Made by a program: the position numbers and the translations under genes | Shown: positions 1 through 64,000 of the stretch, one piece after another | Layout: every line of letters begins with the position of its first letter | Numbering within the stretch: the first letter of the stretch is position 1 | The notes under the pieces: generated by a model | Told to the model about the DNA's origin: nothing | The model's input: the letters and a program-made list of their open reading frames with translations, nothing else | Database searches by the model: none | NCBI GenBank assembly: GCA_001600695.1 | Contig: BCKQ01000004.1 | Location: 1,435,205 to 1,499,204, forward strand | DNA: 64,000 nt | Source: Ascoidea asiatica JCM 7603 | Taxonomy: Eukaryota > Fungi > Ascomycota | Reading direction: 5' to 3'

Positions 1-1430
1 GTTAAAATTGCAGTTATTGAAGCAATTAATAAAACTTCAAGTATATAATGATGATTAATAAATTTTTTTGTTCTAAACCAATTTGACCAAAAAGTTGAGA
101 ATTTACAAAATAAACCACCAAATATACCACCGGCAATACCAATAAATATAAAGAAAAATATTTCAAAAAATCTCCAATCGGAAGTATATTTAACTTCAAA
201 AGGTACAGTTTTTCCAGTACCATAAGGATTCAAAAATTTTAAACAAAGAATTGAAATCATTGCACAAAAGAAAGTTTGAAATAATTGATTATTTTGTAAG
301 AAGAAATAATTAACTTCTTCCAAAGAGAATAATACACCACCTAAAGGAGAACCAAAAGCCAAAGCAACACCAGCAGAAGCGGATGCGGATAATATTAATC
401 TTTTTTCTAATTGATTATCCGAAAATTTAGAGAATAATCTACAAGATATATTACCAACACAAGTAGCTAAATGAACATAAGGACCTTCTTTACCTAAAGA
501 TAAGCCTGAAGCAATTGCAAATATTAAACCAATTGATTTTGAAATTAAAGTATAAGTACCTAAGAATTTTCTGATAATATAACCAGATAATATAGTTTTA
601 ACTTCAGGAACACCAGAGCCATAACCAGTATATAATTCTCTTGAAAAATTTAAATTCTTTTCATTTATAATATTTGACTCATTTGAATTATTTGAATCAT
701 TGGAAGTATTTGAAACATTTAAAGTCTTCGATTTGGAATTTAAATCAGAATTTTTAGTTATTGTTGGATCAGTAGTTTTAGTTGAAAGGGTGATTAATAC
801 AGAAAGATAAGAGAAAAAATTAGTTAAAAGAAAATAAATTAAGAAATCATTGATTAAAAAATGATTATAAATTCTTAAATTAGATAAAAATTCCTCAGAT
901 TTATCAATAACAAAAGCAATAATTGAAAAAACTATTGAGATTATTAAAATTATTAACCAATTTTGAAAATTATAGAAAAATTTTTTTAGAAAAATTTTTT
1001 TTTTTTTATTATTATTATCATTATTTAAATTGAACTTTGAAGTTGATAGTTTAATTGAATACTGTAACCAATCAATTGTTGTGAAATCATCATAAAAATT
1101 TCTTTTTAATTTATATTTTTCTTGAATTTGATGATAATTTTTAAATTGAGAATCAGATAAAGAACCATAATTTTGTTGAATTTGATTTAAAGAATTATTA
1201 TCTATAAGAGAAGTAGATTCATGATTTTCATTATTACTATTACTGTTTTTATTATGATTAATATTAAAATTAAACTGTAAATTTTGCTTGGAAGGAGTTA
1301 ATAATAAAGGAGTATTAACATTAGAATGATTTTTACTTTGTATATTACTTGAAATTATATGAGATCTTATATTTGAAGTACTTGGTAAATGAATCATATG
1401 ATGATGAGGAGAATTTGAATTGATATTCAT
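1..1430 (-). CDS. CLC-family chloride channel/antiporter (GEF1-like), 5' part; runs off the left window edge
   Basis: Not in the ORF track because it has no stop in the window. ATG at 1430. Manual translation in one frame gives FYDDFTTIDW, GSGVPEVKTILSG, GLSLGKEGPYVH and AGVALAFGSPLGGVLFSLEE, which are CLC signature motifs. Confidence 0.93.
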   Translation of the reverse strand, partial: MNINSNSPHHHMIHLPSTSNIRSHIISSNIQSKNHSNVNTPLLLTPSKQNLQFNFNINHNKNSNSNNENHESTSLIDNNSLNQIQQNYGSLSDSQFKNYHQIQEKYKLKRNFYDDFTTIDWLQYSIKLSTSKFNLNNDNNNKKKKIFLKKFFYNFQNWLIILIISIVFSIIAFVIDKSEEFLSNLRIYNHFLINDFLIYFLLTNFFSYLSVLITLSTKTTDPTITKNSDLNSKSKTLNVSNTSNDSNNSNESNIINEKNLNFSRELYTGYGSGVPEVKTILSGYIIRKFLGTYTLISKSIGLIFAIASGLSLGKEGPYVHLATCVGNISCRLFSKFSDNQLEKRLILSASASAGVALAFGSPLGGVLFSLEEVNYFFLQNNQLFQTFFCAMISILCLKFLNPYGTGKTVPFEVKYTSDWRFFEIFFFIFIGIAGGIFGGLFCKFSTFWSNWFRTKKFINHHYILEVLLIASITAIL

Positions 1431-2422
1431 TTTGTATATTATGATTTAGATATGATATATTATACTAACAGAAAGATAAATTATTGAAAACTGGACTGTA
1501 ATATATATATATCTGATAAATCAACTATATATTTGCCAAACTTTTAATTTCTTTGGATATCTATTGACAAATGTGTATCTATTTATTTATTTACTTCTTT
1601 ATTTATCCGTAAGGGTTGGTATGTGAATAAGGGTGGTATTAAGAACTGGAATTAATAATTAAGGACAGGGAATTGGGAAATGGGAAATGAGTACCTTTGA
1701 AGTTGGCATTTGGATTAGAAAATGTAAACAGTGAGCAGATAAGAAACAAAAAAGAAAGAAGAGATAATGGAAAAGGAAGAAGAAGAAAGAGGTTTTCCTT
1801 TCTGTTTTTCAGTCTTTTCTTTTCTTTATATAGTTTTGTTTTTTAACCTTTATTTTATTTGTAATTCTTATTTCCATTGTTTATAAGCAGTAACCTTTTT
1901 TTTTTTTTTATCTATTTAATAAACCTTTATTTATTTATTTTTTTTATTTACTGATGGATCTTTTTATCTACGTATTTCTGCGGTGGTGGCTCTGATTCGA
2001 CAGCGATTAGATCAATTTACCAGAAGTGTGGCGATTAATGACCTCAGCGCCCAGACACTCGCCGCTTTAGCGCTACGCATGTGATCAAAAGTAAGCAAAT
2101 AAAAAAATAAGCACGCGTGCTTATATAATACAGTGCAAAAAACCAGAGGTATTCTAATGTTTTAACATGAATTATAATGTACAATAACATAATTATGAAT
2201 TAGTCATTTAATATATCCAGTTGTATGGGTGTAATGTATTAGATTGTATGAGTTTTTAAAAGTGCTTTATTGTTCATATTACTGCATTGGGCCCGTGGGT
2301 GTGGTAGCAGAATCAACTGCTATCGATTTAATATAAGTTACGAACGTTAGCTTTACAAAAAAGGTGTATTTTCTATTTTACTAATGATAGATAACAAATA
2401 GTCAGAGAAAGAGTAAATTTCA

Positions 2423-4051
2423 TTAATCTACTTTATGATCTGTTCTAGTGCTCACATTGTCTTTATCTTCTTTATTATTCTCATCAATCTCATTAATTTC
2501 ATTGATCTCATCAACATATTCATTATTCACATTTGATATTGGACCTTCATACCAATTCTTGGCACTTATAATCCACCATCCACCAGCTCCAATAAAAACT
2601 GCACCTAAAATTACAACTGTATAATTCATATTTTCCTTGGTAGCAGGCATATAATTGGGAAATACAAATACAATAGAAACAAATAATGTCCAAATACATG
2701 CATATATCATTATTGGTTTTTCAAATTTACCTAATGAAAATGGTCCTTTAATAATTTTCATTTTTTTATTATTAATCAAAAAACATCCAATCACTAAAAC
2801 ATATGACCAATCGGTTGCAATTGCACATGCTGAAAATATTGCATTCATTGCAATTGTTGATCCTAAATTAATTAATGTTAAAAGACACATAATTAAAACT
2901 AATAACCAAAGTGAATTTAATGGTACCCCAGTTTTTTTATTAATCTTACTCCAAGTTTTATAATATGGTATACCTTTGTCTCTTGCAAATGACCAAATAC
3001 CCCTTGAAGTTGAGCATGTTGCAACTGCCCCACAGAACCAAACAATTATAAAAGCTAATGATAAATATCCTGTTGCTGCTTTTTTACCCATTGCAATCAT
3101 ATAAATCTCAACAATTGGTTGTCCACTGGTTGTATTTAATATTGAATCTAAATCTGTACCCATGCACAATGTGAAAACAATAACTAAAATCCATCCTAGA
3201 ACTGCTGTTGTTGTTAATGCACTTGCTATAGCTAATGGTGTAAGATATGCTGCATTATGAGTTTCTTCAGACATTCTTGAAGTTGCATCATAACATGTCA
3301 TGACCCATGAAACATTTAAAAATCCAAATAAAAAGGCCCATCCATCATCTTTCCATCCAGTTGAATTAATAACTTTGGTGAAAGTATATTCTTTGGTATT
3401 AATTTTTGGACATTTAACTAATAAATGAATAATTAATGCAATTGTTGATCCAATATTAACAAAACAATAATATTTAGTAATTGATGATAAAACTTTTGTT
3501 GATAATGAATTTATAAGACCATGAGTAATCATAATTAAAATTGCAACTGCAGTTGTATGACCTTTTGTTGGAATATATGAATAATCAGTATTCATTGAAA
3601 TTATTGCTAATAATAAGGTTGCTGCTCCAAAATCTGTACTACAAGCTCCTGTTATCATACCAGTTAAATATAACCATCCATCAATCCAGCATGCTAATGG
3701 TACCCATTTCTCAGGCACTATTTTACTCAATGTATAATACATTCCACCTGATGTTGGAAAACATGATGTTATATGAGCTACAGACCATGCAATACAAAGA
3801 CATCCAATAGCCCCAACAAACCAACACCAAATTGCTGCTGCTGGTCCTCCTGACCAAAGTGGATATAAAAATGTAATTGAAATTGTACCCATTAAACCAG
3901 ATATTGATAATGCAAATGAAAATGTTGATAAAAAATCATAACCTCTATTGAATTCTTGCTTATAACCCATTTGAGCTAATTGAGCTGCATCCTCATCTAG
4001 AGTAATACCATTTCTTGATCTAATTGAAGTCACTTTTTCAACATCCCCCAT
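2423..4051 (-). CDS. APC-superfamily amino acid/GABA/choline/polyamine permease (UGA4/HNM1/TPO5 clade), paralog A
   Basis: 542 aa with ~12 TM segments. Motifs LAQMGYKQEFNR, FPTSGGMYY and YDATSRMSEET. Confidence 0.9.
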   Translation of the reverse strand: MGDVEKVTSIRSRNGITLDEDAAQLAQMGYKQEFNRGYDFLSTFSFALSISGLMGTISITFLYPLWSGGPAAAIWCWFVGAIGCLCIAWSVAHITSCFPTSGGMYYTLSKIVPEKWVPLACWIDGWLYLTGMITGACSTDFGAATLLLAIISMNTDYSYIPTKGHTTAVAILIMITHGLINSLSTKVLSSITKYYCFVNIGSTIALIIHLLVKCPKINTKEYTFTKVINSTGWKDDGWAFLFGFLNVSWVMTCYDATSRMSEETHNAAYLTPLAIASALTTTAVLGWILVIVFTLCMGTDLDSILNTTSGQPIVEIYMIAMGKKAATGYLSLAFIIVWFCGAVATCSTSRGIWSFARDKGIPYYKTWSKINKKTGVPLNSLWLLVLIMCLLTLINLGSTIAMNAIFSACAIATDWSYVLVIGCFLINNKKMKIIKGPFSLGKFEKPIMIYACIWTLFVSIVFVFPNYMPATKENMNYTVVILGAVFIGAGGWWIISAKNWYEGPISNVNNEYVDEINEINEIDENNKEDKDNVSTRTDHKVD

Positions 4052-6981
4052 TTTCAGTTACTTATATAAAAGTCTATCTTGATTCTTTCTTTTTTAATTA
4101 TAGTATAATGTGTTATGTAGATTTATTTTTTATTATCTTATTTTAAAAGGAAAAGGAGAAATTGAAAATAATCACAACTTTTAACTTATTTTATATAAAA
4201 ATAAAATATATTATTGAAGTTATAAATATACGGTATTGATAATGAATAAGATAATTCTTATTAACTAATATTGTTGGGTAATATTATCTAAATATGGAAA
4301 GTTGTCGTTTCTAAATAACTTTTGATGCCTTAGAATCTAATTTACTTATATTAGTTTTTATATTTATACTTGAATTCATAATATTTTTCACTTACAAATC
4401 TCTTTAACAAAATATTACAACTTTAAATTCAATAATCACTCTCATTTTCATGCTTAGGATTATTTTCTTATTATTGTTATTGAAACCAGTATTTTCTATT
4501 TCAGATTCTCATATGTTTTTTTAAGCATTTTGAAAAATTTTCGCCATTTCTCTCAGATGCAGCGTTTTACTTTCGCTTCTTTTCTTTAGAAAAACTTCCC
4601 GACTCGCGATATTTTATAGGCGACCACAAAACACAAAACAATCTCATAAAGAAAACAAAACTACAGTGAAATATAATAAAAGGGAAAAGTCAGTGAAAAA
4701 TTATGGAAAGCAATTAAAGCATACTAAAAGAAACAAGACCTTCTTTATGTGTGGTATTCTTTAGATCGTAACCAAGCATTTCTATTCAGGCTAAACTTAT
4801 GTGAAGCCTTCATTGTAACGGTTTTATTTTTCGATTTTAGTCTACTTTTCATTAAGACCCTCTCATTAGCCTGTTTTCATATTATAAAATAAATGCAGTT
4901 TAAAAGTTTTTTCTGATCAAGTACCAAAAGATAATTTGGGTTAGATGAGTATAGTGTATAAAAGTAATAGATTTGTTGTATAGTATGTTATTTTACTCAC
5001 TCACACATTTGTATCACCAAAGGACCCTTTAAATAGAGGAAATATTCTAAATTTTAAATCTTTTTATCTAAATTTATCAGAATAATTTTAAATTAAGCTT
5101 AAATTTAGAATCCATTGTTTAATTCATTGGTTCATCCCTGATTTATCCTAATTTATGTCATGATATTTTAATGATTAGCAATTTTTCAATTAAAAAATTC
5201 ATAAGCTCACATATTGTCAATGGCGCATGGAAAGAAGTTTCCGTTTTAGGAAATTTGTTTACACTGTGAATAATTATGAATTCTTTAATCAAATTTTATT
5301 TTATTTTATTTTGGCTTTGGTTTTGGCTTTCGATAAGGCAGACATACATAAATTTCAATTAAAAAATTTACACAAAGGAAAACATTCTTTTACAAGCTTT
5401 TGTTATTAATTAAATTCAAACTTTTGATGTACTGTAGCTGAATTTCAATGGGTTAAAAAAGAGTTTATTTAACTGTTTAATCTTTTTAAGACTATTCTTT
5501 TATAATATAATATCTTCACCTATCTAAATGTAATATTTGATAAACTGTTGTTTAAAATTCTTTTCTTTTCTAGTAAACTGACGATAAAAGAGAAAATTAA
5601 ACTGAGTAAAAACTCATAAGTTAATCATATTGCATTGTTCAAACTAATTGAATAAAATAAGAAGTTTTCCCTTGATTCCTAATCTAAAAATTTATCAATT
5701 TAAGACCACTTAATTTGACGTGAAAAAATATATAGTGAATATGTCTTGATTTGATTGATTTGATTTCCAGTTTTCTAAAATTCAATTTTTTTAAATTCAG
5801 AAACTAATACAATTGGACCCTTAAACAATAAATATGTAAAATGGATTTGATTATTTCAAGACATACAAAATATTTAAGTAATTTGAAGCAATAAAATCAA
5901 AATTGAAAAAATTATTAATCACCAAGATTTTATTCTTACTTGATCAAGTAATAATACAGCAGAATTTTAAAATCTTTAAAGCAGAAAAGTTGATTTACTA
6001 CTTTTTTAACATAAGATTATTTGAAAAAGTGACGATATATGTTTCCTAATTAGGAATTTAGTTTACATATATAAGTAAACTCAAGCTATTTTATTCAAAG
6101 AAAAGCTTTCACCATCCCTCAAAAGCTATATTTTTTGACATTATTAATTTGGCTCTTTCTCTTAAATAATTTTGAAGCCAAAATGCTCTATCTAAATTAT
6201 TTCTTCTGTGTGATCATGAACTCCTCTTTATTTGATCTTCAATTTAACCAACAACACTTAGAAATAATAGTCTCAAAATACTTGAGTCAAATCGGAAAAA
6301 TACTCGCTAAAAAGAATATCGAATGTGATTTCTTTTTCTGGAAGGAACTTTAGCGAAGGGCACAGAGATCTGCGCTGCATGCAGCTTCCAATTTTTTAAA
6401 TTAGCAAATGGCGTTAATAAATTGATCAACCAACAACCTGGGCAACAATAAATAAGGACTTAAAAATAAGCTTTAACGCCCACAGGTTACAGCATTTTAT
6501 TGGGAATGCGTTGTCACTTTGAGTTAAACTCTAAAAAATTCTTTATTCGGGATATTATATTTCCAATTTGTCTTATCCGGATTCAATTTTTGATATTCAT
6601 ACACAGTTTTGAAAACATTCTTCCAGACAAAATTTATTTGCTAAATAGATACCAGAAGAGGGAAAAGAACACAAAATAACAAAACAATATTATACAAAAC
6701 TTAAAAATAGTTAAATAGTAAATGATTGATCTGAAATTTTTTAACGTCAGGAAAAATTCTGTAATATTTACAGTAATAACAGTGAATGAGCTTTGATATA
6801 AAATACGTCTTTAAATTATTTTATTGATCAATAAGTATTAAGAAGAAAAGTATTAAAAAAGCAGAAATATTAAATAAATATATAATTAACAATCATAAGT
6901 AATGAAGAAGAGCTATAATCCATAAAATCAAAAAAAATTTGTGAATGTAAGATGGTATAGATCTAAGTTATAAAACATATA

Positions 6982-8805
6982 TTAATGACTTAAGACATAA
7001 TCACCTCCCCATCTTGGAGCATTAACAATGATTCCCATAAGAATACCAGAAACCAATCCTGCGCAAGGTAAAGTGATCATCCAACCAAGATAAATCCAAA
7101 GAACCATTCTCCAGTTAACAGCTTTCAAATCTTTATTACATAATCCAACAAACACAGTTGCTCCAACTGCAGATTGTGTAGTTGATACAGGAATAGCATA
7201 CTGAGAAGCAAGAATAACTGTTAAAGCAGCGCCTAACTCAATAGAAAATCCTCTTGAAGGAGATTGTAATATAAGTCTATTACCTAAATTTCTCATTATA
7301 TGGTATCCATAAGTCAATAACCCAATAACTAAAGCTGCTGCTGCATAACATAAAATCCAAACTGGTACATCTGCTTTTTTTGCTACAGTATTCGATCTCC
7401 AAACTAAATAGACTGTTGATAAAGGTCCAACTGCATTCGAAATATCATTTGATCCATGAGCAAAACTCATTGTTGTTGCAGTAATAGCTTGTAAAATTGA
7501 AAACATAAATTCAACTTTATTATCATAAGTTTTAGATTTTAAATGCATTTGTTTTAAATTTGTTGATAACACTGATTTTTCATTCATTTGATCAGAAATT
7601 ATATCTTTAGTTAATCCATGAATTAAGAATAACCAGATTAATTTAGGCCATTGTTTTGGCTTTTTAAGCATACTAAACCAAAGCTTTCTTGTACTCATTT
7701 TATCTTTGTTTTCAATTTCTTCCAATTTAGAAGGATGTCTTTCATCTGAATTTATACCTTGAACTTCAATTGAAGAAATTTTATCTTTTGAATTAGTAGT
7801 TTCATTTTCATTTTCGTTTTCATTTTCAACTCCAATTCCAGTTCCGGTTCCAGTTCCAGTTCCAATACCATTACCTTCATTTCTTTCAATATCATTAGTA
7901 TGAGATTGGGTAGTTTGTTCTTGATCAGTGTCAGAATAACGTCTACCTTTATAATAATCAATGGTTAATTCATGACCTTCAGGCATTGGAGGAATATTAT
8001 CAACTGACATAAACCAAAATGCAGGGCCTCTTATAACATCATAGTATTTTAGAGTCCAATCTTTATGAACTAATTTTCTTTTATAATATGGAAAAAAAAA
8101 TAAGAAATAAATGAAACAAGCAACACCACCAACCCCAAATATTGCACCACAAGTTGTTCTAGTTGATAAATCATCAAGATTTAATTTGGGAGCACCTTTA
8201 TAAACAATTAACATAGTTAAAACTGAAAAAGTTAAATAAACTAAAGCACCGACATAAAATAAAGCATTTCTTAAGGAATGTTTTCTTTCTAAAACACAAT
8301 ATTTAGATAATAAAAAAGTAACACTTGCAAAACCACCTGCAAGGCATGGTGCAATAAACCAACTTGCAATAATTTGAGAAAATCCATTCCAACCCCAATG
8401 AATATCAGAACCGGCAGCAATACCAGCACCAATAATTCCACCAACAATTGAATGAGTTGTTGAAACAGGCATACCCATTGAAGTAGCTAAAGTTAACCAT
8501 AAAGAAGAGCCAATAATTGCACAGGTCATTGATAATAATAATACAGCAGGAGTTTCTTCAAATGAGGATATATCTAAAATTTTTGATCTAATTGTATCAG
8601 TAACTCTTGAACCAGCTAGAACTGCACCTAGAAATTCTGCCAAACTTGCTAGAAACATAGCCTGAGGATAAGTTAAAGATCTTGAAGAAACAGAAGAAGC
8701 AAAAGAATTAGCTACATCATTTGCACCAATATTCCAAGCATCTAAGAATGCAAAGATCATTGTAATTGCAAATAGATAGTCGAAATCATGAATTGCATAA
8801 GTCAT
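6982..8805 (-). CDS. PHO89: Na+/phosphate symporter, PiT family
   Basis: 607 aa with both PiT repeats (AWNIGANDVANSF; SFAHGSNDISNAVGPL), PVSTTHSIVG and GFSIELGAALTV. Confidence 0.95.
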   Translation of the reverse strand: MTYAIHDFDYLFAITMIFAFLDAWNIGANDVANSFASSVSSRSLTYPQAMFLASLAEFLGAVLAGSRVTDTIRSKILDISSFEETPAVLLLSMTCAIIGSSLWLTLATSMGMPVSTTHSIVGGIIGAGIAAGSDIHWGWNGFSQIIASWFIAPCLAGGFASVTFLLSKYCVLERKHSLRNALFYVGALVYLTFSVLTMLIVYKGAPKLNLDDLSTRTTCGAIFGVGGVACFIYFLFFFPYYKRKLVHKDWTLKYYDVIRGPAFWFMSVDNIPPMPEGHELTIDYYKGRRYSDTDQEQTTQSHTNDIERNEGNGIGTGTGTGTGIGVENENENENETTNSKDKISSIEVQGINSDERHPSKLEEIENKDKMSTRKLWFSMLKKPKQWPKLIWLFLIHGLTKDIISDQMNEKSVLSTNLKQMHLKSKTYDNKVEFMFSILQAITATTMSFAHGSNDISNAVGPLSTVYLVWRSNTVAKKADVPVWILCYAAAALVIGLLTYGYHIMRNLGNRLILQSPSRGFSIELGAALTVILASQYAIPVSTTQSAVGATVFVGLCNKDLKAVNWRMVLWIYLGWMITLPCAGLVSGILMGIIVNAPRWGGDYVLSH

Positions 8806-9043
8806 TTTTAAAATGTGAAATTTAAAATGTTATATAATTAATGAATTTTAGATCTAAAGATCTAAATAAATAAGGAATTAGAAAATTGAAGAGTCTGAGA
8901 ATTCAAGAATTGATTGCAATTAAGATTGTATTTGATAGTGAATAAACAAAATATAATATTATATTTAAAAACAAATAAAATACAAAAAGTAAAAAAAAGG
9001 TAATAGTTATAGGGAATTTATAGCCTATTTATATTAGACAATT

Positions 9044-9967
9044 AACGTGGATTTTGAAAAGGATTGACTTTAGAAATATTAAATGGATATTTTGAATGAA
9101 AACATTTTGAAGGAGAATTTTATTGATTAATTGATGAAAGGACTGTGAAATAAAATAATAAGTAAACTGAATTAAAAAATTGCCAAGAATTAATAACATA
9201 AGATGAATTTAGAAATTTACTTTCTGTAAAAGATTTTTTTTTTCTTTGTATTTCTTTTTATTTTAAAAGAGAAAAAACATATCTTCATAAAAGTATTAAA
9301 GAGCTAAAATAATTGGAACATGCTTTATTACAAGTCTTCAAATATTTTTTACAACAGTTTTTCATCAAAAGTGCAAAATGGAAGTAAATTTGAGATCGGA
9401 TCTCTTTAGTAATTGCTATAAAGCAGTTTAGTTATTTTTCAGATTTTTTTTGAAGGTATTTTGAAACAAACGTTACTATTTCAAATAGCAAATAATAATA
9501 GAAAACACAATGTGTTGATATTGGATAATATTGTGTAATATGCTTTAATTCAGGGTTTGACATTTAGAGGAGAATAACCCTGAAGACCCTGAAGCAAAGA
9601 CTGGAATCAGAGAAAACAGAAGTAACTGGAAATAGAACCGAAGACAACCCAAAAACCACTGACGAATGAGAGGCTGTTAATGAGCAACGTGGGCGATGAT
9701 AAAAGGGTGCCAAGAAACCAGAAACGTTGGAGAAACAAGAGCTGTAGTGCAGTAGTGAAACTGCCAGTATTAACATACTAAAAACAAGCAAAGGAAGCAG
9801 TGTCAAAAAAAGCAAACTCAAAGGAAGCAAAACCACCATTGGAAACTGGTAAGAAACCAATATCGACTGTGATTCAGTGGCAGCTGTAACAAAAAGAGGC
9901 AAACCACCAGTGCCAAGAAGAAATTGCCCAGAACTTGAGGTGGAAACCCACTAACAATCACCACGTT
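9044..9967. promoter_or_regulatory. PHO89 upstream region with candidate Pho4, Rim101/PacC and Crz1 sites
   Basis: AACGTG/CACGTT at 9044, 9686 and 9962. TGCCAAG at 9181, 9708 and 9911. GAGGCTG at 9670. These match phosphate, alkaline-pH and calcineurin regulators known for PHO89. Confidence 0.55.
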
Positions 9968-10671
9968 TTCTGAAGGAGCATTGGAGAAAGAATGAGAATA
10001 AGATAGAAAAGGATGTAATATGTATATAATATATTTGTTACAAATGAAAAACCGTTATAATATTCTCAGCATGACAAAAAAAAGAATTGAATACTATGCA
10101 TTGATGAATCTCAAAAGAAGCTCTCTTAAACTCTTTTATTTTGGAGATTTCTGTTTCTTTTAGAATCAGGTCTATTTCTGTTCGAAAGAGTAGTGAAGTT
10201 AACATTCGTAACGGTGTGTGTCTTAGGATTAGATTACATTGCATTAGTATGGGGAGCTGGCAAAAGAGTCGGCGCTTAAGCTCCTGTTTTCTATGCTCAG
10301 TGGCAAATAAAAATCGATTTAGAAGAAAATGAATTTAGAAGAAAATAAATATATTTAAGAAGACTGAAATCACTAATGAGAACTATGCAAACCTGTCATA
10401 TTGTTCTAAAAAAATGAATCTAAATACTAATTAGAAAATGAAGAGCTTGAGAAAATGAAGTGCTATTATATGTAGATATAAAAAAAAAAGAAGAGCAGAT
10501 TATTATAAAATCAAAGTGTTCAAATCAAATAATAAAATCAAATAAAATAAAATTAAATCAATGATTGAAACTTTGAAAAGAAAAACAAAAACTATAAATA
10601 ATCAGATAAATTAATAATTAGAAAAAGCGTTTAAATATAACAAAAGAATAATACAAATTTAAAGTATTTGA

Positions 10672-12360
10672 CTATTCAGTTGCAGTATCTGTTTTCTCAG
10701 ATGATCCAATATTTCTTTTAGTTAATTGAGGATTTTGAGCTAAAGCTGAAGTATTAATTGGTGAAAGACCATCAACAACTTTAACATAATCTTCATCAAC
10801 ATTGGAAACTGGACCTTCATACCAATTTTTAGCACTTACAAGCCACCATCCACCGGCTCCAATAAATACAAATCCTAAAATTACAACTGTATAATTCATA
10901 TTTTCTTTGGTAACTGGCATATAATTTGGGAATACAAATACAATTGAAACAAATAATGTCCAAATACATGCATAACTCATAACTGGTTTTGACCATTTAC
11001 CTAAATGGAATGGACCTTTTTTAATTTGTAATCTATCTGCATTTTTAACATAAAGTGCAATAACTGTAACATATGACCAATCTGTTGCAATTGCACAGGC
11101 TGAAAAGATTGCATTCATTGCAATTGTTGAACCTAAATTAATTAAACATAAACAACAATTAATAAAAACAATTGCCCAAACAGCATTAATTGGAACTTTA
11201 GATTTTTCTGTAACTTTACACCAAATTTTATGATATGGTACACCTTTATCTCTTGCAAATGACCAAATACCTCTTGAAGTTGAACAAATTGCAACTGCAC
11301 CACAAAACCATAAAATAACAAATGCTAATGATAAATAAGCTGTTGCTGCACTTTTTCCCATTGAATCAAAATATAATTGAACAATTGGTTGTCCACTGGT
11401 TGTATTTAATAATGAATCTAAATTGGTACCCATACATAATGTGAAAACAATAACTAAAACCCATCCTAAAACTGCAGTTGTTGTTAATGCACTTGCAATA
11501 GCTAATGGAGTTTGAGTTGAAGCATTATGAGTTTCTTCAGACATTCTTGAAGTTGCATCATAACATGTCATAACCCATGAAACATTTAAAAATCCAAATA
11601 AAAAGGCCCATCCATCATCTTTCCATCCAGTTGAATTAATAACTTTGGTGAAAGTATATTCTTTGGTATTAATTTTTGGACATTTAACTAATAAATGAAT
11701 AATTAATGCAATTGTTGATCCAATATTAACAAAACAATAATATTTAGTAATTGATGATAAAACTTTTGTTGATAATGAATTTATAAGACCATGAGTAATT
11801 AAAATTAAAATTGCAACTGCGGTTGTATGACCTTTTGTTGGAATATATGAATAATCACTATACATTGAAACAATTGCTAATAATAATGTTGCTGCACCAA
11901 AATCTGTACTACAAGCACCAGTTATCATACCAGTTAAATATAACCAACCATCAATCCAACAAACTATTGGAACATACTTTTTATCAACAACTTTACTTGC
12001 AATATAATACATACCACCAGAAGTTGGAAATGCAGAAGTTAATTCAGCTACAGACCATGCAATACAAAGACAACCAATTGCTCCAACGAACCAACACCAA
12101 ACACCAGCAGCTGGACCACCAGACCATAATGGATATAAAAATGTAATTGAAATTGTACCCATTAAACCAGAAATTGATAATGCAAAAGAAAATGTTGATA
12201 AGAAATCATAACCTCTATTGAATTCTTGTTTATAACCCATTTGAGCTAATTGAGCTGCATCTTCATCTAAAGTAATACCATTTGCAGATACTATTGAAGT
12301 AAGTCTTTCAACATCTTTTGTTGATTGAACTGGTTGAACTTTTTCATCAATTGAAGACAT
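10672..12360 (-). CDS. APC-superfamily amino acid/GABA/choline/polyamine permease, paralog B
   Basis: 562 aa, closely similar to 2423-4051 along its length, with the same motifs. Confidence 0.9.
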   Translation of the reverse strand: MSSIDEKVQPVQSTKDVERLTSIVSANGITLDEDAAQLAQMGYKQEFNRGYDFLSTFSFALSISGLMGTISITFLYPLWSGGPAAGVWCWFVGAIGCLCIAWSVAELTSAFPTSGGMYYIASKVVDKKYVPIVCWIDGWLYLTGMITGACSTDFGAATLLLAIVSMYSDYSYIPTKGHTTAVAILILITHGLINSLSTKVLSSITKYYCFVNIGSTIALIIHLLVKCPKINTKEYTFTKVINSTGWKDDGWAFLFGFLNVSWVMTCYDATSRMSEETHNASTQTPLAIASALTTTAVLGWVLVIVFTLCMGTNLDSLLNTTSGQPIVQLYFDSMGKSAATAYLSLAFVILWFCGAVAICSTSRGIWSFARDKGVPYHKIWCKVTEKSKVPINAVWAIVFINCCLCLINLGSTIAMNAIFSACAIATDWSYVTVIALYVKNADRLQIKKGPFHLGKWSKPVMSYACIWTLFVSIVFVFPNYMPVTKENMNYTVVILGFVFIGAGGWWLVSAKNWYEGPVSNVDEDYVKVVDGLSPINTSALAQNPQLTKRNIGSSEKTDTATE

Positions 12361-12569
12361 TTTTCAGAAAAAAAAATATTGCTTCTTTGTTATTAGATAT
12401 AATATATTATATTTAATGTATATTAAGTTATAATATGTTAAAGTATTATTATCCTTATGATGATGATTAAGATAATTTTATATTCTATTATATTATATTA
12501 TATTATATTATATTATATTGTATTTTCAATAGTGAAAATAATACTAATGAACAATAATAAGGTAGAATG

Positions 12570-13835
12570 AAGATAGATAAGAAAGAAAGAAGAAAAGATA
12601 AGATTTAATAAATCAGAATATATAAACTTTTTTTTATAATTGAGTGAAATATTGTTCTATTTATATTTGATAGAATTTATTTTAAAGAAAGAAAGAAAAG
12701 ATTTAATAGAAAAGGAATAGAGAAAATTTCTATAAATTTTTTATTTGAAAATGTTAAAGATTTGTATTTAGTTAAGATTAAGATAATCTGGATATTCTGC
12801 AAGATAATAGGAAATCTTGTTTATAAATTTTTTTTTATTTGAATTCAACTGTATCGAAGTAAAGTGAAGTTAACTGTAACTTAAGTTTATGTGTTTAATG
12901 AGAATTACTAGTGATAACATTAAGATAAGTTGAAATTATTTAGGCATTTATCCTTTCATGACAGTTTATGAAAGTGAAAAATTGTAATTTCTGGGAAAAA
13001 AATCAAGTATTGAAGAAATCATTGAATTGTAAGACTCCAATACAAAATGAGAAATCTGATAAGGAATCTTAAGATAAATCAGCTTTGAAAAAAAGTGAAT
13101 AGAAGTGAAAAAAAAGGAAAAATAATCAAAAAAACCTAAAGTAAAAGTAAGAGAAAAAGCAAAAGCAAAAGCAAAAAAGCATAAATTTCGATTGACAGTA
13201 GGAGGAATGATAGATAGTAATCTACAGTACTGTGATAGAATTAGTTATGGGACTTTTGGAATTTTTTTTACACAACAACGATAAGTAATTAAGTGAATTC
13301 AGTAGTAAATACTTGAAATTAGTGCAATGCCTCATTAAAATATTTGATATAGCTAAAATAAATATTTTCTTAACGTTGACTATTGGCCGATGATAATAAT
13401 ATAATTAAATAAATGTCAATCAAAATTACATAATTGAATAATAACTGACTACGAGCCAAACATTTTTGAAAATGTATACAAAGCGACCATATTTGTTCAA
13501 ATCATTCTGTTCTTTTATTCTCTGACTGCTATTTATTTGTATTTTATTTTATATTTTTCATGATTCCAATTTGAATATTTGATTATGCAAAAAAATAATA
13601 ATCGAATGAAGTGTGTGAGACTGTTTTTGAAGACAGACAGACTGCTGATGAAAAACATCGCACCGCAGCCAAAACCAACACTGGCATTTCCAAGACTCTG
13701 GAAAGTTTCTCCAGCAGGCAGATTCAGTTATTCACTGTTATTCACTTACTCACTCGTATCTGCAGCGACGTGATTGGCCAATAGCCCGCTGCTGCTCCAC
13801 GCCGTCTGCAGCGGTCGCCAGATAAGATAAGCCCG
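12570..13835. promoter_or_regulatory. Cluster of GATAAG (GATA-factor / nitrogen catabolite repression) sites upstream of permease B
   Basis: Several GATAAG copies near 12576, 12598, 12924, 13058 and 13280, plus a tandem GATAAGATAAG near 13820. The AT-rich background weakens significance. Confidence 0.4.
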
Positions 13836-15107
13836 GTAAAAGCAGTAAGCAACAAGCTCAGGTGTATCAATGCTTATTTGTCTTTTAGGGTTTAAACTTA
13901 AAAAGCAGGCAAGCTAGCGCGCCGCGTCCTGCGTAAAACACATCCCGATAGGAAAATGGGCAAGAGCGGTACGCAGAAATATTGATTTACCCGGACAACA
14001 TGCTGCCTAGATCATGTTTTCTGCAGTGTCCCGATAACAAAGCCAAACGGTCAGATCGGTCGAAATCTGACACTGATTTAGATCTTTTTCTGTGGTTGCT
14101 TTTAACGTAATACAGACGACCGTCGAAAATCATAAATCAATTTAAACACAAACAAGCCTTAATCCCAAAAAAAGATATTCCAGAAAGCAGAGCTGCACCT
14201 AAAAAAGCAGCTGTTTCCATTTTACAACTTTAAGCTCCGTTTTAGTGCAGCGGAGTTTTTGCCAACACTAGTCCACTTTAGACGGGTTTATTCTGGCTTC
14301 TATTTTATTTTTTTGTTATTTGAATTCATTCTCTTTTCAAATTTTCAGTTTTTTCTTGATCTTGAGACTTTTTCAACAGTAAATTTATAAATATAATGAT
14401 TTTTTCTTTAAGCAGATTGGTTTTATGTTCAATGGTTTCATTGGTGAAAAAAAAACTGGGAATTTGAGACTAAAAATGTCAAAAATTTTCACTAAATATT
14501 TTAGTGCGTGTGTTTGAAATTTAGTCTGCTTTTTAAAAACCCGTTTAATTTTGAGTAACAAAAAGTTCAGAAAACTTCATATAAATTTTCCCTAATTTCT
14601 AACTAATTTTATGCATATTCATAAATTTTGATCATTTTAACTACATTTAGTTAAATATTAGAATATCTTGGCCTATCCACTAAAATTTATTTTTAATCTT
14701 AGAAATTTATGTATTATTTTTACTTCTTTTCAATTTAATATATTATTGTACGTACTGTACTCCACTTTATATATTATATTTTTTTTTGCAATTTCTCAAC
14801 TTTCTTTGATTTAAACTTACTATTTAAGTAACTATTTTCTCCTTCAAAAATATTTCATCAAATTTTCACTTTTTTGAATAGAAATTTCACATAAATTGAT
14901 TCTTTATAAAAATTTACATATGATATATTAAAAAAAAAATGATTTTTCAATTAAAGAACATATAATATAAAGAAAATTATGGTGTGATAAGTTATGAATA
15001 ATAAAATACGATAGAAATAATATTAAATTAGAATTAAAATTAAATTAAAGTAATTTAACCTTTTTAATTACCTATCAATATTCAAAAAAAATCAATTTGT
15101 GTGAAAG

Positions 15108-16061
15108 ATGGAAAAATATAACTCAGCTGAAACTGAAATTCAAAAAGAAATTAAAGAAGAAATTGAAAATGAAGATGATATATTAAATTATGATAAAATT
15201 TTACTATTAGGAGATTCTTTAACTGAATTTTCCTTTAATCAATTTCCAATATCACATAATGAAAATAATTTAAATAATCAATTTACTAAGTATTCTAATT
15301 TTACTCTAGGTTCAAACTTAGTCAATTTATATACAAGAAAATTAGATATTATTCAAAGAGGTTTTTCTGGTTATAATTCTTCTCATATTTTCCTAATTAT
15401 TAAAAAAATTTTAAATCATGAAAATACTAATACAAATACAAATACAAATACAAATACAAATATAAATATAAATAAAAATAAAAGTATTAATAAGGTTAAA
15501 TTAATAATTTTAACAATTGGTACAAATGATTCATCAAATTCAATAAATTTAAAAAATGATGAGAGTCAATTTCAATCAAATTTGAAAAAAATAATTAATT
15601 TTATAAAAATTGAAAAAAAAATTAATCTAATTATAATTGGTTTACCAAAATATTTTGAAACAATTTTTGAAAAAATTTGCTTTGATGATATTAAAAAGAA
15701 TTATATATTGAATAAAGAAAAAATTGAAAAATATAATTTAATTTCATTGAATATTTGTAAAGAATTTGAAATTCCATTTATTGATTTAAATGAAATATAT
15801 TATGAATTTAATAAAAAGTATAATAATAAAGATAATAATAAAGATGATAATAACAGTTTTTGTAATAATGAAAACTTAGAGGAGTACTTAACAAGTGATG
15901 GAATTCATTTATCTGGATTAATGCAGTTTTATTTGTTTAATAAATTAATTAAAACGATTAATCTGAATTACCCAGAATTAGATTCAAATAATATTAAATT
16001 GAAATTACCAAGCTGGGAAGATATTTCAATTGAAAATCTAAAAGAAGAAATCAAAATATAG
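15108..16061 (+). CDS. IAH1: SGNH/GDSL hydrolase, isoamyl acetate-hydrolysing esterase-like
   Basis: Blocks LLGDSLTE, RGFSGYNS, IGTNDS and SDGIHLS. Confidence 0.85.
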   Translation: MEKYNSAETEIQKEIKEEIENEDDILNYDKILLLGDSLTEFSFNQFPISHNENNLNNQFTKYSNFTLGSNLVNLYTRKLDIIQRGFSGYNSSHIFLIIKKILNHENTNTNTNTNTNTNININKNKSINKVKLIILTIGTNDSSNSINLKNDESQFQSNLKKIINFIKIEKKINLIIIGLPKYFETIFEKICFDDIKKNYILNKEKIEKYNLISLNICKEFEIPFIDLNEIYYEFNKKYNNKDNNKDDNNSFCNNENLEEYLTSDGIHLSGLMQFYLFNKLIKTINLNYPELDSNNIKLKLPSWEDISIENLKEEIKI

Positions 16062-17568
16062 AAATAAATTTTAAAACTAAAATAAATAAAATAAATGATA
16101 AACCTGTAAATATTCTTCCATTTCTTGTCTGTAAGAAATATAAAACATATCCAAATAAAGTATCTGATGAATAATTTAAAAAAGAAGATAATTTTATATA
16201 ATTTTGATCTAAATTTGATAATTTAAATTTATTTTTATTTTTATCTAAAATTTTATTTTGATTTCGGTTAAGTGGTCGGTTATCGGTAGTGCTGAGCAAT
16301 GGATTACGTAACTCACGATCCATAGTTCTGGTCTCGGTTCCAGTTTCAGTTTCAATGATATTTGGAGGATTGAAAGGTATTTGAATTGATAAAAAAACAG
16401 GTTTATGATCAGATAAATTAACATTTGGTAATGAATTATATTGAATTATTTTTTCATTTTGGTTCTGATTTTGATTTTGATAATTATAATATAAAATTCT
16501 ATCACACCATGAAGGTAATCTTTTTAAATTATAAGAATTATTATTTAAATTGAATTTATAAGTTGGATTAAATTTTATTAAAGGTTCATTAAAATTTTTC
16601 AAAATTTGATTTTTAATTAATCTTGAAATTGTTAATTCATCAATTTTTTTGAAAAAATCTAGATTATATTTATTAGTAATATTTGAATCTGGTTTAATAT
16701 TATGATTTGAGATAACTCTATAATTTAAATCACCCATTATGAAGATATGAGAATTATTTGAGAATACATGAGAATAATCTTCATTAGAAAGTTTATTGAT
16801 ATTATTATTAATTGGATAATATTTAAGATATTTTAATATATAATTAATATCTTTATTTCTTTTTAACCAATTTTTTTGACCTTCATTTGCAGATAAATGA
16901 CAACTTAAGAAAGTAAAATTAGATAAATTATTATTTTTTAAATTTTTATAAGATAATTTTATTGAACATGAACCTTTTAAAGAAGAGAAAAAATAACCAG
17001 TTGAGAATTTAGATAAATAAATTTTATTAATTGGAAAATTATTTATGAATGGAGTTATTAAAATTAAACCAATTGCACCAATATAATTTAATTTAATTAA
17101 ATTAAAATTATATTTATTTTTAAATTTTAAATTTAAAAAATTTATTAATAAATTTGAAAAATTTTTTAAATAATTTTCAATTTTATTTAAATCATTTAAA
17201 CTTTCTAAAATTGAAGAAATTTCTTGAAATGAAAAACAATAAATTAAATATGGATTTAAGTCATTTTTAAAATAATTATTTAATTCTTTAATTAATTGAT
17301 TATTTTTTAAATTAAAAATATTTGAATTTTTACCACAATTAAAAGTTAAACAAAATATTGATAAATTTTGATTTGAATTTGAATTTGAATCTGAATGAAA
17401 AATTGAATTATTATTAGTTATATTTAATTGATTTGAAGAAATTGAAGAAGATAAATTAGATAAAGAAGATTCTACATGAACATTAGAAGAGGAGGAAGAA
17501 GAGTTTGAATTTGAATTTGAATTTGAATCCCTTTCCAATAAAGGAACTGATTGATCTATTAAGTCCAT
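16051..17568 (-). CDS. INP54: Phosphoinositide 5-phosphatase with C-terminal tail anchor
   Basis: Motifs TFNCGK, SCHLSANEG, FIMGDLNYR, PTYKF, PSWCDRIL and SDHKPV, plus a hydrophobic C-terminus. Confidence 0.85.
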   Translation of the reverse strand: MDLIDQSVPLLERDSNSNSNSNSSSSSSNVHVESSLSNLSSSISSNQLNITNNNSIFHSDSNSNSNQNLSIFCLTFNCGKNSNIFNLKNNQLIKELNNYFKNDLNPYLIYCFSFQEISSILESLNDLNKIENYLKNFSNLLINFLNLKFKNKYNFNLIKLNYIGAIGLILITPFINNFPINKIYLSKFSTGYFFSSLKGSCSIKLSYKNLKNNNLSNFTFLSCHLSANEGQKNWLKRNKDINYILKYLKYYPINNNINKLSNEDYSHVFSNNSHIFIMGDLNYRVISNHNIKPDSNITNKYNLDFFKKIDELTISRLIKNQILKNFNEPLIKFNPTYKFNLNNNSYNLKRLPSWCDRILYYNYQNQNQNQNEKIIQYNSLPNVNLSDHKPVFLSIQIPFNPPNIIETETGTETRTMDRELRNPLLSTTDNRPLNRNQNKILDKNKNKFKLSNLDQNYIKLSSFLNYSSDTLFGYVLYFLQTRNGRIFTGLSFILFILVLKFISIF

Positions 17569-17964
17569 TGAAGTTTTGAATTGAAAGTAGTAAGTAGTAA
17601 GTATTAAGAAGTAATAAGAAAGAATAAATATATAGACTTGAAAAAAGCAAATTGATGAATATCAATAGTTTTATTTTATTCTTTATAATAGATCAATTGA
17701 TGATTCTTTTGGATTACTTGAAATATATGAATTGATAAAATACAGTAACAGTTATCAGTTATCAGTTACCAGTTATTATTGTTATCATGATTCTCTTGTC
17801 TGGAGTAAACATGGAACTGGAACTGGAACTGGAACTGGAACTGGAGAGCAAGGCAACAGCAACGGGAGCCAAGGAGAGGAGACCCAGAGAAGTGGCGCCA
17901 CAATTAACACGTGAAATGATAGTTTGTACTGCCAATTTCAGAAGGCGTCTTTTTTCATCAAACT

Positions 17965-18047
17965 GGAGGGTTGGCCGAGTGGTCTAAGGCGGTAGACTTA
18001 AGATCTACTGGGAAATTCCCGCGCGAGTTCGAACCTCGCATCCTTCA
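17965..18047 (+). tRNA. tRNA-Leu(UAA)
   Basis: GGAGGGTTGGCCGAGTGGTCTAAGGCGGTAGACTTAAGATCTAC...GTTCGAACCTCGCATCCTTCA, with long variable arm and a downstream T-run. Confidence 0.96.
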
Positions 18048-18166
18048 TTCTTTTTTGTTTACTCAATTTAAATAAATGAGTTCAATTTATCTTGCTGTTT
18101 TTACCGTAAATATCCTCTTTTGAAGTAGAGTAGGTTTAATATTGTAATTTGGGTAAATAAATTAAA

Positions 18167-18200
18167 GCGTAAGTGGTTTAGTGGTAAAATTCGACGTTGC
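18167..18200 (+). pseudogene. 5' half of tRNA-Gly(GCC), truncated within the anticodon
   Basis: 34 nt identical to the 5' end of the tRNA-Gly at 22529-22599. No 3' half follows. Confidence 0.85.
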
Positions 18201-18367
18201 TTAATATTTTTTTTTTGTTTTTTTATTTTTGATGATTGTTAAATCAATATTATGGATTTTAATTATTATATTTAAATCAAATAATATTCTCTACAAAGGT
18301 TAAAACATTGAGAAATAAAAAAATAATTCAACTAGATAGTAAAACTAACTATAAAACCAAAAATAAG

Positions 18368-18463
18368 CACCCGACGTGGGAGTCGAACCCACAATCTTCT
18401 GATGACTGAATTGAACAAAGTTCTAATAGAAGTCAGACGCGTTAACCATTACGCTAGCCAGGC
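18368..18463 (-). tRNA. tRNA-Arg(UCU) with 23 nt intron (18404-18426)
   Basis: GCCTGGCTAGCGTAATGGTTAACGCGTCTGACTTCTA[intron]ATCAGAAGATTGTGGGTTCGACTCCCACGTCGGGTG. The intron sits at the canonical 37/38 position. Confidence 0.92.
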
Positions 18464-19232
18464 TAAAAATCGATGAACGTTATACTATATTACCAACCTC
18501 ACACAATTATCAAATTCTGCTGATATATAGTTATAATTTTAAGTCACGTGTTGAAATTGGCCGGATCTCATTATTGTGAACTCACCGGTTCCAGCGTTTA
18601 ATACCTTTTTCATTACATTACCTTCTTTTATTTATTGATTATTACTACGACTGTATTCTTATTTGATTTGTAAATTATTTCATTTCATATATTTACTTCT
18701 GCGATACAATAATAACAAGAAGAAAAATAGCAATTTGAAAAAAAAACATTTGGGTATTGAAAAGATTTTGAAAACCTTACTTGATGACCATGGATTTCTA
18801 TTCATTACTTTCCATTAACTCACTTGATATATCTCCTAATAAATGAAACTGAATAAGACAACATTGAATCATTCATGCTCTGGGATTACGTGCCAAAAAT
18901 CTAGTAATCGTTAATTTCATTTGATTCAATTTCAAGCTCAATTATAATATTACTGACATTCAATTTGCGATCTTAAATTATATCAAGTAACAATAGTGTA
19001 TTTTAATTCTTATATGTAGACCACTCTTTTATCTACTTTAACTATTCCTGGTTTTAAATTTAAATCAGATGGTAAAGTTTTTTTTAAATAAATTCAACAT
19101 TACTTAAAAAATCTGTAGTTTTTTTATATAATATTAATAAACAAAAGTCTTTAAGTTTAAGACATGAAGAAAATTGACTAAAATTTATATTCAAATTTAC
19201 CAAATCCTATTGGGCAATTAAAAAAAAAAGAG

Positions 19233-19256
19233 TGCTAATTCTGTGGATCGAACACA

Positions 19257-19289
<33 letters not shown>

Positions 19290-19305
19290 GCTGAGCTAAA
19301 TCAGC
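19233..19305 (-). tRNA. tRNA-Phe(GAA), intronless
   Basis: GCTGATTTAGCTCAGCTGGGAGAGCGTCAGACTGAAGATCTGAAGGTCCTGTGTTCGATCCACAGAATTAGCA. Confidence 0.96.
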
Positions 19306-19431
19306 GAACTATAAAACCCATTGAGTATGGCCTTAGAATGATCCAAAAGAGTTTGATTTACGGGTGCAATTATTTTGGTTATGTCCCGTGACTGTCCCCA
19401 AAAATTTATGAGCGAAAAATTTATGTTATTA

Positions 19432-19503
19432 TCCGAGGTAGTGTAACGGTGATCATACCTCGCTTTCACCGAGGAGATCCGGGTTCGACTCCCGGCCCCG
19501 GAA
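19432..19503 (+). tRNA. tRNA-Glu(UUC)
   Basis: TCCGAGGTAGTGTAACGGTGATCATACCTCGCTTTCACCGAGGAGATCCGGGTTCGACTCCCGGCCCCGGAA, with one A:C mismatch in the acceptor stem. Confidence 0.92.
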
Positions 19504-19856
19504 CAATTTATTATGTTGGTTTTTTTATTTTGTTTTTTGTTTGTTTTTGTTAATTTCAAGATATATGAAAAGTAGTTATCATATTCTATTAGTTTAAAGT
19601 ATTAGTCTTTTTAAATAATTTTAAAAGACTTGATAAATTTTGGCAATTCTATCAAAATTTCAATTCAAACTACAATTCCTTTATTATTTATAACCAGGTT
19701 TTTATTTTTATTTTTTTAATTATAAATTGTTATTGGAATCATTTTCCAACATGGATTTTATTGTGAACTGTTTGTAAAAAATTGTTTTCATTTATTTCTC
19801 ACCTTCTTTAGTTCTTTTAACTTAAAGAATCAATAAATAAATCATTGGAAATATTT

Positions 19857-19937
19857 CGGATTATTTATTAGTAAAATCGGATAAATTTCGGAATAAATCG
19901 GATAAATCTTCTTCGGACAATTTGTTTTCACGGAAAA
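19857..19937 (+). promoter_or_regulatory. Cluster of six co-oriented CGGANNA (Rgt1-type) sites upstream of the sugar porter
   Basis: CGGATTA 19857, CGGATAA 19878, CGGAATA 19889, CGGATAA 19899, CGGACAA 19914 and CGGAAAA 19931. Possible Mig1-type CTGGGG near 20300. Confidence 0.75.
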
Positions 19938-20596
19938 TGCGCCACGTTCAAGACTGATTTAAATGCAAATGACATTACTATCTTTAGGAGCATAAAATAC
20001 TGACAAGAAAAAGACCCAAGTCATTTTATTGTAAGCATCAATAATAAAACTAAGGATAGTCTGACAATTGATCTCTTTTACTCAATAAAACTGACATTAA
20101 TTGTTCTTTTAAAGTGATGTCAAGATAATATTTCTTGATTTTTTTTATATTTATCTATAATTTAATCAATATCTCTCAATATTGATATTCTCAGAGTATC
20201 ATAAGAGTGAAAAAAAGTTTAATTACTACACCCAAATTAATTAGGTTTGACAAGTGGAACAATTTATGAAATAACAAATGGAGTAATTATGGAGTAACAC
20301 TGGGGTATTATTAGTTATGGAATAACTATTAAATTGGAAAAACATTGATGACATTAAATAATTATCAAAAATGTTTATATTTATTGAAAATAATATAAAA
20401 AGTCAAGGATTCTTCAATAAAAGTTAATTAATTTCCTTTTATTATTCATATTATATATTTATCAATTATAATAATATTAATTATTTTACTATTTACTATT
20501 TATTATTTATTATTTATTATTTATTATTTACAATTTACTATTACTTACAATTTACATTTTTAAATTCCATTACAATTACAAAAAATTCAATAACTA

Positions 20597-22204
20597 ATGG
20601 GAAAATTCATTAATTCCAAATTTTGGACAAAATTTTATTCTCCACCAGAAAAATCAAGTGAAGCTTCTTTAAAAGTTTCTATATTAGTTGGTTTATTTGC
20701 TTCATTTGGTGGTATTCTTTATGGTTATGATACTGGTTCAATATCAGGTGTAATGGCTATGGATTATGTTAAAAAAACATTTCCAAGTGATCATACAGAT
20801 TTTTCATCATCTGAACATTCATTAATTGTTTCTATATTATCTGCAGGTACATTTTTTGGATCATTATTAGCACCATTATTTGCAGATACTTTAGGTCGTA
20901 GATGGACCTTAATTCTTTCATCATTTTTTATTTTTAATCTTGGTGTTATTTTACAAACTGCTTCAACATCAATTTCATTATTAGCTGCAGGTAGAGCAAT
21001 TGCAGGTTTAGGTTTAGGTTTTATTTCTGCTACAATTCCATTATATCAATCAGAAACAGTTCCAAAATCAGTTCGTGGTGCAATTGTTTCATGTTATCAA
21101 TTTGCTATAACTATTGGTATTTTTTTAGCTGCATGTGTTGAAAAAGGTACACAAAATAAAAATAATTCTGGATCATATAGAATTCCAATTGGTTTACAAT
21201 TTTTATGGTCATTAATTTTAGGTATTGGAATGATTTTTTTACCAGATACTCCAAGATTTTGGATTCATAAAGGTAATGAAGAAGAATCTAAAAAATCACT
21301 TTCAAGATTAAGAGAATTACCTTTAGGTCATAAAGAAATTGAAGAAGAATATGATGAAATTAAAGCAAATTATGATTATGAATGTTCTTTTGGTAATTCA
21401 ACATGGATTGATTGTTTTAAGAAATCAAATAGTCAATTAAAAAGACTTATTACAGGTACATCATTACAAATGTTTCAACAATTAACAGGTATAAATTTTA
21501 TATTTTATTATGGTACAACATTTTTTGGTAATGCAGGTATTAAAAATGCATTTACAGTTAGTGTTATTACAAATGTTGTTAATATGATTATGACAATTCC
21601 AGGTATTTATTTAATTGAAGTTGTTGGTAGAAGACCATTATTAATTTGGGGAGCAATTGGTATGTCAATTGCAGATCTTATTATTGCAATTGTTGGTGAA
21701 TGTGCAAATTCAGGACCTGCAAATAATTGTTTAATTGCATTTGCATGTATTTTTATAGCATTTTTTGCATCAACTTGGGGACCAGTATCTTGGGTTATTG
21801 TCGGAGAACTTTATCCATTAAGAACAAGAGCAAAATCAGTTTCAATGGCAACAGCATCAAATTGGTTATGGAATTTTGGTATTGCATATGCTACACCATA
21901 TATGATTGATTCTGGTAAAGGTAATGCAGATTTAGGAACAAGAGTTTATTTCATTTGGGGAGGATGTAATGTTTTATGTGTTTTATTTGCATATTTAACA
22001 ATTTATGAAACTAAAAATATGACATTAGAAGATGTTGATGTGATGTATGATGAATATAAATATGCATGGCAATCATCAAATTTTAAACCAAGTTTAGAAA
22101 AAACTCAACAAATTAATAAAGATCATGCAGATGAATTAGCCAAATATAATTCTAATTTAAAAGTTGAAACATCAAATGATTCAAATATTGGTGATAGTTT
22201 CTAA
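20597..22204 (+). CDS. MFS sugar porter (hexose transporter, Snf3/Rgt2-related without sensor tail)
   Basis: 535 aa. Motifs GGILYGYDTG, DTLGRR, PLYQSETVPKSVRG, PDTPR, QQLTGINFIFYYG, VGRRPLL and YETK. Confidence 0.93.
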   Translation: MGKFINSKFWTKFYSPPEKSSEASLKVSILVGLFASFGGILYGYDTGSISGVMAMDYVKKTFPSDHTDFSSSEHSLIVSILSAGTFFGSLLAPLFADTLGRRWTLILSSFFIFNLGVILQTASTSISLLAAGRAIAGLGLGFISATIPLYQSETVPKSVRGAIVSCYQFAITIGIFLAACVEKGTQNKNNSGSYRIPIGLQFLWSLILGIGMIFLPDTPRFWIHKGNEEESKKSLSRLRELPLGHKEIEEEYDEIKANYDYECSFGNSTWIDCFKKSNSQLKRLITGTSLQMFQQLTGINFIFYYGTTFFGNAGIKNAFTVSVITNVVNMIMTIPGIYLIEVVGRRPLLIWGAIGMSIADLIIAIVGECANSGPANNCLIAFACIFIAFFASTWGPVSWVIVGELYPLRTRAKSVSMATASNWLWNFGIAYATPYMIDSGKGNADLGTRVYFIWGGCNVLCVLFAYLTIYETKNMTLEDVDVMYDEYKYAWQSSNFKPSLEKTQQINKDHADELAKYNSNLKVETSNDSNIGDSF

Positions 22205-22528
22205 TAATATCACTAAAGATATCAATTTACCATTCAATTCTATTATTTTTTTTTTTTTTTTTCTTTCATTATTTATATTACTTTTCATTATTTGCATTTA
22301 TTTATTTAGTTCTTAACGACTTTTTGTTTCGCTTGTTCTTTTTTTCTTCATGATGATATATTTTACATAGAATTTCAATAGATTTTTTATTTAAGTATTT
22401 AATTTTCAATTATAAAACAGTAAAAAAGAAGCTTGAAAGCAAAATAAGATAAATATTAGACAATTATTTATTGCAAATAAAAATATATAAAGTATACCGT
22501 ATAGTGTACCGTATATACTAAAAAGATA

Positions 22529-22599
22529 TGCGTAAGCCCGGAATTGAACCGGGGGCCCGACGATGGCAACGTCGAATTTTACCACTAAACCACTTACGC
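22529..22599 (-). tRNA. tRNA-Gly(GCC)
   Basis: GCGTAAGTGGTTTAGTGGTAAAATTCGACGTTGCCATCGTCGGGCCCCCGGTTCAATTCCGGGCTTACGCA. Confidence 0.96.
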
Positions 22600-22846
22600 T
22601 TTGCTGTACAACTGAAATTCTTTGTTTCTCTAGGTAAAACAAGCAGTGAGTAATTCTGCTTACAGTGTGCAACACTTTGATTTACGTTACCACCCAGTTT
22701 CTTTACAAAGTGAAAATGTAGCAAATCAGAAGATTAACTGTTTGTGAATCCATGATTACGGTTCTCTTTGTATCAGTTGTATCATTTTTCTTAGTGTAAT
22801 CAATTACTATCCTCAAAATGATTGAGGATAACAAGCGCAACAAACT

Positions 22847-22929
22847 GGAGGGTTGGCCGAGTGGTCTAAGGCGGTAGACTTAAGATCTACTGGGAAATTC
22901 CTGCGCGAGTTCGAACCTCGCATCCTTCA
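22847..22929 (+). tRNA. tRNA-Leu(UAA)
   Basis: Differs from 17965-18047 by one base at the end of the variable arm. Confidence 0.96.
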
Positions 22930-24413
22930 TCTTTCTTTATTATTTTTTTGTCTTTTAAATGTATATTTTTATTTAACTTGTTGGTGATCGTTCAAAGAAG
23001 CATTAAGTTAATGGAATCATTTTAATTGCTTTTGATATATTCAATGTTTGGTAGCCAATTCTTTGACCAATTTGGCGAAGTTAACTTCGATCAAACTAAA
23101 AAACTAAGCAGTATGATATTGAGAAATGCTACAGTTGGAAATCTCTTGAATCCAATTCAGTGAAGTACAGATTTTTGAGATGAATCAATAATCAAATATT
23201 TATTAAACGTTATATATAATTTCTCAAATACTTTTTCTAATAAAAACCTAAAAAGACGAATTGAAAGATAACAAAAATTGACAAAAAGAAAATAAAAATA
23301 GTAGATGATAAAAATTAGATAAAAAAAAACGTATATATAATAACTAAATAATGTTTTTAAATGAGAAAAATAGAAAAAAAAATGAACTCGAATAAAAATA
23401 GAGAAAAAAATAAATGAATAAATGATAATTGACTAATAATATATTCAATTGAAATAAGTATTTTGCCAAACTTATGTGGAATCCTTTTTTTTGTAGTTCT
23501 TCATTCACTGGAATAATTTAATGGTTTTTGTATCTTTATCAGTTCTAATAGTTCTTTTGGAATTTATTGCAATTCAACAAAATTCGAAAAGGTGTTAGTT
23601 TTTCAGGAAAAAAATTAAAGTAAAAGATTTCTTGAATGAAATAATAATTTAATAAATTTCTAATAAAATGAAAATGTATGAAAATGTATGAAATTGTATG
23701 AAATTGTATGAAAATATCAAAATATAACAATTTACTTTTTGTAGAAAATCGCATTTGATAAAGAAAAGTAAATAATTAAATAAATCAGTAAAGCTATTCA
23801 ACTAATAAAATCAGTTAAAAATCTTGAAATTAAATAAAAATTGAATATATGAAAAACAAAACAAAAATTAACAAACATAATAAATGAAAACTTAAATTAA
23901 TAATAAAACTTGAAAATTTTTACAAAAAAGGTAAAATAAATGAAATATGAGAAAAAAAAGATGAATAAACGAAAAAAAAAAAAAAAAAATGTTTCTAACA
24001 ACATAATAAATAAATGGCAAATGTTCCACTGAAATACAGAAACATTTGATACTTTTCAACCAATTTCCATGAACTTCAACAAAATTAAACTATGCAAGAA
24101 ATGAACTATGAAGAAATATTACCAGTTTAACAACAAAAAATTATGACAATAAGATTAAACTTATTTAAATGTATTATAGTCAATTTTCATTTACTCTTTT
24201 GAAATTTATTCATTTTATCAGATCTTTTATCAATGATTAAAAAAATTCTTTAAAATAATTTCAAAAAGCAAAATAAAAACAAAGATAAATATAAATATAA
24301 AAATGCAAACAAAAACAAATAATTGAACTCTCTGACCTTAGAATTTGTCAATTAAATTCATGTATACAAAAGCACAATCATTAGAAAAAAAATAACTCCT
24401 TTATAATTTACCT

Positions 24414-27304
24414 TTAAAAGAAAAGAGTATTACAACGAGAGCTTTCATGAATTGGCATTTCTGCTTTAACCGCATTTAATTCTTCCCTTATCTGTTGAGC
24501 TAATAGAGGAGTTAATTGATTACATGTTGCTATTTCTGGATGTCTATCATATTCATCTCCATTATAAGTTTCATATAGAATAATCCTAGAAGAAAATTTA
24601 ACACTTCCATTAGGAAATTTTCTTCTTGAATTTAATGAGGTTCCTGAAAAAGATTGCGGCAAAAATTGTAAATTTCCTCCATATGATTTATTTGGAGGAG
24701 CAACAGGTACAAAATTTCTATATCTCTCTTCATTTGAATATGAAGATGTATTATCTGAATTTTCATAAGGATAATTATAATTTCTATTAAATGAGTCTTC
24801 AGAAGTATTACGAACATGAAGTTGTCCTTCATTGAATGCAGGAGCCTTGAGACCTTGATATTGTGAATTGTCTCTAGACAGATTAATATCTTCTTGAGGA
24901 GGAATAAAACTTCTTGAAGGTTCATGTTCACTAGAAGAAAATTGTTGTTTATCAAGCGCTGATGATGGGGCAGTTAATGTTCCATCAGAAGCAGTACTAA
25001 TGTCTGCATTAATAGGCTCGGGTCTAACATTATTTTGGGCATTATTATTAGAAATGTTCTTAATTGGAGAGCGCTGACTTGGTACGGAAGCTGAGGTACT
25101 TGATATTTGTGGAGATGGAATTGGGGAAAACTCAAGATTTAAACTTGAATTATCAAAATCAATGTCAGGTATTTCAATTAACCCATTATTTGAATTAGTC
25201 GAACTTAAACTTTTATTATGCTTTTTATAATCATCATTAGCAATATGTTTGTTTTGTTGTTTGGAAGGCTTTTTATCTGTTGTTTGATTATTTCCTGAAA
25301 CGGTTTTATTACCATTAGTAAAAGAGGCTAATTTGTCTTCTGCAATAACATCCTTTTTCTTATTTAATGTAGATCTTCTTTCAACAGTATAATCATTCAT
25401 ATTCAAATGTAATTGCTGATCATCATCTTCTTCTGTTTCATGAATGGATTGATGAAATGATGAAACAGATGGTTTATTTTTCAAAATACTATTAGTTCTT
25501 CTAGGTAATACAGGAGGTTCATTAACTTCCTTTCCACCAATTTCAACTATCATTCCGCTTTCTTTTGCTTTAACTTCAAGAGATTCTCTCTTACTTTTTC
25601 TACTCATCATAGAATCATTTCTGTGATGATTCTTAACAGATCTAACAGATCTTTTTCTTTCTATTGAAACTATAGATTCAACTTCATGAACGTCTAAAGA
25701 TTTAGGGAATAAAACTTCGCCATTATCATAATCATCAACAGGACTTTGAATTTCAGATTCTGTTGAAGAAAATGAAAGTCTATCATCATCATCTTCATCC
25801 TTTTCAACAATTTGATTGGGGTTCTTAGATCTGGATTTTTGCATTTCATGATGTTTTTGAATTTTCTTTTCACCTTTTTTATTTTTTTCCTTTTCAGATA
25901 AAGTAGGAGAAGCAGGAGAGGTAGATATTGTTGGAGGTATACCTTTATAACCAGAAACTTTTGAACGAGGAGATGATTTAGTTGAAGAAGCTTTAGATGA
26001 AGCTTTAGAGGAATCCTTTGAAGAATTTTTAGAATTTGAATTATTGTCAAGATTAGGATTTAAAGACCTAGGTGTGATAGACATATCATTATCAAGTAAT
26101 TCATTTGAATAATGAACTTCGTCTCTTAATTTTGAAGGAATTAAATGAGATTCATTTGAACTAGAAGGTTGATGATGAGTAGTAAGATTTGAATCGTTAT
26201 CAAAGCTAAGATTATGAATATTAGTAGAGCTATTATTACTATTAGTATAATTATTACTATTATTACCATAATTATATAAATCAGGGGTTGAATAATTATT
26301 TGTAGAATAATAATTATCATTATTTGTAACTTCATGTAAATTTGAAGAACTCATTTTTCTTCTAAAAGATTTAAAAAATCCCCCACCATTTGAAGAAGAA
26401 TTAGTACTTGGTAAACCGTTACTACTTGAAGAAGAATTTTTTCTAAAAAATCTATTTTGAGTGGTTTTATGTAAAATAAAAGAAATTGAAGTTCTTGTAG
26501 TCATATTTGAATGTAAAGATTCATTATCATTATCAGTACGATCATAAATATGATCTAAACTAGTTGTATTTGAACTTGCATTATCATTTAAAATTGATTC
26601 TGAATATTCATTATTGATATTTTTTTTATGAATAAGATGTTCGATATTTGAAGAAGATGCAGATCTTCTACCTTTAAAAAAAGAAATAATTGAATTTCTA
26701 TGAGATTTTTTAGTTGGATTTGAACTTAAATTAATTGAAGAAGCAGAAGATTTTAATTTTGAAGTTGTAAATAAAGATTGTGAAGAGAGTTTTCTATTTA
26801 AACCAAAATGACCTTGAGAAGAGTTATTTCTACTTGATTGAGGATATTGATTATTATTATAATTGATTGAATTAGTTTGAATTGACATATTTGTTGAAGT
26901 TGAATTTGAATTAACATTATGTAAGTTATTATTATTATTATTATCTATATTTTCCTGTTTATTATCATAATTACTATTATTATTACTATAATTATTGATA
27001 TTATTGTTTTTATTATTGTTATTGTTATTAAAATTATTATTATTATAATTATTAACACTTTCATTGATTAAATTTTCAGTAATTTTATTACGTAATTTAT
27101 CTTTTGATTTTAATTTCATTGAGTTATCTACTATATCATTATTTATATTTGAATCAGAATGTTTAGATAAAGTTTTTGGTTTATTTCTTAATTTTGATTT
27201 AGATTTAGATTTTGATTTAGATCTAGATTTCTTTTCTTTTTCTTTTTCCTTATCTTTTTCTTTTTGATCCAAATCTTGTTTATTGTTATCTTTATCTTTA
27301 GTTA

Positions 27305-27344
<40 letters not shown>

Positions 27345-27751
27345 TGAGATTGAAATTGAAGAGAATTTTGAAGATTTTGAAAAAGCGGATAATTTAGTTG
27401 ATTTAGATCTTTTAATATTATTATCATTTGAGAAAGAATTTAAATTGGATAAAGAAACAGATTTTGATTTAATATGATTATTCTTTTTATTAAAATTATT
27501 AATATTATTTTTACTTTTATTAATTTGAGTGGAAGTATTAATTGATTGATTTGAGATTGAATTTGAAAAAGAATTTGAATTTGATCTTGTATGAGATTTA
27601 AATTTAGAATTATTAGATTGATTTTGAGGTATTGATTTAGATGGTAATTGATTAATATTTGTAGAAGAGTTAGTTTTTTTATAATTGAAACCTATAAATG
27701 ATTTTCTATTATCTTTGTTGTCTTTATTATCATCAATATCTTTGTTATTGC

Positions 27752-27829
<78 letters not shown>

Positions 27830-28412
27830 CTTTATTCTTATTTACATGATTATTAATATTATTTGAAGATAATACTGGATTATTTGTTGTTGGAGAAGCT
27901 ATAGTTGGAGTAGATATTGAATTATTAATAATTTTTTTTTTAACTGGGGATGGAGTAACCATATTAAAATCTTCATTAAATTCTTCAAAATCTTCATCAG
28001 TATTAATATTAGATATATTATCATTTATGTTATTACTTATTTTATCATTTGTATTATTATTTATATTATCATTTATAGTATTATTTATCTTTTTATTTAT
28101 TTTATTGTTATTTATCTTATTATTTATATCAGCGCTTGTATTAATATTTATATTTGTATTTGTATTTATATTTGTATTTGTATTTGATTTTGTATTTGTA
28201 TTCAAATGAGGATCATAATGAGGATCAATTGGAGATTGATTTATTATACTGTTAAAGTCATCATCATCATCATCGTCTTCATCATCAGAAGTAAGGTTAT
28301 TGATTGTTATATTATTGATATTTTTATTTGTAATTTTATTATTTGTATTATTATTAGTGAGATTTTTATTATTTGGATTAATAATTTGAAATTGAGAAGA
28401 AATTGTAGCCAT
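24414..28412 (-). CDS. BNI4: Bud-neck PP1 (Glc7)-targeting scaffold, Bni4-like; Asn/Ser-rich
   Basis: C-terminal SVKFSSRIILYETYNGDEYDR...LTPLLAQQIREELNAVKAEMPIHESSRCNT. This is an RVxF-like motif plus a phactr/Bni4-type tail. The rest is low complexity. Confidence 0.8.
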
Positions 28413-29878
28413 TTTGATCTAATTTTTATTTGATTTGATTTAATTTGATTTGATTTTGAGTATTAATGAATTGATATGATAAGATGAGATGAATAAAAGA
28501 TACAAAGAAAGAAAAAAAGAAAGAGTTATATAATTGAATATTGTAGATAATAAATACTAGCGGAGATTGATTATATAAATCGAATAAAAGGAAGATAATG
28601 AAATTATATTGACAATAAGAGAATATAAGACATAGATGGTAGGTATTAAAGGATAGATGAGTAAAAAGCAATGGCGATTGTGATGATTGTGTTGAAAATG
28701 AAGTATTTTGAGGATTTTGAGGAGGTTTGGAAAATAGCAGATGGATTTACAGCTCTGTTGTTATTTAGAAAAGTAACGAAAGAGAACGAAAGAGAAAAGA
28801 ATGAAACATAAAACACCGGTGGAAAATGTTCTGGTGACTGTTGGCTTTCTTATATAATTAGTATTCTATAATACTTTATGGTATATTTATTATATTGTGT
28901 TCTATTCTATTATATTATATTCTATTCTATTCTATTCTATTTTTTTATTGTGAAATATATTGAATAGTATATTTAGTAGTATATTGGATAATATATTTGA
29001 TAATGGAGCTGATATTCTTGGTTTGCTACTTGATTATATTTTGTTGTAATTCACAGCAGTACTTCAGTTGGATATTTAGTATGAGTCTGCTCTGTTTCAG
29101 CAGTTTTAGAATTCTTCACTGCTGTGTTTGTATTTTGATCTTTTCTTCCTTCTTCAGTTTTTCTCGTGAATTTTCCACTTTCCACTTTCGCTTCCACTTC
29201 CACCGTGCGTTTTCCAGAGCCAAACGGGAATCTGAACAGCACCCATCTCGAGCCGTGGCGGTGGAGTTCCCCATTCTGCCAGGTGGCACCCGGATGTGGC
29301 AGTGCAAGGTGTGGTTTAGCTCTGCGTGCCTGACGGAAGCCTCCCGGATCACCCACACACCTGCATCCGGTCCACGGCGCGACGCCCGCTGCCCAGATCT
29401 AGACTTCAAAACACGAGAACCTGATGCTTTCCACCAATCAAATGCCTTCTCTAAACTCCTTCCAGTTAGTTGACAGGACAACAAATTTCACCGGTAACCA
29501 CAGAAATGGGATTTTAGACTAATTTTAAACTACTTTTAAATTAATTTTAAACTAATTTCAAACTAACTTTGATCTGAGCTGCTAATGTTAAGTCAGGAGA
29601 AGCAGAAATGTACTGCCACCGGTATACACCTTCTACTAACTATGTGCACCGTACTATTTATATTTATTTATATTTATTTATATTTATTTATTTTTATTTA
29701 TATTTATTGATGTTTATTGATGTTTATTTATTCATATTTATATTTAGTTTTCCACTTTTCTGCCTCACTTTCCTTAACTGGCACGTGAGTGAGTCTGAAG
29801 TAAATACAGGGTTCATACAGGGGTCTAGCATAGGGGGTCTGTCTGCGAGGTTTTCAAAGGAGGTCTACATGAACATAT

Positions 29879-30183
29879 CCCTTTAATCCCAATTTTTGTG
29901 CTTTTTGTCGTAAAGCAATTTAACAGCTAAACGAGGCACGTGAGTACCAAACACTGTAGGTATTTACAATTTGTCTACAAAAACTAAACGGGATCTTAGA
30001 AAGACCACGTGCTTTAAAGTAAACTACTTGAGTAAACAGTATTACTACATCCCTACTTAATGCGGGATTAATGTTATAACTTATTTTTAATAAATATTTC
30101 AATTTTTTCTACACAGGTTTACACGTGCTCGTAAAGCCCAAAATTGCTTTACGACAAAAAGCACAAAAATTGGGATTAAAGGG
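29879..30183. mobile_element. piggyBac-like MITE (305 bp)
   Basis: Perfect 43 bp TIRs CCCTTTAATCCCAATTTTTGTGCTTTTTGTCGTAAAGCAATTT at 29879-29921 and 30141-30183. ATAT flanks both ends (29875-29878, 30184-30187). The TIRs are homologous to the ends of the element at 42979-46801. Confidence 0.9.
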
Positions 30184-30283
30184 ATATACTCAACTTAAAA
30201 CATTAATCATTTCAATCATTTCTCATTTCTATTCATTCACTTATTATAAAACAATAAAACCAATCTAAATCTAATCTATTCAA

Positions 30284-31151
30284 TCAGTTATTCGAGAATA
30301 TTGAACTAACTATTATCTTTCGTTTACCTCTATTACTATTATTATTATTATTATTGTTATTACTACCATTAGTATCATTATTAGAATCATTAGTGCTATT
30401 ATAATTTATTTTCTTTCCATTTTTTTCTTTAATCATATTATTATGTGAAATTTTCCTTCTTTTATCAATTGAATCTTTATAATTCCTTATCATTAATTTA
30501 CTTTCTTTGCTTCTATTTATTGTATCTTCTTTATTAACCATATTACTTTTATTATCTTTGATTCTTTTTGAATTTAAATCATTCATTTCTCGTTGTCTCT
30601 TTATTCCAGAAATCCTTTCTTTCATATTATTATTTTCATTATTAAGAAATATAGATGATGTTATAACTTTACTTTTATTTTCACATTCATTCTTTATTCT
30701 TTTTTTTCTTCTATTATCAATAACATTATTATTTCTCACTTTATTATTTTCAACTTTCTTTAAAACTTTATCAATACAATTTTCTTTTTTTTCTAATCTA
30801 TTGAAATTGCTTATATCATTTACTTTATTATTTAAATTTCTTGAAATCTTTCTCATAATATTTGATTTATAATTACTTCCATTATTTCCATTACTTCCAT
30901 TATTATAATTATAATTATAATTAAAATACATATTTTTTGGTTGAATAATTTCAATAACTTTTAATTTTTCTTTTTCTTTGATCTCTTGAAATTTTTTCAA
31001 ATTTTCTTTAGCAATTATTCTTTTTTCATTTAATTTATTTGAATATTTTTTATAAAATTTAAAAAAAAAATCTATTTTCATTTTCTTTTTATCTAATTTA
31101 AATAATTTTATACTCTCTTGAAGTTTTAAACTAAATCTTTCATTATCATTA

Positions 31152-31207
<56 letters not shown>

Positions 31208-31516
31208 CGTTTTAGTTGTCATTAAATTTGGAAAATCTTTTTTTATTAAATTTAACCAAAGTTCATTAGAATCTTCTTTAAAAACTGAATGTTCAATTTC
31301 AATTTCTTCTAATTGTTTTGCACTCATTTTTATTAAAATTGGTTTCAAAATTAAAAAATTTGTAAAAAATCCAAAACTTTTAATTAATTTTATATTCTTA
31401 TTATCATTTAATTCATTTAAACATAATTTTGTTAATTTTGGTATCCCATTTTTTTTATAATCTAATCTATTTTTCATATCTCTCTTAATTTTATCTTCTA
31501 AAATTGTTTCATTCAT
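30284..31516 (-). CDS. ELA1: Elongin A-like protein
   Basis: BC-box-like IPKLTKLCLNEL, then ILKPILIKMSAKQLEEIE and ELWLNLIKKDFP. Low-complexity K/N-rich C-terminus. Confidence 0.7.
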
Positions 31517-31905
31517 TTTTCTTTTTCTTATTTATTTATTTATTATATATAACCTTTAATCATTTATTTAATCAGATATTTAGTTATTCAGTTATTCAGT
31601 TATTCAATATTTAGATATATCATTAAATTATTGCTTTACTTATTTGATTAATTAACTAAAAGTTTTGATTATTTAATTATTGTATCATTCCATTAGTATT
31701 TTAAATTATAATGTTAAAGTTACTTACTTGTATTTTCAATTATTGCCCTTTTTCCAAATCATTTACGCCAAAAGATGTATGGGTGCTTACTAAGGACATC
31801 CGTACCTCAAGAAACCTCTCGATGTAAACCCACTAGACTGGCTTTAAGCTTACCTAATTGAAAAAAAAAAAATATTAAAAAGAATTTCTTCAATGCAAAA
31901 AAGAA

Positions 31906-31988
31906 TGAAGGATGCGAGGTTCGAACTCGCGCGGGAATTTCCCAGTAGATCTTAAGTCTACCGCCTTAGACCACTCGGCCAACCCTCC
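31906..31988 (-). tRNA. tRNA-Leu(UAA)
   Basis: Reverse complement of 17965-18047. Confidence 0.96.
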
Positions 31989-32330
31989 AATTTATTGTTG
32001 AAAAATGGCTTCTACAATTGGTACTATCTTATTAATTGCGTGCTTCCTTGAGTTGAATAATTTTTGTGGCGCATTTCTTTAATATTACAAGTAAACTAGT
32101 TTTAGCTTTAGTTTTTAGGTTCTGTTACTATTTAAAACAATGATTGATAAACTTACCATGAAGACAAATAATTTTTGGTTATTTGATGTTATTTGTATTG
32201 AAAGAATGAAGAATTAATGAAATACATAATGGATGTTTTTGAAATACTAAAAAATATTTATAGGAGAATTAAGGTATTAAGTTTTGAAGGTTGAACCCAC
32301 AAAAAAAAGAAGAAAGAAAGAACAAATTAT

Positions 32331-34340
32331 TTAAATAATAGTAATATTTAATTCAGAAGGAGTTAAATCAACTTTTGAATCAAAATCTGAATGTGGTTGA
32401 TCATATAAACCTAATGGAATTTGATTAATTAAATCTTTACTTTCAATAAAAACACTTGCCATTCCTGCAGCTAAATGAGTTTGAATATGACAATGAATCA
32501 TCCATGCTCCTGGATTATCTGCAACAAACCTAATGATTGCATAACCTCCAGTAATAACTGCAACATTATCAACATATGGAGGATTTTCAAAATTAAATAA
32601 ATCATCTTCACCATTTTCTAAAGCTTCTTCAACTGATGAATATGGAAATGTTGATATTGAATCATTTTTAGCAATAACCCAAAATGTATGACCATGTAAA
32701 TGCATTGGATGATCTGCCAATGGAGAATTTTGAAAAATTATATCAACAATATCACCAGATTCAATTCCAACATCAATTAATGAAGCACTCATACTTTCTG
32801 TGACATTCATCATTGGATCTTCAATTAAAGAGAATAAAATTGGATAATCTAATTCCATTCCGGCATTCATTGGTGTTCCTCCATAAATTGAAAATGTTGT
32901 TTGTCCAGGTCTTGCAAGATATGTATAAATTGTTTTATCGCTTGCACCAGATTTAGGTACTAAAGTAGAATCATATGGAATTGTTTCTAAAGGATTTACT
33001 TGTTTAAAATTATCACTTAATAATGTACCTGCAGTATTTTGATAACTTTCACCATTACTTAATAAATCTGTTTTATTTTGAATTTCTAAAGAAGTTTCAT
33101 TATCATATGAGCCATATTTTAAGTATGCATATCCATTATATAATTGTGGCATATCTGCACCAGAAATTCTAAATAAAAATGGATTTGAAATATCCTCATG
33201 CTCAGATTCTTTAGTTTTGATTAAAACTGTAAACCTTTGTCCTATTGGTAAATATAATTGTTCACCTTCAATTGGATTAACAAAAGAACCATCAATTGCA
33301 ATTACAATAAATTTATGATCATCTATACTAATACTTTTTGAAAATTCTCCTCCAATATTCATAATATTCATCATTACAAATGAATTATTATTTGTATAAA
33401 TAATTTCTAAATCTGAAGTTGTATTAAAACAATCGGTCATTGTACCTGGAAATTCTAAAAGATCTTCATCATAATCAATTGAAGAAAACCCATTTAAAGC
33501 ACCTAAATACATACAACCATAAGTATCCATATAATAAGAATCTGATTCTGTAAGTGTCATAAACTTTTCATATTTAACTGAACCATCACCAGCAATAACA
33601 TCTTGTGGAGTACAATAATGACGACCTTTACCATTAATTAACATAGATTGAACACAAGTTGGATCCATACCAAATGCAAACATTTTTGAAGCTACATCAT
33701 CATAAGGTTCTTTAAACCAATCACCAATCATAAATAATTGAGGAGATTTTTCTAATTCATTTAATAAATTTAATTCATTTGAATCTTGAGTAATATTACA
33801 ATATGGTTTTTCAATATTATTTGAAGGTTGAATATAAATTGGACCAGCAATACCATCATTTGCATAACCTCTATAATGAGAATGATACCAATAAAAACCA
33901 TATTGATCGGCTTTCCAAACATAAGTATAAGAATCACCAGTTAATATAGGAAATTGAGTAACACCAGCACTACCATCAGCAAAATTTGTACCTTTTTGAT
34001 GAATACCATGAAAATGAATTGTTATTGGTACAGTTAAATAATTTGTAACTTCAATTACAATCCAATCACCTTGAATTGCAGAAATTTGTGGACCTGGAGA
34101 TTGACCATTAATTAAAAAACCTCTTCTATATCTACCATCAGGTTTTACAGTTGTTTCTGTTAAATTCCATTCTTGATATTGTATATTTGCATTTTCAGGT
34201 ATAATTGATAAGGGATCTTCAACATATGAGTCTGAATTATGTATTAAAGTTATATTACTTAATGGAATAGCATAAGTTAAAGAACTATATTTGAAAAAAT
34301 TCAAAAAAATAAGAGAAAAGAAATTGAATAAATTCCTCAT
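32331..34340 (-). CDS. Secreted multicopper oxidase (laccase/ascorbate-oxidase-like)
   Basis: Signal peptide and four Cu motifs: HFHG, WYHSH, HPMHLHGH and HCHIQTHLAAGM. No C-terminal TM helix. Confidence 0.92.
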   Translation of the reverse strand: MRNLFNFFSLIFLNFFKYSSLTYAIPLSNITLIHNSDSYVEDPLSIIPENANIQYQEWNLTETTVKPDGRYRRGFLINGQSPGPQISAIQGDWIVIEVTNYLTVPITIHFHGIHQKGTNFADGSAGVTQFPILTGDSYTYVWKADQYGFYWYHSHYRGYANDGIAGPIYIQPSNNIEKPYCNITQDSNELNLLNELEKSPQLFMIGDWFKEPYDDVASKMFAFGMDPTCVQSMLINGKGRHYCTPQDVIAGDGSVKYEKFMTLTESDSYYMDTYGCMYLGALNGFSSIDYDEDLLEFPGTMTDCFNTTSDLEIIYTNNNSFVMMNIMNIGGEFSKSISIDDHKFIVIAIDGSFVNPIEGEQLYLPIGQRFTVLIKTKESEHEDISNPFLFRISGADMPQLYNGYAYLKYGSYDNETSLEIQNKTDLLSNGESYQNTAGTLLSDNFKQVNPLETIPYDSTLVPKSGASDKTIYTYLARPGQTTFSIYGGTPMNAGMELDYPILFSLIEDPMMNVTESMSASLIDVGIESGDIVDIIFQNSPLADHPMHLHGHTFWVIAKNDSISTFPYSSVEEALENGEDDLFNFENPPYVDNVAVITGGYAIIRFVADNPGAWMIHCHIQTHLAAGMASVFIESKDLINQIPLGLYDQPHSDFDSKVDLTPSELNITII

Positions 34341-35898
34341 AATGTTTTACTTTTATTTTTTTTGGCTTTTTGAAGGAACGTTAATGATATCAAAGACAAT
34401 TTCTAAGAAAATAAATTATCAATGAAATGAAAATGAGCAAATTAAACTACATTGGTTAAAAATTAAAAGAGATTTTTTCTTATTTATATTTTTTCATATA
34501 AAACAAAATGAAATAATATCTTGCATGTTTTAAGATAAAAAAAGCATTTTAAAGAAAAGAAAAAAATTATAAACCGAAAGTGAAGAGAATTGTAGAATAT
34601 TAAGTTTTTTGGTAATAAAAACTATTTAGAGTTTTTTGTTTTGAATAATAAGTTTTATAGTTTACAAAAATATGACTAGAGAAATATTGAGATATTGAGA
34701 TATTGAAATATTGAAATATTTCAAAATTTCAATAAAAAATATTGAATGATATAATCATAGGGATATAAATCCACTTGGAAACCGGATAATTGTTAAAAAA
34801 TGGGAAACAAAGTTGGAAGTTTCACTAATAGAACATGAAATTCAATCTGAAAATGAAAAATGCTGAAATGATGGTAGAAAAAGATCTAAATTAAAGCAGG
34901 TATGAGACTTTCTCGATTTGGAACATTTCCTTTCAAAATCAAGGAAATTAGTCTCCACAAAGAATATGATTAAAATTATATTTTAGAAACTTCAGTACAT
35001 AATTGTAGTATGTATTCCTCTTACAAAAGCAGAATCATTTTGCTGTCTTATAATTAATTAATTAACAGAGCTAGATAATCCAAAACAGTGGAAGACAAAA
35101 AGTAGGTACAGTATCTGTTAATAATTGTTCAATTCATAACAATATCTCTTTGATAATACTAAATTTGAGTAAACTGCTAAAGCAACATTACTGGTACAAA
35201 AAGTAGTCGTAAAATTTCCTTCCCATTTCAAAAGGAACAGATTCTGGCATTAATCCTGGGATTATTTGTGAGAATGAATTTTTCTCGGCTGTTCTTGTAA
35301 TAGCCCAAGTTATTATCAGATTGTTTTTCAAGCTTTTGCAAGGCAAATCCAATACCAGATATTGAAGTCAATGCAAACAACTTGCATTTAAACTTAAGGC
35401 AGTAAGAATTGTTCAAACAGGAAATTTGCTGTCTCTGGTAGAAATTGAACAAGCTAGCTAGTCTATTTGGCAGTAATGTTAGTTTTTATTACTTTTCATC
35501 ATCAGAGATAGAATAAATAGTGAGAGTCGATTATTTGAATCCTCGCTTCTTCTTGTCTGTGGTTTTTCGGTTTTGAAGCTTTGAAACATAAATGGATTTA
35601 GTATCGGACTCGGCTGGCATGCTTTTGTAGTGTAGTGCAGTACAGTAGAGCTAAAGCAGAGCAGAAACGTTTGTTTGCAATTCGCCATTTCTCTGCTCTT
35701 CAACCTGGAACCAGCCACATTTCCCAAGTATCCTTGTATTTGGTTCTCTGAACACTCTAGCATAACGCCTCGATACGGCTAGTGTTTTAGTGGCGCTATA
35801 ATGAGAATGAGAACAAAAGTTGAAGTATTCTAGGCCGGTTGCACTAGATTATTTTTGACATGTCCTAGAAAGATAATAAAAAAAAAAGCCAAAAAAAG

Positions 35899-35998
35899 TC
35901 TCCTGGGGGTGAGTCTATCACCCGATCTCAAGATAACTTTGATTCTCACAAAGTGAAACATTACAGTCTCGCGCCTTAGCCAGCTTGGCCACCAAGAG
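35899..35998 (-). tRNA. tRNA-Tyr(GUA) with 26 nt intron (35935-35960); mutated T-loop, possible pseudogene
   Basis: CTCTTGGTGGCCAAGCTGGCTAAGGCGCGAGACTGTAA[intron]ATCTTGAGATCGGGTG-ATAGACT-CACCCCCAGGAGA. The T-loop reads ATAGACT instead of TTCGACT. Confidence 0.85.
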
Positions 35999-36556
35999 AG
36001 CTTTATGAAATAATTGAAACAGAAGAGCTTCAGTAGTACTGTACTAATAACAGTTTGACTTGTTTTTGTATCACATGACATATCCATTTAATAAGCAATA
36101 TTATCACAGAAAACAGTTAAAATATATGGAACCGGTTTCCTAATTTAGGCATGTTTTCAGTGAATATAAAAAGAAAGCTCTGAAGTAGGAAATCATCTCA
36201 GGACTTTGTTTATAAAGTACGCAAATGAAGAAGATTAATAGCTTCTAAGAATCCTTTCGTTCAACAAGAATTTTAACTAGAAAGGAGATTAAGCGTACTT
36301 TAACTTAATACTGGAAAGCAATGAACCACTTTTGCAAAAAGCAACATAATTTATTTCAACTATTTTGAAATTTAACATAGCTGAAAGTGAAAAATTCTGT
36401 ACTTCAAAAATGATAATCATTATAAATATGAAAAAGATTCTCTTTTTATATTAGATTAATTAGATAAATTCAAATCATCCAAATTGTCATTCATATAATT
36501 TAATATAAATCAATTAAAAATAACAAGCTTATATTACTTTTAAACTCCAATTCAAA

Positions 36557-36922
36557 ATGCCTATGAAATATACTCCAAGAAAAGAAGGTTTTGAAAAAAA
36601 ACCACCTCAAATTCCATCTCCTGGTAATAATTCATTCTTAGGTGATATTTTCACTTCTGAAGCTCCAAAAGAAGAACAAATTTCTTGTGGTTTTTATAAA
36701 CAAGAAAAAGGTGAACCTTTAGTTTATCATTATGATTATGATGAAATGAAAGTTATTTTAGAAGTTGAAGGTGAATATTTAATTTCTGATGAAACTGGTT
36801 ATAAAGTTAGTGTTAAACCTGGTGATGTATTTTATTTTAAAAAAGGTTGTACTATAACTTTTGAAACTACTGGTTATGGTTATGCTTTCTTCACTGGTTT
36901 ACGTCCAGCTGATTGTGCTTAA
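36557..36922 (+). CDS. Small cupin, EutQ/DUF861-like
   Basis: 121 aa. ISCGFY...LVYHYDYDEMKVILE and VKPGDVFYFKKG are cupin motifs. Strong codon bias. Confidence 0.8.
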   Translation: MPMKYTPRKEGFEKKPPQIPSPGNNSFLGDIFTSEAPKEEQISCGFYKQEKGEPLVYHYDYDEMKVILEVEGEYLISDETGYKVSVKPGDVFYFKKGCTITFETTGYGYAFFTGLRPADCA

Positions 36923-37524
36923 TTTTATTTTATTCTCTTTTTAAAAATCATCTCTACATATTATTTCTTTAATATTCTATAGAAAATATTCTCAAAAAAT
37001 TTATCATTTATTACTAATACTTATTAGTCATTGTTTTTTTTTTTCGCTTCATACTTTATTCTTCATCTGTATCTTTGAATAAATATTAAATTTTTCAATG
37101 AATTGTCAATTTATCTTTTTCTATTCGCAAAAAATCAAGGCTTTGAACAACACATTTATGGTGAATGTTGGATAGTCGTGTTTATTAATAGAGCCCTGAC
37201 GCCTGTTGACGCATAGCCCAGAAAAATATGCAATTCTTGCAAACTTTAAAGAAATACCAAGAAATATTTGAAGAATTCAAAACTTTTATTGAAATAATAA
37301 AATTTCTTGGTTAATTATTGTTAAAAGAATACTTGTAAAAATAGTACCAATACAGTTCTCATTTCTAAAAACAATGAATGTTGACACCTAAAGTTTAAAT
37401 GCTCCAATTTTTTTCATTGATACCCTTTTAATGATATATTATATTGTTTCAATCATATTAATTTAATCAAATTCTTTTGCAAAAAAATCTATTTTATAAT
37501 TAAAATAAGTGAACAATATTTGAA

Positions 37525-38898
37525 ATGAAATATTTAATATCTGTATTCAGTCTATTGTATTCCATAAGATGTATAACCTCTTTAACATTAGATATAACTT
37601 CAAAAACATCAATATGTAATGCTGCTGCTTTGGTTCAAGATGGTGTTTTAGATTATTATCAAGGAACAACATATGGTGGTACTGTTGGTATGTTTGTAAA
37701 TCCATATTATTGGTGGGAAGCAGGTGAAGCATTTGGTAGTTTAATTGATGCTTGGTATTTTTGCGATAATGATACTTATGGAGATTTAATATATGATGCT
37801 TTAATGCATCAACGAGGTGATGATAATGATTATATTCCTTCAAATCAATCAACTACCGAAGGTAATGATGATCAAGGATTTTGGGGTTTAGCAGTATTAG
37901 AAGCTGTTGAAAAAAATTTCACTAATCCACCAGATTCTGAACCCGGTTGGTTAGCTTTAGTTCAAGCTGTTTATAATACTATAAATTCAAGATGGGATTC
38001 TGATAATTGTGATGGAGGTTTAAGATGGCAAATTTTTACTTGGAATAATGGCTATAGTTATAAAAATACTGTTGCAAATGGTTGTTTATTCAATATTGCT
38101 GCAAGATTAGCAAGATATACAGAAAATGATACATATTCTGATACTGCTGAAAAAGTTTGGAATTGGTTAGTTGATGTTGAATTTATAAATATTACTAATG
38201 GTGATGCAAGCAATCCATTATTTTATATTAATGATGGTGCTAATGTTGGTACAAATTGTACAGATTTTACAAGAACTGAATATACTTATAATTATGGTTT
38301 ATTTATATCTGGTTGCGCATATCTTTATAATTATACCGAAGATGAAAAATGGTTAAATAGTTTAAATGGTTTATTAACTACAGTTGGTTCAAAATTTTTT
38401 AAAGATGATGTAATGTATGAGGCTTCATGTCAAAATGCAGGAACTTGTAATAATGATCAAAGATCTTTTAAATCTGTATTTTCAAGATTTTTATCTCAAG
38501 CTTCAATATTAGCTCCAACTACATATGATACTGTTAGACCATGGATTGAAGCAAGTGCTTCTGGAGCTGCTTCTTCGTGTTCTGGAGGTTCAGATGGTCA
38601 TACATGTGGATTAAATTGGAATAAAGGATCATGGGATAGTAAATATGGTTTAGGGGAACAAATTTCTGCTTTAGAAATTATAGTTAATTTATTAGCTCCA
38701 GAAAAACATGCACCATTTTCAAACTCAACAGGAGGAACTTCAACAGGAGATTCAACAGCAGGTTTAGATTCTTCTTCTAATAAATATTTTTCTCAAAATG
38801 ATTTAACAATTACAAGTAAGGATAAAATTGGAGCAGGAATTTTAACAGCTGTATTATTGACAGTTATGCTAGGAATCTCCATTTGGATGATTATTTGA
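37525..38898 (+). CDS. GH76 alpha-1,6-mannanase/transglycosidase, DFG5/DCW1 family, GPI-anchored
   Basis: Motifs YYWWEAG, TEGNDDQGFWG, GGLRWQIFTWN and NNDQRSFK. Signal peptide and hydrophobic C-terminus. Confidence 0.93.
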   Translation: MKYLISVFSLLYSIRCITSLTLDITSKTSICNAAALVQDGVLDYYQGTTYGGTVGMFVNPYYWWEAGEAFGSLIDAWYFCDNDTYGDLIYDALMHQRGDDNDYIPSNQSTTEGNDDQGFWGLAVLEAVEKNFTNPPDSEPGWLALVQAVYNTINSRWDSDNCDGGLRWQIFTWNNGYSYKNTVANGCLFNIAARLARYTENDTYSDTAEKVWNWLVDVEFINITNGDASNPLFYINDGANVGTNCTDFTRTEYTYNYGLFISGCAYLYNYTEDEKWLNSLNGLLTTVGSKFFKDDVMYEASCQNAGTCNNDQRSFKSVFSRFLSQASILAPTTYDTVRPWIEASASGAASSCSGGSDGHTCGLNWNKGSWDSKYGLGEQISALEIIVNLLAPEKHAPFSNSTGGTSTGDSTAGLDSSSNKYFSQNDLTITSKDKIGAGILTAVLLTVMLGISIWMII

Positions 38899-39254
38899 TA
38901 AAAGTATATTATATTCTATTATATTATATCAAATTCAGTAACAATAATTTCAATTGTTATATAATTTCATAATCTTGGGGTCGTACCAACCAATAAACAG
39001 GAATTTTGGATTTAAATCCAATAGTAATTTGGCAGCTGTTGTTGGAATTTGAATATGAAGTAAATAGATTTTTGATGTGAAATAGATAACGATTTTTTAG
39101 TGATTTTATAAATTTTATAAATTTAATAGTAGTATGATTGTATAATTGTATAATTTAAAGTAAAACTCATTTAAACAATTAAAAAGTAATAATAGTTTAA
39201 ATAAAAAAAGGTATCAACTAATTAAATCTAAAATTTAAAATATGTAAAAAGAAA

Positions 39255-39328
39255 CGACCCCGGACAGGATCGAACTGTCGATCTTGAGATTAACAGTCTC
39301 ACGCCTTAGCCAGCTTGGCCACGGAGTC
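39255..39328 (-). tRNA. tRNA-Asn(GUU)
   Basis: GACTCCGTGGCCAAGCTGGCTAAGGCGTGAGACTGTTAATCTCAAGATCGACAGTTCGATCCTGTCCGGGGTCG. Confidence 0.95.
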
Positions 39329-39701
39329 TTAAGCTATAGCAGCCAAAAATATTAATAGCTGATATGCAGAAACTCAAATTTGATATAGTTGAATAGCGAT
39401 TTCCTTCTTGAAATGGGACATATCAGCTAAGTCTGACCACTTAAAGTGTTATTTCAACATACAAAACAAGAAATAACATGCCGAGATATGCCTCTTGAAA
39501 TTGGAATGAAAGTTGAAGGAGGTGTTGAGGTTATGAAATCTCGGGAAGATTACTAATAAAAAGCAAGAACTGATAAGACTTAAAGCTACGTCCTTAATTA
39601 TTAGTTTTTTATTTTACTTTCTAAAATACCAATCGAGTATTTATTGCAATTGATAAAGCTCATTACTTAGAAATTATTTAAATAATAAACAATATAGTAA
39701 G

Positions 39702-40775
39702 ATGTCAAAGATTGAGAATAAAAATAATATGAATAAGAATATTGAAGTACCATTTGCAAGAGTTGGGAACTCAGGATTGAAAATCTCAAGAATTATAGTT
39801 GGTTGTATGTCATATGGAAGTAAAACATGGGCAGATTGGGTAGAAGACGATGAAGAAAAAATAATGAAGATTCTAAAGAAATGTTATGAATTTGGATTAA
39901 GAACATTTGATACAGCAGATGTTTATAGTAATGGAGTTTCAGAAATTTTATTAGGGAAATTTATTAAGAAATTTAATATTAAAAGGGATACAATTGTTAT
40001 TTTATCAAAATGTTTTTTTCCAGTTAATGATCCAAATCTATCAAGAAATGATCCAAATATAAAAGAATTTGATTTAATTAATTGTAAAGGATTATCAAGA
40101 AAACATATATTTGAGGCTGCAGAAAATTCAGTTAAAAGATTAGGAACATATATTGATATTTATCAAATTCATAGGTTTGATCCAGAAACTCCACAATTTG
40201 AAACAATGAAAGCTTTAAATGATATTATTGAAAAGGGATACTGCAGATATATTGGTGCTTCATCAATGAAAACTTATCAATTTATGCATTTTCAACATTT
40301 AGCAGAATTAAATAAATGGCATAAATTCATTTCAATGCAAAATTATTATAATTTATTATATCGTGAAGAAGAAAGAGAAATGATTCCCTATTGTAATGAA
40401 AGTGAAATTGGATTGTTACCATGGTCACCAAATGCAAGAGGTATTTTAACTAGACCAGTTGAGAAGACTAAAGATTCGGTCCGTTTTAAATCAGATTTAG
40501 GAAGAATTAAAACTTTAAAAATCGATGGAGATTCAATTGAAGAATCAGATAAAGAAATTATCAATAGAGTTCAAATCCTAGCTACTAAAAAAGAAGTTTC
40601 CATGGCATCAATATCAACAGCGTGGGTTTTATCCAAAGGGTATTCGCCAATAGTTGGTATCAGCTCAGAACAAAGAGTTGAGGATACAATAAAAGCATTT
40701 GCAGTTGAATTAAGTAAAGAAGATATTAAATATCTAGAAGAACCATATTCCCCAAAGCCTGTTTCTTACTTTTGA
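39702..40775 (+). CDS. Aldo-keto reductase (aryl-alcohol dehydrogenase/YPL088W-like)
   Basis: Motifs GNSGLKIS, FDTADVYSNG, DIYQIHRFD, MQNYYNLLYREEEREM and PWSPNARG. Confidence 0.92.
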   Translation: MSKIENKNNMNKNIEVPFARVGNSGLKISRIIVGCMSYGSKTWADWVEDDEEKIMKILKKCYEFGLRTFDTADVYSNGVSEILLGKFIKKFNIKRDTIVILSKCFFPVNDPNLSRNDPNIKEFDLINCKGLSRKHIFEAAENSVKRLGTYIDIYQIHRFDPETPQFETMKALNDIIEKGYCRYIGASSMKTYQFMHFQHLAELNKWHKFISMQNYYNLLYREEEREMIPYCNESEIGLLPWSPNARGILTRPVEKTKDSVRFKSDLGRIKTLKIDGDSIEESDKEIINRVQILATKKEVSMASISTAWVLSKGYSPIVGISSEQRVEDTIKAFAVELSKEDIKYLEEPYSPKPVSYF

Positions 40776-41350
40776 ATACTTTTGAATACTTTTGAATACT
40801 TTTGAATACTTTTCTATATGTTCTATATCTATTATATGTATTGTAGTATTTTCATTTACATACTGATATCATCTTAATCATTTTTCCTCTCTCAATAAAT
40901 TTATGTGTTTAAGAATTTAATAGAAATTCACTGCGATCGAGAAACAAGACCCGAAAGACTGGTCTCTAGCGCCTTCTGATCCTGATAATTCACTCGTGCT
41001 TTCTGCAGCCGATTATCTTATCTTCTTATTGGGGCTCATTCTTGAAACTATATTTTGATCTCTCTCACTGAAGAATATATTTCATTGAAGAGCTTTAAAA
41101 TAATGGAATACATTTCATGCAATATTGGCTAATTTGATATATATTATACTTTATCTGATCTTTTCAGTTCTTTCAGTTCTTTCAAAATTATTTATTTACT
41201 CCTTTTGTTCCTTTTAATAGAAACTATTGGGTGCAGATTCTAATTTCCTTATCATAAATTTCCAGTCAGATTCATATTAAATTGAATTAACTTGGAATAG
41301 TTTTATCAAATTTAAATTCAAGTTCAGATAACTTTTTAAGTAAAAATTTC

Positions 41351-42619
41351 ATGATGACATCTAAATCTGATACTTTCATGTTAATTTTTTTTGTTGCTGG
41401 TCTTTTAATAACCGGATGTTTGAATTCAATCTTCACAAAATATCAGGATAATCAATGTGTATCAAATTGTGATCCAGATTCACCAGGTGATAAAGAACTA
41501 TTTGAACAACCTGTTTTACAAACTCTACAGATGTTTTTAGGTGAATCCTCTTGCTGGTTTATTGTTCTTTTAAATTATTATCTAAGAAAAAGAAATTATA
41601 AAACCAATGCAATATATTCTAACTCTTCTGCACTTCAACAATCCCTTCACCAATCTTTTCAACAAGATCAATTAGCAGCGAATAATGAAGATTTGGTTTC
41701 TGCATTTCATGAAAAAAAACCTGTAAACTTTAAAAATTCAAGAATTTTATCTCTACCTGCCATTTGTGATATTTTAGGAACAACTTTGATGAATGTGGGG
41801 TTATTATATACTCCAGTTTCAATTTATCAAATGACAAGAGGATCTTTAGTCATTTTTGTTGCTATTTTTTCAATTATTTTCCTCAATAAAAAAATCAATA
41901 AAATTGAGTGGCTATCATTGATGATTGTCTTTTTAGGTGTTGCAATTGTTGGTTTATCTGGATCATCTGGGTCGTCTGAATCTTCTGCTTCGAAAACACT
42001 TCAAAATGTTCAATCTTCTACTTCAAATGAATTCAATTTAAAAGTTATACTCGGAATTTCTTTAGTTTTATTAGGACAAATTTTTACTGCTTCTCAATTT
42101 GTAATTGAAGAACACGTATTATCCAATCTAAAAATATCTCCGGAAACAGTTGTTGGTTATGAAGGTTCTTATGGAACTATAATTACTTTTATTTCAATGA
42201 TTATTTTTCATTTTTTAATTGGTAAAACTCCATTTAATTTAATTGAATCATTTTCTCAAATGTTTGAAAATTCAAAAATTTTACTATCTTCAATTGCAAT
42301 AATGCTTTCAATCGCATGTTTCAATTTTTTTGGAATCTCAATAACAAATAAATTGTCTGCAACTTCAAGATCAACAATCGATACTTGTAGAACTTTATTA
42401 GTTTGGTTTGTTTCAATGATATTAGGATGGGAAGTTTTCAAATTTTTACAATTATTTGGCTTTATTTTATTAGTGTTTGGTACTTTAGTATTCAACAAAG
42501 TAATATTTATTGATTCTTACTTACCTAATTTTTTCAGAGATGATATTAAAAATATTGTAAATTTTGATAATGAACCGTTATTAAACTCGGTAGTAGATGA
42601 ACAAATTGAAAGAATGTAA
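41351..42619 (+). CDS. SLC35F6-like / DMT-superfamily nucleotide-sugar-type transporter
   Basis: Motifs FEQPVLQTLQMFLGE, LPAICDILGTTLMNVGL, SIYQMTRG and SATSRSTIDTCRT; ~10 TM segments. Confidence 0.85.
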   Translation: MMTSKSDTFMLIFFVAGLLITGCLNSIFTKYQDNQCVSNCDPDSPGDKELFEQPVLQTLQMFLGESSCWFIVLLNYYLRKRNYKTNAIYSNSSALQQSLHQSFQQDQLAANNEDLVSAFHEKKPVNFKNSRILSLPAICDILGTTLMNVGLLYTPVSIYQMTRGSLVIFVAIFSIIFLNKKINKIEWLSLMIVFLGVAIVGLSGSSGSSESSASKTLQNVQSSTSNEFNLKVILGISLVLLGQIFTASQFVIEEHVLSNLKISPETVVGYEGSYGTIITFISMIIFHFLIGKTPFNLIESFSQMFENSKILLSSIAIMLSIACFNFFGISITNKLSATSRSTIDTCRTLLVWFVSMILGWEVFKFLQLFGFILLVFGTLVFNKVIFIDSYLPNFFRDDIKNIVNFDNEPLLNSVVDEQIERM

Positions 42620-43133
42620 TTCAGCATATAAGTTGGTAATATTATTTCGTGTATTCTTTGAATATTTACTGTATTGAACATCAAATAAATATATAAAAAT
42701 AAATACAAAAAATTTAATACTGTTTTTTATTGAGTTAATCAACCATAGTTCCAATCGTAAATAGAGTGTTTTGACGATGAGAAACAGGTCACAAACAAAG
42801 TGTTTTCAAGTCGCGGGCAAGGTTGATTTTTTCAAATAAATCACAAAATATGTTGAGAGGTATACATGCTGTTAATATCTGGAGGTGTACTATCTGTCAT
42901 TGAATGATTTTTCTTCAATCACGTTTTGTTACATAATCAACATAACTTACCAATATCAAAATTTACTATTAGAAATATCCCTTTAATACAACCATTTGTG
43001 CTTTTTGTCGTACCTGTTTTATTGATTATTACCCTCCTCTAAATTAGACATTTTAAATTTGAATTTGACTAAAAATTATTTGATTTACTATACTATTGAA
43101 TTGAATTTTAATAGTAACATATACAGTAATATC

Positions 43134-43296
43134 TATTCATTATAATTAACTACTAACTTAGAATGTATATTATATAGATATGTTTCTTCGTTCCACTTTT
43201 TATTTCTTATATATTCATTATAATTAACTACTAACTTAGAATGTATATTATATAGATATGTTTCTTTGTTCCACTTTTTATTTCTTATATATTCAT
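43134..43296. repeat. Near-perfect 78 bp tandem duplication inside the piggyBac-like element
   Basis: Units start at 43134 and 43212 and differ by one base. Confidence 0.9.
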
Positions 43297-43651
43297 AATA
43301 ACACATATTCTTTTTCATCATTTTTAACCAATTTTATTATATTGATAAATATAATATTTGAAGACTAAATTTGATATTTGCAAATTTTCGTCAAATTACC
43401 CAAAAATATTAGCTGTGTCATACAAACGGCACCCACCCACACCTCCGACAGTTGCGATGTGTTGAAAAATTTGAGCGTATTAAGAATTGTTTAGTTTTAT
43501 ACAACAATGCGGCATTTGATTCCTGTCTAATAAATCTTTTTGTAATCACTACAAAAGTTCTGAGCATCATGCAACATTATTAGGAACTTTGTAATTAAGT
43601 TTCCAAGATGCGGGATCTTATTAACATTTAGTAAGAACTTTGGCAATCATG

Positions 43652-43850
43652 CAAAGATTATAGAAAAAGTAACAAGTTTCTGGGAAATTTTACATTTTTA
43701 CAAAAATGAAGAGAATTGTACAGGATTTCATAAGAGCTGTGTAATTATTACAAAGTTCTTAGAAAAAGTAACAGGTTTCTGAGCAGTTTTACACTTTTAC
43801 AAAAATGAGGAGCACCGTGCGGGATCTCATAAGAACTCTGATATGATTAC
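43652..43850. repeat. Diverged 99 bp tandem repeat inside the piggyBac-like element
   Basis: TAGAAAAAGTAACA...TTTTACAAAAATGA recurs at 43661 and 43760. Confidence 0.8.
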
Positions 43851-44279
43851 AGGCTTCTCCAACATTTTAATTTTCCACTTGGAACTTTGCTACGGTAGCA
43901 AATATCCAGCAGTATTAGCCGTGATGCTGCGTACAGCTCAAGTTTGTTCTGTCAGGTGCGAGGCGGACCAATAAGTTATACTCTTACTAGATCTACTAGG
44001 TGCTAAACACGTCACAGCAGGTTGTTGGTTATTATTACCAAAACACTTAGGTTTATATTTTAGCACCCAAATAATTATTACCTTTTGAACACCGTCCATA
44101 TTCAACCCTTTTTGTGTTAAAGAAGCACGTTCCAACCCGAGAGCAGAAAATCAAAAATATTTATTAAATTATTGCTATTAAAGTAATTACAAATTAAAAA
44201 GGGATAAGGTAGTACCATTAAAATCACGAAGTTCTGCGCGCCATTTAGGTCGTGGGAACTTTAGTGCATGAGCACAGTT

Positions 44280-46495
44280 CGGTATCAAGATATAGGTCAA
44301 GCCAGCAATGAGGGCCAAGGTGGGCAGAGCAGCTCGGACACTCAAAGCAAGAAAACAGGACCTTCAAATGCTGCTTAGCTAAGTAGCAGTAACTATAACG
44401 GGCTTTCTACGGGAATTGATCGCATAATGAGACGCCGGATTAAGCAGGCCTATCCGCGTCGCAGCACTAGCACCGGAGTTTTCCTGAATATGTTTTTTAG
44501 CCACAATATCAATATCACTGAACTCAACAAAACTTAGTAACTTCTTACTGCACTTTTTTTTTCAAAAGCACGTGACTGTTAATAAGAGCCACATCAACCA
44601 AAAATAAAAAAGACTACTAAAGCTATTTTTGTAAACCCTCAAATGGGATGTGTGACTTGCTCAGTATTGGTCGGCAATATCCACAAGATTCAAGTGCTGG
44701 TTGTACTGATCGATAACCCTCGGAATAGAAACTTACGTTTGATTACCACTTTTGAAAATTTCATTAATTGAAAAATTAATTTGCCCTAAACTTTTGGTGT
44801 TTGGACGGAATTGTTTTTCACAACATTTTCATTTAGGTCATGGGCCGTACTAATCCGGAACTCAATGTTTCTGCTCATTAATGCAAAACATGCAACACCT
44901 TCATCATATTGATATCCAAGTTCGTTTCATTGTAAATCATTCTTTTTAGTTTTTATATCGGACAAGGTTTTAGCATAGGACCACTTGGATCAGTTAGTAC
45001 CAGTACCCCGAATGTCAACTTTATTCTTTAACCATTGAAATAATTTAATCCAAGTAAAATGATTATCCTTATAAAAAAATGGTACCGGATTTTTAACCTC
45101 CGCCTTTAAGAAACTGCCATAAAGATTCTGGGTTTGTATTATTTCCACGGGCTTTCGGGCTGCATATTATTGCTTCATCCCGTCTGAACTAACTGCGGTG
45201 TTGCTTCAAGATTTTTCTGGTGAGCTTGCGGAGTCTGCAGATATAACCCTATATATTGTTACTCTGTTCAATTATGTGTTTATATCCTTTTCTTGTTACA
45301 CTGCTCAAACAATATACAATGTTTGTTATTACATTACCGAACTACCACAACGTTATCAGAATATCGTAACTAAAAAACTGTACTGAATACAATTTTTTTC
45401 GAGCACCCTATACAGCCGCAAAATAGGCCACATCTGACTTTGTGGCGCTAATGTTATCAAGCTTTTGGACACCAATTAAACGAGGTGGTTTGTGTTTTTA
45501 GCTGTACACGAGGGGGTGGGTATATCTGACTAGGCCATTGCAAACATTGTATACCTTAGATGGATTGGTTTATTCGTTGCAACCGTACTATCTTGGGATA
45601 TGCCTTTAAATTTAATTTTCACTTCATGAATGGACACGGATGATCCTAAAATAAATACTGGGTGACTTGTCCTAACAATATGTTTTGCCAAAAAACTTAT
45701 ATTATCCCAAGGAAGCGTGACATCAACTACCATCTCTGTCAGATGTGACACGTGCAAAAAAGCTCAATATTATTAAAGCTGTAGTAGCTCATTGCTGATT
45801 TAATAAACGAATAATTTTACCAATTTCTTTATTAGAAATCTCTAATATTTGTAATGTTAATTGATCCAAATTAAATGAGAATTCCCAAAAGAATTGTAAT
45901 GAATACTAATTGGTCAATCCACCTTAGGTGTCATTACCAGCAGTTTGTAGGATTTTTGCCATTTATTTAAAAGAGTAATCCCTTAATTATTAACATTAAA
46001 GTCAATTGTAAGAATTAAGCAATTCGAAATGGATAGCTTGAGTAAATACTTTTACAATACAAAAAAGGATCTGGACAAACCCATTCTTTTCCCGAGGGTA
46101 CAGCTAATGCGGAGCCACTTTTGTGTGTTTTTTTTGTGACCTGTATAAGGCGTTTTCAAATATTTTTTGGTTGAAACCAGAAATGTGGATGCCATATCAC
46201 CAGCTATAACTGTCAAAAAATTTGAAGTGGTGACGTTCACCGTCTGGTGAAGAAGTACCATCAATGTGGATTCATTCTGTCACTTGTTCAACACTTTGAT
46301 ACCTGGAGGAGGTAAGCCCAATTTATCAAGCTGCATATCACCGGGAATCTCATAAAGATCTGTCTGGTCAAATATATTATTAAAAGCATGTGGTTCGGTG
46401 TCAAGGAACAGCTCGTCAAGATCATATTGGAACTGTTCCCTGCAATTTGGAGTAAGTGAATTAACTAGCTCATTAAGGTTTTCTGGAATATCCAT
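44280..46495 (-). pseudogene. piggyBac (PGBD/DDD) transposase pseudogene with multiple stops and frameshifts
   Basis: Ordered motifs on the minus strand: LGILI*FG..IRDF...SAMSYYSFNNI..LH (~45750-45890); SVSIHEVKIKFKG...NKPI (first-D block, ~45560-45640); YSDN (~45355); RISTAH (~44850); PRVIDQYNQHLNLVDIADQY (44664-44723); LVDVALINSHVL (~44570-44600); CFECPSCSAHLGPHCW Cys-rich tail (~44300-44350). Confidence 0.85.
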
Positions 46496-46954
46496 TGGAA
46501 AAGCTATTGATTTAATATTTAATATTTGATTATTGAACAGAAATTTTATTTTGGGTTATTACTGGCTTTTTATATTGAACTTCCGCCAAAATTGACGTAA
46601 AATGGGACTGTGCATCAAGCAATAACACGGTGCGCGCAATAAAAAACACCGCATAACCAAATAAGACACTTGATGCTTACCTCTCAAACCAGTTTGTTTA
46701 TTTAGCCGGGTTTTAAATACCTTCGCCATTTGAGACGCACGTGCATCGGTGAACCCCAAACCGGGTTTACGACCAAAAGCACAAAAGCTTGTATTAAGGG
46801 GATAGTTAATCAATCTTATTCAAATATTTATAAACAAACGAAAACAAAACAAGAGAAATATAGATGAAGTTTTATAAATTTTATTTTCTTTGAAATTAAC
46901 AAAACACATCAATATTATCTAACAAGCTAAATCTAACAAGAAAACAAAAGCACC

Positions 46955-49039
46955 TCAAAATATAAACAAAACAAATGCAATGGAATAAAAACGAGAAATG
47001 AACTCAGCACATACTGGTTTGCAGTCCAATGTATAGAATAAACACGAAATCCTATTTACTTCAACCATATTTTTGAAATCCTTCTTGAGGGAGGGCTGCC
47101 GTTGTATAAACTTGTGAAGGCTCGTTACTGTATCATCCATAAAACAATAGCCGGCGTTTATTTGATGACAGTTGTGATGCCAGTATTGAAACGACTTATA
47201 AACTAATGCTTTGGAGGAAATAATTGAGTAGCCAAATGTCGTTTACTTATTAAATACCTTCTTAGTCACATAGCTATATTTTTGAAACAGAAGTTATAAT
47301 CAAAAACATATTGTGTTATAGAGTAGAACAAGGATTTAAACGATAATTATCTCTAACTCTGCATTAAATTTACAGTACGACGGAGAGTAAAATTAATTAC
47401 GACAAAATTAAAGAGAAATTTGAGATTTATTTCATGATATTTATTACATTTATAATTGTGAATTATTGAAAAAATAGTTGAGTTAAAAATTATAGTAGAA
47501 AAAAAATTGTTCTTTGTTTTTTGACTTGTTATCTTTTTTTGAAGATTTTTAATCATGTTCGATTAATAAATTTGCAGGAAAAAAAATAATAAGGTTAATA
47601 AATCTGTAAGCAATAATTTGAACTGGGATGGATGCTCTTTATATGAAAGGTAATAATTAAAAAAGAATCTGAATTACAAAGAGATATTGGAAGGGAATAT
47701 TTATATTAATACCGACAACACCAAACAGGAAAGAATACAATATAATACATATGACAAACATCTAAGTGATAAGTTTCAAAGACAGTATCATAATCTGAAG
47801 AATTACAATATGGTTAATAAATATGCCAACACATAAAGATTGCATCAATATTTATATAGTGATAGTTCTTAAATAGATAGTCAGAGGCTTTTTCTTTAGA
47901 AGTAAACTTATTAAAAAATAAATTAGCCATAATTACCTCATGCATATGAAGTAGAGAAATGACCTAAGTAAAGGTTTCAATATGTAAAGATTTATAATTT
48001 TTAAAATATGGTAATTAGATGTTAATAAATTTGTAAGGTAATAAGTGAGTAGGTGTAATCGAATTGGGTTTAATTACCTTTTTGCGAGCGGCATCAGTAT
48101 TAAACAAGTAATCATATGCCAAAGTTAGGATGAATTTGGAATCGGAATGTGTTTCTTCTGAATCATCTAAGGCCAGGGAATATTGGAATTGTTTCAGAGC
48201 TTTAGCCTTTCTCTTTGATACTTTGTATGATTTTCTGAAATTTGATATTGGTTAATAAGGGCTCTAATATAATCATAATAAATTTTATTACAGCAGTATG
48301 ATTTAAATTCAATGTAATTACAGTATGATAATATACAGATAACATTTTGTCGTTGAATATTTAATAAACTGAACTAGGGATTTAACATGAACCCATAATA
48401 AGAGATGTGGACCAATAATCTTTCAAATGAAATATTAGATTGAAAGCAAATGTTCTCAAATATCCATTCAACAATGCTAATTTGGGTAGTGTCATCAAGG
48501 GAGATCTGACGACCTTTGAAACCACTTAAACTTCGATTTGAAATATCAAAATAAAACAACCATGGTGTACCCAGATTAATAGCTAAAATATCAAGAAAAT
48601 GTTTGATGTTTGTAGGTTCAGATCCAATATCTTCCTTAATAATTACTTTACAATTGGAGTCATGATTTAGATAGCTTAATATTTTTTTTAAAGTTTTTGG
48701 AGTTTCAAGCAGTTCAAATAGTTCTTCAAATCCTCGAGTATCACATGGAAGTCCCGTTCTATCAAATTTGTTTTGTTCATCAAAGGATCAGATCAATATT
48801 TCACTTCCATAAGTACCCTCAAATTCATCTTAATCCTCATGAAATGCTATTAGGGCAAAATAACAGAATTCAGTTTGCGGTAACCCAGAATCTTCTTTCC
48901 AAACAATTGGAGTCTGTTCTTCAGCATTATTATTTTTGTCCCTTGATTGCCTATTAAACTTATATTCTTGATTCCTTTTTCTATTTAAAAACCAGATGTT
49001 TCTACTTCTAGTACCAGAATTTAAAATAGGCGAGACCAT
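46955..49039 (-). pseudogene. Decayed ORF, possibly a Merlin/IS1595(ISXO2)-like transposase
   Basis: Collinear fragments SIVEWIFENICFQSNISFERLL, IIFNSTIFSIIHNYKCNKYH..KFLFNFVV and GYSIISSKALVYKSFQYWHHNCHQIN..FMD..LH..SLKK..CAEFISRF resemble the ISXO2 motif order. The catalytic residues are not preserved. Confidence 0.35.
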
Positions 49040-49242
49040 GTTAATAAATTAAAAATATTGTAGATAAAGTGATCGATTGTAATATTGACAAAGAAAATTT
49101 TGGAAAAAAAGCAAAATTTGAAAGCAAAATTTGGAATCAAAATTTGGAAAATAGTGGAAAAACTAATTTCTATCAAGTATGGCCATTTCAAATAAATAGA
49201 TGGGTGGCCCGCCTAGGTTTTTATTTACTCATGAGTTGAAAA

Positions 49243-50278
49243 TGTTTGGAAATCATTGAGATCTATATATGATAGGGCATATATTGGTACTAACACCATA
49301 GGTGGTGAAGGTCTAAAAGACACGTATCTATATTAAACGTAAAAGAATTATGTATTATACAATAATGTCTGTACACTATGTATAATCATGCATAGAGGTG
49401 CATAAGTAAGCATAAATACACATAATGTTGCATAAAGTTGCATTAAGTTGCATGAAGAATACATCAATTTACATGACCTTGCATGAGTCTGTGTACAGGT
49501 ACACAGATAGTCGGATATCATGTGATATTCTAGTCACATGTCATAGATCATGTGTGCTTACCTCCGGTATAGCGTACAAAGTAGAAAAGACCTTGAGATT
49601 GGTACCAGCCATAGTCATATAACCTATAAGAGCATATTAAAGCTAAGCCACTCGGTACGAGGAGAATTAAAGAGGAGTTAGGATTTAGCGTCTATCCGGA
49701 TAGAAGTTAAATCCGCAAGGCCAATCGGATCTTGGCAGGGACGCCTTCTGGATGGCTGGATTGGCTAAGCTTAGTTTCATGTGAGATAAGGTATAATTCT
49801 CACTGCGTATACCGAATTCTCTCGCAGTAAACAGCAGACTAGTGGAGATAGTCGCGTAAGGGATCTATTCCGAGTACGGCTTCGCGATTAAAGATTATTC
49901 CCGGAAATTAGTGGGATTGTCTACCTCACTGGAAGGTGGGCTGATTGGTTTTACTATGGTAAAATTGAAATGTGAATTTCAATTGATTTCTAGTCAAGTT
50001 TGCAACCCTTTTTACAAGGTAAACTTGATTCCCACCCTGATTCTACGAAGAAATCCTGGGACTTTTGGGAATTCCCGAGAATTCTCGATAGTTCTGGGGG
50101 CCCCGTAGCAATCCTGAACTAATATAAAAGGAATCTATTTCGTCTAATTTTTTTTATATAATTTATTTAGTTTTCTTTTTAGATCATCGATTAGCACGAG
50201 TTAATTGATTAATACATAGTTTGTAAGTACGTAAAATTTATATATTCGATTTTGTAAGATGAATGAAAATTCACAACA
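49243..50278 (+). mobile_element. Probable solo LTR (~1036 bp)
   Basis: Begins TGTT and ends AACA. GAAAA flanks both sides (49238-49242, 50279-50283). The interior is GC-richer, with TATAAAAG at 50123 followed by an AT-rich R/U5-like tail. Confidence 0.55.
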
Positions 50279-51744
50279 GAAAACGACTCTAAAAGTTATT
50301 TGAAAAGGAAAAATATATTTGATACTGAAGGTAAAAATCATCATTGTAGATTACATAAGTAGGAATGCAATGTTTTTTACTGTAAGAGGCGGGTCGTCTT
50401 TCACTGTTACAAAACAGTTTTAGGCTGTTTAGTGCAGAACGCGAAATCATATTAGGACTCCTAAAAAAATTATTTGAGGATCATACGGGTTTGAGAAATA
50501 CGTCGGCCATTGGGAACTGGCAAGGTTAGAATTAGTGTTTTCCTTAATAGACGCAGCTCCGTGTTCGCAGTCGGAATTGAAATATTTGGTCACCGGTATC
50601 AATCGAAGGCGACCATAGTGCCGGCTACGACCAGCGTATTACCAGCTTCATGGTTCAGTATATACCGTGAAATGATTGATATTTTACTAGCAATTGGCCA
50701 ATAAGAGGGTTTGTGGTCAACCGCTACAATCGCTAGAATGTCCTGTAATGAAAAGTAGAAGAGACTAGGGTCTCGGTGGGATCTCCTACTTGGTGTTAGC
50801 TTCGGCAGTTAATAAATAAATTATTGTTTTGGGGCTCGGTGCAAGATTCTAAGGCAGCTTAGGCTCTCTTTGGTTGTTTGCAGATAAAAAATTAAGTACG
50901 CATCTGGCACATAGATCACGTGATATTTTTGGGAGGTTCCCTGTGAACTATGTCTAGTGATCAATCAATATTTCGATCAATTATATCAATAAAAATTCGA
51001 ATTATCAGAAGTTCTTCTTAAAAGTAATAGTTAAGTTTTTTTTGTGTTTCAAGAAAATCTCAACTAAAAAGACAAAAGTCGACCATGACTAACGTTCGAA
51101 ACGGTATTCAGGGGGGCGGATGCAAAAGTATATATTATAAAGATTGTATAACTTTCATTAACTATACACAAAAACACCAAACAATTGGCAATCATTGTTC
51201 AATATAATTTGACAATTTAAAAGGGAGTAGCTAAAATAAGTATTCATGTGGTTTTGTGCGTGTACACAACCATTATTTGTGTATTCAGTTCCTGTTCATC
51301 ATGGTTGAATAGTCAAGAAAGACCAACAGAACCACCGCTCAAAACATTTCAAGGCAATTAAAAAACTTAAAGACGAAATAATAGGGAGTTAAACTATTAC
51401 AGCAGAGAAACGGAATGAATGTTCCACGTCAGCAACAAAATAAGTATGCAACTTGTTCAAATAATGATATTGTATCAATATCCAAATTAAAAATTATTAT
51501 CGAAATCGCTGTAATCGCTAGCCATAGCAAAATATAACGCCAGCATTAATTAGGATATTGTTCGCAAATAGTTATATACATAGCTGGCACAAGCTGGTTA
51601 TTTATAAATATTTCCTGTTACGATGCATCATGGTGGCAACGCATACAATATTCCACTTTTGTAAAAATCAAACTGCATTCTACCAAAACACTTCGAAGAT
51701 TGGCTTTACATAAATATAGCTGCGTGTTAAATTTTTTAGTTTAA

Positions 51745-53886
51745 TTATAAAAATCCTTCTACAAACTGCGCGAAGTTCGGAGTTTCTTCCAAATCAAAAC
51801 CTAACATATCAAATTTTTTGTGAAGTTTTTTAATGCTGACGTTTGCTTTTATAGCATTGGCACACATTCTTAATTTTTTATCATTTAGAAGTAAGCGAGC
51901 AGAGATAAAAGCTCTTTCGCTGCACGTCCAGCTTGGAAGAGAAACAAAAATTGCCATCGCTATTTGAGTAACATGCGGTGCCAATGATTGGCAGTGTCGG
52001 AAGCACTGTAGCATGGGAAAGGGCCATCAGTGTTACTCAGATAATTCACATTATATAAATACTCGTTTGTTAGAACCTTATCCATGAACTTCACCAAAAC
52101 CGTTTCGGTATTTTCAATATTTCTCAAAGTGCATCAATTTCCACATCGCTCAAGTTTGTTTCGTTTTTGTTTCTTGTTGCGCTTGCTTCCTAAACTTCTT
52201 TTTTCTAGTTGCAAATGGTGAAGCTAAATGTAAAGCAACATGAGCACTGTGTAACTCGAGTCTGATTTCCTTTGTAAGGGTTAAGTCACCATCTTTTTGA
52301 ATTTTTCTTCTTTTTATATTAATTTTACCTTTATTCTGCAGCACATATAGTGACTCAGACTGGTCAAAAGGAACGACATGGGAGTCGCTGTCCTCAAAAG
52401 TGTTATAGGCATCACAAAATATTTGACTACCTATATTCAAGATATACTCAGGCCCTTTTACTCGTTCTAACCTTGTCAAGCATCTGTTATACTCGCTAGG
52501 TAGTGTTGCAGCAACGTAGATATTGTTGAATTGTAATTGATCTAAATAAAGATCGCACTTATTACTCATCTTATCGATTCTATTAATGGCTAGGGGAAAA
52601 GAAGACTCGAAAACTTCGCTTTGGTACATTCCATACCCCTTCCAAGTATCTAGAAGTTTTTCAAGCTCCTTAAAAAACAGGATAACCAAGTGAATTGTAC
52701 CAACATTCTCCTAGCTAAATAACAGTGTTTAAAAATCAAAAAAAACCAAGAATGTTGAAAGGATTTACATACTTTGAAATACTGCTCTAGAGATTATTGG
52801 AAACCCTTGAATACCATGGGTTAACCTGGCAATGACTGGCTCTAGTGTCCTTATGGATTTAATTTGTTTGAAACTACTGTTCCATCTTGTTCAAACTTCA
52901 ATAACAGGCAATAAAACTTTAGTATTTTTCTTTTTTTTTTGATTGAACCCCTTTAAAACTTTTTTGAATGTGATTAAATTTTAGTAGTTCTTTCTAATTA
53001 TAATGTGGATATCATAACTCTTTTCAAGCAAGGAACCAATAAACGCTGATCCTAAGTGTATAATTAAATCAATATAAGAAGGTTCACTTTCGCTATCGCA
53101 TATTGTGCCAGTCAATGCTTGTACGTATAGATGGATGATCTGGGAAGACCAACGTATTTGAACTTAATTTCCAGTGTGGACTTCCATGTTTAATGACCGC
53201 ATGAGCGATGTATTCGCAGAAGCATTATCGAGCGTAAGTTATCTGACATTTTTGACTATATCAAACTCCTGTATTATTTTGTAAATATGGTCGGCCACTC
53301 CTTATCCATTCAAAACAGGAACTTCCTGTATGCGTAAAATAATTTATTTTATCTCGAAGTGCATTGAAAAAAGTGTAGTTACAGTTACAGTGTGCTCCCC
53401 TGTGGGAGCCTGCCCAGCATCCGTAAAAAGTGACAATAGCCCAAGGATTGCCTGACGCCTGTAAAATACTTTTGAAGGCTTTGAAACATTTGCTGCGTAT
53501 CACGACGCGTAGTAGTTGGACTGGATATATATTTAGCTGACGGGTGATATTTTGAAGCCATTTTAATAAATTGAGTGAAACTAGCATTTTAATTAACATT
53601 TAGAGAGAGATAATTAGCATTCAGAAATAGTAAAAGAGCTTGATTTAAATCATTAGTATTAAATGGAAATTTAGGACTCGTTCTTCAAAGTATAATTGGA
53701 AGCTCTTTTTTTGCCTAGCAGCTTAATTAAATTATTCTGAGCATCTAGTTTCATATTTGGTCGGTATTTTCTAAAGTTGCCTTTCAATGTTTCTGGTACA
53801 TTCACTTTCTGCTGAAAGGATTTGTATTTATAGTTTTGCCGTGGCCCATTATACAAGGAGGTGGATATGGTACACTAGTCCGCCAT
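51745..53886 (-). pseudogene. hAT-superfamily transposase pseudogene (Rover/Roamer-like)
   Basis: Motifs in order: GCWAGSHRG (DxWt-like), LTLDNASAN (~53210-53240), IRWSSQIIHL (decayed CxxH), EV*TRWNSS (~52875-52900) and a C-terminal dimerisation block SWTCSERAFISA. Confidence 0.85.
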
Positions 53887-54109
53887 TGTCATTTGTATTT
53901 TCTTGGTTCACTAATTAAGATGTTGTTTAAAAGGTTGTTCGCTGTTATGTTGTTTATTAATGTGTGCATTTTAACTTTTTCTGCAAAATAACAGTCAGCT
54001 CTATAGGATGTCATGTCGAAGCACATGTGACATGTTATCTACCGGCGCCGTCCACGGTTTCTTCTTGACTACTGGCGAACCCGGCGCTTTTTTTGGCCCG
54101 TTGACGAAA

Positions 54110-54121
54110 CCGGCAACATTG
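54110..54121 (-). repeat. Candidate 5' TIR of the hAT element
   Basis: Reverse complement CAATGTTGCCGG resembles hAT termini (CAGTGTTGCC) and is preceded by GC-rich CCGG subterminal motifs. The partner TIR was not found. Confidence 0.4.
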
Positions 54122-54678
54122 GAGTAGTCTACTTAGAATATCAGTTGTCTAAAATAAACGCATGGAATATTAGAATGTTTTGTTTCTTGACTTGGAGGTG
54201 TTTCTTTATGAACCTGTTAATTATTGTTCTGGAAATCGGTACGTTGGTCGAAATCTACTTACTTATGTTGCTAGAATTACCTATGGTCTATTGGTTGAAC
54301 TGTAATACAGAATGATATGTCGATGGTGGGTGCACGCACGCAGCTACCTTACAAGAATGTTATTTGGTTTTGTTGTTTCAAGTGGAAAATAAATTAAAAA
54401 CAAAAATTAGAATCAAATAGCTGAGGAGAGACCCTAAGGGAAATCAGGAAATTGAAAGATAATGTCCACTACCATAATAAACAATGAGGTAATGTTAAAC
54501 TGTGACCATTCAGGTTGGTGTTTGCTAATGCCGGAAAATAAATGTAAGTATTATTTGCTGGACCAAATACCCGTGAAAGCTAACTGGCTAATTACAGGTG
54601 TCATTATGGAATGTTTTCCCATTAGGGATATGCAGTCAAAGTGACCAAACACAGGTTTGTTTATAGTAAAGATATTTA

Positions 54679-54976
54679 TGTGGAAACATGTGCCATCAAA
54701 TACATAGTGGTTTTATCCTGATGTATCCAGAATTTTTGGACACGACTCACCCAGTGAATGGTGTTCAAGGCTGGTATAATAGTTGAGGACCCTAATTCCC
54801 TGCTGTCGGGTAAAATCTAGAGTTTGGATACCCATAATTCATGCCGACCTTCCCGGATCACTAAAGTTCCACTTTGTAATTTTGTCCTCGTAGTCTTCGT
54901 ATTATGTAATCAATTATACAATAAATTCAGTACAACTGTTTTACAAGATTAACATTCTCAAGCTGAAAAATTTTCA
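54679..54976 (+). repeat. 5' LTR of the Ty1/copia element (3' boundary approximate)
   Basis: Starts TGTGGAAAC and aligns with 60689-60987 at roughly three-quarters identity by eye. Confidence 0.8.
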
Positions 54977-57900
54977 ATCTGAAAATTTTCAAATTTGAAA
55001 ACACAGTGCTCAATTCAATTTGATCATATAAATTTGATAATGTAATAGAATCAAAAATAAAATATCATATAATATTTAATATATTTAAACTAATAAAAAG
55101 ATTTTTTTTAAGTATCAACAAAACTTTTTAAATATATTTTAAACAATGGCTTGCGAACAATGGATGGAAACTAGTCAAATGATAATGAAAATGAAATTGA
55201 GAGTACATTATTCAACCCTACTGCTGCAAGTAATACTGAATCAATCCAACAAAAATAATGAGCCGGCAGAAATTCCAAATAATGCTTCAGAAAATATTTA
55301 TAATACAGGTCCAGAGTTATTAGAATCAATTTTATCTCATAAAATATATATAACTCCAACTTTAGATTATTTTAGAGATCCTCAAAAACTTAAAGATCCT
55401 TCTGGATATTTTACATGTTTCAAAGATTTAAGTAGTGCAATTAGAATGAACTTTAGGTCTGTTTCTCAAGTTGCTGTTAATTGTTTAGAAGCAGATGAAG
55501 ATTCAACTTTTAAAAATAAATGCATTTCAAACTGAATAAAATTGTGTTTATTATTCGGATGTACTTTTAAACATATCATTTCAGCTCAAATTGAATCTTT
55601 AAACTACGATTAAAAGCTATTAGACATTATTGCATTCGACAATTAACGCGAGGTAATTTAGGTTATTATTATCTTCAAAATAAATTTTCTAAATCAAACA
55701 ATTATCAAGAATTTTTTGATCATACTTTACATACTGCTTATTGTTTATATATGATTCAGAAAAAAATATTACTTTCAACTTAACTAAAGCACAAGAAAAT
55801 CAAAATGATCAATTTTTTCACACAATTATTACTCTCAAATTTCTTCAAGCTAGATATAGATAATGGAAAACAACTTATAATATTTTTTTCACAATTTCAA
55901 TCGTCAATAATGAATATGTATTTTTAAATGTCATCAGAAGAATCTTTTATATTTTAAAACAAAAAGTTGTTGATTATCAATAACATTCATATAAATTAAA
56001 TTCTTTTAGAAAACCGAAAACAATGATAATAACAATAAGTTTGGTCAATGAGATCATAGCAGATTCAATCAAAATCTAAGGGTAAATAGAAATCAATATC
56101 AATATAATGATAGCAGGAAAAGAAGTAATTCAAATTCTAATGATAATGATGATAATAGTTATAATAAAAGAGGTGGTTATAGAGGAAAACATTCATCTTG
56201 AAGAGGAGGAGGAGATAGTTTCGATAGACAGTTTCAAAATATATCATCACCAAGAAACAATGATAATAATAATAATAAATTTCAAAGTACTCGAAACGAA
56301 ACTTCTTCATCAAATTCAAATGAAAATTTAGGTCAACCTACAAGATCTTATGATTCTTTTGATCATCGTGCTGATCGAGAGTAACGATCTTGCTCCAGCT
56401 CGAATTGATATTTTGTTTCAAATTCTACAACTTCTACAACTTTACATAATAAGTTAAAAAATAACTCACCTATTACACATTTGTTTAATTTTTCTCCAAC
56501 CTTTTTATCTAATAATAATTCGGATAATAATACTAATACTCCATTGTTAGATCCTAGTAGTAAATATTATAAAAATGAATTTGTAGTTGATTCTGGAGCC
56601 TATATACGTACAATTTAAGGTACTGATTTATTAAGATCATGTAGAATTCAAGAAATTGATACAGATCCATTTAAAGTCATAATGGCAAATAAAACTACAT
56701 TGGAATTTTCAACTTTTTTATCAATCAAATGTTTTTTCAATCTTATTCCTTTACAAATTAAATTTATTTATCATCCTTCCTTTTAGAACTTATTAAGTAT
56801 CAAAGACTTAAATTATCACAATTTCAATACTACGTTTAGCAAAGATAATCAATTAATCCTAACTCATGAAAATGCTGATTTTAAATTTGATTCAAATTTT
56901 ATAACTCTGTTGTTTCCAAAATCTTTTAAATATACTACTTTTTCTCAAAATAATTTATTTATCAATTCCATTGAACCAAATTTACAAGTAAATAAGTCTA
57001 ATATTACTAATCATTATATCCTAACATTTAATGTTGTTAAAAATAAATCAAAAAATGAAATTTCAACTTATTTGCACCAATATTTTGGCGACATTTCAGC
57101 TAGAAAGCCTCAAATTTTACACCGTTAGAATTGAATTTCTAAATAGATACCAAATATAAATGTTAATAATGCAAACTGTAGAACATGCAATATAGATTCA
57201 AGTAGGCTACTATTTAAAAAGAATAAAAATTTAAGATGCCCAATAAATAACAATGTAAGATCCATTGGATCCGATGGACTCGAAGGTCAACATAAATATT
57301 GATCAAATGATAAATATGCATTAAGTATCAGTGAATTAATAAGTAGATATACTTTAATTAATTTCAATCCGGATAAAAATAAATTTCTGCCAACAATTTT
57401 ATGTTTTTTAAATCTAATTGATAGAGGTAATCCAAGTCAAAGACTCATTGTAATCACAAGTGATAGAGAACCAGAACTTTTGAATAATCAAATGATTTCA
57501 ACTATCAAAGATCCTGGTTATTTATTAAGCATTAGTCGTGGATATGAAAGTGGCACAAAGGCAGAAATTGACTCAAAAATCAATCAAATTGTTGGTGTTA
57601 CTTGAATTCTCAATAAATGCATACTCAGAAGTATTTTGGGATTTTCCCATAAATACTGGTGTATATATGATTAATCATTTACCAAAGGTAGACTATATAC
57701 CAAAGAAACTGAAAATTAATAATAATAATAATTCCACAAAAAGTTTGAATTCCACTAATGGATTTATTCAATAATATTAATTCATTACATGCATTACCAG
57801 CTCAGTTTATAGAACTTATTCATATAAATAGAGTTGACAATCGAGATAAACTTAATAAAAGAACTCCTGCAATATTTTTAGGTCCATTTTTATTTATGGC

Positions 57901-60688
57901 AGCCTATAATGTTTATTTAAATTCATGCAGATATAATCTTATTATCAGGAAATTTAATTAACCTGGTCAAACAGGAAAATCACTAAAGATTCATTATTAT
58001 TTTTAAAATAGTCTTTATTGTTAGCCAAGTAGTTTTAGTACTCGTAGTTGAACAGGACAAATATGGCGGAAATCAAAGATATCAAAGATTAATTCAATGC
58101 TATATTATTCATTAACTAAACAAGTTAAATTTCAACAAGTATTTCATCAAAAACAATCTACATCAGACCCAATTAATTTCTATTTCAAGCAATTTTCAAT
58201 TTTTAGTCAATCTAATAATAATTTTACTTAGAATAATTTAGAAAATAAAATTTCAATTACACCATCAATTGTCTCACCAAAAGAAGAACATGACAAAAAA
58301 AACTTCACATATATTTCAAACTCAATAATTTTAGAACCATTAGATGAAACTGATATTCATAAACCTTATACTACTAAAAAATGAGAAGAAAAATTTCAAA
58401 AAGAACTTCAAATATTATTAAAATACCATACTATTGTTCAAATAAATCAAAAATTACTCAAAAACACTAATAAAAAGTTTATCTTATCAACTAGAATTGT
58501 TCAAACAATAAAACAAATAATATTCACTCAAGCTCCAAATAGTTATGAATTCTGTAATGAAATTACCTTATTAATTTCAAGAATAGTAAAATTATGCACC
58601 TATTTCAAATAATTTACTACCTTTTTTATCAACTTATTCATCATAAACAACTTTTTCTTTTTGCTTTTGGAGATTTTCCTTCAGCATTCAGTCAATCTAC
58701 TCTTATTATAAAAAGACAATTATATATTAAAATTGAAGATCAAATATTTTTACTCAAATAAATAGTATATGGTACGCCATTGGCACCATTATTATGGTAT
58801 ACCACCATTTCTCATTTCTTAATTGAACATAAGTTCAAACCAAATAGTTATGATAACTGTTTATTTGAAAGAAATCATTTAACTACTTTATTCTATGTTG
58901 ATGATTTTCCCATTTATGGTCCGAAATAAGATCTTATTTCATTTTGCAAAATTGTATCTAATTCATTCAGTTTTACTTATCAACTAAATCCAAAACCATT
59001 TCAATTCTTAGGATTAGAAATTCAACATTAGAATAATAAATTTTCCAATTCAATAATTAAATAAATAAATAAAATGTTAAATAAACTCTGTTTATCAAAG
59101 TTAAAACCAAGTGAGATTCCTTATTTAACAAAAAGATCAACAACATTATTACAAAATTATTATTTTACAAGAAACCAAATTCAACAACTTATTGGTGTTG
59201 TAATTAATCTTAGTAGAATTATACAAGATTTAAAATATCCAATTCAAGATTTTTCCAAAAAGATTTCATGATACTGATTTGAATTTATTAATTCCTCAAA
59301 GTGTCAAGATAATCCAGTGTTTCCTATTTAGAGTGAGGCGTTCAATTATTATTCAACCTATTATTAGTCAAAATGTTGTTATATTTAACGATGCTAATTA
59401 TGCGTGCACATCTAAAAGTTTTTCAGGGACAATAATTTATTTAGATAAAAAAATAAATATTTCAAATTCAAGAAAAAACTCTATTAGGTCAACATCTAAT
59501 ATAGAAGCAGAGTTACTATCATTGTATTGTTCAATTAATTCAACATTAGAATTTATTCAATTCAATGAAAACAGAAATTAAAAATATTATCATTTATATT
59601 GATAATGAGTCACTTATAACATGGATTACAAAAGAAACAAATACTTTAACTAAATTTAATCCACATTGTCTAATTAAAATTACTAAATTAAAAGATGAAT
59701 TATCAAAATCACAGTTTATTATCAAATATGTCCAAAGTCTATCATATATACCTGACGTTAATACAAAACCCAAACGTACTGATGATAAATATGCAAAGCA
59801 TATGTTCTCTCCTATTAATTTACAATTTGGACCATCAACGGATGAACACTATATCAACTTTTTTTTCATTTCAATTGTTTTAATTTATATTTTATTTCTA
59901 ATTTTTCAACTTATTCAAATTATTGAAATGTTTTCACATTCCGAAACTTATTATTATTAACAATACTATTATTGTTCAAATTTATATACAATTGAATAAA
60001 ATTAACCTGTTATGACTCAATGATATTAAAATATATTTAAGAATTCAATTTATTAACTTAACGCATAATGCCAATTATCGGATTCAATTATGAACAGAAA
60101 ACTATTTAAGGCTTATTGCCAAATTGGAAATTATTTTATCTAACAACTAGTACCAATCCTGTTTTTATTTTTTTGTTATTTTCACCTTTTACATAATATC
60201 TAATCAAAGCCTGTCCTGATTTAGAACATTATTACTTAAAGCTTTACGCTATATGTTTAAAAGCTTTACGCTATATTTTCAAAAGCTTTATGCTGACTTA
60301 CTCTGAAAAAAAATGGATAAATTTCTTTTTGTTTTTCATGATAACAATGACCATTATGATACCTTGCAGTTTTTCAAGTTATTCTCAGTTTTGCAGACTT
60401 ACCATTATACTATTAAGTATTTTTCAATTATTTTTCAATTATTTTTCAATATTAATTTAAAATTTTTACAAAAACAAAAAAAGAAACATTTTTTTTCTTT
60501 CATTTTTACTGAAATTCAATTACTCAAAGACTACCATTGTTCAATGATAGACTACAGTACGTACCAGCTAGTCTAGTATTAAGAGATTTACACATCTAAT
60601 ATTCAATATGCTTATTCAAGTTTTCTTGAATTTTCAAATATTTATTTATTTACTTTGGTTCATATATGGCTGTCCAAATCAGGAGGTA

Positions 60689-60987
60689 TGTGGAAACATA
60701 TGTGTATCTAATACGTACAGTGGTTTTATCCTCGTGTATCCCGAATTGCTAGACATGACTCATCCAGTGAATTGTGATCCTGGTTTAAGACTCAACGACC
60801 ACAATTTCCTGCTATTGAGTAATGTCTGGAATTTGGATAGCCATCATTCAACGAGACCTTTGCGGGTCACTAAGGTTCCACTTTCTAATTTTGCCCTCGT
60901 AGTGTTCGTATTAAGAAATCAATTACATAATAAAGTCAGCACTACCGTTTTGCTAATTTTTGCATTAATCTAGAATTTGTTATAACA
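60689..60987 (+). repeat. 3' LTR of the Ty1/copia element
   Basis: TGTGGAAAC...ATAACA, preceded by the PPT-like sequence AGGAGGTA. Confidence 0.82.
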
Positions 60988-61199
60988 ATATTCTAAAATT
61001 TAAAATAAAAAATTACCATCGCAATACATATAGATAATATAATATGCAGGACAAAGGAAATAGCAAAGACACACATTGAATACTCATCAATAAAGCAAAC
61101 AGTTGCATAGCGGTACGGCCGATAGTACTGGTGAAGTAAAGGACGAAAATTTGTGATAAAATTTCCTCTACTTTAGGCTTGTTTTTAGTTTTATTACGG

Positions 61200-63100
61200 C
61201 CTGCATAAACTATATTGTAAACTCAAATGTACAAACATTTCCACATAGTTTCCTGAAAGTCAAGACCGGAAAATAATTCTTGTGTGCCATTTACCGAAAG
61301 GCTTCTTTAACCATTTCAAACCTCTGCAAGTACATTAATAACTTAAAGTAATTGTTAGAAATTTTGATATCATTTTTACTGAACAATTGGTTGTCTTATT
61401 TTTAAATTGTTTTATATTTTCTTTTTTGATTTGCTTTGTTTGAACTACGTTTGTATAACAGTTATTTTTTTCATACGTTTTTGTGTGTTTTTTGGTGATT
61501 GGATACATTTTTGTATCATCCGTATATGGGATATTATTTTCTTGCTTTTGTTTTTGTTTTCTGATACATATTGGTTTCAAGTTTCTGACGGTGTAAAATA
61601 TCAAATCTTTTATTTTATATTTTTAATACACTTTAGCATAAATTTCCGGTTTTCGGAGACGTAAGCTAGATAAGGTATGGTCCGTAAATGGTTGATGTCA
61701 AAGATCATTGATTCAACTACTATGTCAAATAAAATCGTAGAAGAACGATCGAAGTTCTTTTATGGTTGAGTGAGAAAATAAAACTTTTCAGCAGCGAACC
61801 AGAGTTGGCTCCGCACATGTGTCAGTCTCGTCCGAAACGAAAGAAAGTATCCCGGGAGTCACATTTCTTGGGCCGAATAAGTCTGAATACTGTATCCAAA
61901 ACCATCTACTGATACAGTTTGTGTTCTTTTGGGACAGTTGTGATCTTTATTGTTATTACTGTTATCAAGTAATTTTCAAAAGGTGATTGAATGGGACTAA
62001 TGCAACATCAGGTTGAGGCTTTGACATTCAAATATAAAGATAAATTTTTAAAATATTTAATTATTATTGCCAAAGCCGACATTTACATTTATGGTGGTGA
62101 AGACTCATCAATCAGTAGCTTATGAGTTTGAACCCAAATCTTATTTCTTAAGTCCATGAAAGCCAGCGGGAATTATTTTCCTATCACATTTTGCTTCAAG
62201 GAATTGTTAGTTCCATTTAGAGATAATATCCTTTCATATGTGGGCGACAATGAAATATTTTTATATTATTTAAATTATGTTCTAAGAGAAAATATATTCA
62301 GTCCTTCTGAAACTGCGATCATTAAGCCTAACAATTACAATCAAATTATTTGTTTACCAAAACTCACATTCAATCAACAGCTTTGTGTTTTATTTTACAA
62401 TAAATTTTCTTTCCAACAAATCAAAATTAATTACATTAGCGAAAGGAAATTTCGGGAATTATTTGTTAAATTATCCTAGAGCCTTATAAATATAGATTGC
62501 GTAATCAGAGATTAACTGAACGTATCGTTTGTTAGCATCGAAAAGCCAATAAACTAGAGACCAAAAATATGGAACTTGCAACTATTACTCAAAAAGGGGT
62601 TTTCTCATCAATTTACAATATTGGAAAAAGTCATTGTGTTTTTACACATTTGCCGTGTGAAAGCCAGTGGGCAGTGTATATACAAAGTTAAATAATGCAG
62701 CAAAACTAAAGTTCAGTGTCACAATGTTTCCTAGCCGAAGTTTCAAAATATGTTTCCTAACATCGATTTACTTAATGAAGTCTCATCATAATCAAATTGT
62801 GAGGATTTTCGTATTCTGAATTAATTCAGCTTTTTTTACTACTTATTTTTATTTTGTTATTAGTATTTAGCACTATTTACTTCATTAATGTTTATTTAAA
62901 TATACTCCGAATATATTATTTTTTTAATATAATCGTAGTTTTATTTTTTTTATCATCAACAATTTTAGTTTGATAACTATTAGCTTTTCTTATTATTCTT
63001 CATTTGAGCCAACTAATTGACATAGTTTATTTCCATACAGCACTGATGCATCAACAAACGGAAATGTTAACTCCCAATGCCCGGGACCTGACAAATAAAA
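61200..63100 (-). pseudogene. Possible decayed Mutator (MULE) transposase
   Basis: Minus-strand fragments in MULE order: FPFVDASVLYGNKLCQLVGSN (~63000-63065), VQLISDYAIYIYKAL..FP (~62450-62520), KIWVQ..TTINVN (~62080-62145) and SWIM-like TITLSY*CTCRG (~61320-61355). Motif spacing is longer than typical. Confidence 0.33.
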
Positions 63101-64000
63101 AATAGCAGTATACGTGGTGCGTCATATATTCTGTGTAGGGATGAAGAATGTGCCTTGTAAAATTTGATATCCAAACATTATCTGGTAATTGTGAACAGCA
63201 TAAGTCTCATACATAACCTAGTTACCCACAACAATAATGCAGAATACCACGTGTGTACAAGTTAATAACTATCAGCTCAAAATTGAAAACCAAAGGTACA
63301 CCCACCGAAGTGTAACAAAAAAGAGGTGGGTGGGTGATTCAACTATTAAATTTCTTATTTAATTTACTATTATTATAATGTTTTATAAAATCCTAACTTA
63401 TTTACTAAATTTATTCCTATTAATTGCTTAATTGTCTTTGAAAATTGGATTAATGAAAAAAGATATATAAGTCAATTATATAGATTTTGACGTCAAACTC
63501 ATAACTATTCGAAAAAATAATTGTTGAGGTCGTAAAATTTTATTTTTTTGTTGAAACATAAAAAAAGTTAAAAAAGAAAAATAATTTTATTTAGTTAACG
63601 TTGAAAGAGAATTGTAATTACTATATAAAAGATATGAAATCTCATAGTTATTTAATATAGCATTGCGACATGCTTCATTAATTAAACGGAATCCATGTCT
63701 TTTATTTTTGATTTTATTTTTGACAGAAGAATTTTATTGACGATAAAAACACTTTATTTGGAGCTATAGCTTGTTTTTGTGGTAATACGCCAAATCAATT
63801 TGTTCTGAAATTTATCATAATAAATATTTCTATTCATATTGTGAGTAAATTCCGGAGGCGTAGTACCACCTTTTGCCATTCAAAACATAATTATAATGAT
63901 CAATATTAAAGTTAACATTCTTTTCTTTGAAATGATTAAAGAAAGTTTTGATTCTTTCATCATTATTGATTTCATTTCTAGATTGATTTGGTATTTTGTC

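Follow-up and report, generated by a model that had tools for sequence, protein, structure and literature searches.

The 305-bp element at positions 29879-30183 (forward strand) of the sequence analysed here, MITE-305, is a non-autonomous element of the piggyBac type. We consider it, with a probability of about 0.78, to represent a low-copy family of piggyBac-derived MITEs that was mobilised in trans, repeatedly and in evolutionarily recent times, and that is now most likely an orphan, because every transposase copy found in the assembly is dead. The window, i.e., the whole stretch of DNA that was analysed, is 64,000 nt long and comes from the budding yeast Ascoidea asiatica JCM 7603 (BCKQ01000004.1:1,435,205-1,499,204, assembly GCA_001600695.1). 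Its G+C content is 28%, and it lies on contig C4 of its own assembly, which comprises 20.3 Mb in 71 contigs.

The two terminal inverted repeats (TIRs) of the element are located at 29879-29921 on the forward strand (first bases CCCTTTAAT) and at 30141-30183 on the reverse strand (last bases ATTAAAGGG). The arms are 100% complementary over 43 nt (43/43), the element starts with CCCTTTAATCCC, and its termini have the form CCC...GGG. Within the 64-kb window the TIR word occurs twice, compared with 0 occurrences expected from shuffled sequences. No open reading frame (ORF) of at least 80 aa is found inside the element, and one 92-aa frame overlaps merely its first 8 nt. Since MITE-305 encodes nothing, its mobilisation would have taken place in trans. 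The element is thus what is generally called a MITE: it is smaller than approximately 800 bp, non-coding and bounded by TIRs, and its copies are dispersed in unrelated flanks. Its left approximately 110 nt are similar to the end that lies upstream of the transposase in autonomous copies, and its right approximately 120 nt to their downstream end.

On the right side, 100 bp separate the end of MITE-305 from the stop codon of an ORF on the reverse strand (30284-31516) with an Elongin-A domain (PF06881, 37 bits with a cut-off of 29.8). As the domain scores above the cut-off, the label ELA1-like is reasonable. An earlier note, based on the letters of the window, had described a 305-bp element with 43/43 TIRs at this distance from the stop of the ORF, and all of this was reproduced. 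On the left side, a GC-rich island (29190-29490) lies 400 bp from MITE-305 in the common intergenic region; it is single-copy in the genome and reaches 64% G+C at 29200-29399 against the 28% background. A structured RNA in the island was considered and rejected, as there was no Rfam match and the fold was unusual on neither strand (z +0.8 and +1.7). Between the island and MITE-305, five tandem repeats of an 11-bp unit (TTTTAAACTAA-like) occupy positions 29512-29566.

The element carries three CACGTG palindromes in 305 bp, where 0.04 would be expected (P about 9e-6). Two of them are subterminal, at 29937-29942 (59 nt from the left tip) and at 30122-30127 (57 nt from the right tip), and the third is internal (30006-30011). 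The position of the left subterminal palindrome is kept in a 202-bp MITE and in the 5'-type end of a large element described below, and at the right subterminal site the relic copies carry the mutated forms CACCTG, CAGGTG and CACTTG. The subterminal palindromes, 57-59 nt from the tips, have been kept in lineages whose remaining sequence has diverged by about 25-30%, and are mutated in dead copies. This suggests that CACGTG may take part in end recognition, bound by either the Cys-rich domain of the transposase or a host bHLH factor. The same palindromes, together with a strong predicted single-stranded DNA hairpin of the element (-69.5 kcal/mol, z -13.9), could also be read as a regulatory cassette, a hairpin/E-box module adopted by the host between the ELA1-like gene and the downstream genes. 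Such a role is very improbable: the copies reside in unrelated intergenic contexts, the strength of the hairpin is a trivial consequence of the TIRs, and the palindromes belong to the transposon since their subterminal positions are fixed in all lineages, including the transposase-bearing ones. A fourth CACGTG is found at 29782-29787, 92 bp outside MITE-305, in the context GGCACGTGAGT, of which 11 nt are identical to the left subterminal site of the element; this may be due to chance or may be what is left of an earlier element.

A DNA search of the whole assembly revealed six full-length MITE-305 loci, which are 86-100% identical, and two fragments, on contigs C15 and C10. In addition to the window copy on C4 (100%), the full-length copies are C5:795898 (99%), C5:576977 (98%), C46:7064 (97%, with a second copy of the locus at the end of C28), C2:1966997 (94%) and the decayed C1:1971086 (86%). 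A search with the TIR pattern returned 30 termini genome-wide, compared with one for the reversed control. The genome-wide TIR count proposed in the earlier note has thus given a multicopy family, with six full-length loci and, sister families included, about 30 termini, and not the single-copy element that the note had named as evidence to the contrary. The sequences outside the copies are mutually unrelated and single-copy in the assembly, and the copies have therefore been made by transposition rather than by segmental duplication. All of them are located outside long open frames.

Several smaller relatives extend this picture. The sister family of 202 bp is represented by two loci, each of which is present twice (an inverted duplication on C13, and C41/C32). 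On C13 the two copies of the 202-bp MITE (C13:91748-91956 and C13:111400-111608) lie in two identical, inverted copies of one segment, 20 kb apart, and in the flanks of the duplicates the identity is 100% across 400 bp on one side and 99.6% across 225 bp on the other. The TIR pattern search also detected a third small element at C5:431722-431930. The same TIR core with TAT flanks is found at C20:24021-24181 and C9:454308, which are either small elements or single termini. As for the MITE-305 fragment on C15, its flanks (L008, C15:330603-333757) are 73-86% identical to positions 49064-50378 and 54856-55315 of the window; similarity to two stretches about 4.5 kb apart points to what is probably a paralogous gene region.

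The window copy is flanked by ATAT on both sides (29875-29878 and 30184-30187), and only TAT on the left (29876-29878) and ATA on the right (30184-30186) are constant in the family. With all copies set in one orientation, the left and right flanks are ATAT and ATAT in the window copy, GTAT and ATAG in C5:795898, C5:576977 and C46, CTAT and ATAC in C2, and ATAT and GTAG in the decayed C1 copy. The 202-bp family has ATGT and ATAA on C13, and TTAT and ATAA on C32/C41. The large element at 42979-46801 has ATAT and ATAG, and the third small element at C5:431722 has TTAT and ATAC. When termini were searched without any constraint on the flanks, TAT was present at 19 of 24, the exceptions being decayed copies, and at the five youngest MITE-305 loci it flanks all termini (10/10). 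The constant junction is xTAT-CCC...GGG-ATAy, with hyphens marking the element borders, and the fourth bases x/y are A/T, G/G (three times), C/C, A/G and T/A. G or C occupies the fourth position in 11 of 21 cases, compared with the 28% background. A preference for GTATAG targets was considered, as x equals y in 4/4 insertions with G or C on both sides, but with p about 0.06 it was not established.

This pattern has consequences for the target site duplication. TTAA, the site by which piggyBac insertions are commonly recognised, is found on both sides in none of the approximately 13 independent insertions. The earlier note had taken ATAT as the duplicated target; the motif is indeed present on both sides of the window copy, but a 4-bp ATAT duplication fits that copy only, since in most copies x/y is not A/T and the flanks follow the xTAT/ATAy rule. 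Mutation cannot rescue the ATAT duplication, because copies that are 97-99% identical to the window copy already lack it. Variable x and y around constant TAT and ATA thus reject both TTAA and a 4-bp ATAT duplication and imply, from filled sites, a target duplication of 2 bp. In the register that we favour the target would be TATA with AT duplicated (29877-29878), and the element would be CCC...GGG; in the other, less probable but still plausible, TA would be duplicated (29876-29877) and the terminal T...A would be part of the element. The former is favoured because piggyBac elements end in CCC/GGG and a terminal G is needed for excision (cited in PMC5381638). The two registers predict that 307 bp (TATA target, AT duplicated) or 309 bp (TA duplicated) would be removed relative to the empty site, which for the window copy would read ATATAT or ATAT, respectively. 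A single ATAT at an empty site cannot separate the models, since it is predicted both by the TA reading and by the model of the earlier note.

The flanks can also be read as the TA duplication of a Stowaway-like MITE with T...A as terminal bases, moved by a transposase of the Tc1/mariner type, and the resemblance of the ends to piggyBac would then be secondary. This is hardly credible, as the transposase-bearing relatives with matching TIR and subterminal sequences carry PF13843 and no Tc1/mariner domain, and the ends are CCC...GGG as in piggyBac. MITE-305 therefore belongs with piggyBac by its transposase family and its termini, and departs from it in the lack of TTAA.

The large element of the window (42979-46801, reverse strand) is a decayed 3.8-kb piggyBac-type element of an 'ACA-type' TIR lineage, with the borders ATAT-CCC...GGGG-ATAG. 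Its transposase remnant contains many stops and frame changes. The termini of the MITEs and of the large element all start with CCCTTTAAT or CCCCTTAAT and thus have the CCC...GGG form of piggyBac. At the level of the whole TIR, however, MITE-305 matches the large element at 31-33 of 43 positions versus 41 of 43 for a decayed relic on C29/C32, and its right 122 nt are 84% identical (103/122) to the 3' end of the C29 relic. The left end of MITE-305 matches the right end of the large element at 75 of 110 positions. Alignment of all ends resolved two end types with one subterminal block each. Block 1 is common to the left ends of MITE-305 and the 202-bp MITE and to the transposase-upstream end of the large element, and block 2 is common to the right ends of the two MITEs and to the 3' end of C29. 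MITE-305 has thus kept the two termini of an element of the C29 type. The large element and the 202-bp MITE form a sister lineage, in which TIR positions 10-15 are ACAAGC or ACAACC and not CCCAAT.

The large element is accordingly a relative and not the parent of MITE-305, and it pairs instead with the 202-bp family. The true parent of MITE-305 is absent from the assembly, as even the closest relic reaches no more than 84% identity and has no 5' end. The homology to the large element reported in the earlier note holds in so far as the quoted string is found at 46738-46773, but the end pairs given above match better, and the quoted pair sets the 3'-type end of the MITE against the 5'-type end of the large element. 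As a partner of MITE-305 the large element is outmatched by the C29/C32 relic in the TIR comparison given above.

Two repeats were observed within the large element. A segment of approximately 190 bp (45895-46084) occurs in at least 25 copies of 73-84% identity on many contigs and represents a distinct family of short repeats that has inserted into the dead transposon. The approximately 1.1 kb directly behind the left TIR (43018-44106, positions 40-1128 of the element) is found at about ten other loci with 70-96% identity (C39, C16 twice, C4:1508167, C14, C17, C34, C9 and C3). One locus of this segment, L036, carries a degenerate piggyBac-type TIR, and the segment may for this reason be a further non-autonomous derivative family.

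A transposase that could move MITE-305 was sought in three ways. The PF13843 profile had three matches in the whole assembly, on C29 (59 bits), C15 and C32, all broken by stops. P0001, a 605-aa full-length homologue that itself scores 287 bits on PF13843, gave four fragmentary matches in the assembly, with open frames of up to 183 aa. When the DNA of the C29 element and of the large element served as query, seven relic loci emerged, namely C29, C32, C4, C13:389744-391303, C8:21083, C18:146585-147407 and C15:182850. Every relic that was read has several in-frame stops and frame changes, and apart from C32, a duplicate of C29, the relic proteins are 40-66% identical to C29. The C29 relic, which like C32 has no 5' end, still displays a Cys-rich C-terminus and the catalytic blocks VSIDE, LLMDNY and KGGLDISDQ, although stops and frameshifts interrupt it. 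Just upstream of it (L030 186-779, C29:72741-73334) an open frame resembles, by eye, the C-terminal portion of an integrase from a retrotransposon; if this reading holds, transposon debris may be clustered here.

Thus, none of the searches with the profile, the protein or the DNA found an intact piggyBac transposase in the 20.3-Mb assembly. This absence is well supported, because an intact gene would score far above the relics, and it applies to the assembly and not to the species; an intact copy may lie in sequence that the 71 contigs do not include, or in other isolates. The intact transposase with the same TIRs that the earlier note had expected elsewhere, and with it the active autonomous/non-autonomous pair, did not emerge from the assembly.

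How recently the family moved can be judged from the copies. Two of 305 positions separate the window copy from C5:795898, three (one in a TIR and two internal) separate C5:576977 from C46, and between the two pairs there are 6-8 internal differences (2.7-3.7%). The TIRs are intact at five MITE-305 loci. Between the C2 copy and the young copies, the TIRs have 0 differences in 86 positions versus 18 in 223 internal positions (P=7e-4). It follows that the sub-lineages diverged with their ends still selected for mobility, over several rounds of mobilisation. Judged by these distances, the last mobilisation was recent on an evolutionary scale, no more than about 1% of divergence ago; movement that is still going on is not demonstrable from them. 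The earlier note had described a recently mobilised piggyBac-type MITE, and this is borne out in the evolutionary sense by a multicopy family with nearly identical youngest copies. Its further step from perfect TIRs to a live transposase does not follow: at a divergence of 1% or less about 0.3-0.9 changes are expected in the 86 TIR nucleotides, so perfect TIRs add nothing on their own, being expected by chance in a 99%-identical copy, and the assembly holds only relics.

Short dispersed repeats recombine efficiently in budding yeasts, and ectopic gene conversion could make copies look younger than they are. Old copies might even have been kept alike, with perfect TIRs, by such conversion instead of recent transposition, and the arrangement of the copies in two near-identical pairs, as well as the unlike variant content of the samples described below, would agree with this. 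We regard it as quite improbable, since conversion leaves unexplained why the C2 copy has 0/86 differences in the TIRs yet is 8% diverged inside, and it creates no new insertions with constant TAT/ATA flanks.

Empty sites were looked for in the assembly and in reads. The 900-bp flanks of two other MITE-305 copies have no second place in the assembly, and an all-against-all comparison of the flanks of the retrieved loci gave no empty site. No entry from other assemblies turned up when the ELA1-like protein was looked for by exact match, and scanning metagenomes for the TIR pattern gave 0 matches. Contigs built from reads of the organism (four runs, two samples) were compared with positions 28400-31700 of the window (3,301 letters). 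The MITE region is present in both samples (three runs), in the form of short contigs interrupted at repeats. None of these contigs skips MITE-305 and none spans the whole element; one contig of X1 starts within the right TIR and continues into the flank. In X1 and X3 there is a zero-difference unitig for the window copy and no variant of the C5:795898 type, and in X2 there is no contig with the diagnostic bases of the window copy and no variant of the C2 type. The difference between the samples could reflect insertion polymorphism, gene conversion or an artefact of assembly polishing.

These data also bear on the idea that MITE-305 is half of a living two-component system, still moved by an intact, currently active piggyBac-type transposase elsewhere in the species. 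The youngest copies are only two or three bases apart, the TIRs are intact at five loci, two samples have different sets of MITE variants and the assembly is fragmented, all of which would suit such a system. It is nevertheless unlikely, given that all searches of the 20.3 Mb ended in seven relics with stops and frameshifts, that the end of the nearest relic is 16% diverged from MITE-305, and that an active MITE would be expected in far more copies. Were MITE-305 still mobile, an intact transposase that targets TATA and duplicates 2 bp would segregate in the species and be missing here, and the sample variants would be insertion polymorphisms; we give this little credence, but budding yeasts would then have their first native and active system of the piggyBac type, one with a non-canonical cutting geometry.

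The preferred reading, in which a stranded MITE family survives its transposase, can be put as follows. Internal deletion of a piggyBac-type DNA transposon would have given rise to MITE-305, with only the two ends retained. A transposase of the piggyBac family (PF13843, DDD) would recognise the TIRs of 43 nt, probably together with the subterminal blocks. Supplied in trans, it would excise MITE-305 and join it at TA-centred sites, presumably with a 2-bp stagger. At least two sub-lineages would have given two insertions each, with the TIRs preserved by selection. The autonomous partner would then have been lost and outlived by MITE-305 as an orphan. Given so few copies and the lack of a functional transposase in the assembly, the element is probably stranded and not active.

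On its own the locus is ordinary, an intergenic and probably immobile MITE copy. Endogenous cut-and-paste transposons are, however, scarce in budding yeasts, and a young MITE family shows that a transposase of the piggyBac type was at work in this lineage in the fairly recent past. In a survey of fungal cut-and-paste transposons, piggyBac was listed only for Mucoromycota, Microsporidia and Pezizomycotina and not for Saccharomycotina (PMC5751038). A budding-yeast piggyBac-type family is a modest extension of this known fungal range. About a dozen clean junctions without TTAA support a fungal branch with a TA-centred target and a 2-bp stagger, an idea that bears on how piggyBac enzymes choose and cut their targets and on their use in gene delivery.

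Odd flanks have been reported before. Rare piggyBac flanks such as ATAG, TTAT, ATAT and ATAA, unequal on the 5' and 3' sides, were put down to mutation, and a 50-bp TIR was reported in a Paracoccidioides element (Bouallegue et al., 2017; PMC5381638). These flanks fit the xTAT/ATAy rule, which suggests a regular feature of a fungal branch. Among the other contigs that were inspected, the element of P0088 (L067), a distant relative, has the canonical ends TTAA-CCCTTT...AAAGGG-TTAA, and the single end visible in the contig of P0006 (L071) is GGG-ATAA. A 17-nt, 82% inverted repeat with TTAA-CCG in the contig of P0127 (L066) was too weak to call, and the contigs of P0001, P0008, P0002 and P0004 were too short or had no recognisable element ends.

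The piggyBac-derived MITEs include human MER85 and MER75 and bat npiggyBac. Like these, MITE-305 is short and non-coding, derives by deletion from a transposon whose two ends it retains, has CCC...GGG termini and would depend on a PF13843 DDD transposase acting in trans. It differs in its flanks (xTAT/ATAy and not TTAA), in its TIRs (43 nt versus the usual 12-19), in its budding-yeast host and in its very low copy number. MITEs of coral and Blepharisma (PMC2872659 and PMC9942856) also belong to this group. With the canonical piggyBac of Trichoplusia ni the family shares the PF13843 domain of its relics, their IDE, MDNY and GGLDxxDQ blocks and Cys-rich C-terminus, and the CCC/GGG tips; unlike it, the MITE-305 family lacks TTAA, and its TA-centred flanks imply a 2-bp instead of a 4-bp stagger. 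Stowaway and other Tc1/mariner MITEs are likewise small elements with TIRs, AT-rich targets and flanks readable as a TA duplication, whereas the autonomous relatives of MITE-305 encode PF13843 and its termini are piggyBac-like. PiggyMac-mediated IES excision in Paramecium is the subject of PMC3408717 and PMC6143343. PiggyMac is a domesticated excisase of the piggyBac family that leaves 4-nt overhangs at sites with only the central TA conserved. Here, too, a piggyBac-family enzyme would have acted at sites conserved only at a central TA; unlike PiggyMac, it is a decayed selfish transposase, and its geometry is deduced from the flanks alone.

Follow-up and report, generated by a model that had tools for sequence, protein, structure and literature searches.

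An inactive piggyBac copy in the yeast Ascoidea asiatica and a mostly fungal clade whose insertions lengthen TATA-type target sites by 2 bp

The 64,000-nucleotide stretch of Ascoidea asiatica JCM 7603 DNA analysed here (the window) carries at 42979-46801 a 3823-bp element bounded by imperfect 34-bp terminal inverted repeats (TIRs), one at 42979..43012 on the plus strand, at the 3′ end of a transposase gene, and the other at 46768..46801 on the minus strand, at its 5′ end. This TIR pair, with four mismatches, is the longest inverted repeat within 7 kb; it starts with CCC at 42979, thereby showing the CC[C/T] start that is a feature of the piggyBac superfamily, ends with GGG at 46801, and is flanked by ATAT (42975-42978) on the left and ATAG (46802-46805) on the right, exactly as the preliminary description of this DNA had placed termini and flanks. 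The element interrupts a dispersed repeat of the host, the left half (42904..42978) and right half (46802..46944) of which, both on the plus strand, serve for comparison with empty sites. Contamination or misassembly was ruled out, as contigs from two samples of two studies join the element to a flanking transporter gene whose best match is from Ascoidea rubescens (63%). Allelic differences were present inside the element in the 2023 sample, and no empty allele at its site was found in the sequencing runs of those two samples.

A piggyBac transposase pseudogene, broken by about ten in-frame stops and by six or more frame changes, occupies 44227..46495 of the minus strand (ends approximate). 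The piggyBac motifs, including the YN..VDIADQ block at 44664-44732, lie in order on that strand, so that the motif series reported at first stands as to order but not as to completeness: the first catalytic Asp is now His (SIHEV, 45626..45628, where the paralogue on contig C29 has SIDEM), the second (KDNHF, 45065..45067) and third (YN..LVDIADQ, 44679..44681) being intact, all on the minus strand, whereas the C29 copy retains the whole DDD triad. The Cys-rich C-terminal domain is found at 44248..44406 (minus strand), and its C29 equivalent gives a weak match to PF13842 (E 0.06). Pseudogenes were read through with X at the breaks, and database searches used unbroken pieces only. The suggested check against the piggyBac profile PF13843 (DDE_Tnp_1_7) succeeded for paralogues but not for the window pieces by themselves: a Pfam profile scan of five of these gave no match, and in this genome PF13843 exceeded the cut-off only in the paralogues on C29 (59 bits), C15 and C32; the window copy is linked to the C29 copy (tblastn E 1e-22 to 1e-38, 51% identity). 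Taken together, the motifs, the TIRs, the PF13843 matches of the paralogues and the Ascoidea-like transporter gene alongside bear out the original assignment to a piggyBac-superfamily element in a budding yeast.

Three insertions, which the window copy would have taken up later, make up about 1.6 kb of the element. A non-piggyBac dispersed repeat of 1087 bp (43020..44106), with imperfect flanking repeats of about 6 bp, contains tandem duplications of 78 bp (43130-43285) and 99 bp (43626-43823); it has copies on C39, C16, C4, C17 and C14, and a piggyBac end on C20 lacks it. An insertion of about 316 bp (45104..45419) with CCGC direct repeats at its edges is missing from the C29 copy, and searches found no further copy of it. 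The remaining insertion, a solo-LTR-like repeat (45895..46095, plus strand), is present over 20 times in the genome, with TG...CA ends elsewhere and a decayed 3′ end here. Judged from its sequence, the window copy is a dead, ordinary fossil, and the value as an integration tool once proposed for it would lie only in intact relatives elsewhere.

The same family is represented in the window by a young 305-bp MITE (29879..30183, plus strand), the TIR of which matches the end of the C29 and C32 transposase copies. Four MITE copies are 94-99% identical to it, a likeness that indicates recent movement, and the piggyBac family in Ascoidea itself appears old, its subfamilies being 37-52% identical. 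The transposase that mobilised the MITE would have come from a copy since broken or absent from the assembly; the genome-wide search for intact copies that had been recommended found none among the best candidates scored.

The ends of 42 complete elements, comprising 10 independent yeast insertions in this genome and 32 from other fungi and metagenomes, were tabulated. TTAA was the target in none of the 42, and hence in none of the 10 yeast insertions, so that the claim of a non-TTAA target is upheld; the claim that this target is ATAT is not. The pattern xTAT|CC..GG|ATAy, with x and y free, is seen in eight of the 10 yeast insertions, the other two being off by one base, and TAT..ATA in 38 of all 42 elements. 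Direct repeats of 2 bp are present at the ends of 38 elements, of 3 bp at none and of 4 bp at one (1/42; a 4-bp duplication fits 1/10 of the yeast insertions). Positions -3 to -1 are 97-99% fixed and position -4 is variable, the T adjoining CCC being near-invariant (83/86 ends). Since conservation between insertions is confined to the inner TAT and ATA, ATAT/ATAG does not represent a duplication of 4 bp that has mutated once. Such a duplication of ATAT, decayed to ATAG, was the reading first offered, and it accommodates both the window copy and the window MITE, which alone among complete insertions is flanked by ATAT on both sides; however, young MITE copies are flanked by CTAT/ATAC and GTAT/ATAG, and as copies 94-99% identical nevertheless have mismatched flanking 4-mers, decay is not the cause of the mismatch. 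Real empty sites are, moreover, 2 bp longer than this reading predicts, and in the face of these and the end tables we find it scarcely credible.

Ten comparisons with empty sites, covering four insertion events, define the change in length on insertion. Overlap 2 scores best against all seven paralogues of the host dispersed repeat, which count as one insertion event only and most of which, among the yeast paralogues, read TATA at the site. It is also best for an orthologous empty allele in another fungus (L178 against L094), the left flank of which is 99% identical, and for L099; at a paralogous site (L034 against L085) overlap 0 is best and overlap 2 still exceeds overlap 4. In all ten, overlap 4 falls below overlap 2. 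The empty sites thus show a 4-bp TATA-type site that is lengthened by 2 bp once filled. Look-ups of neighbouring genes in relatives yielded one empty allele; among the relatives of L092 the site was filled or the sequence ended short, and L097 was represented by a single sample. For the MITE, no empty site was found for the window copy or the C46 copy, and the C13 copy has one weak empty-site paralogue.

These comparisons bear directly on the TA duplication published for Ti_tr1 of Tuber indicum, a single odd element of uncertain classification (Belfiori et al., 2013; PMC3864998). On that reading the element is TCCC...GGGA and the target TA only, as in Tc1/mariner elements; all filled sites can be read so, and the published truffle insertion of 2,351 bp agrees with it (PMC3864998). 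Its predicted empty site, xTAy, is nevertheless 2 bp shorter than that observed, and overlap 4 does worse than overlap 2 throughout, the 99%-identical allele included. Two well-matched empty sites contradict a TA duplication. For Ti_tr1 itself the lengths point both ways: 2,351 bp is the value expected from a TA duplication, whereas the difference of 2,348 bp between the idiomorph lengths in the same paper is nearer to the 2,349-bp insertion that we counted by eye from its supplement. We have rejected the TA duplication on the empty sites and consider it improbable. Ti_tr1 otherwise resembles the elements described here in its PF13843 transposase, its long TIRs and its lack of TTAA, and its printed ends, cTAT|CCC...GGG|ATAg, carry the same signature; it differs in its truffle host and in the published TA duplication, as against the clade-wide TATA with a 2-bp gain.

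Across the clade, elements have C..G ends, are placed as TAT|..|ATA and add 2 bp to a 4-bp TATA-type site. The window element is, in our judgement, probably an inactive cut-and-paste piggyBac copy of this deep, mostly fungal clade, in which a 2-nt stagger would duplicate AT. A DDD transposase would, like that of canonical piggyBac, cleave at the terminal G. It would then attach both 3′ ends to target positions staggered by 2 nt (T^AT^A), so that the central AT is duplicated; in the window, the duplicated AT would lie at 42977-42978 within the left target remnant TAT (42976..42978) and at 46802-46803 within the right target remnant ATA (46802..46804), both on the plus strand. Should excision take place via a 2-nt hairpin or overhang, TATA would be restored at the donor site and no footprint left.

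The sequences alone fit either duplication of AT or blunt insertion of T..A ends. In the latter case the element would be TCCC...GGGA, inserted at TA^TA without duplication, and filled and empty sequences would be identical to those expected from a 2-nt stagger; the near-invariant T beside CCC also speaks for it. Spy-type elements do insert without duplication. However, a Pokey-like outgroup member reads TTAA|CCC at one end (the one end of one outgroup element that was checked), and a terminal C is listed as the conserved piggyBac end in one survey (Bouallegue 2017; PMC5381638), so that by homology the T belongs to the target. Blunt insertion also demands a larger change in active-site geometry, and we think it unlikely, while allowing it an appreciable chance. 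Far less probable is that the flanks are written by the donor, a TAT overhang brought along from the former site overwriting the outer target base in repair, such that the true preference is looser (NATN-like). In canonical piggyBac the flank is indeed carried along, as a 5′ flap (PMC7351741), the L178/L094 orthologous empty allele has CATA in place of TATA, against TAT in the filled allele, and the L099 paralogue reads CAGA. Yet most yeast paralogues of the host repeat read TATA, and the CATA site belongs to a cluster of three C/T differences, with the filled allele showing two further C-to-T changes no more than 15 bp away, a pattern that speaks for local deamination or a RIP-like process.

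Returning to the preferred reading of a 2-nt stagger, the clade to which it applies is well separated in a transposase tree, in which 29 clade rows stand apart from 12 animal-type rows at 100/99 (Ti_tr1 is absent from this tree); in a second tree the clade has an SH-aLRT of 99. P0001, the top single-piece match, was dropped as nearest kin on being placed in the animal-type group. The same ends were found in filamentous fungi and in soil and marine metagenomes, and the altered specificity is thus not peculiar to yeast, as had been supposed. Nor is a recent transfer, the suggested horizontal acquisition, supported: the closest proteins are 25-30% identical over their length, none in the protein libraries exceeded 38% identity over the query piece, and the yeast branch is long and internally diverse.

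The clade shares with canonical piggyBac (Trichoplusia ni IFP2, PDB 6x67) and piggyBat (PDB 9c0f) the DDD motifs, the YN ahead of the third Asp, the Cys-rich tail, the CC[C/T] termini and the fold, which matches both structures. Canonical piggyBac has a 4-bp TTAA duplication, Tyr283 and TIRs of 12-19 bp, whereas the clade has neither of the first two and has TIRs of 34-60 bp. At the Tyr283 column, Tyr is present in 12 of 16 outgroup rows and in none of 54 clade rows, being replaced by Val/Asn in the yeast copies and Arg/Lys in most clade members. An insertion of about 15 residues before the third Asp is common to the clade, yeast copies included, and the spacing there is 42-54 residues against 18-34 in the outgroup, with one outlier in each set. 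In piggyBac, Tyr283 of the omega loop contacts TTAA and the hairpin, and cryo-EM indicates that active-site spacing dictates the 4-bp offset, which is tied to seamless excision (PMC7351741). A target-binding surface remodelled by replacement of omega-loop Tyr283 and by the ~15-residue insertion might set the narrower stagger, although we advance this step less firmly than the stagger itself; both differences are correlates of the clade and candidate causes only.

Fungal piggyBacs are known from Mucoromycota, Microsporidia and Pezizomycotina, among them a P. brasiliensis element with a 50-bp TIR (Bouallegue 2017, PMC5381638; Muszewska 2017, PMC5751038; Ivancic 2025, PMC13461360), and the portions of these surveys drawn on here name no Saccharomycotina host. 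ATAG, TTAT, ATAT and ATAA sites are listed in one and attributed to mutation (PMC5381638); the clade signature would account for them. Another filtered on TTAACC and tolerated as many as two mismatches, a setting under which most xTATCC ends go through undetected; its group 4 we infer to be this clade (PMC13461360). With the present data, piggyBac, including MITEs that have moved recently, joins the DNA transposons known from Saccharomycotina. In Repbase, the groups piggyBacA and piggyBacX have AT-rich sites other than TTAA (ATAT or ATA-N). The clade may already be listed there; if ‘ATA-N’ is the right flank seen here, the group has been catalogued and its duplication length perhaps misread.

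A 4-bp TTAA duplication has been treated as the defining mark of piggyBac, from which the TATA clade with its 2-bp gain departs, and the clade, with specific residues as candidates, lends itself as a natural test of what determines stagger and target choice. The restriction to TTAA is given as a constraint on piggyBac tools in one of the surveys (PMC13461360), and the intact relatives among the loci found (e.g. L092, L094 and L097) could supply a different integration site. Only tentatively, and with slightly less than even confidence, we propose that a widespread, unnamed piggyBac branch, undescribed as such (filamentous fungi, probable Glomeromycota, marine eukaryotes and a Saccharomycotina yeast), exchanged the 4-nt stagger at TTAA for a 2-nt stagger or a blunt cut at TATA via changes in the omega loop and the clade insertion, and that its intact members would be TTAA-orthogonal integration tools, possibly footprint-free. 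PiggyMac, the domesticated piggyBac-derived enzyme of IES excision in Paramecium, deletes DNA with a 4-nt stagger centred on TA. It resembles the clade in its derivation and in having a product boundary, the 2-bp TA, that is not TTAA, and differs in that it is centred on TA, whereas the clade has AT within TATA and its elements are mobile.

The longest pair of inverted repeats in the 7 kb around the element, 42973–43012 and 46768–46807, contains 34-bp terminal inverted repeats (TIRs) that start with CCC at 42979, end with GGG at 46801 and differ by four mismatches, confirming the CCC...GGG termini of the preliminary description, with ATAT on the left and ATAG on the right. The piggyBac motifs do follow in order on the minus strand in six-frame translation, but the series is not complete as had been claimed: His occupies the first catalytic Asp position (45626–45628, minus strand), and alignment with the best paralogue, on Ascoidea contig C29 (51 % identity), shows the reading frame interrupted by about ten stops and shifted at least six times. 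The Pfam profile PF13843 matches paralogues on C29 (59 bits), C15 and C32; the pieces of the window transposase, taken alone, match no Pfam profile. The window copy belongs to the piggyBac superfamily, being neither of TTAA nor of ATAT type, and is a dead fossil of a fungal clade that targets TATA.

Its total of 3823 bp holds three later insertions: a 1087-bp dispersed repeat (43020–44106), missing from the piggyBac end on C20; a single-copy insertion of about 316 bp inside the transposase (45104–45419), between CCGC repeats; and a solo-LTR-like repeat (45895–46095) whose family is about 225 bp long, has inverted TG...CA ends and is present in more than 20 copies, including loci L017, L019 and L020. 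The first (copies L004–L016) is unclassified, non-coding, 0.6–1.1 kb long and found at nine or more genomic places; it has ends TATTGA...TCAAC and no clear TIR, and several copies have imperfect flanking direct repeats of about 6 bp.

Ten independent complete yeast insertions have the left/right flanks ATAT/ATAG, ATAT/ATAT, CTAT/ATAC (twice), GTAT/ATAG (twice), ATAT/GTAG, TTAT/ATAA, ATGT/ATAA and CTAT/ATAG, MITE pairs with the same flanks (C13:91752/C13:111403, C32:67361/C41:25976 and C46/C28) being counted once; such identical flanks denote segmental duplications or duplicated assembly. A target other than TTAA, as first proposed, is borne out (0/10 here, 0/42 overall), whereas the proposed ATAT target is not, a 4-bp direct repeat occurring in one of the ten. 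The constant flanks are TAT on the left and ATA on the right; chance alone would place TAT at about 5 % of the positions of this DNA. Filled sites of this kind fit a TA duplication around a T..A element, an AT duplication within TATA, or blunt insertion into TA^TA, and it is the length of the empty site that separates these readings.

The window element splits a host repeat of about 300 bp that has intact copies elsewhere in the genome. Alignment to these paralogues is gapless when the two flanks share 2 bp, an overlap of two scoring best against seven of seven, and at the insertion point four empty paralogues have TATA and one CATA. For the window insertion these alignments exclude both a TA and a 4-bp duplication, provided that the allele it entered had not already lost 2 bp. 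The split repeat (42904–42978 and 46802–46944; L028:2900–3200, L080–L083) is AT-rich and dispersed in eight copies, those on C13 and C20 lying within or beside piggyBac relics. In each of two samples (2016 and 2023), contigs join the element to the neighbouring transporter gene, and no empty allele of the window-copy site was found in them.

Outside the yeast, a neighbour-gene look-up identified an orthologous empty allele (L178) in a second sample, its left flank 99 % identical to that of the filled allele (L094); the empty allele reads G-CATA-G and the filled one G-TAT|element|ATA-G, a gain of 2 bp. A paralogue comparison at L099 likewise gave a 2-bp gain; at L034 overlap 0 scored best and overlap 2 exceeded overlap 4. 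The filled L094 allele also differs from L178 by three clustered C-to-T changes, all no more than 17 bp from the insertion, where divergence elsewhere is about 1 %; deamination or RIP extending outward from the element may be responsible.

A search with a piece of the C29 transposase found distant relatives only (best 38 %), several of them fungal, including Morchella sextelata, and a profile search extended the set to Histoplasma, Talaromyces and two Glomeromycota. Loci of the fungal relatives together with 80 metagenome loci yielded 33 further paired-TIR elements, 32 with both flanks. Including the yeast set, TAT..ATA flanks occur in 38 of 42 elements, with direct repeats of 2 bp in 38, of 3 bp in none and of 4 bp in one. 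Positions −3 to −1 are 97–99 % fixed and −4 tends to C or G; at −4/+4, outside TATA, C..C or G..G pairs occur in 17/42, compared with about 10 expected from end frequencies. Further short-TIR elements, one from a Tara Oceans sample, have the same ends. The altered specificity is thus not peculiar to the yeast, contrary to what had been supposed.

Element ends, target sequence and the net gain of 2 bp are direct observations. On homology, the element would start at the conserved C, and the neighbouring T and A would therefore be target; strand transfer with a 2-nt stagger would then duplicate AT. We consider this probable; excision free of a footprint is predicted. Blunt insertion into TA^TA would leave the same filled and empty sequences, and we judge it considerably less likely. 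Duplication of TA is improbable, since the empty host-repeat paralogues and L178 show a 2-bp gain; flanks written by the donor are more improbable still, and a 4-bp duplication of ATAT, given its single repeat among the 42 elements, is the least credible.

In trees in which pseudogenes were read through with X at breaks, a branch (100/99) separates the yeast and all TAT-flanked elements from 12 animal-type transposases; a larger quick tree agrees with this split. The careful tree omitted the long or gappy rows P0043, P0040, P0004, P0149 and P0243. The five yeast copies form a single long branch (100/99), for which a sister position to the remaining clade has weak support (92/67). Yeast subfamilies share 37–52 % identity among themselves and 25–30 % with the closest outside proteins, which suggests that the family has long been resident in the yeast; the suggested horizontal acquisition thus shows no sign of being recent, although an ancient transfer is possible. 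One end of one outgroup element reads TTAA|CCC. At L187:1052–1705, an outgroup piggyBac element has a second ORF, which lies immediately upstream of its transposase and faintly matches RNase T (PF00929).

In Trichoplusia ni piggyBac, Tyr283 belongs to an omega loop that binds the TTAA hairpin as well as the melted TTAA target (PMC7351741). This column is Tyr in 12/16 outgroup rows and in 0/54 clade rows. The clade, yeast included, has about 15 additional residues ahead of the third Asp and retains the YN pair (Tyr439, Asn440), and a structure model of one intact member best matches piggyBat and piggyBac. Between these residue changes and the stagger there is a correlation, within a single clade.

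The Repbase groups piggyBacA and piggyBacX presumably use AT-rich non-TTAA sites, and the clade may already be catalogued there. Ti_tr1 of Tuber indicum was reported with PF13843, 52-bp TIRs, a 'TA' duplication and unclear classification (Belfiori et al., 2013; PMC3864998); its printed ends, cTAT|CCC..GGG|ATAg, are the clade signature, and its published lengths are compatible with more than one insertion geometry. Elsewhere, ATAG, TTAT, ATAT and ATAA sites are listed and put down to mutation (Bouallegue et al., 2017; PMC5381638), fungal piggyBacs are assigned to Mucoromycota, Microsporidia and Pezizomycotina (Muszewska et al., 2017; PMC5751038), and a group spanning fungi, plants and algae is described using a TTAACC filter allowing two mismatches (Ivancic et al., 2025; PMC13461360). 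The parts of the literature searched describe no TATA target that gains 2 bp, though Repbase may list the clade, and name no Saccharomycotina piggyBac. The host is unusual, as first remarked upon.

In the Ascoidea assembly (20.3 Mb, 71 contigs), transposase relics of the family lie on C29/C32, C13, C15 and C18, and no intact transposase was found. Those at L024 (C32) and L025 (C29) are near-identical duplicates, their 5′ part upstream of the transposase broken by an LTR retrotransposon whose frames resemble RT, RNase H and integrase. MITEs are of 202-bp and 305-bp types; four other copies are 94–99 % identical to the 305-bp copy at 29879–30183 and a fifth 86 %, which shows recent movement of the family. 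The host is a budding yeast, the flanking transporter gene being nearest to Ascoidea rubescens (63 %), with the next named yeasts at about 50 %. The neighbouring genes for an aldo-keto reductase and an EamA-type transporter (39702–40775 and 41351–42619) contain no CTG in 779 codons, consistent with a yeast of altered CUG code.
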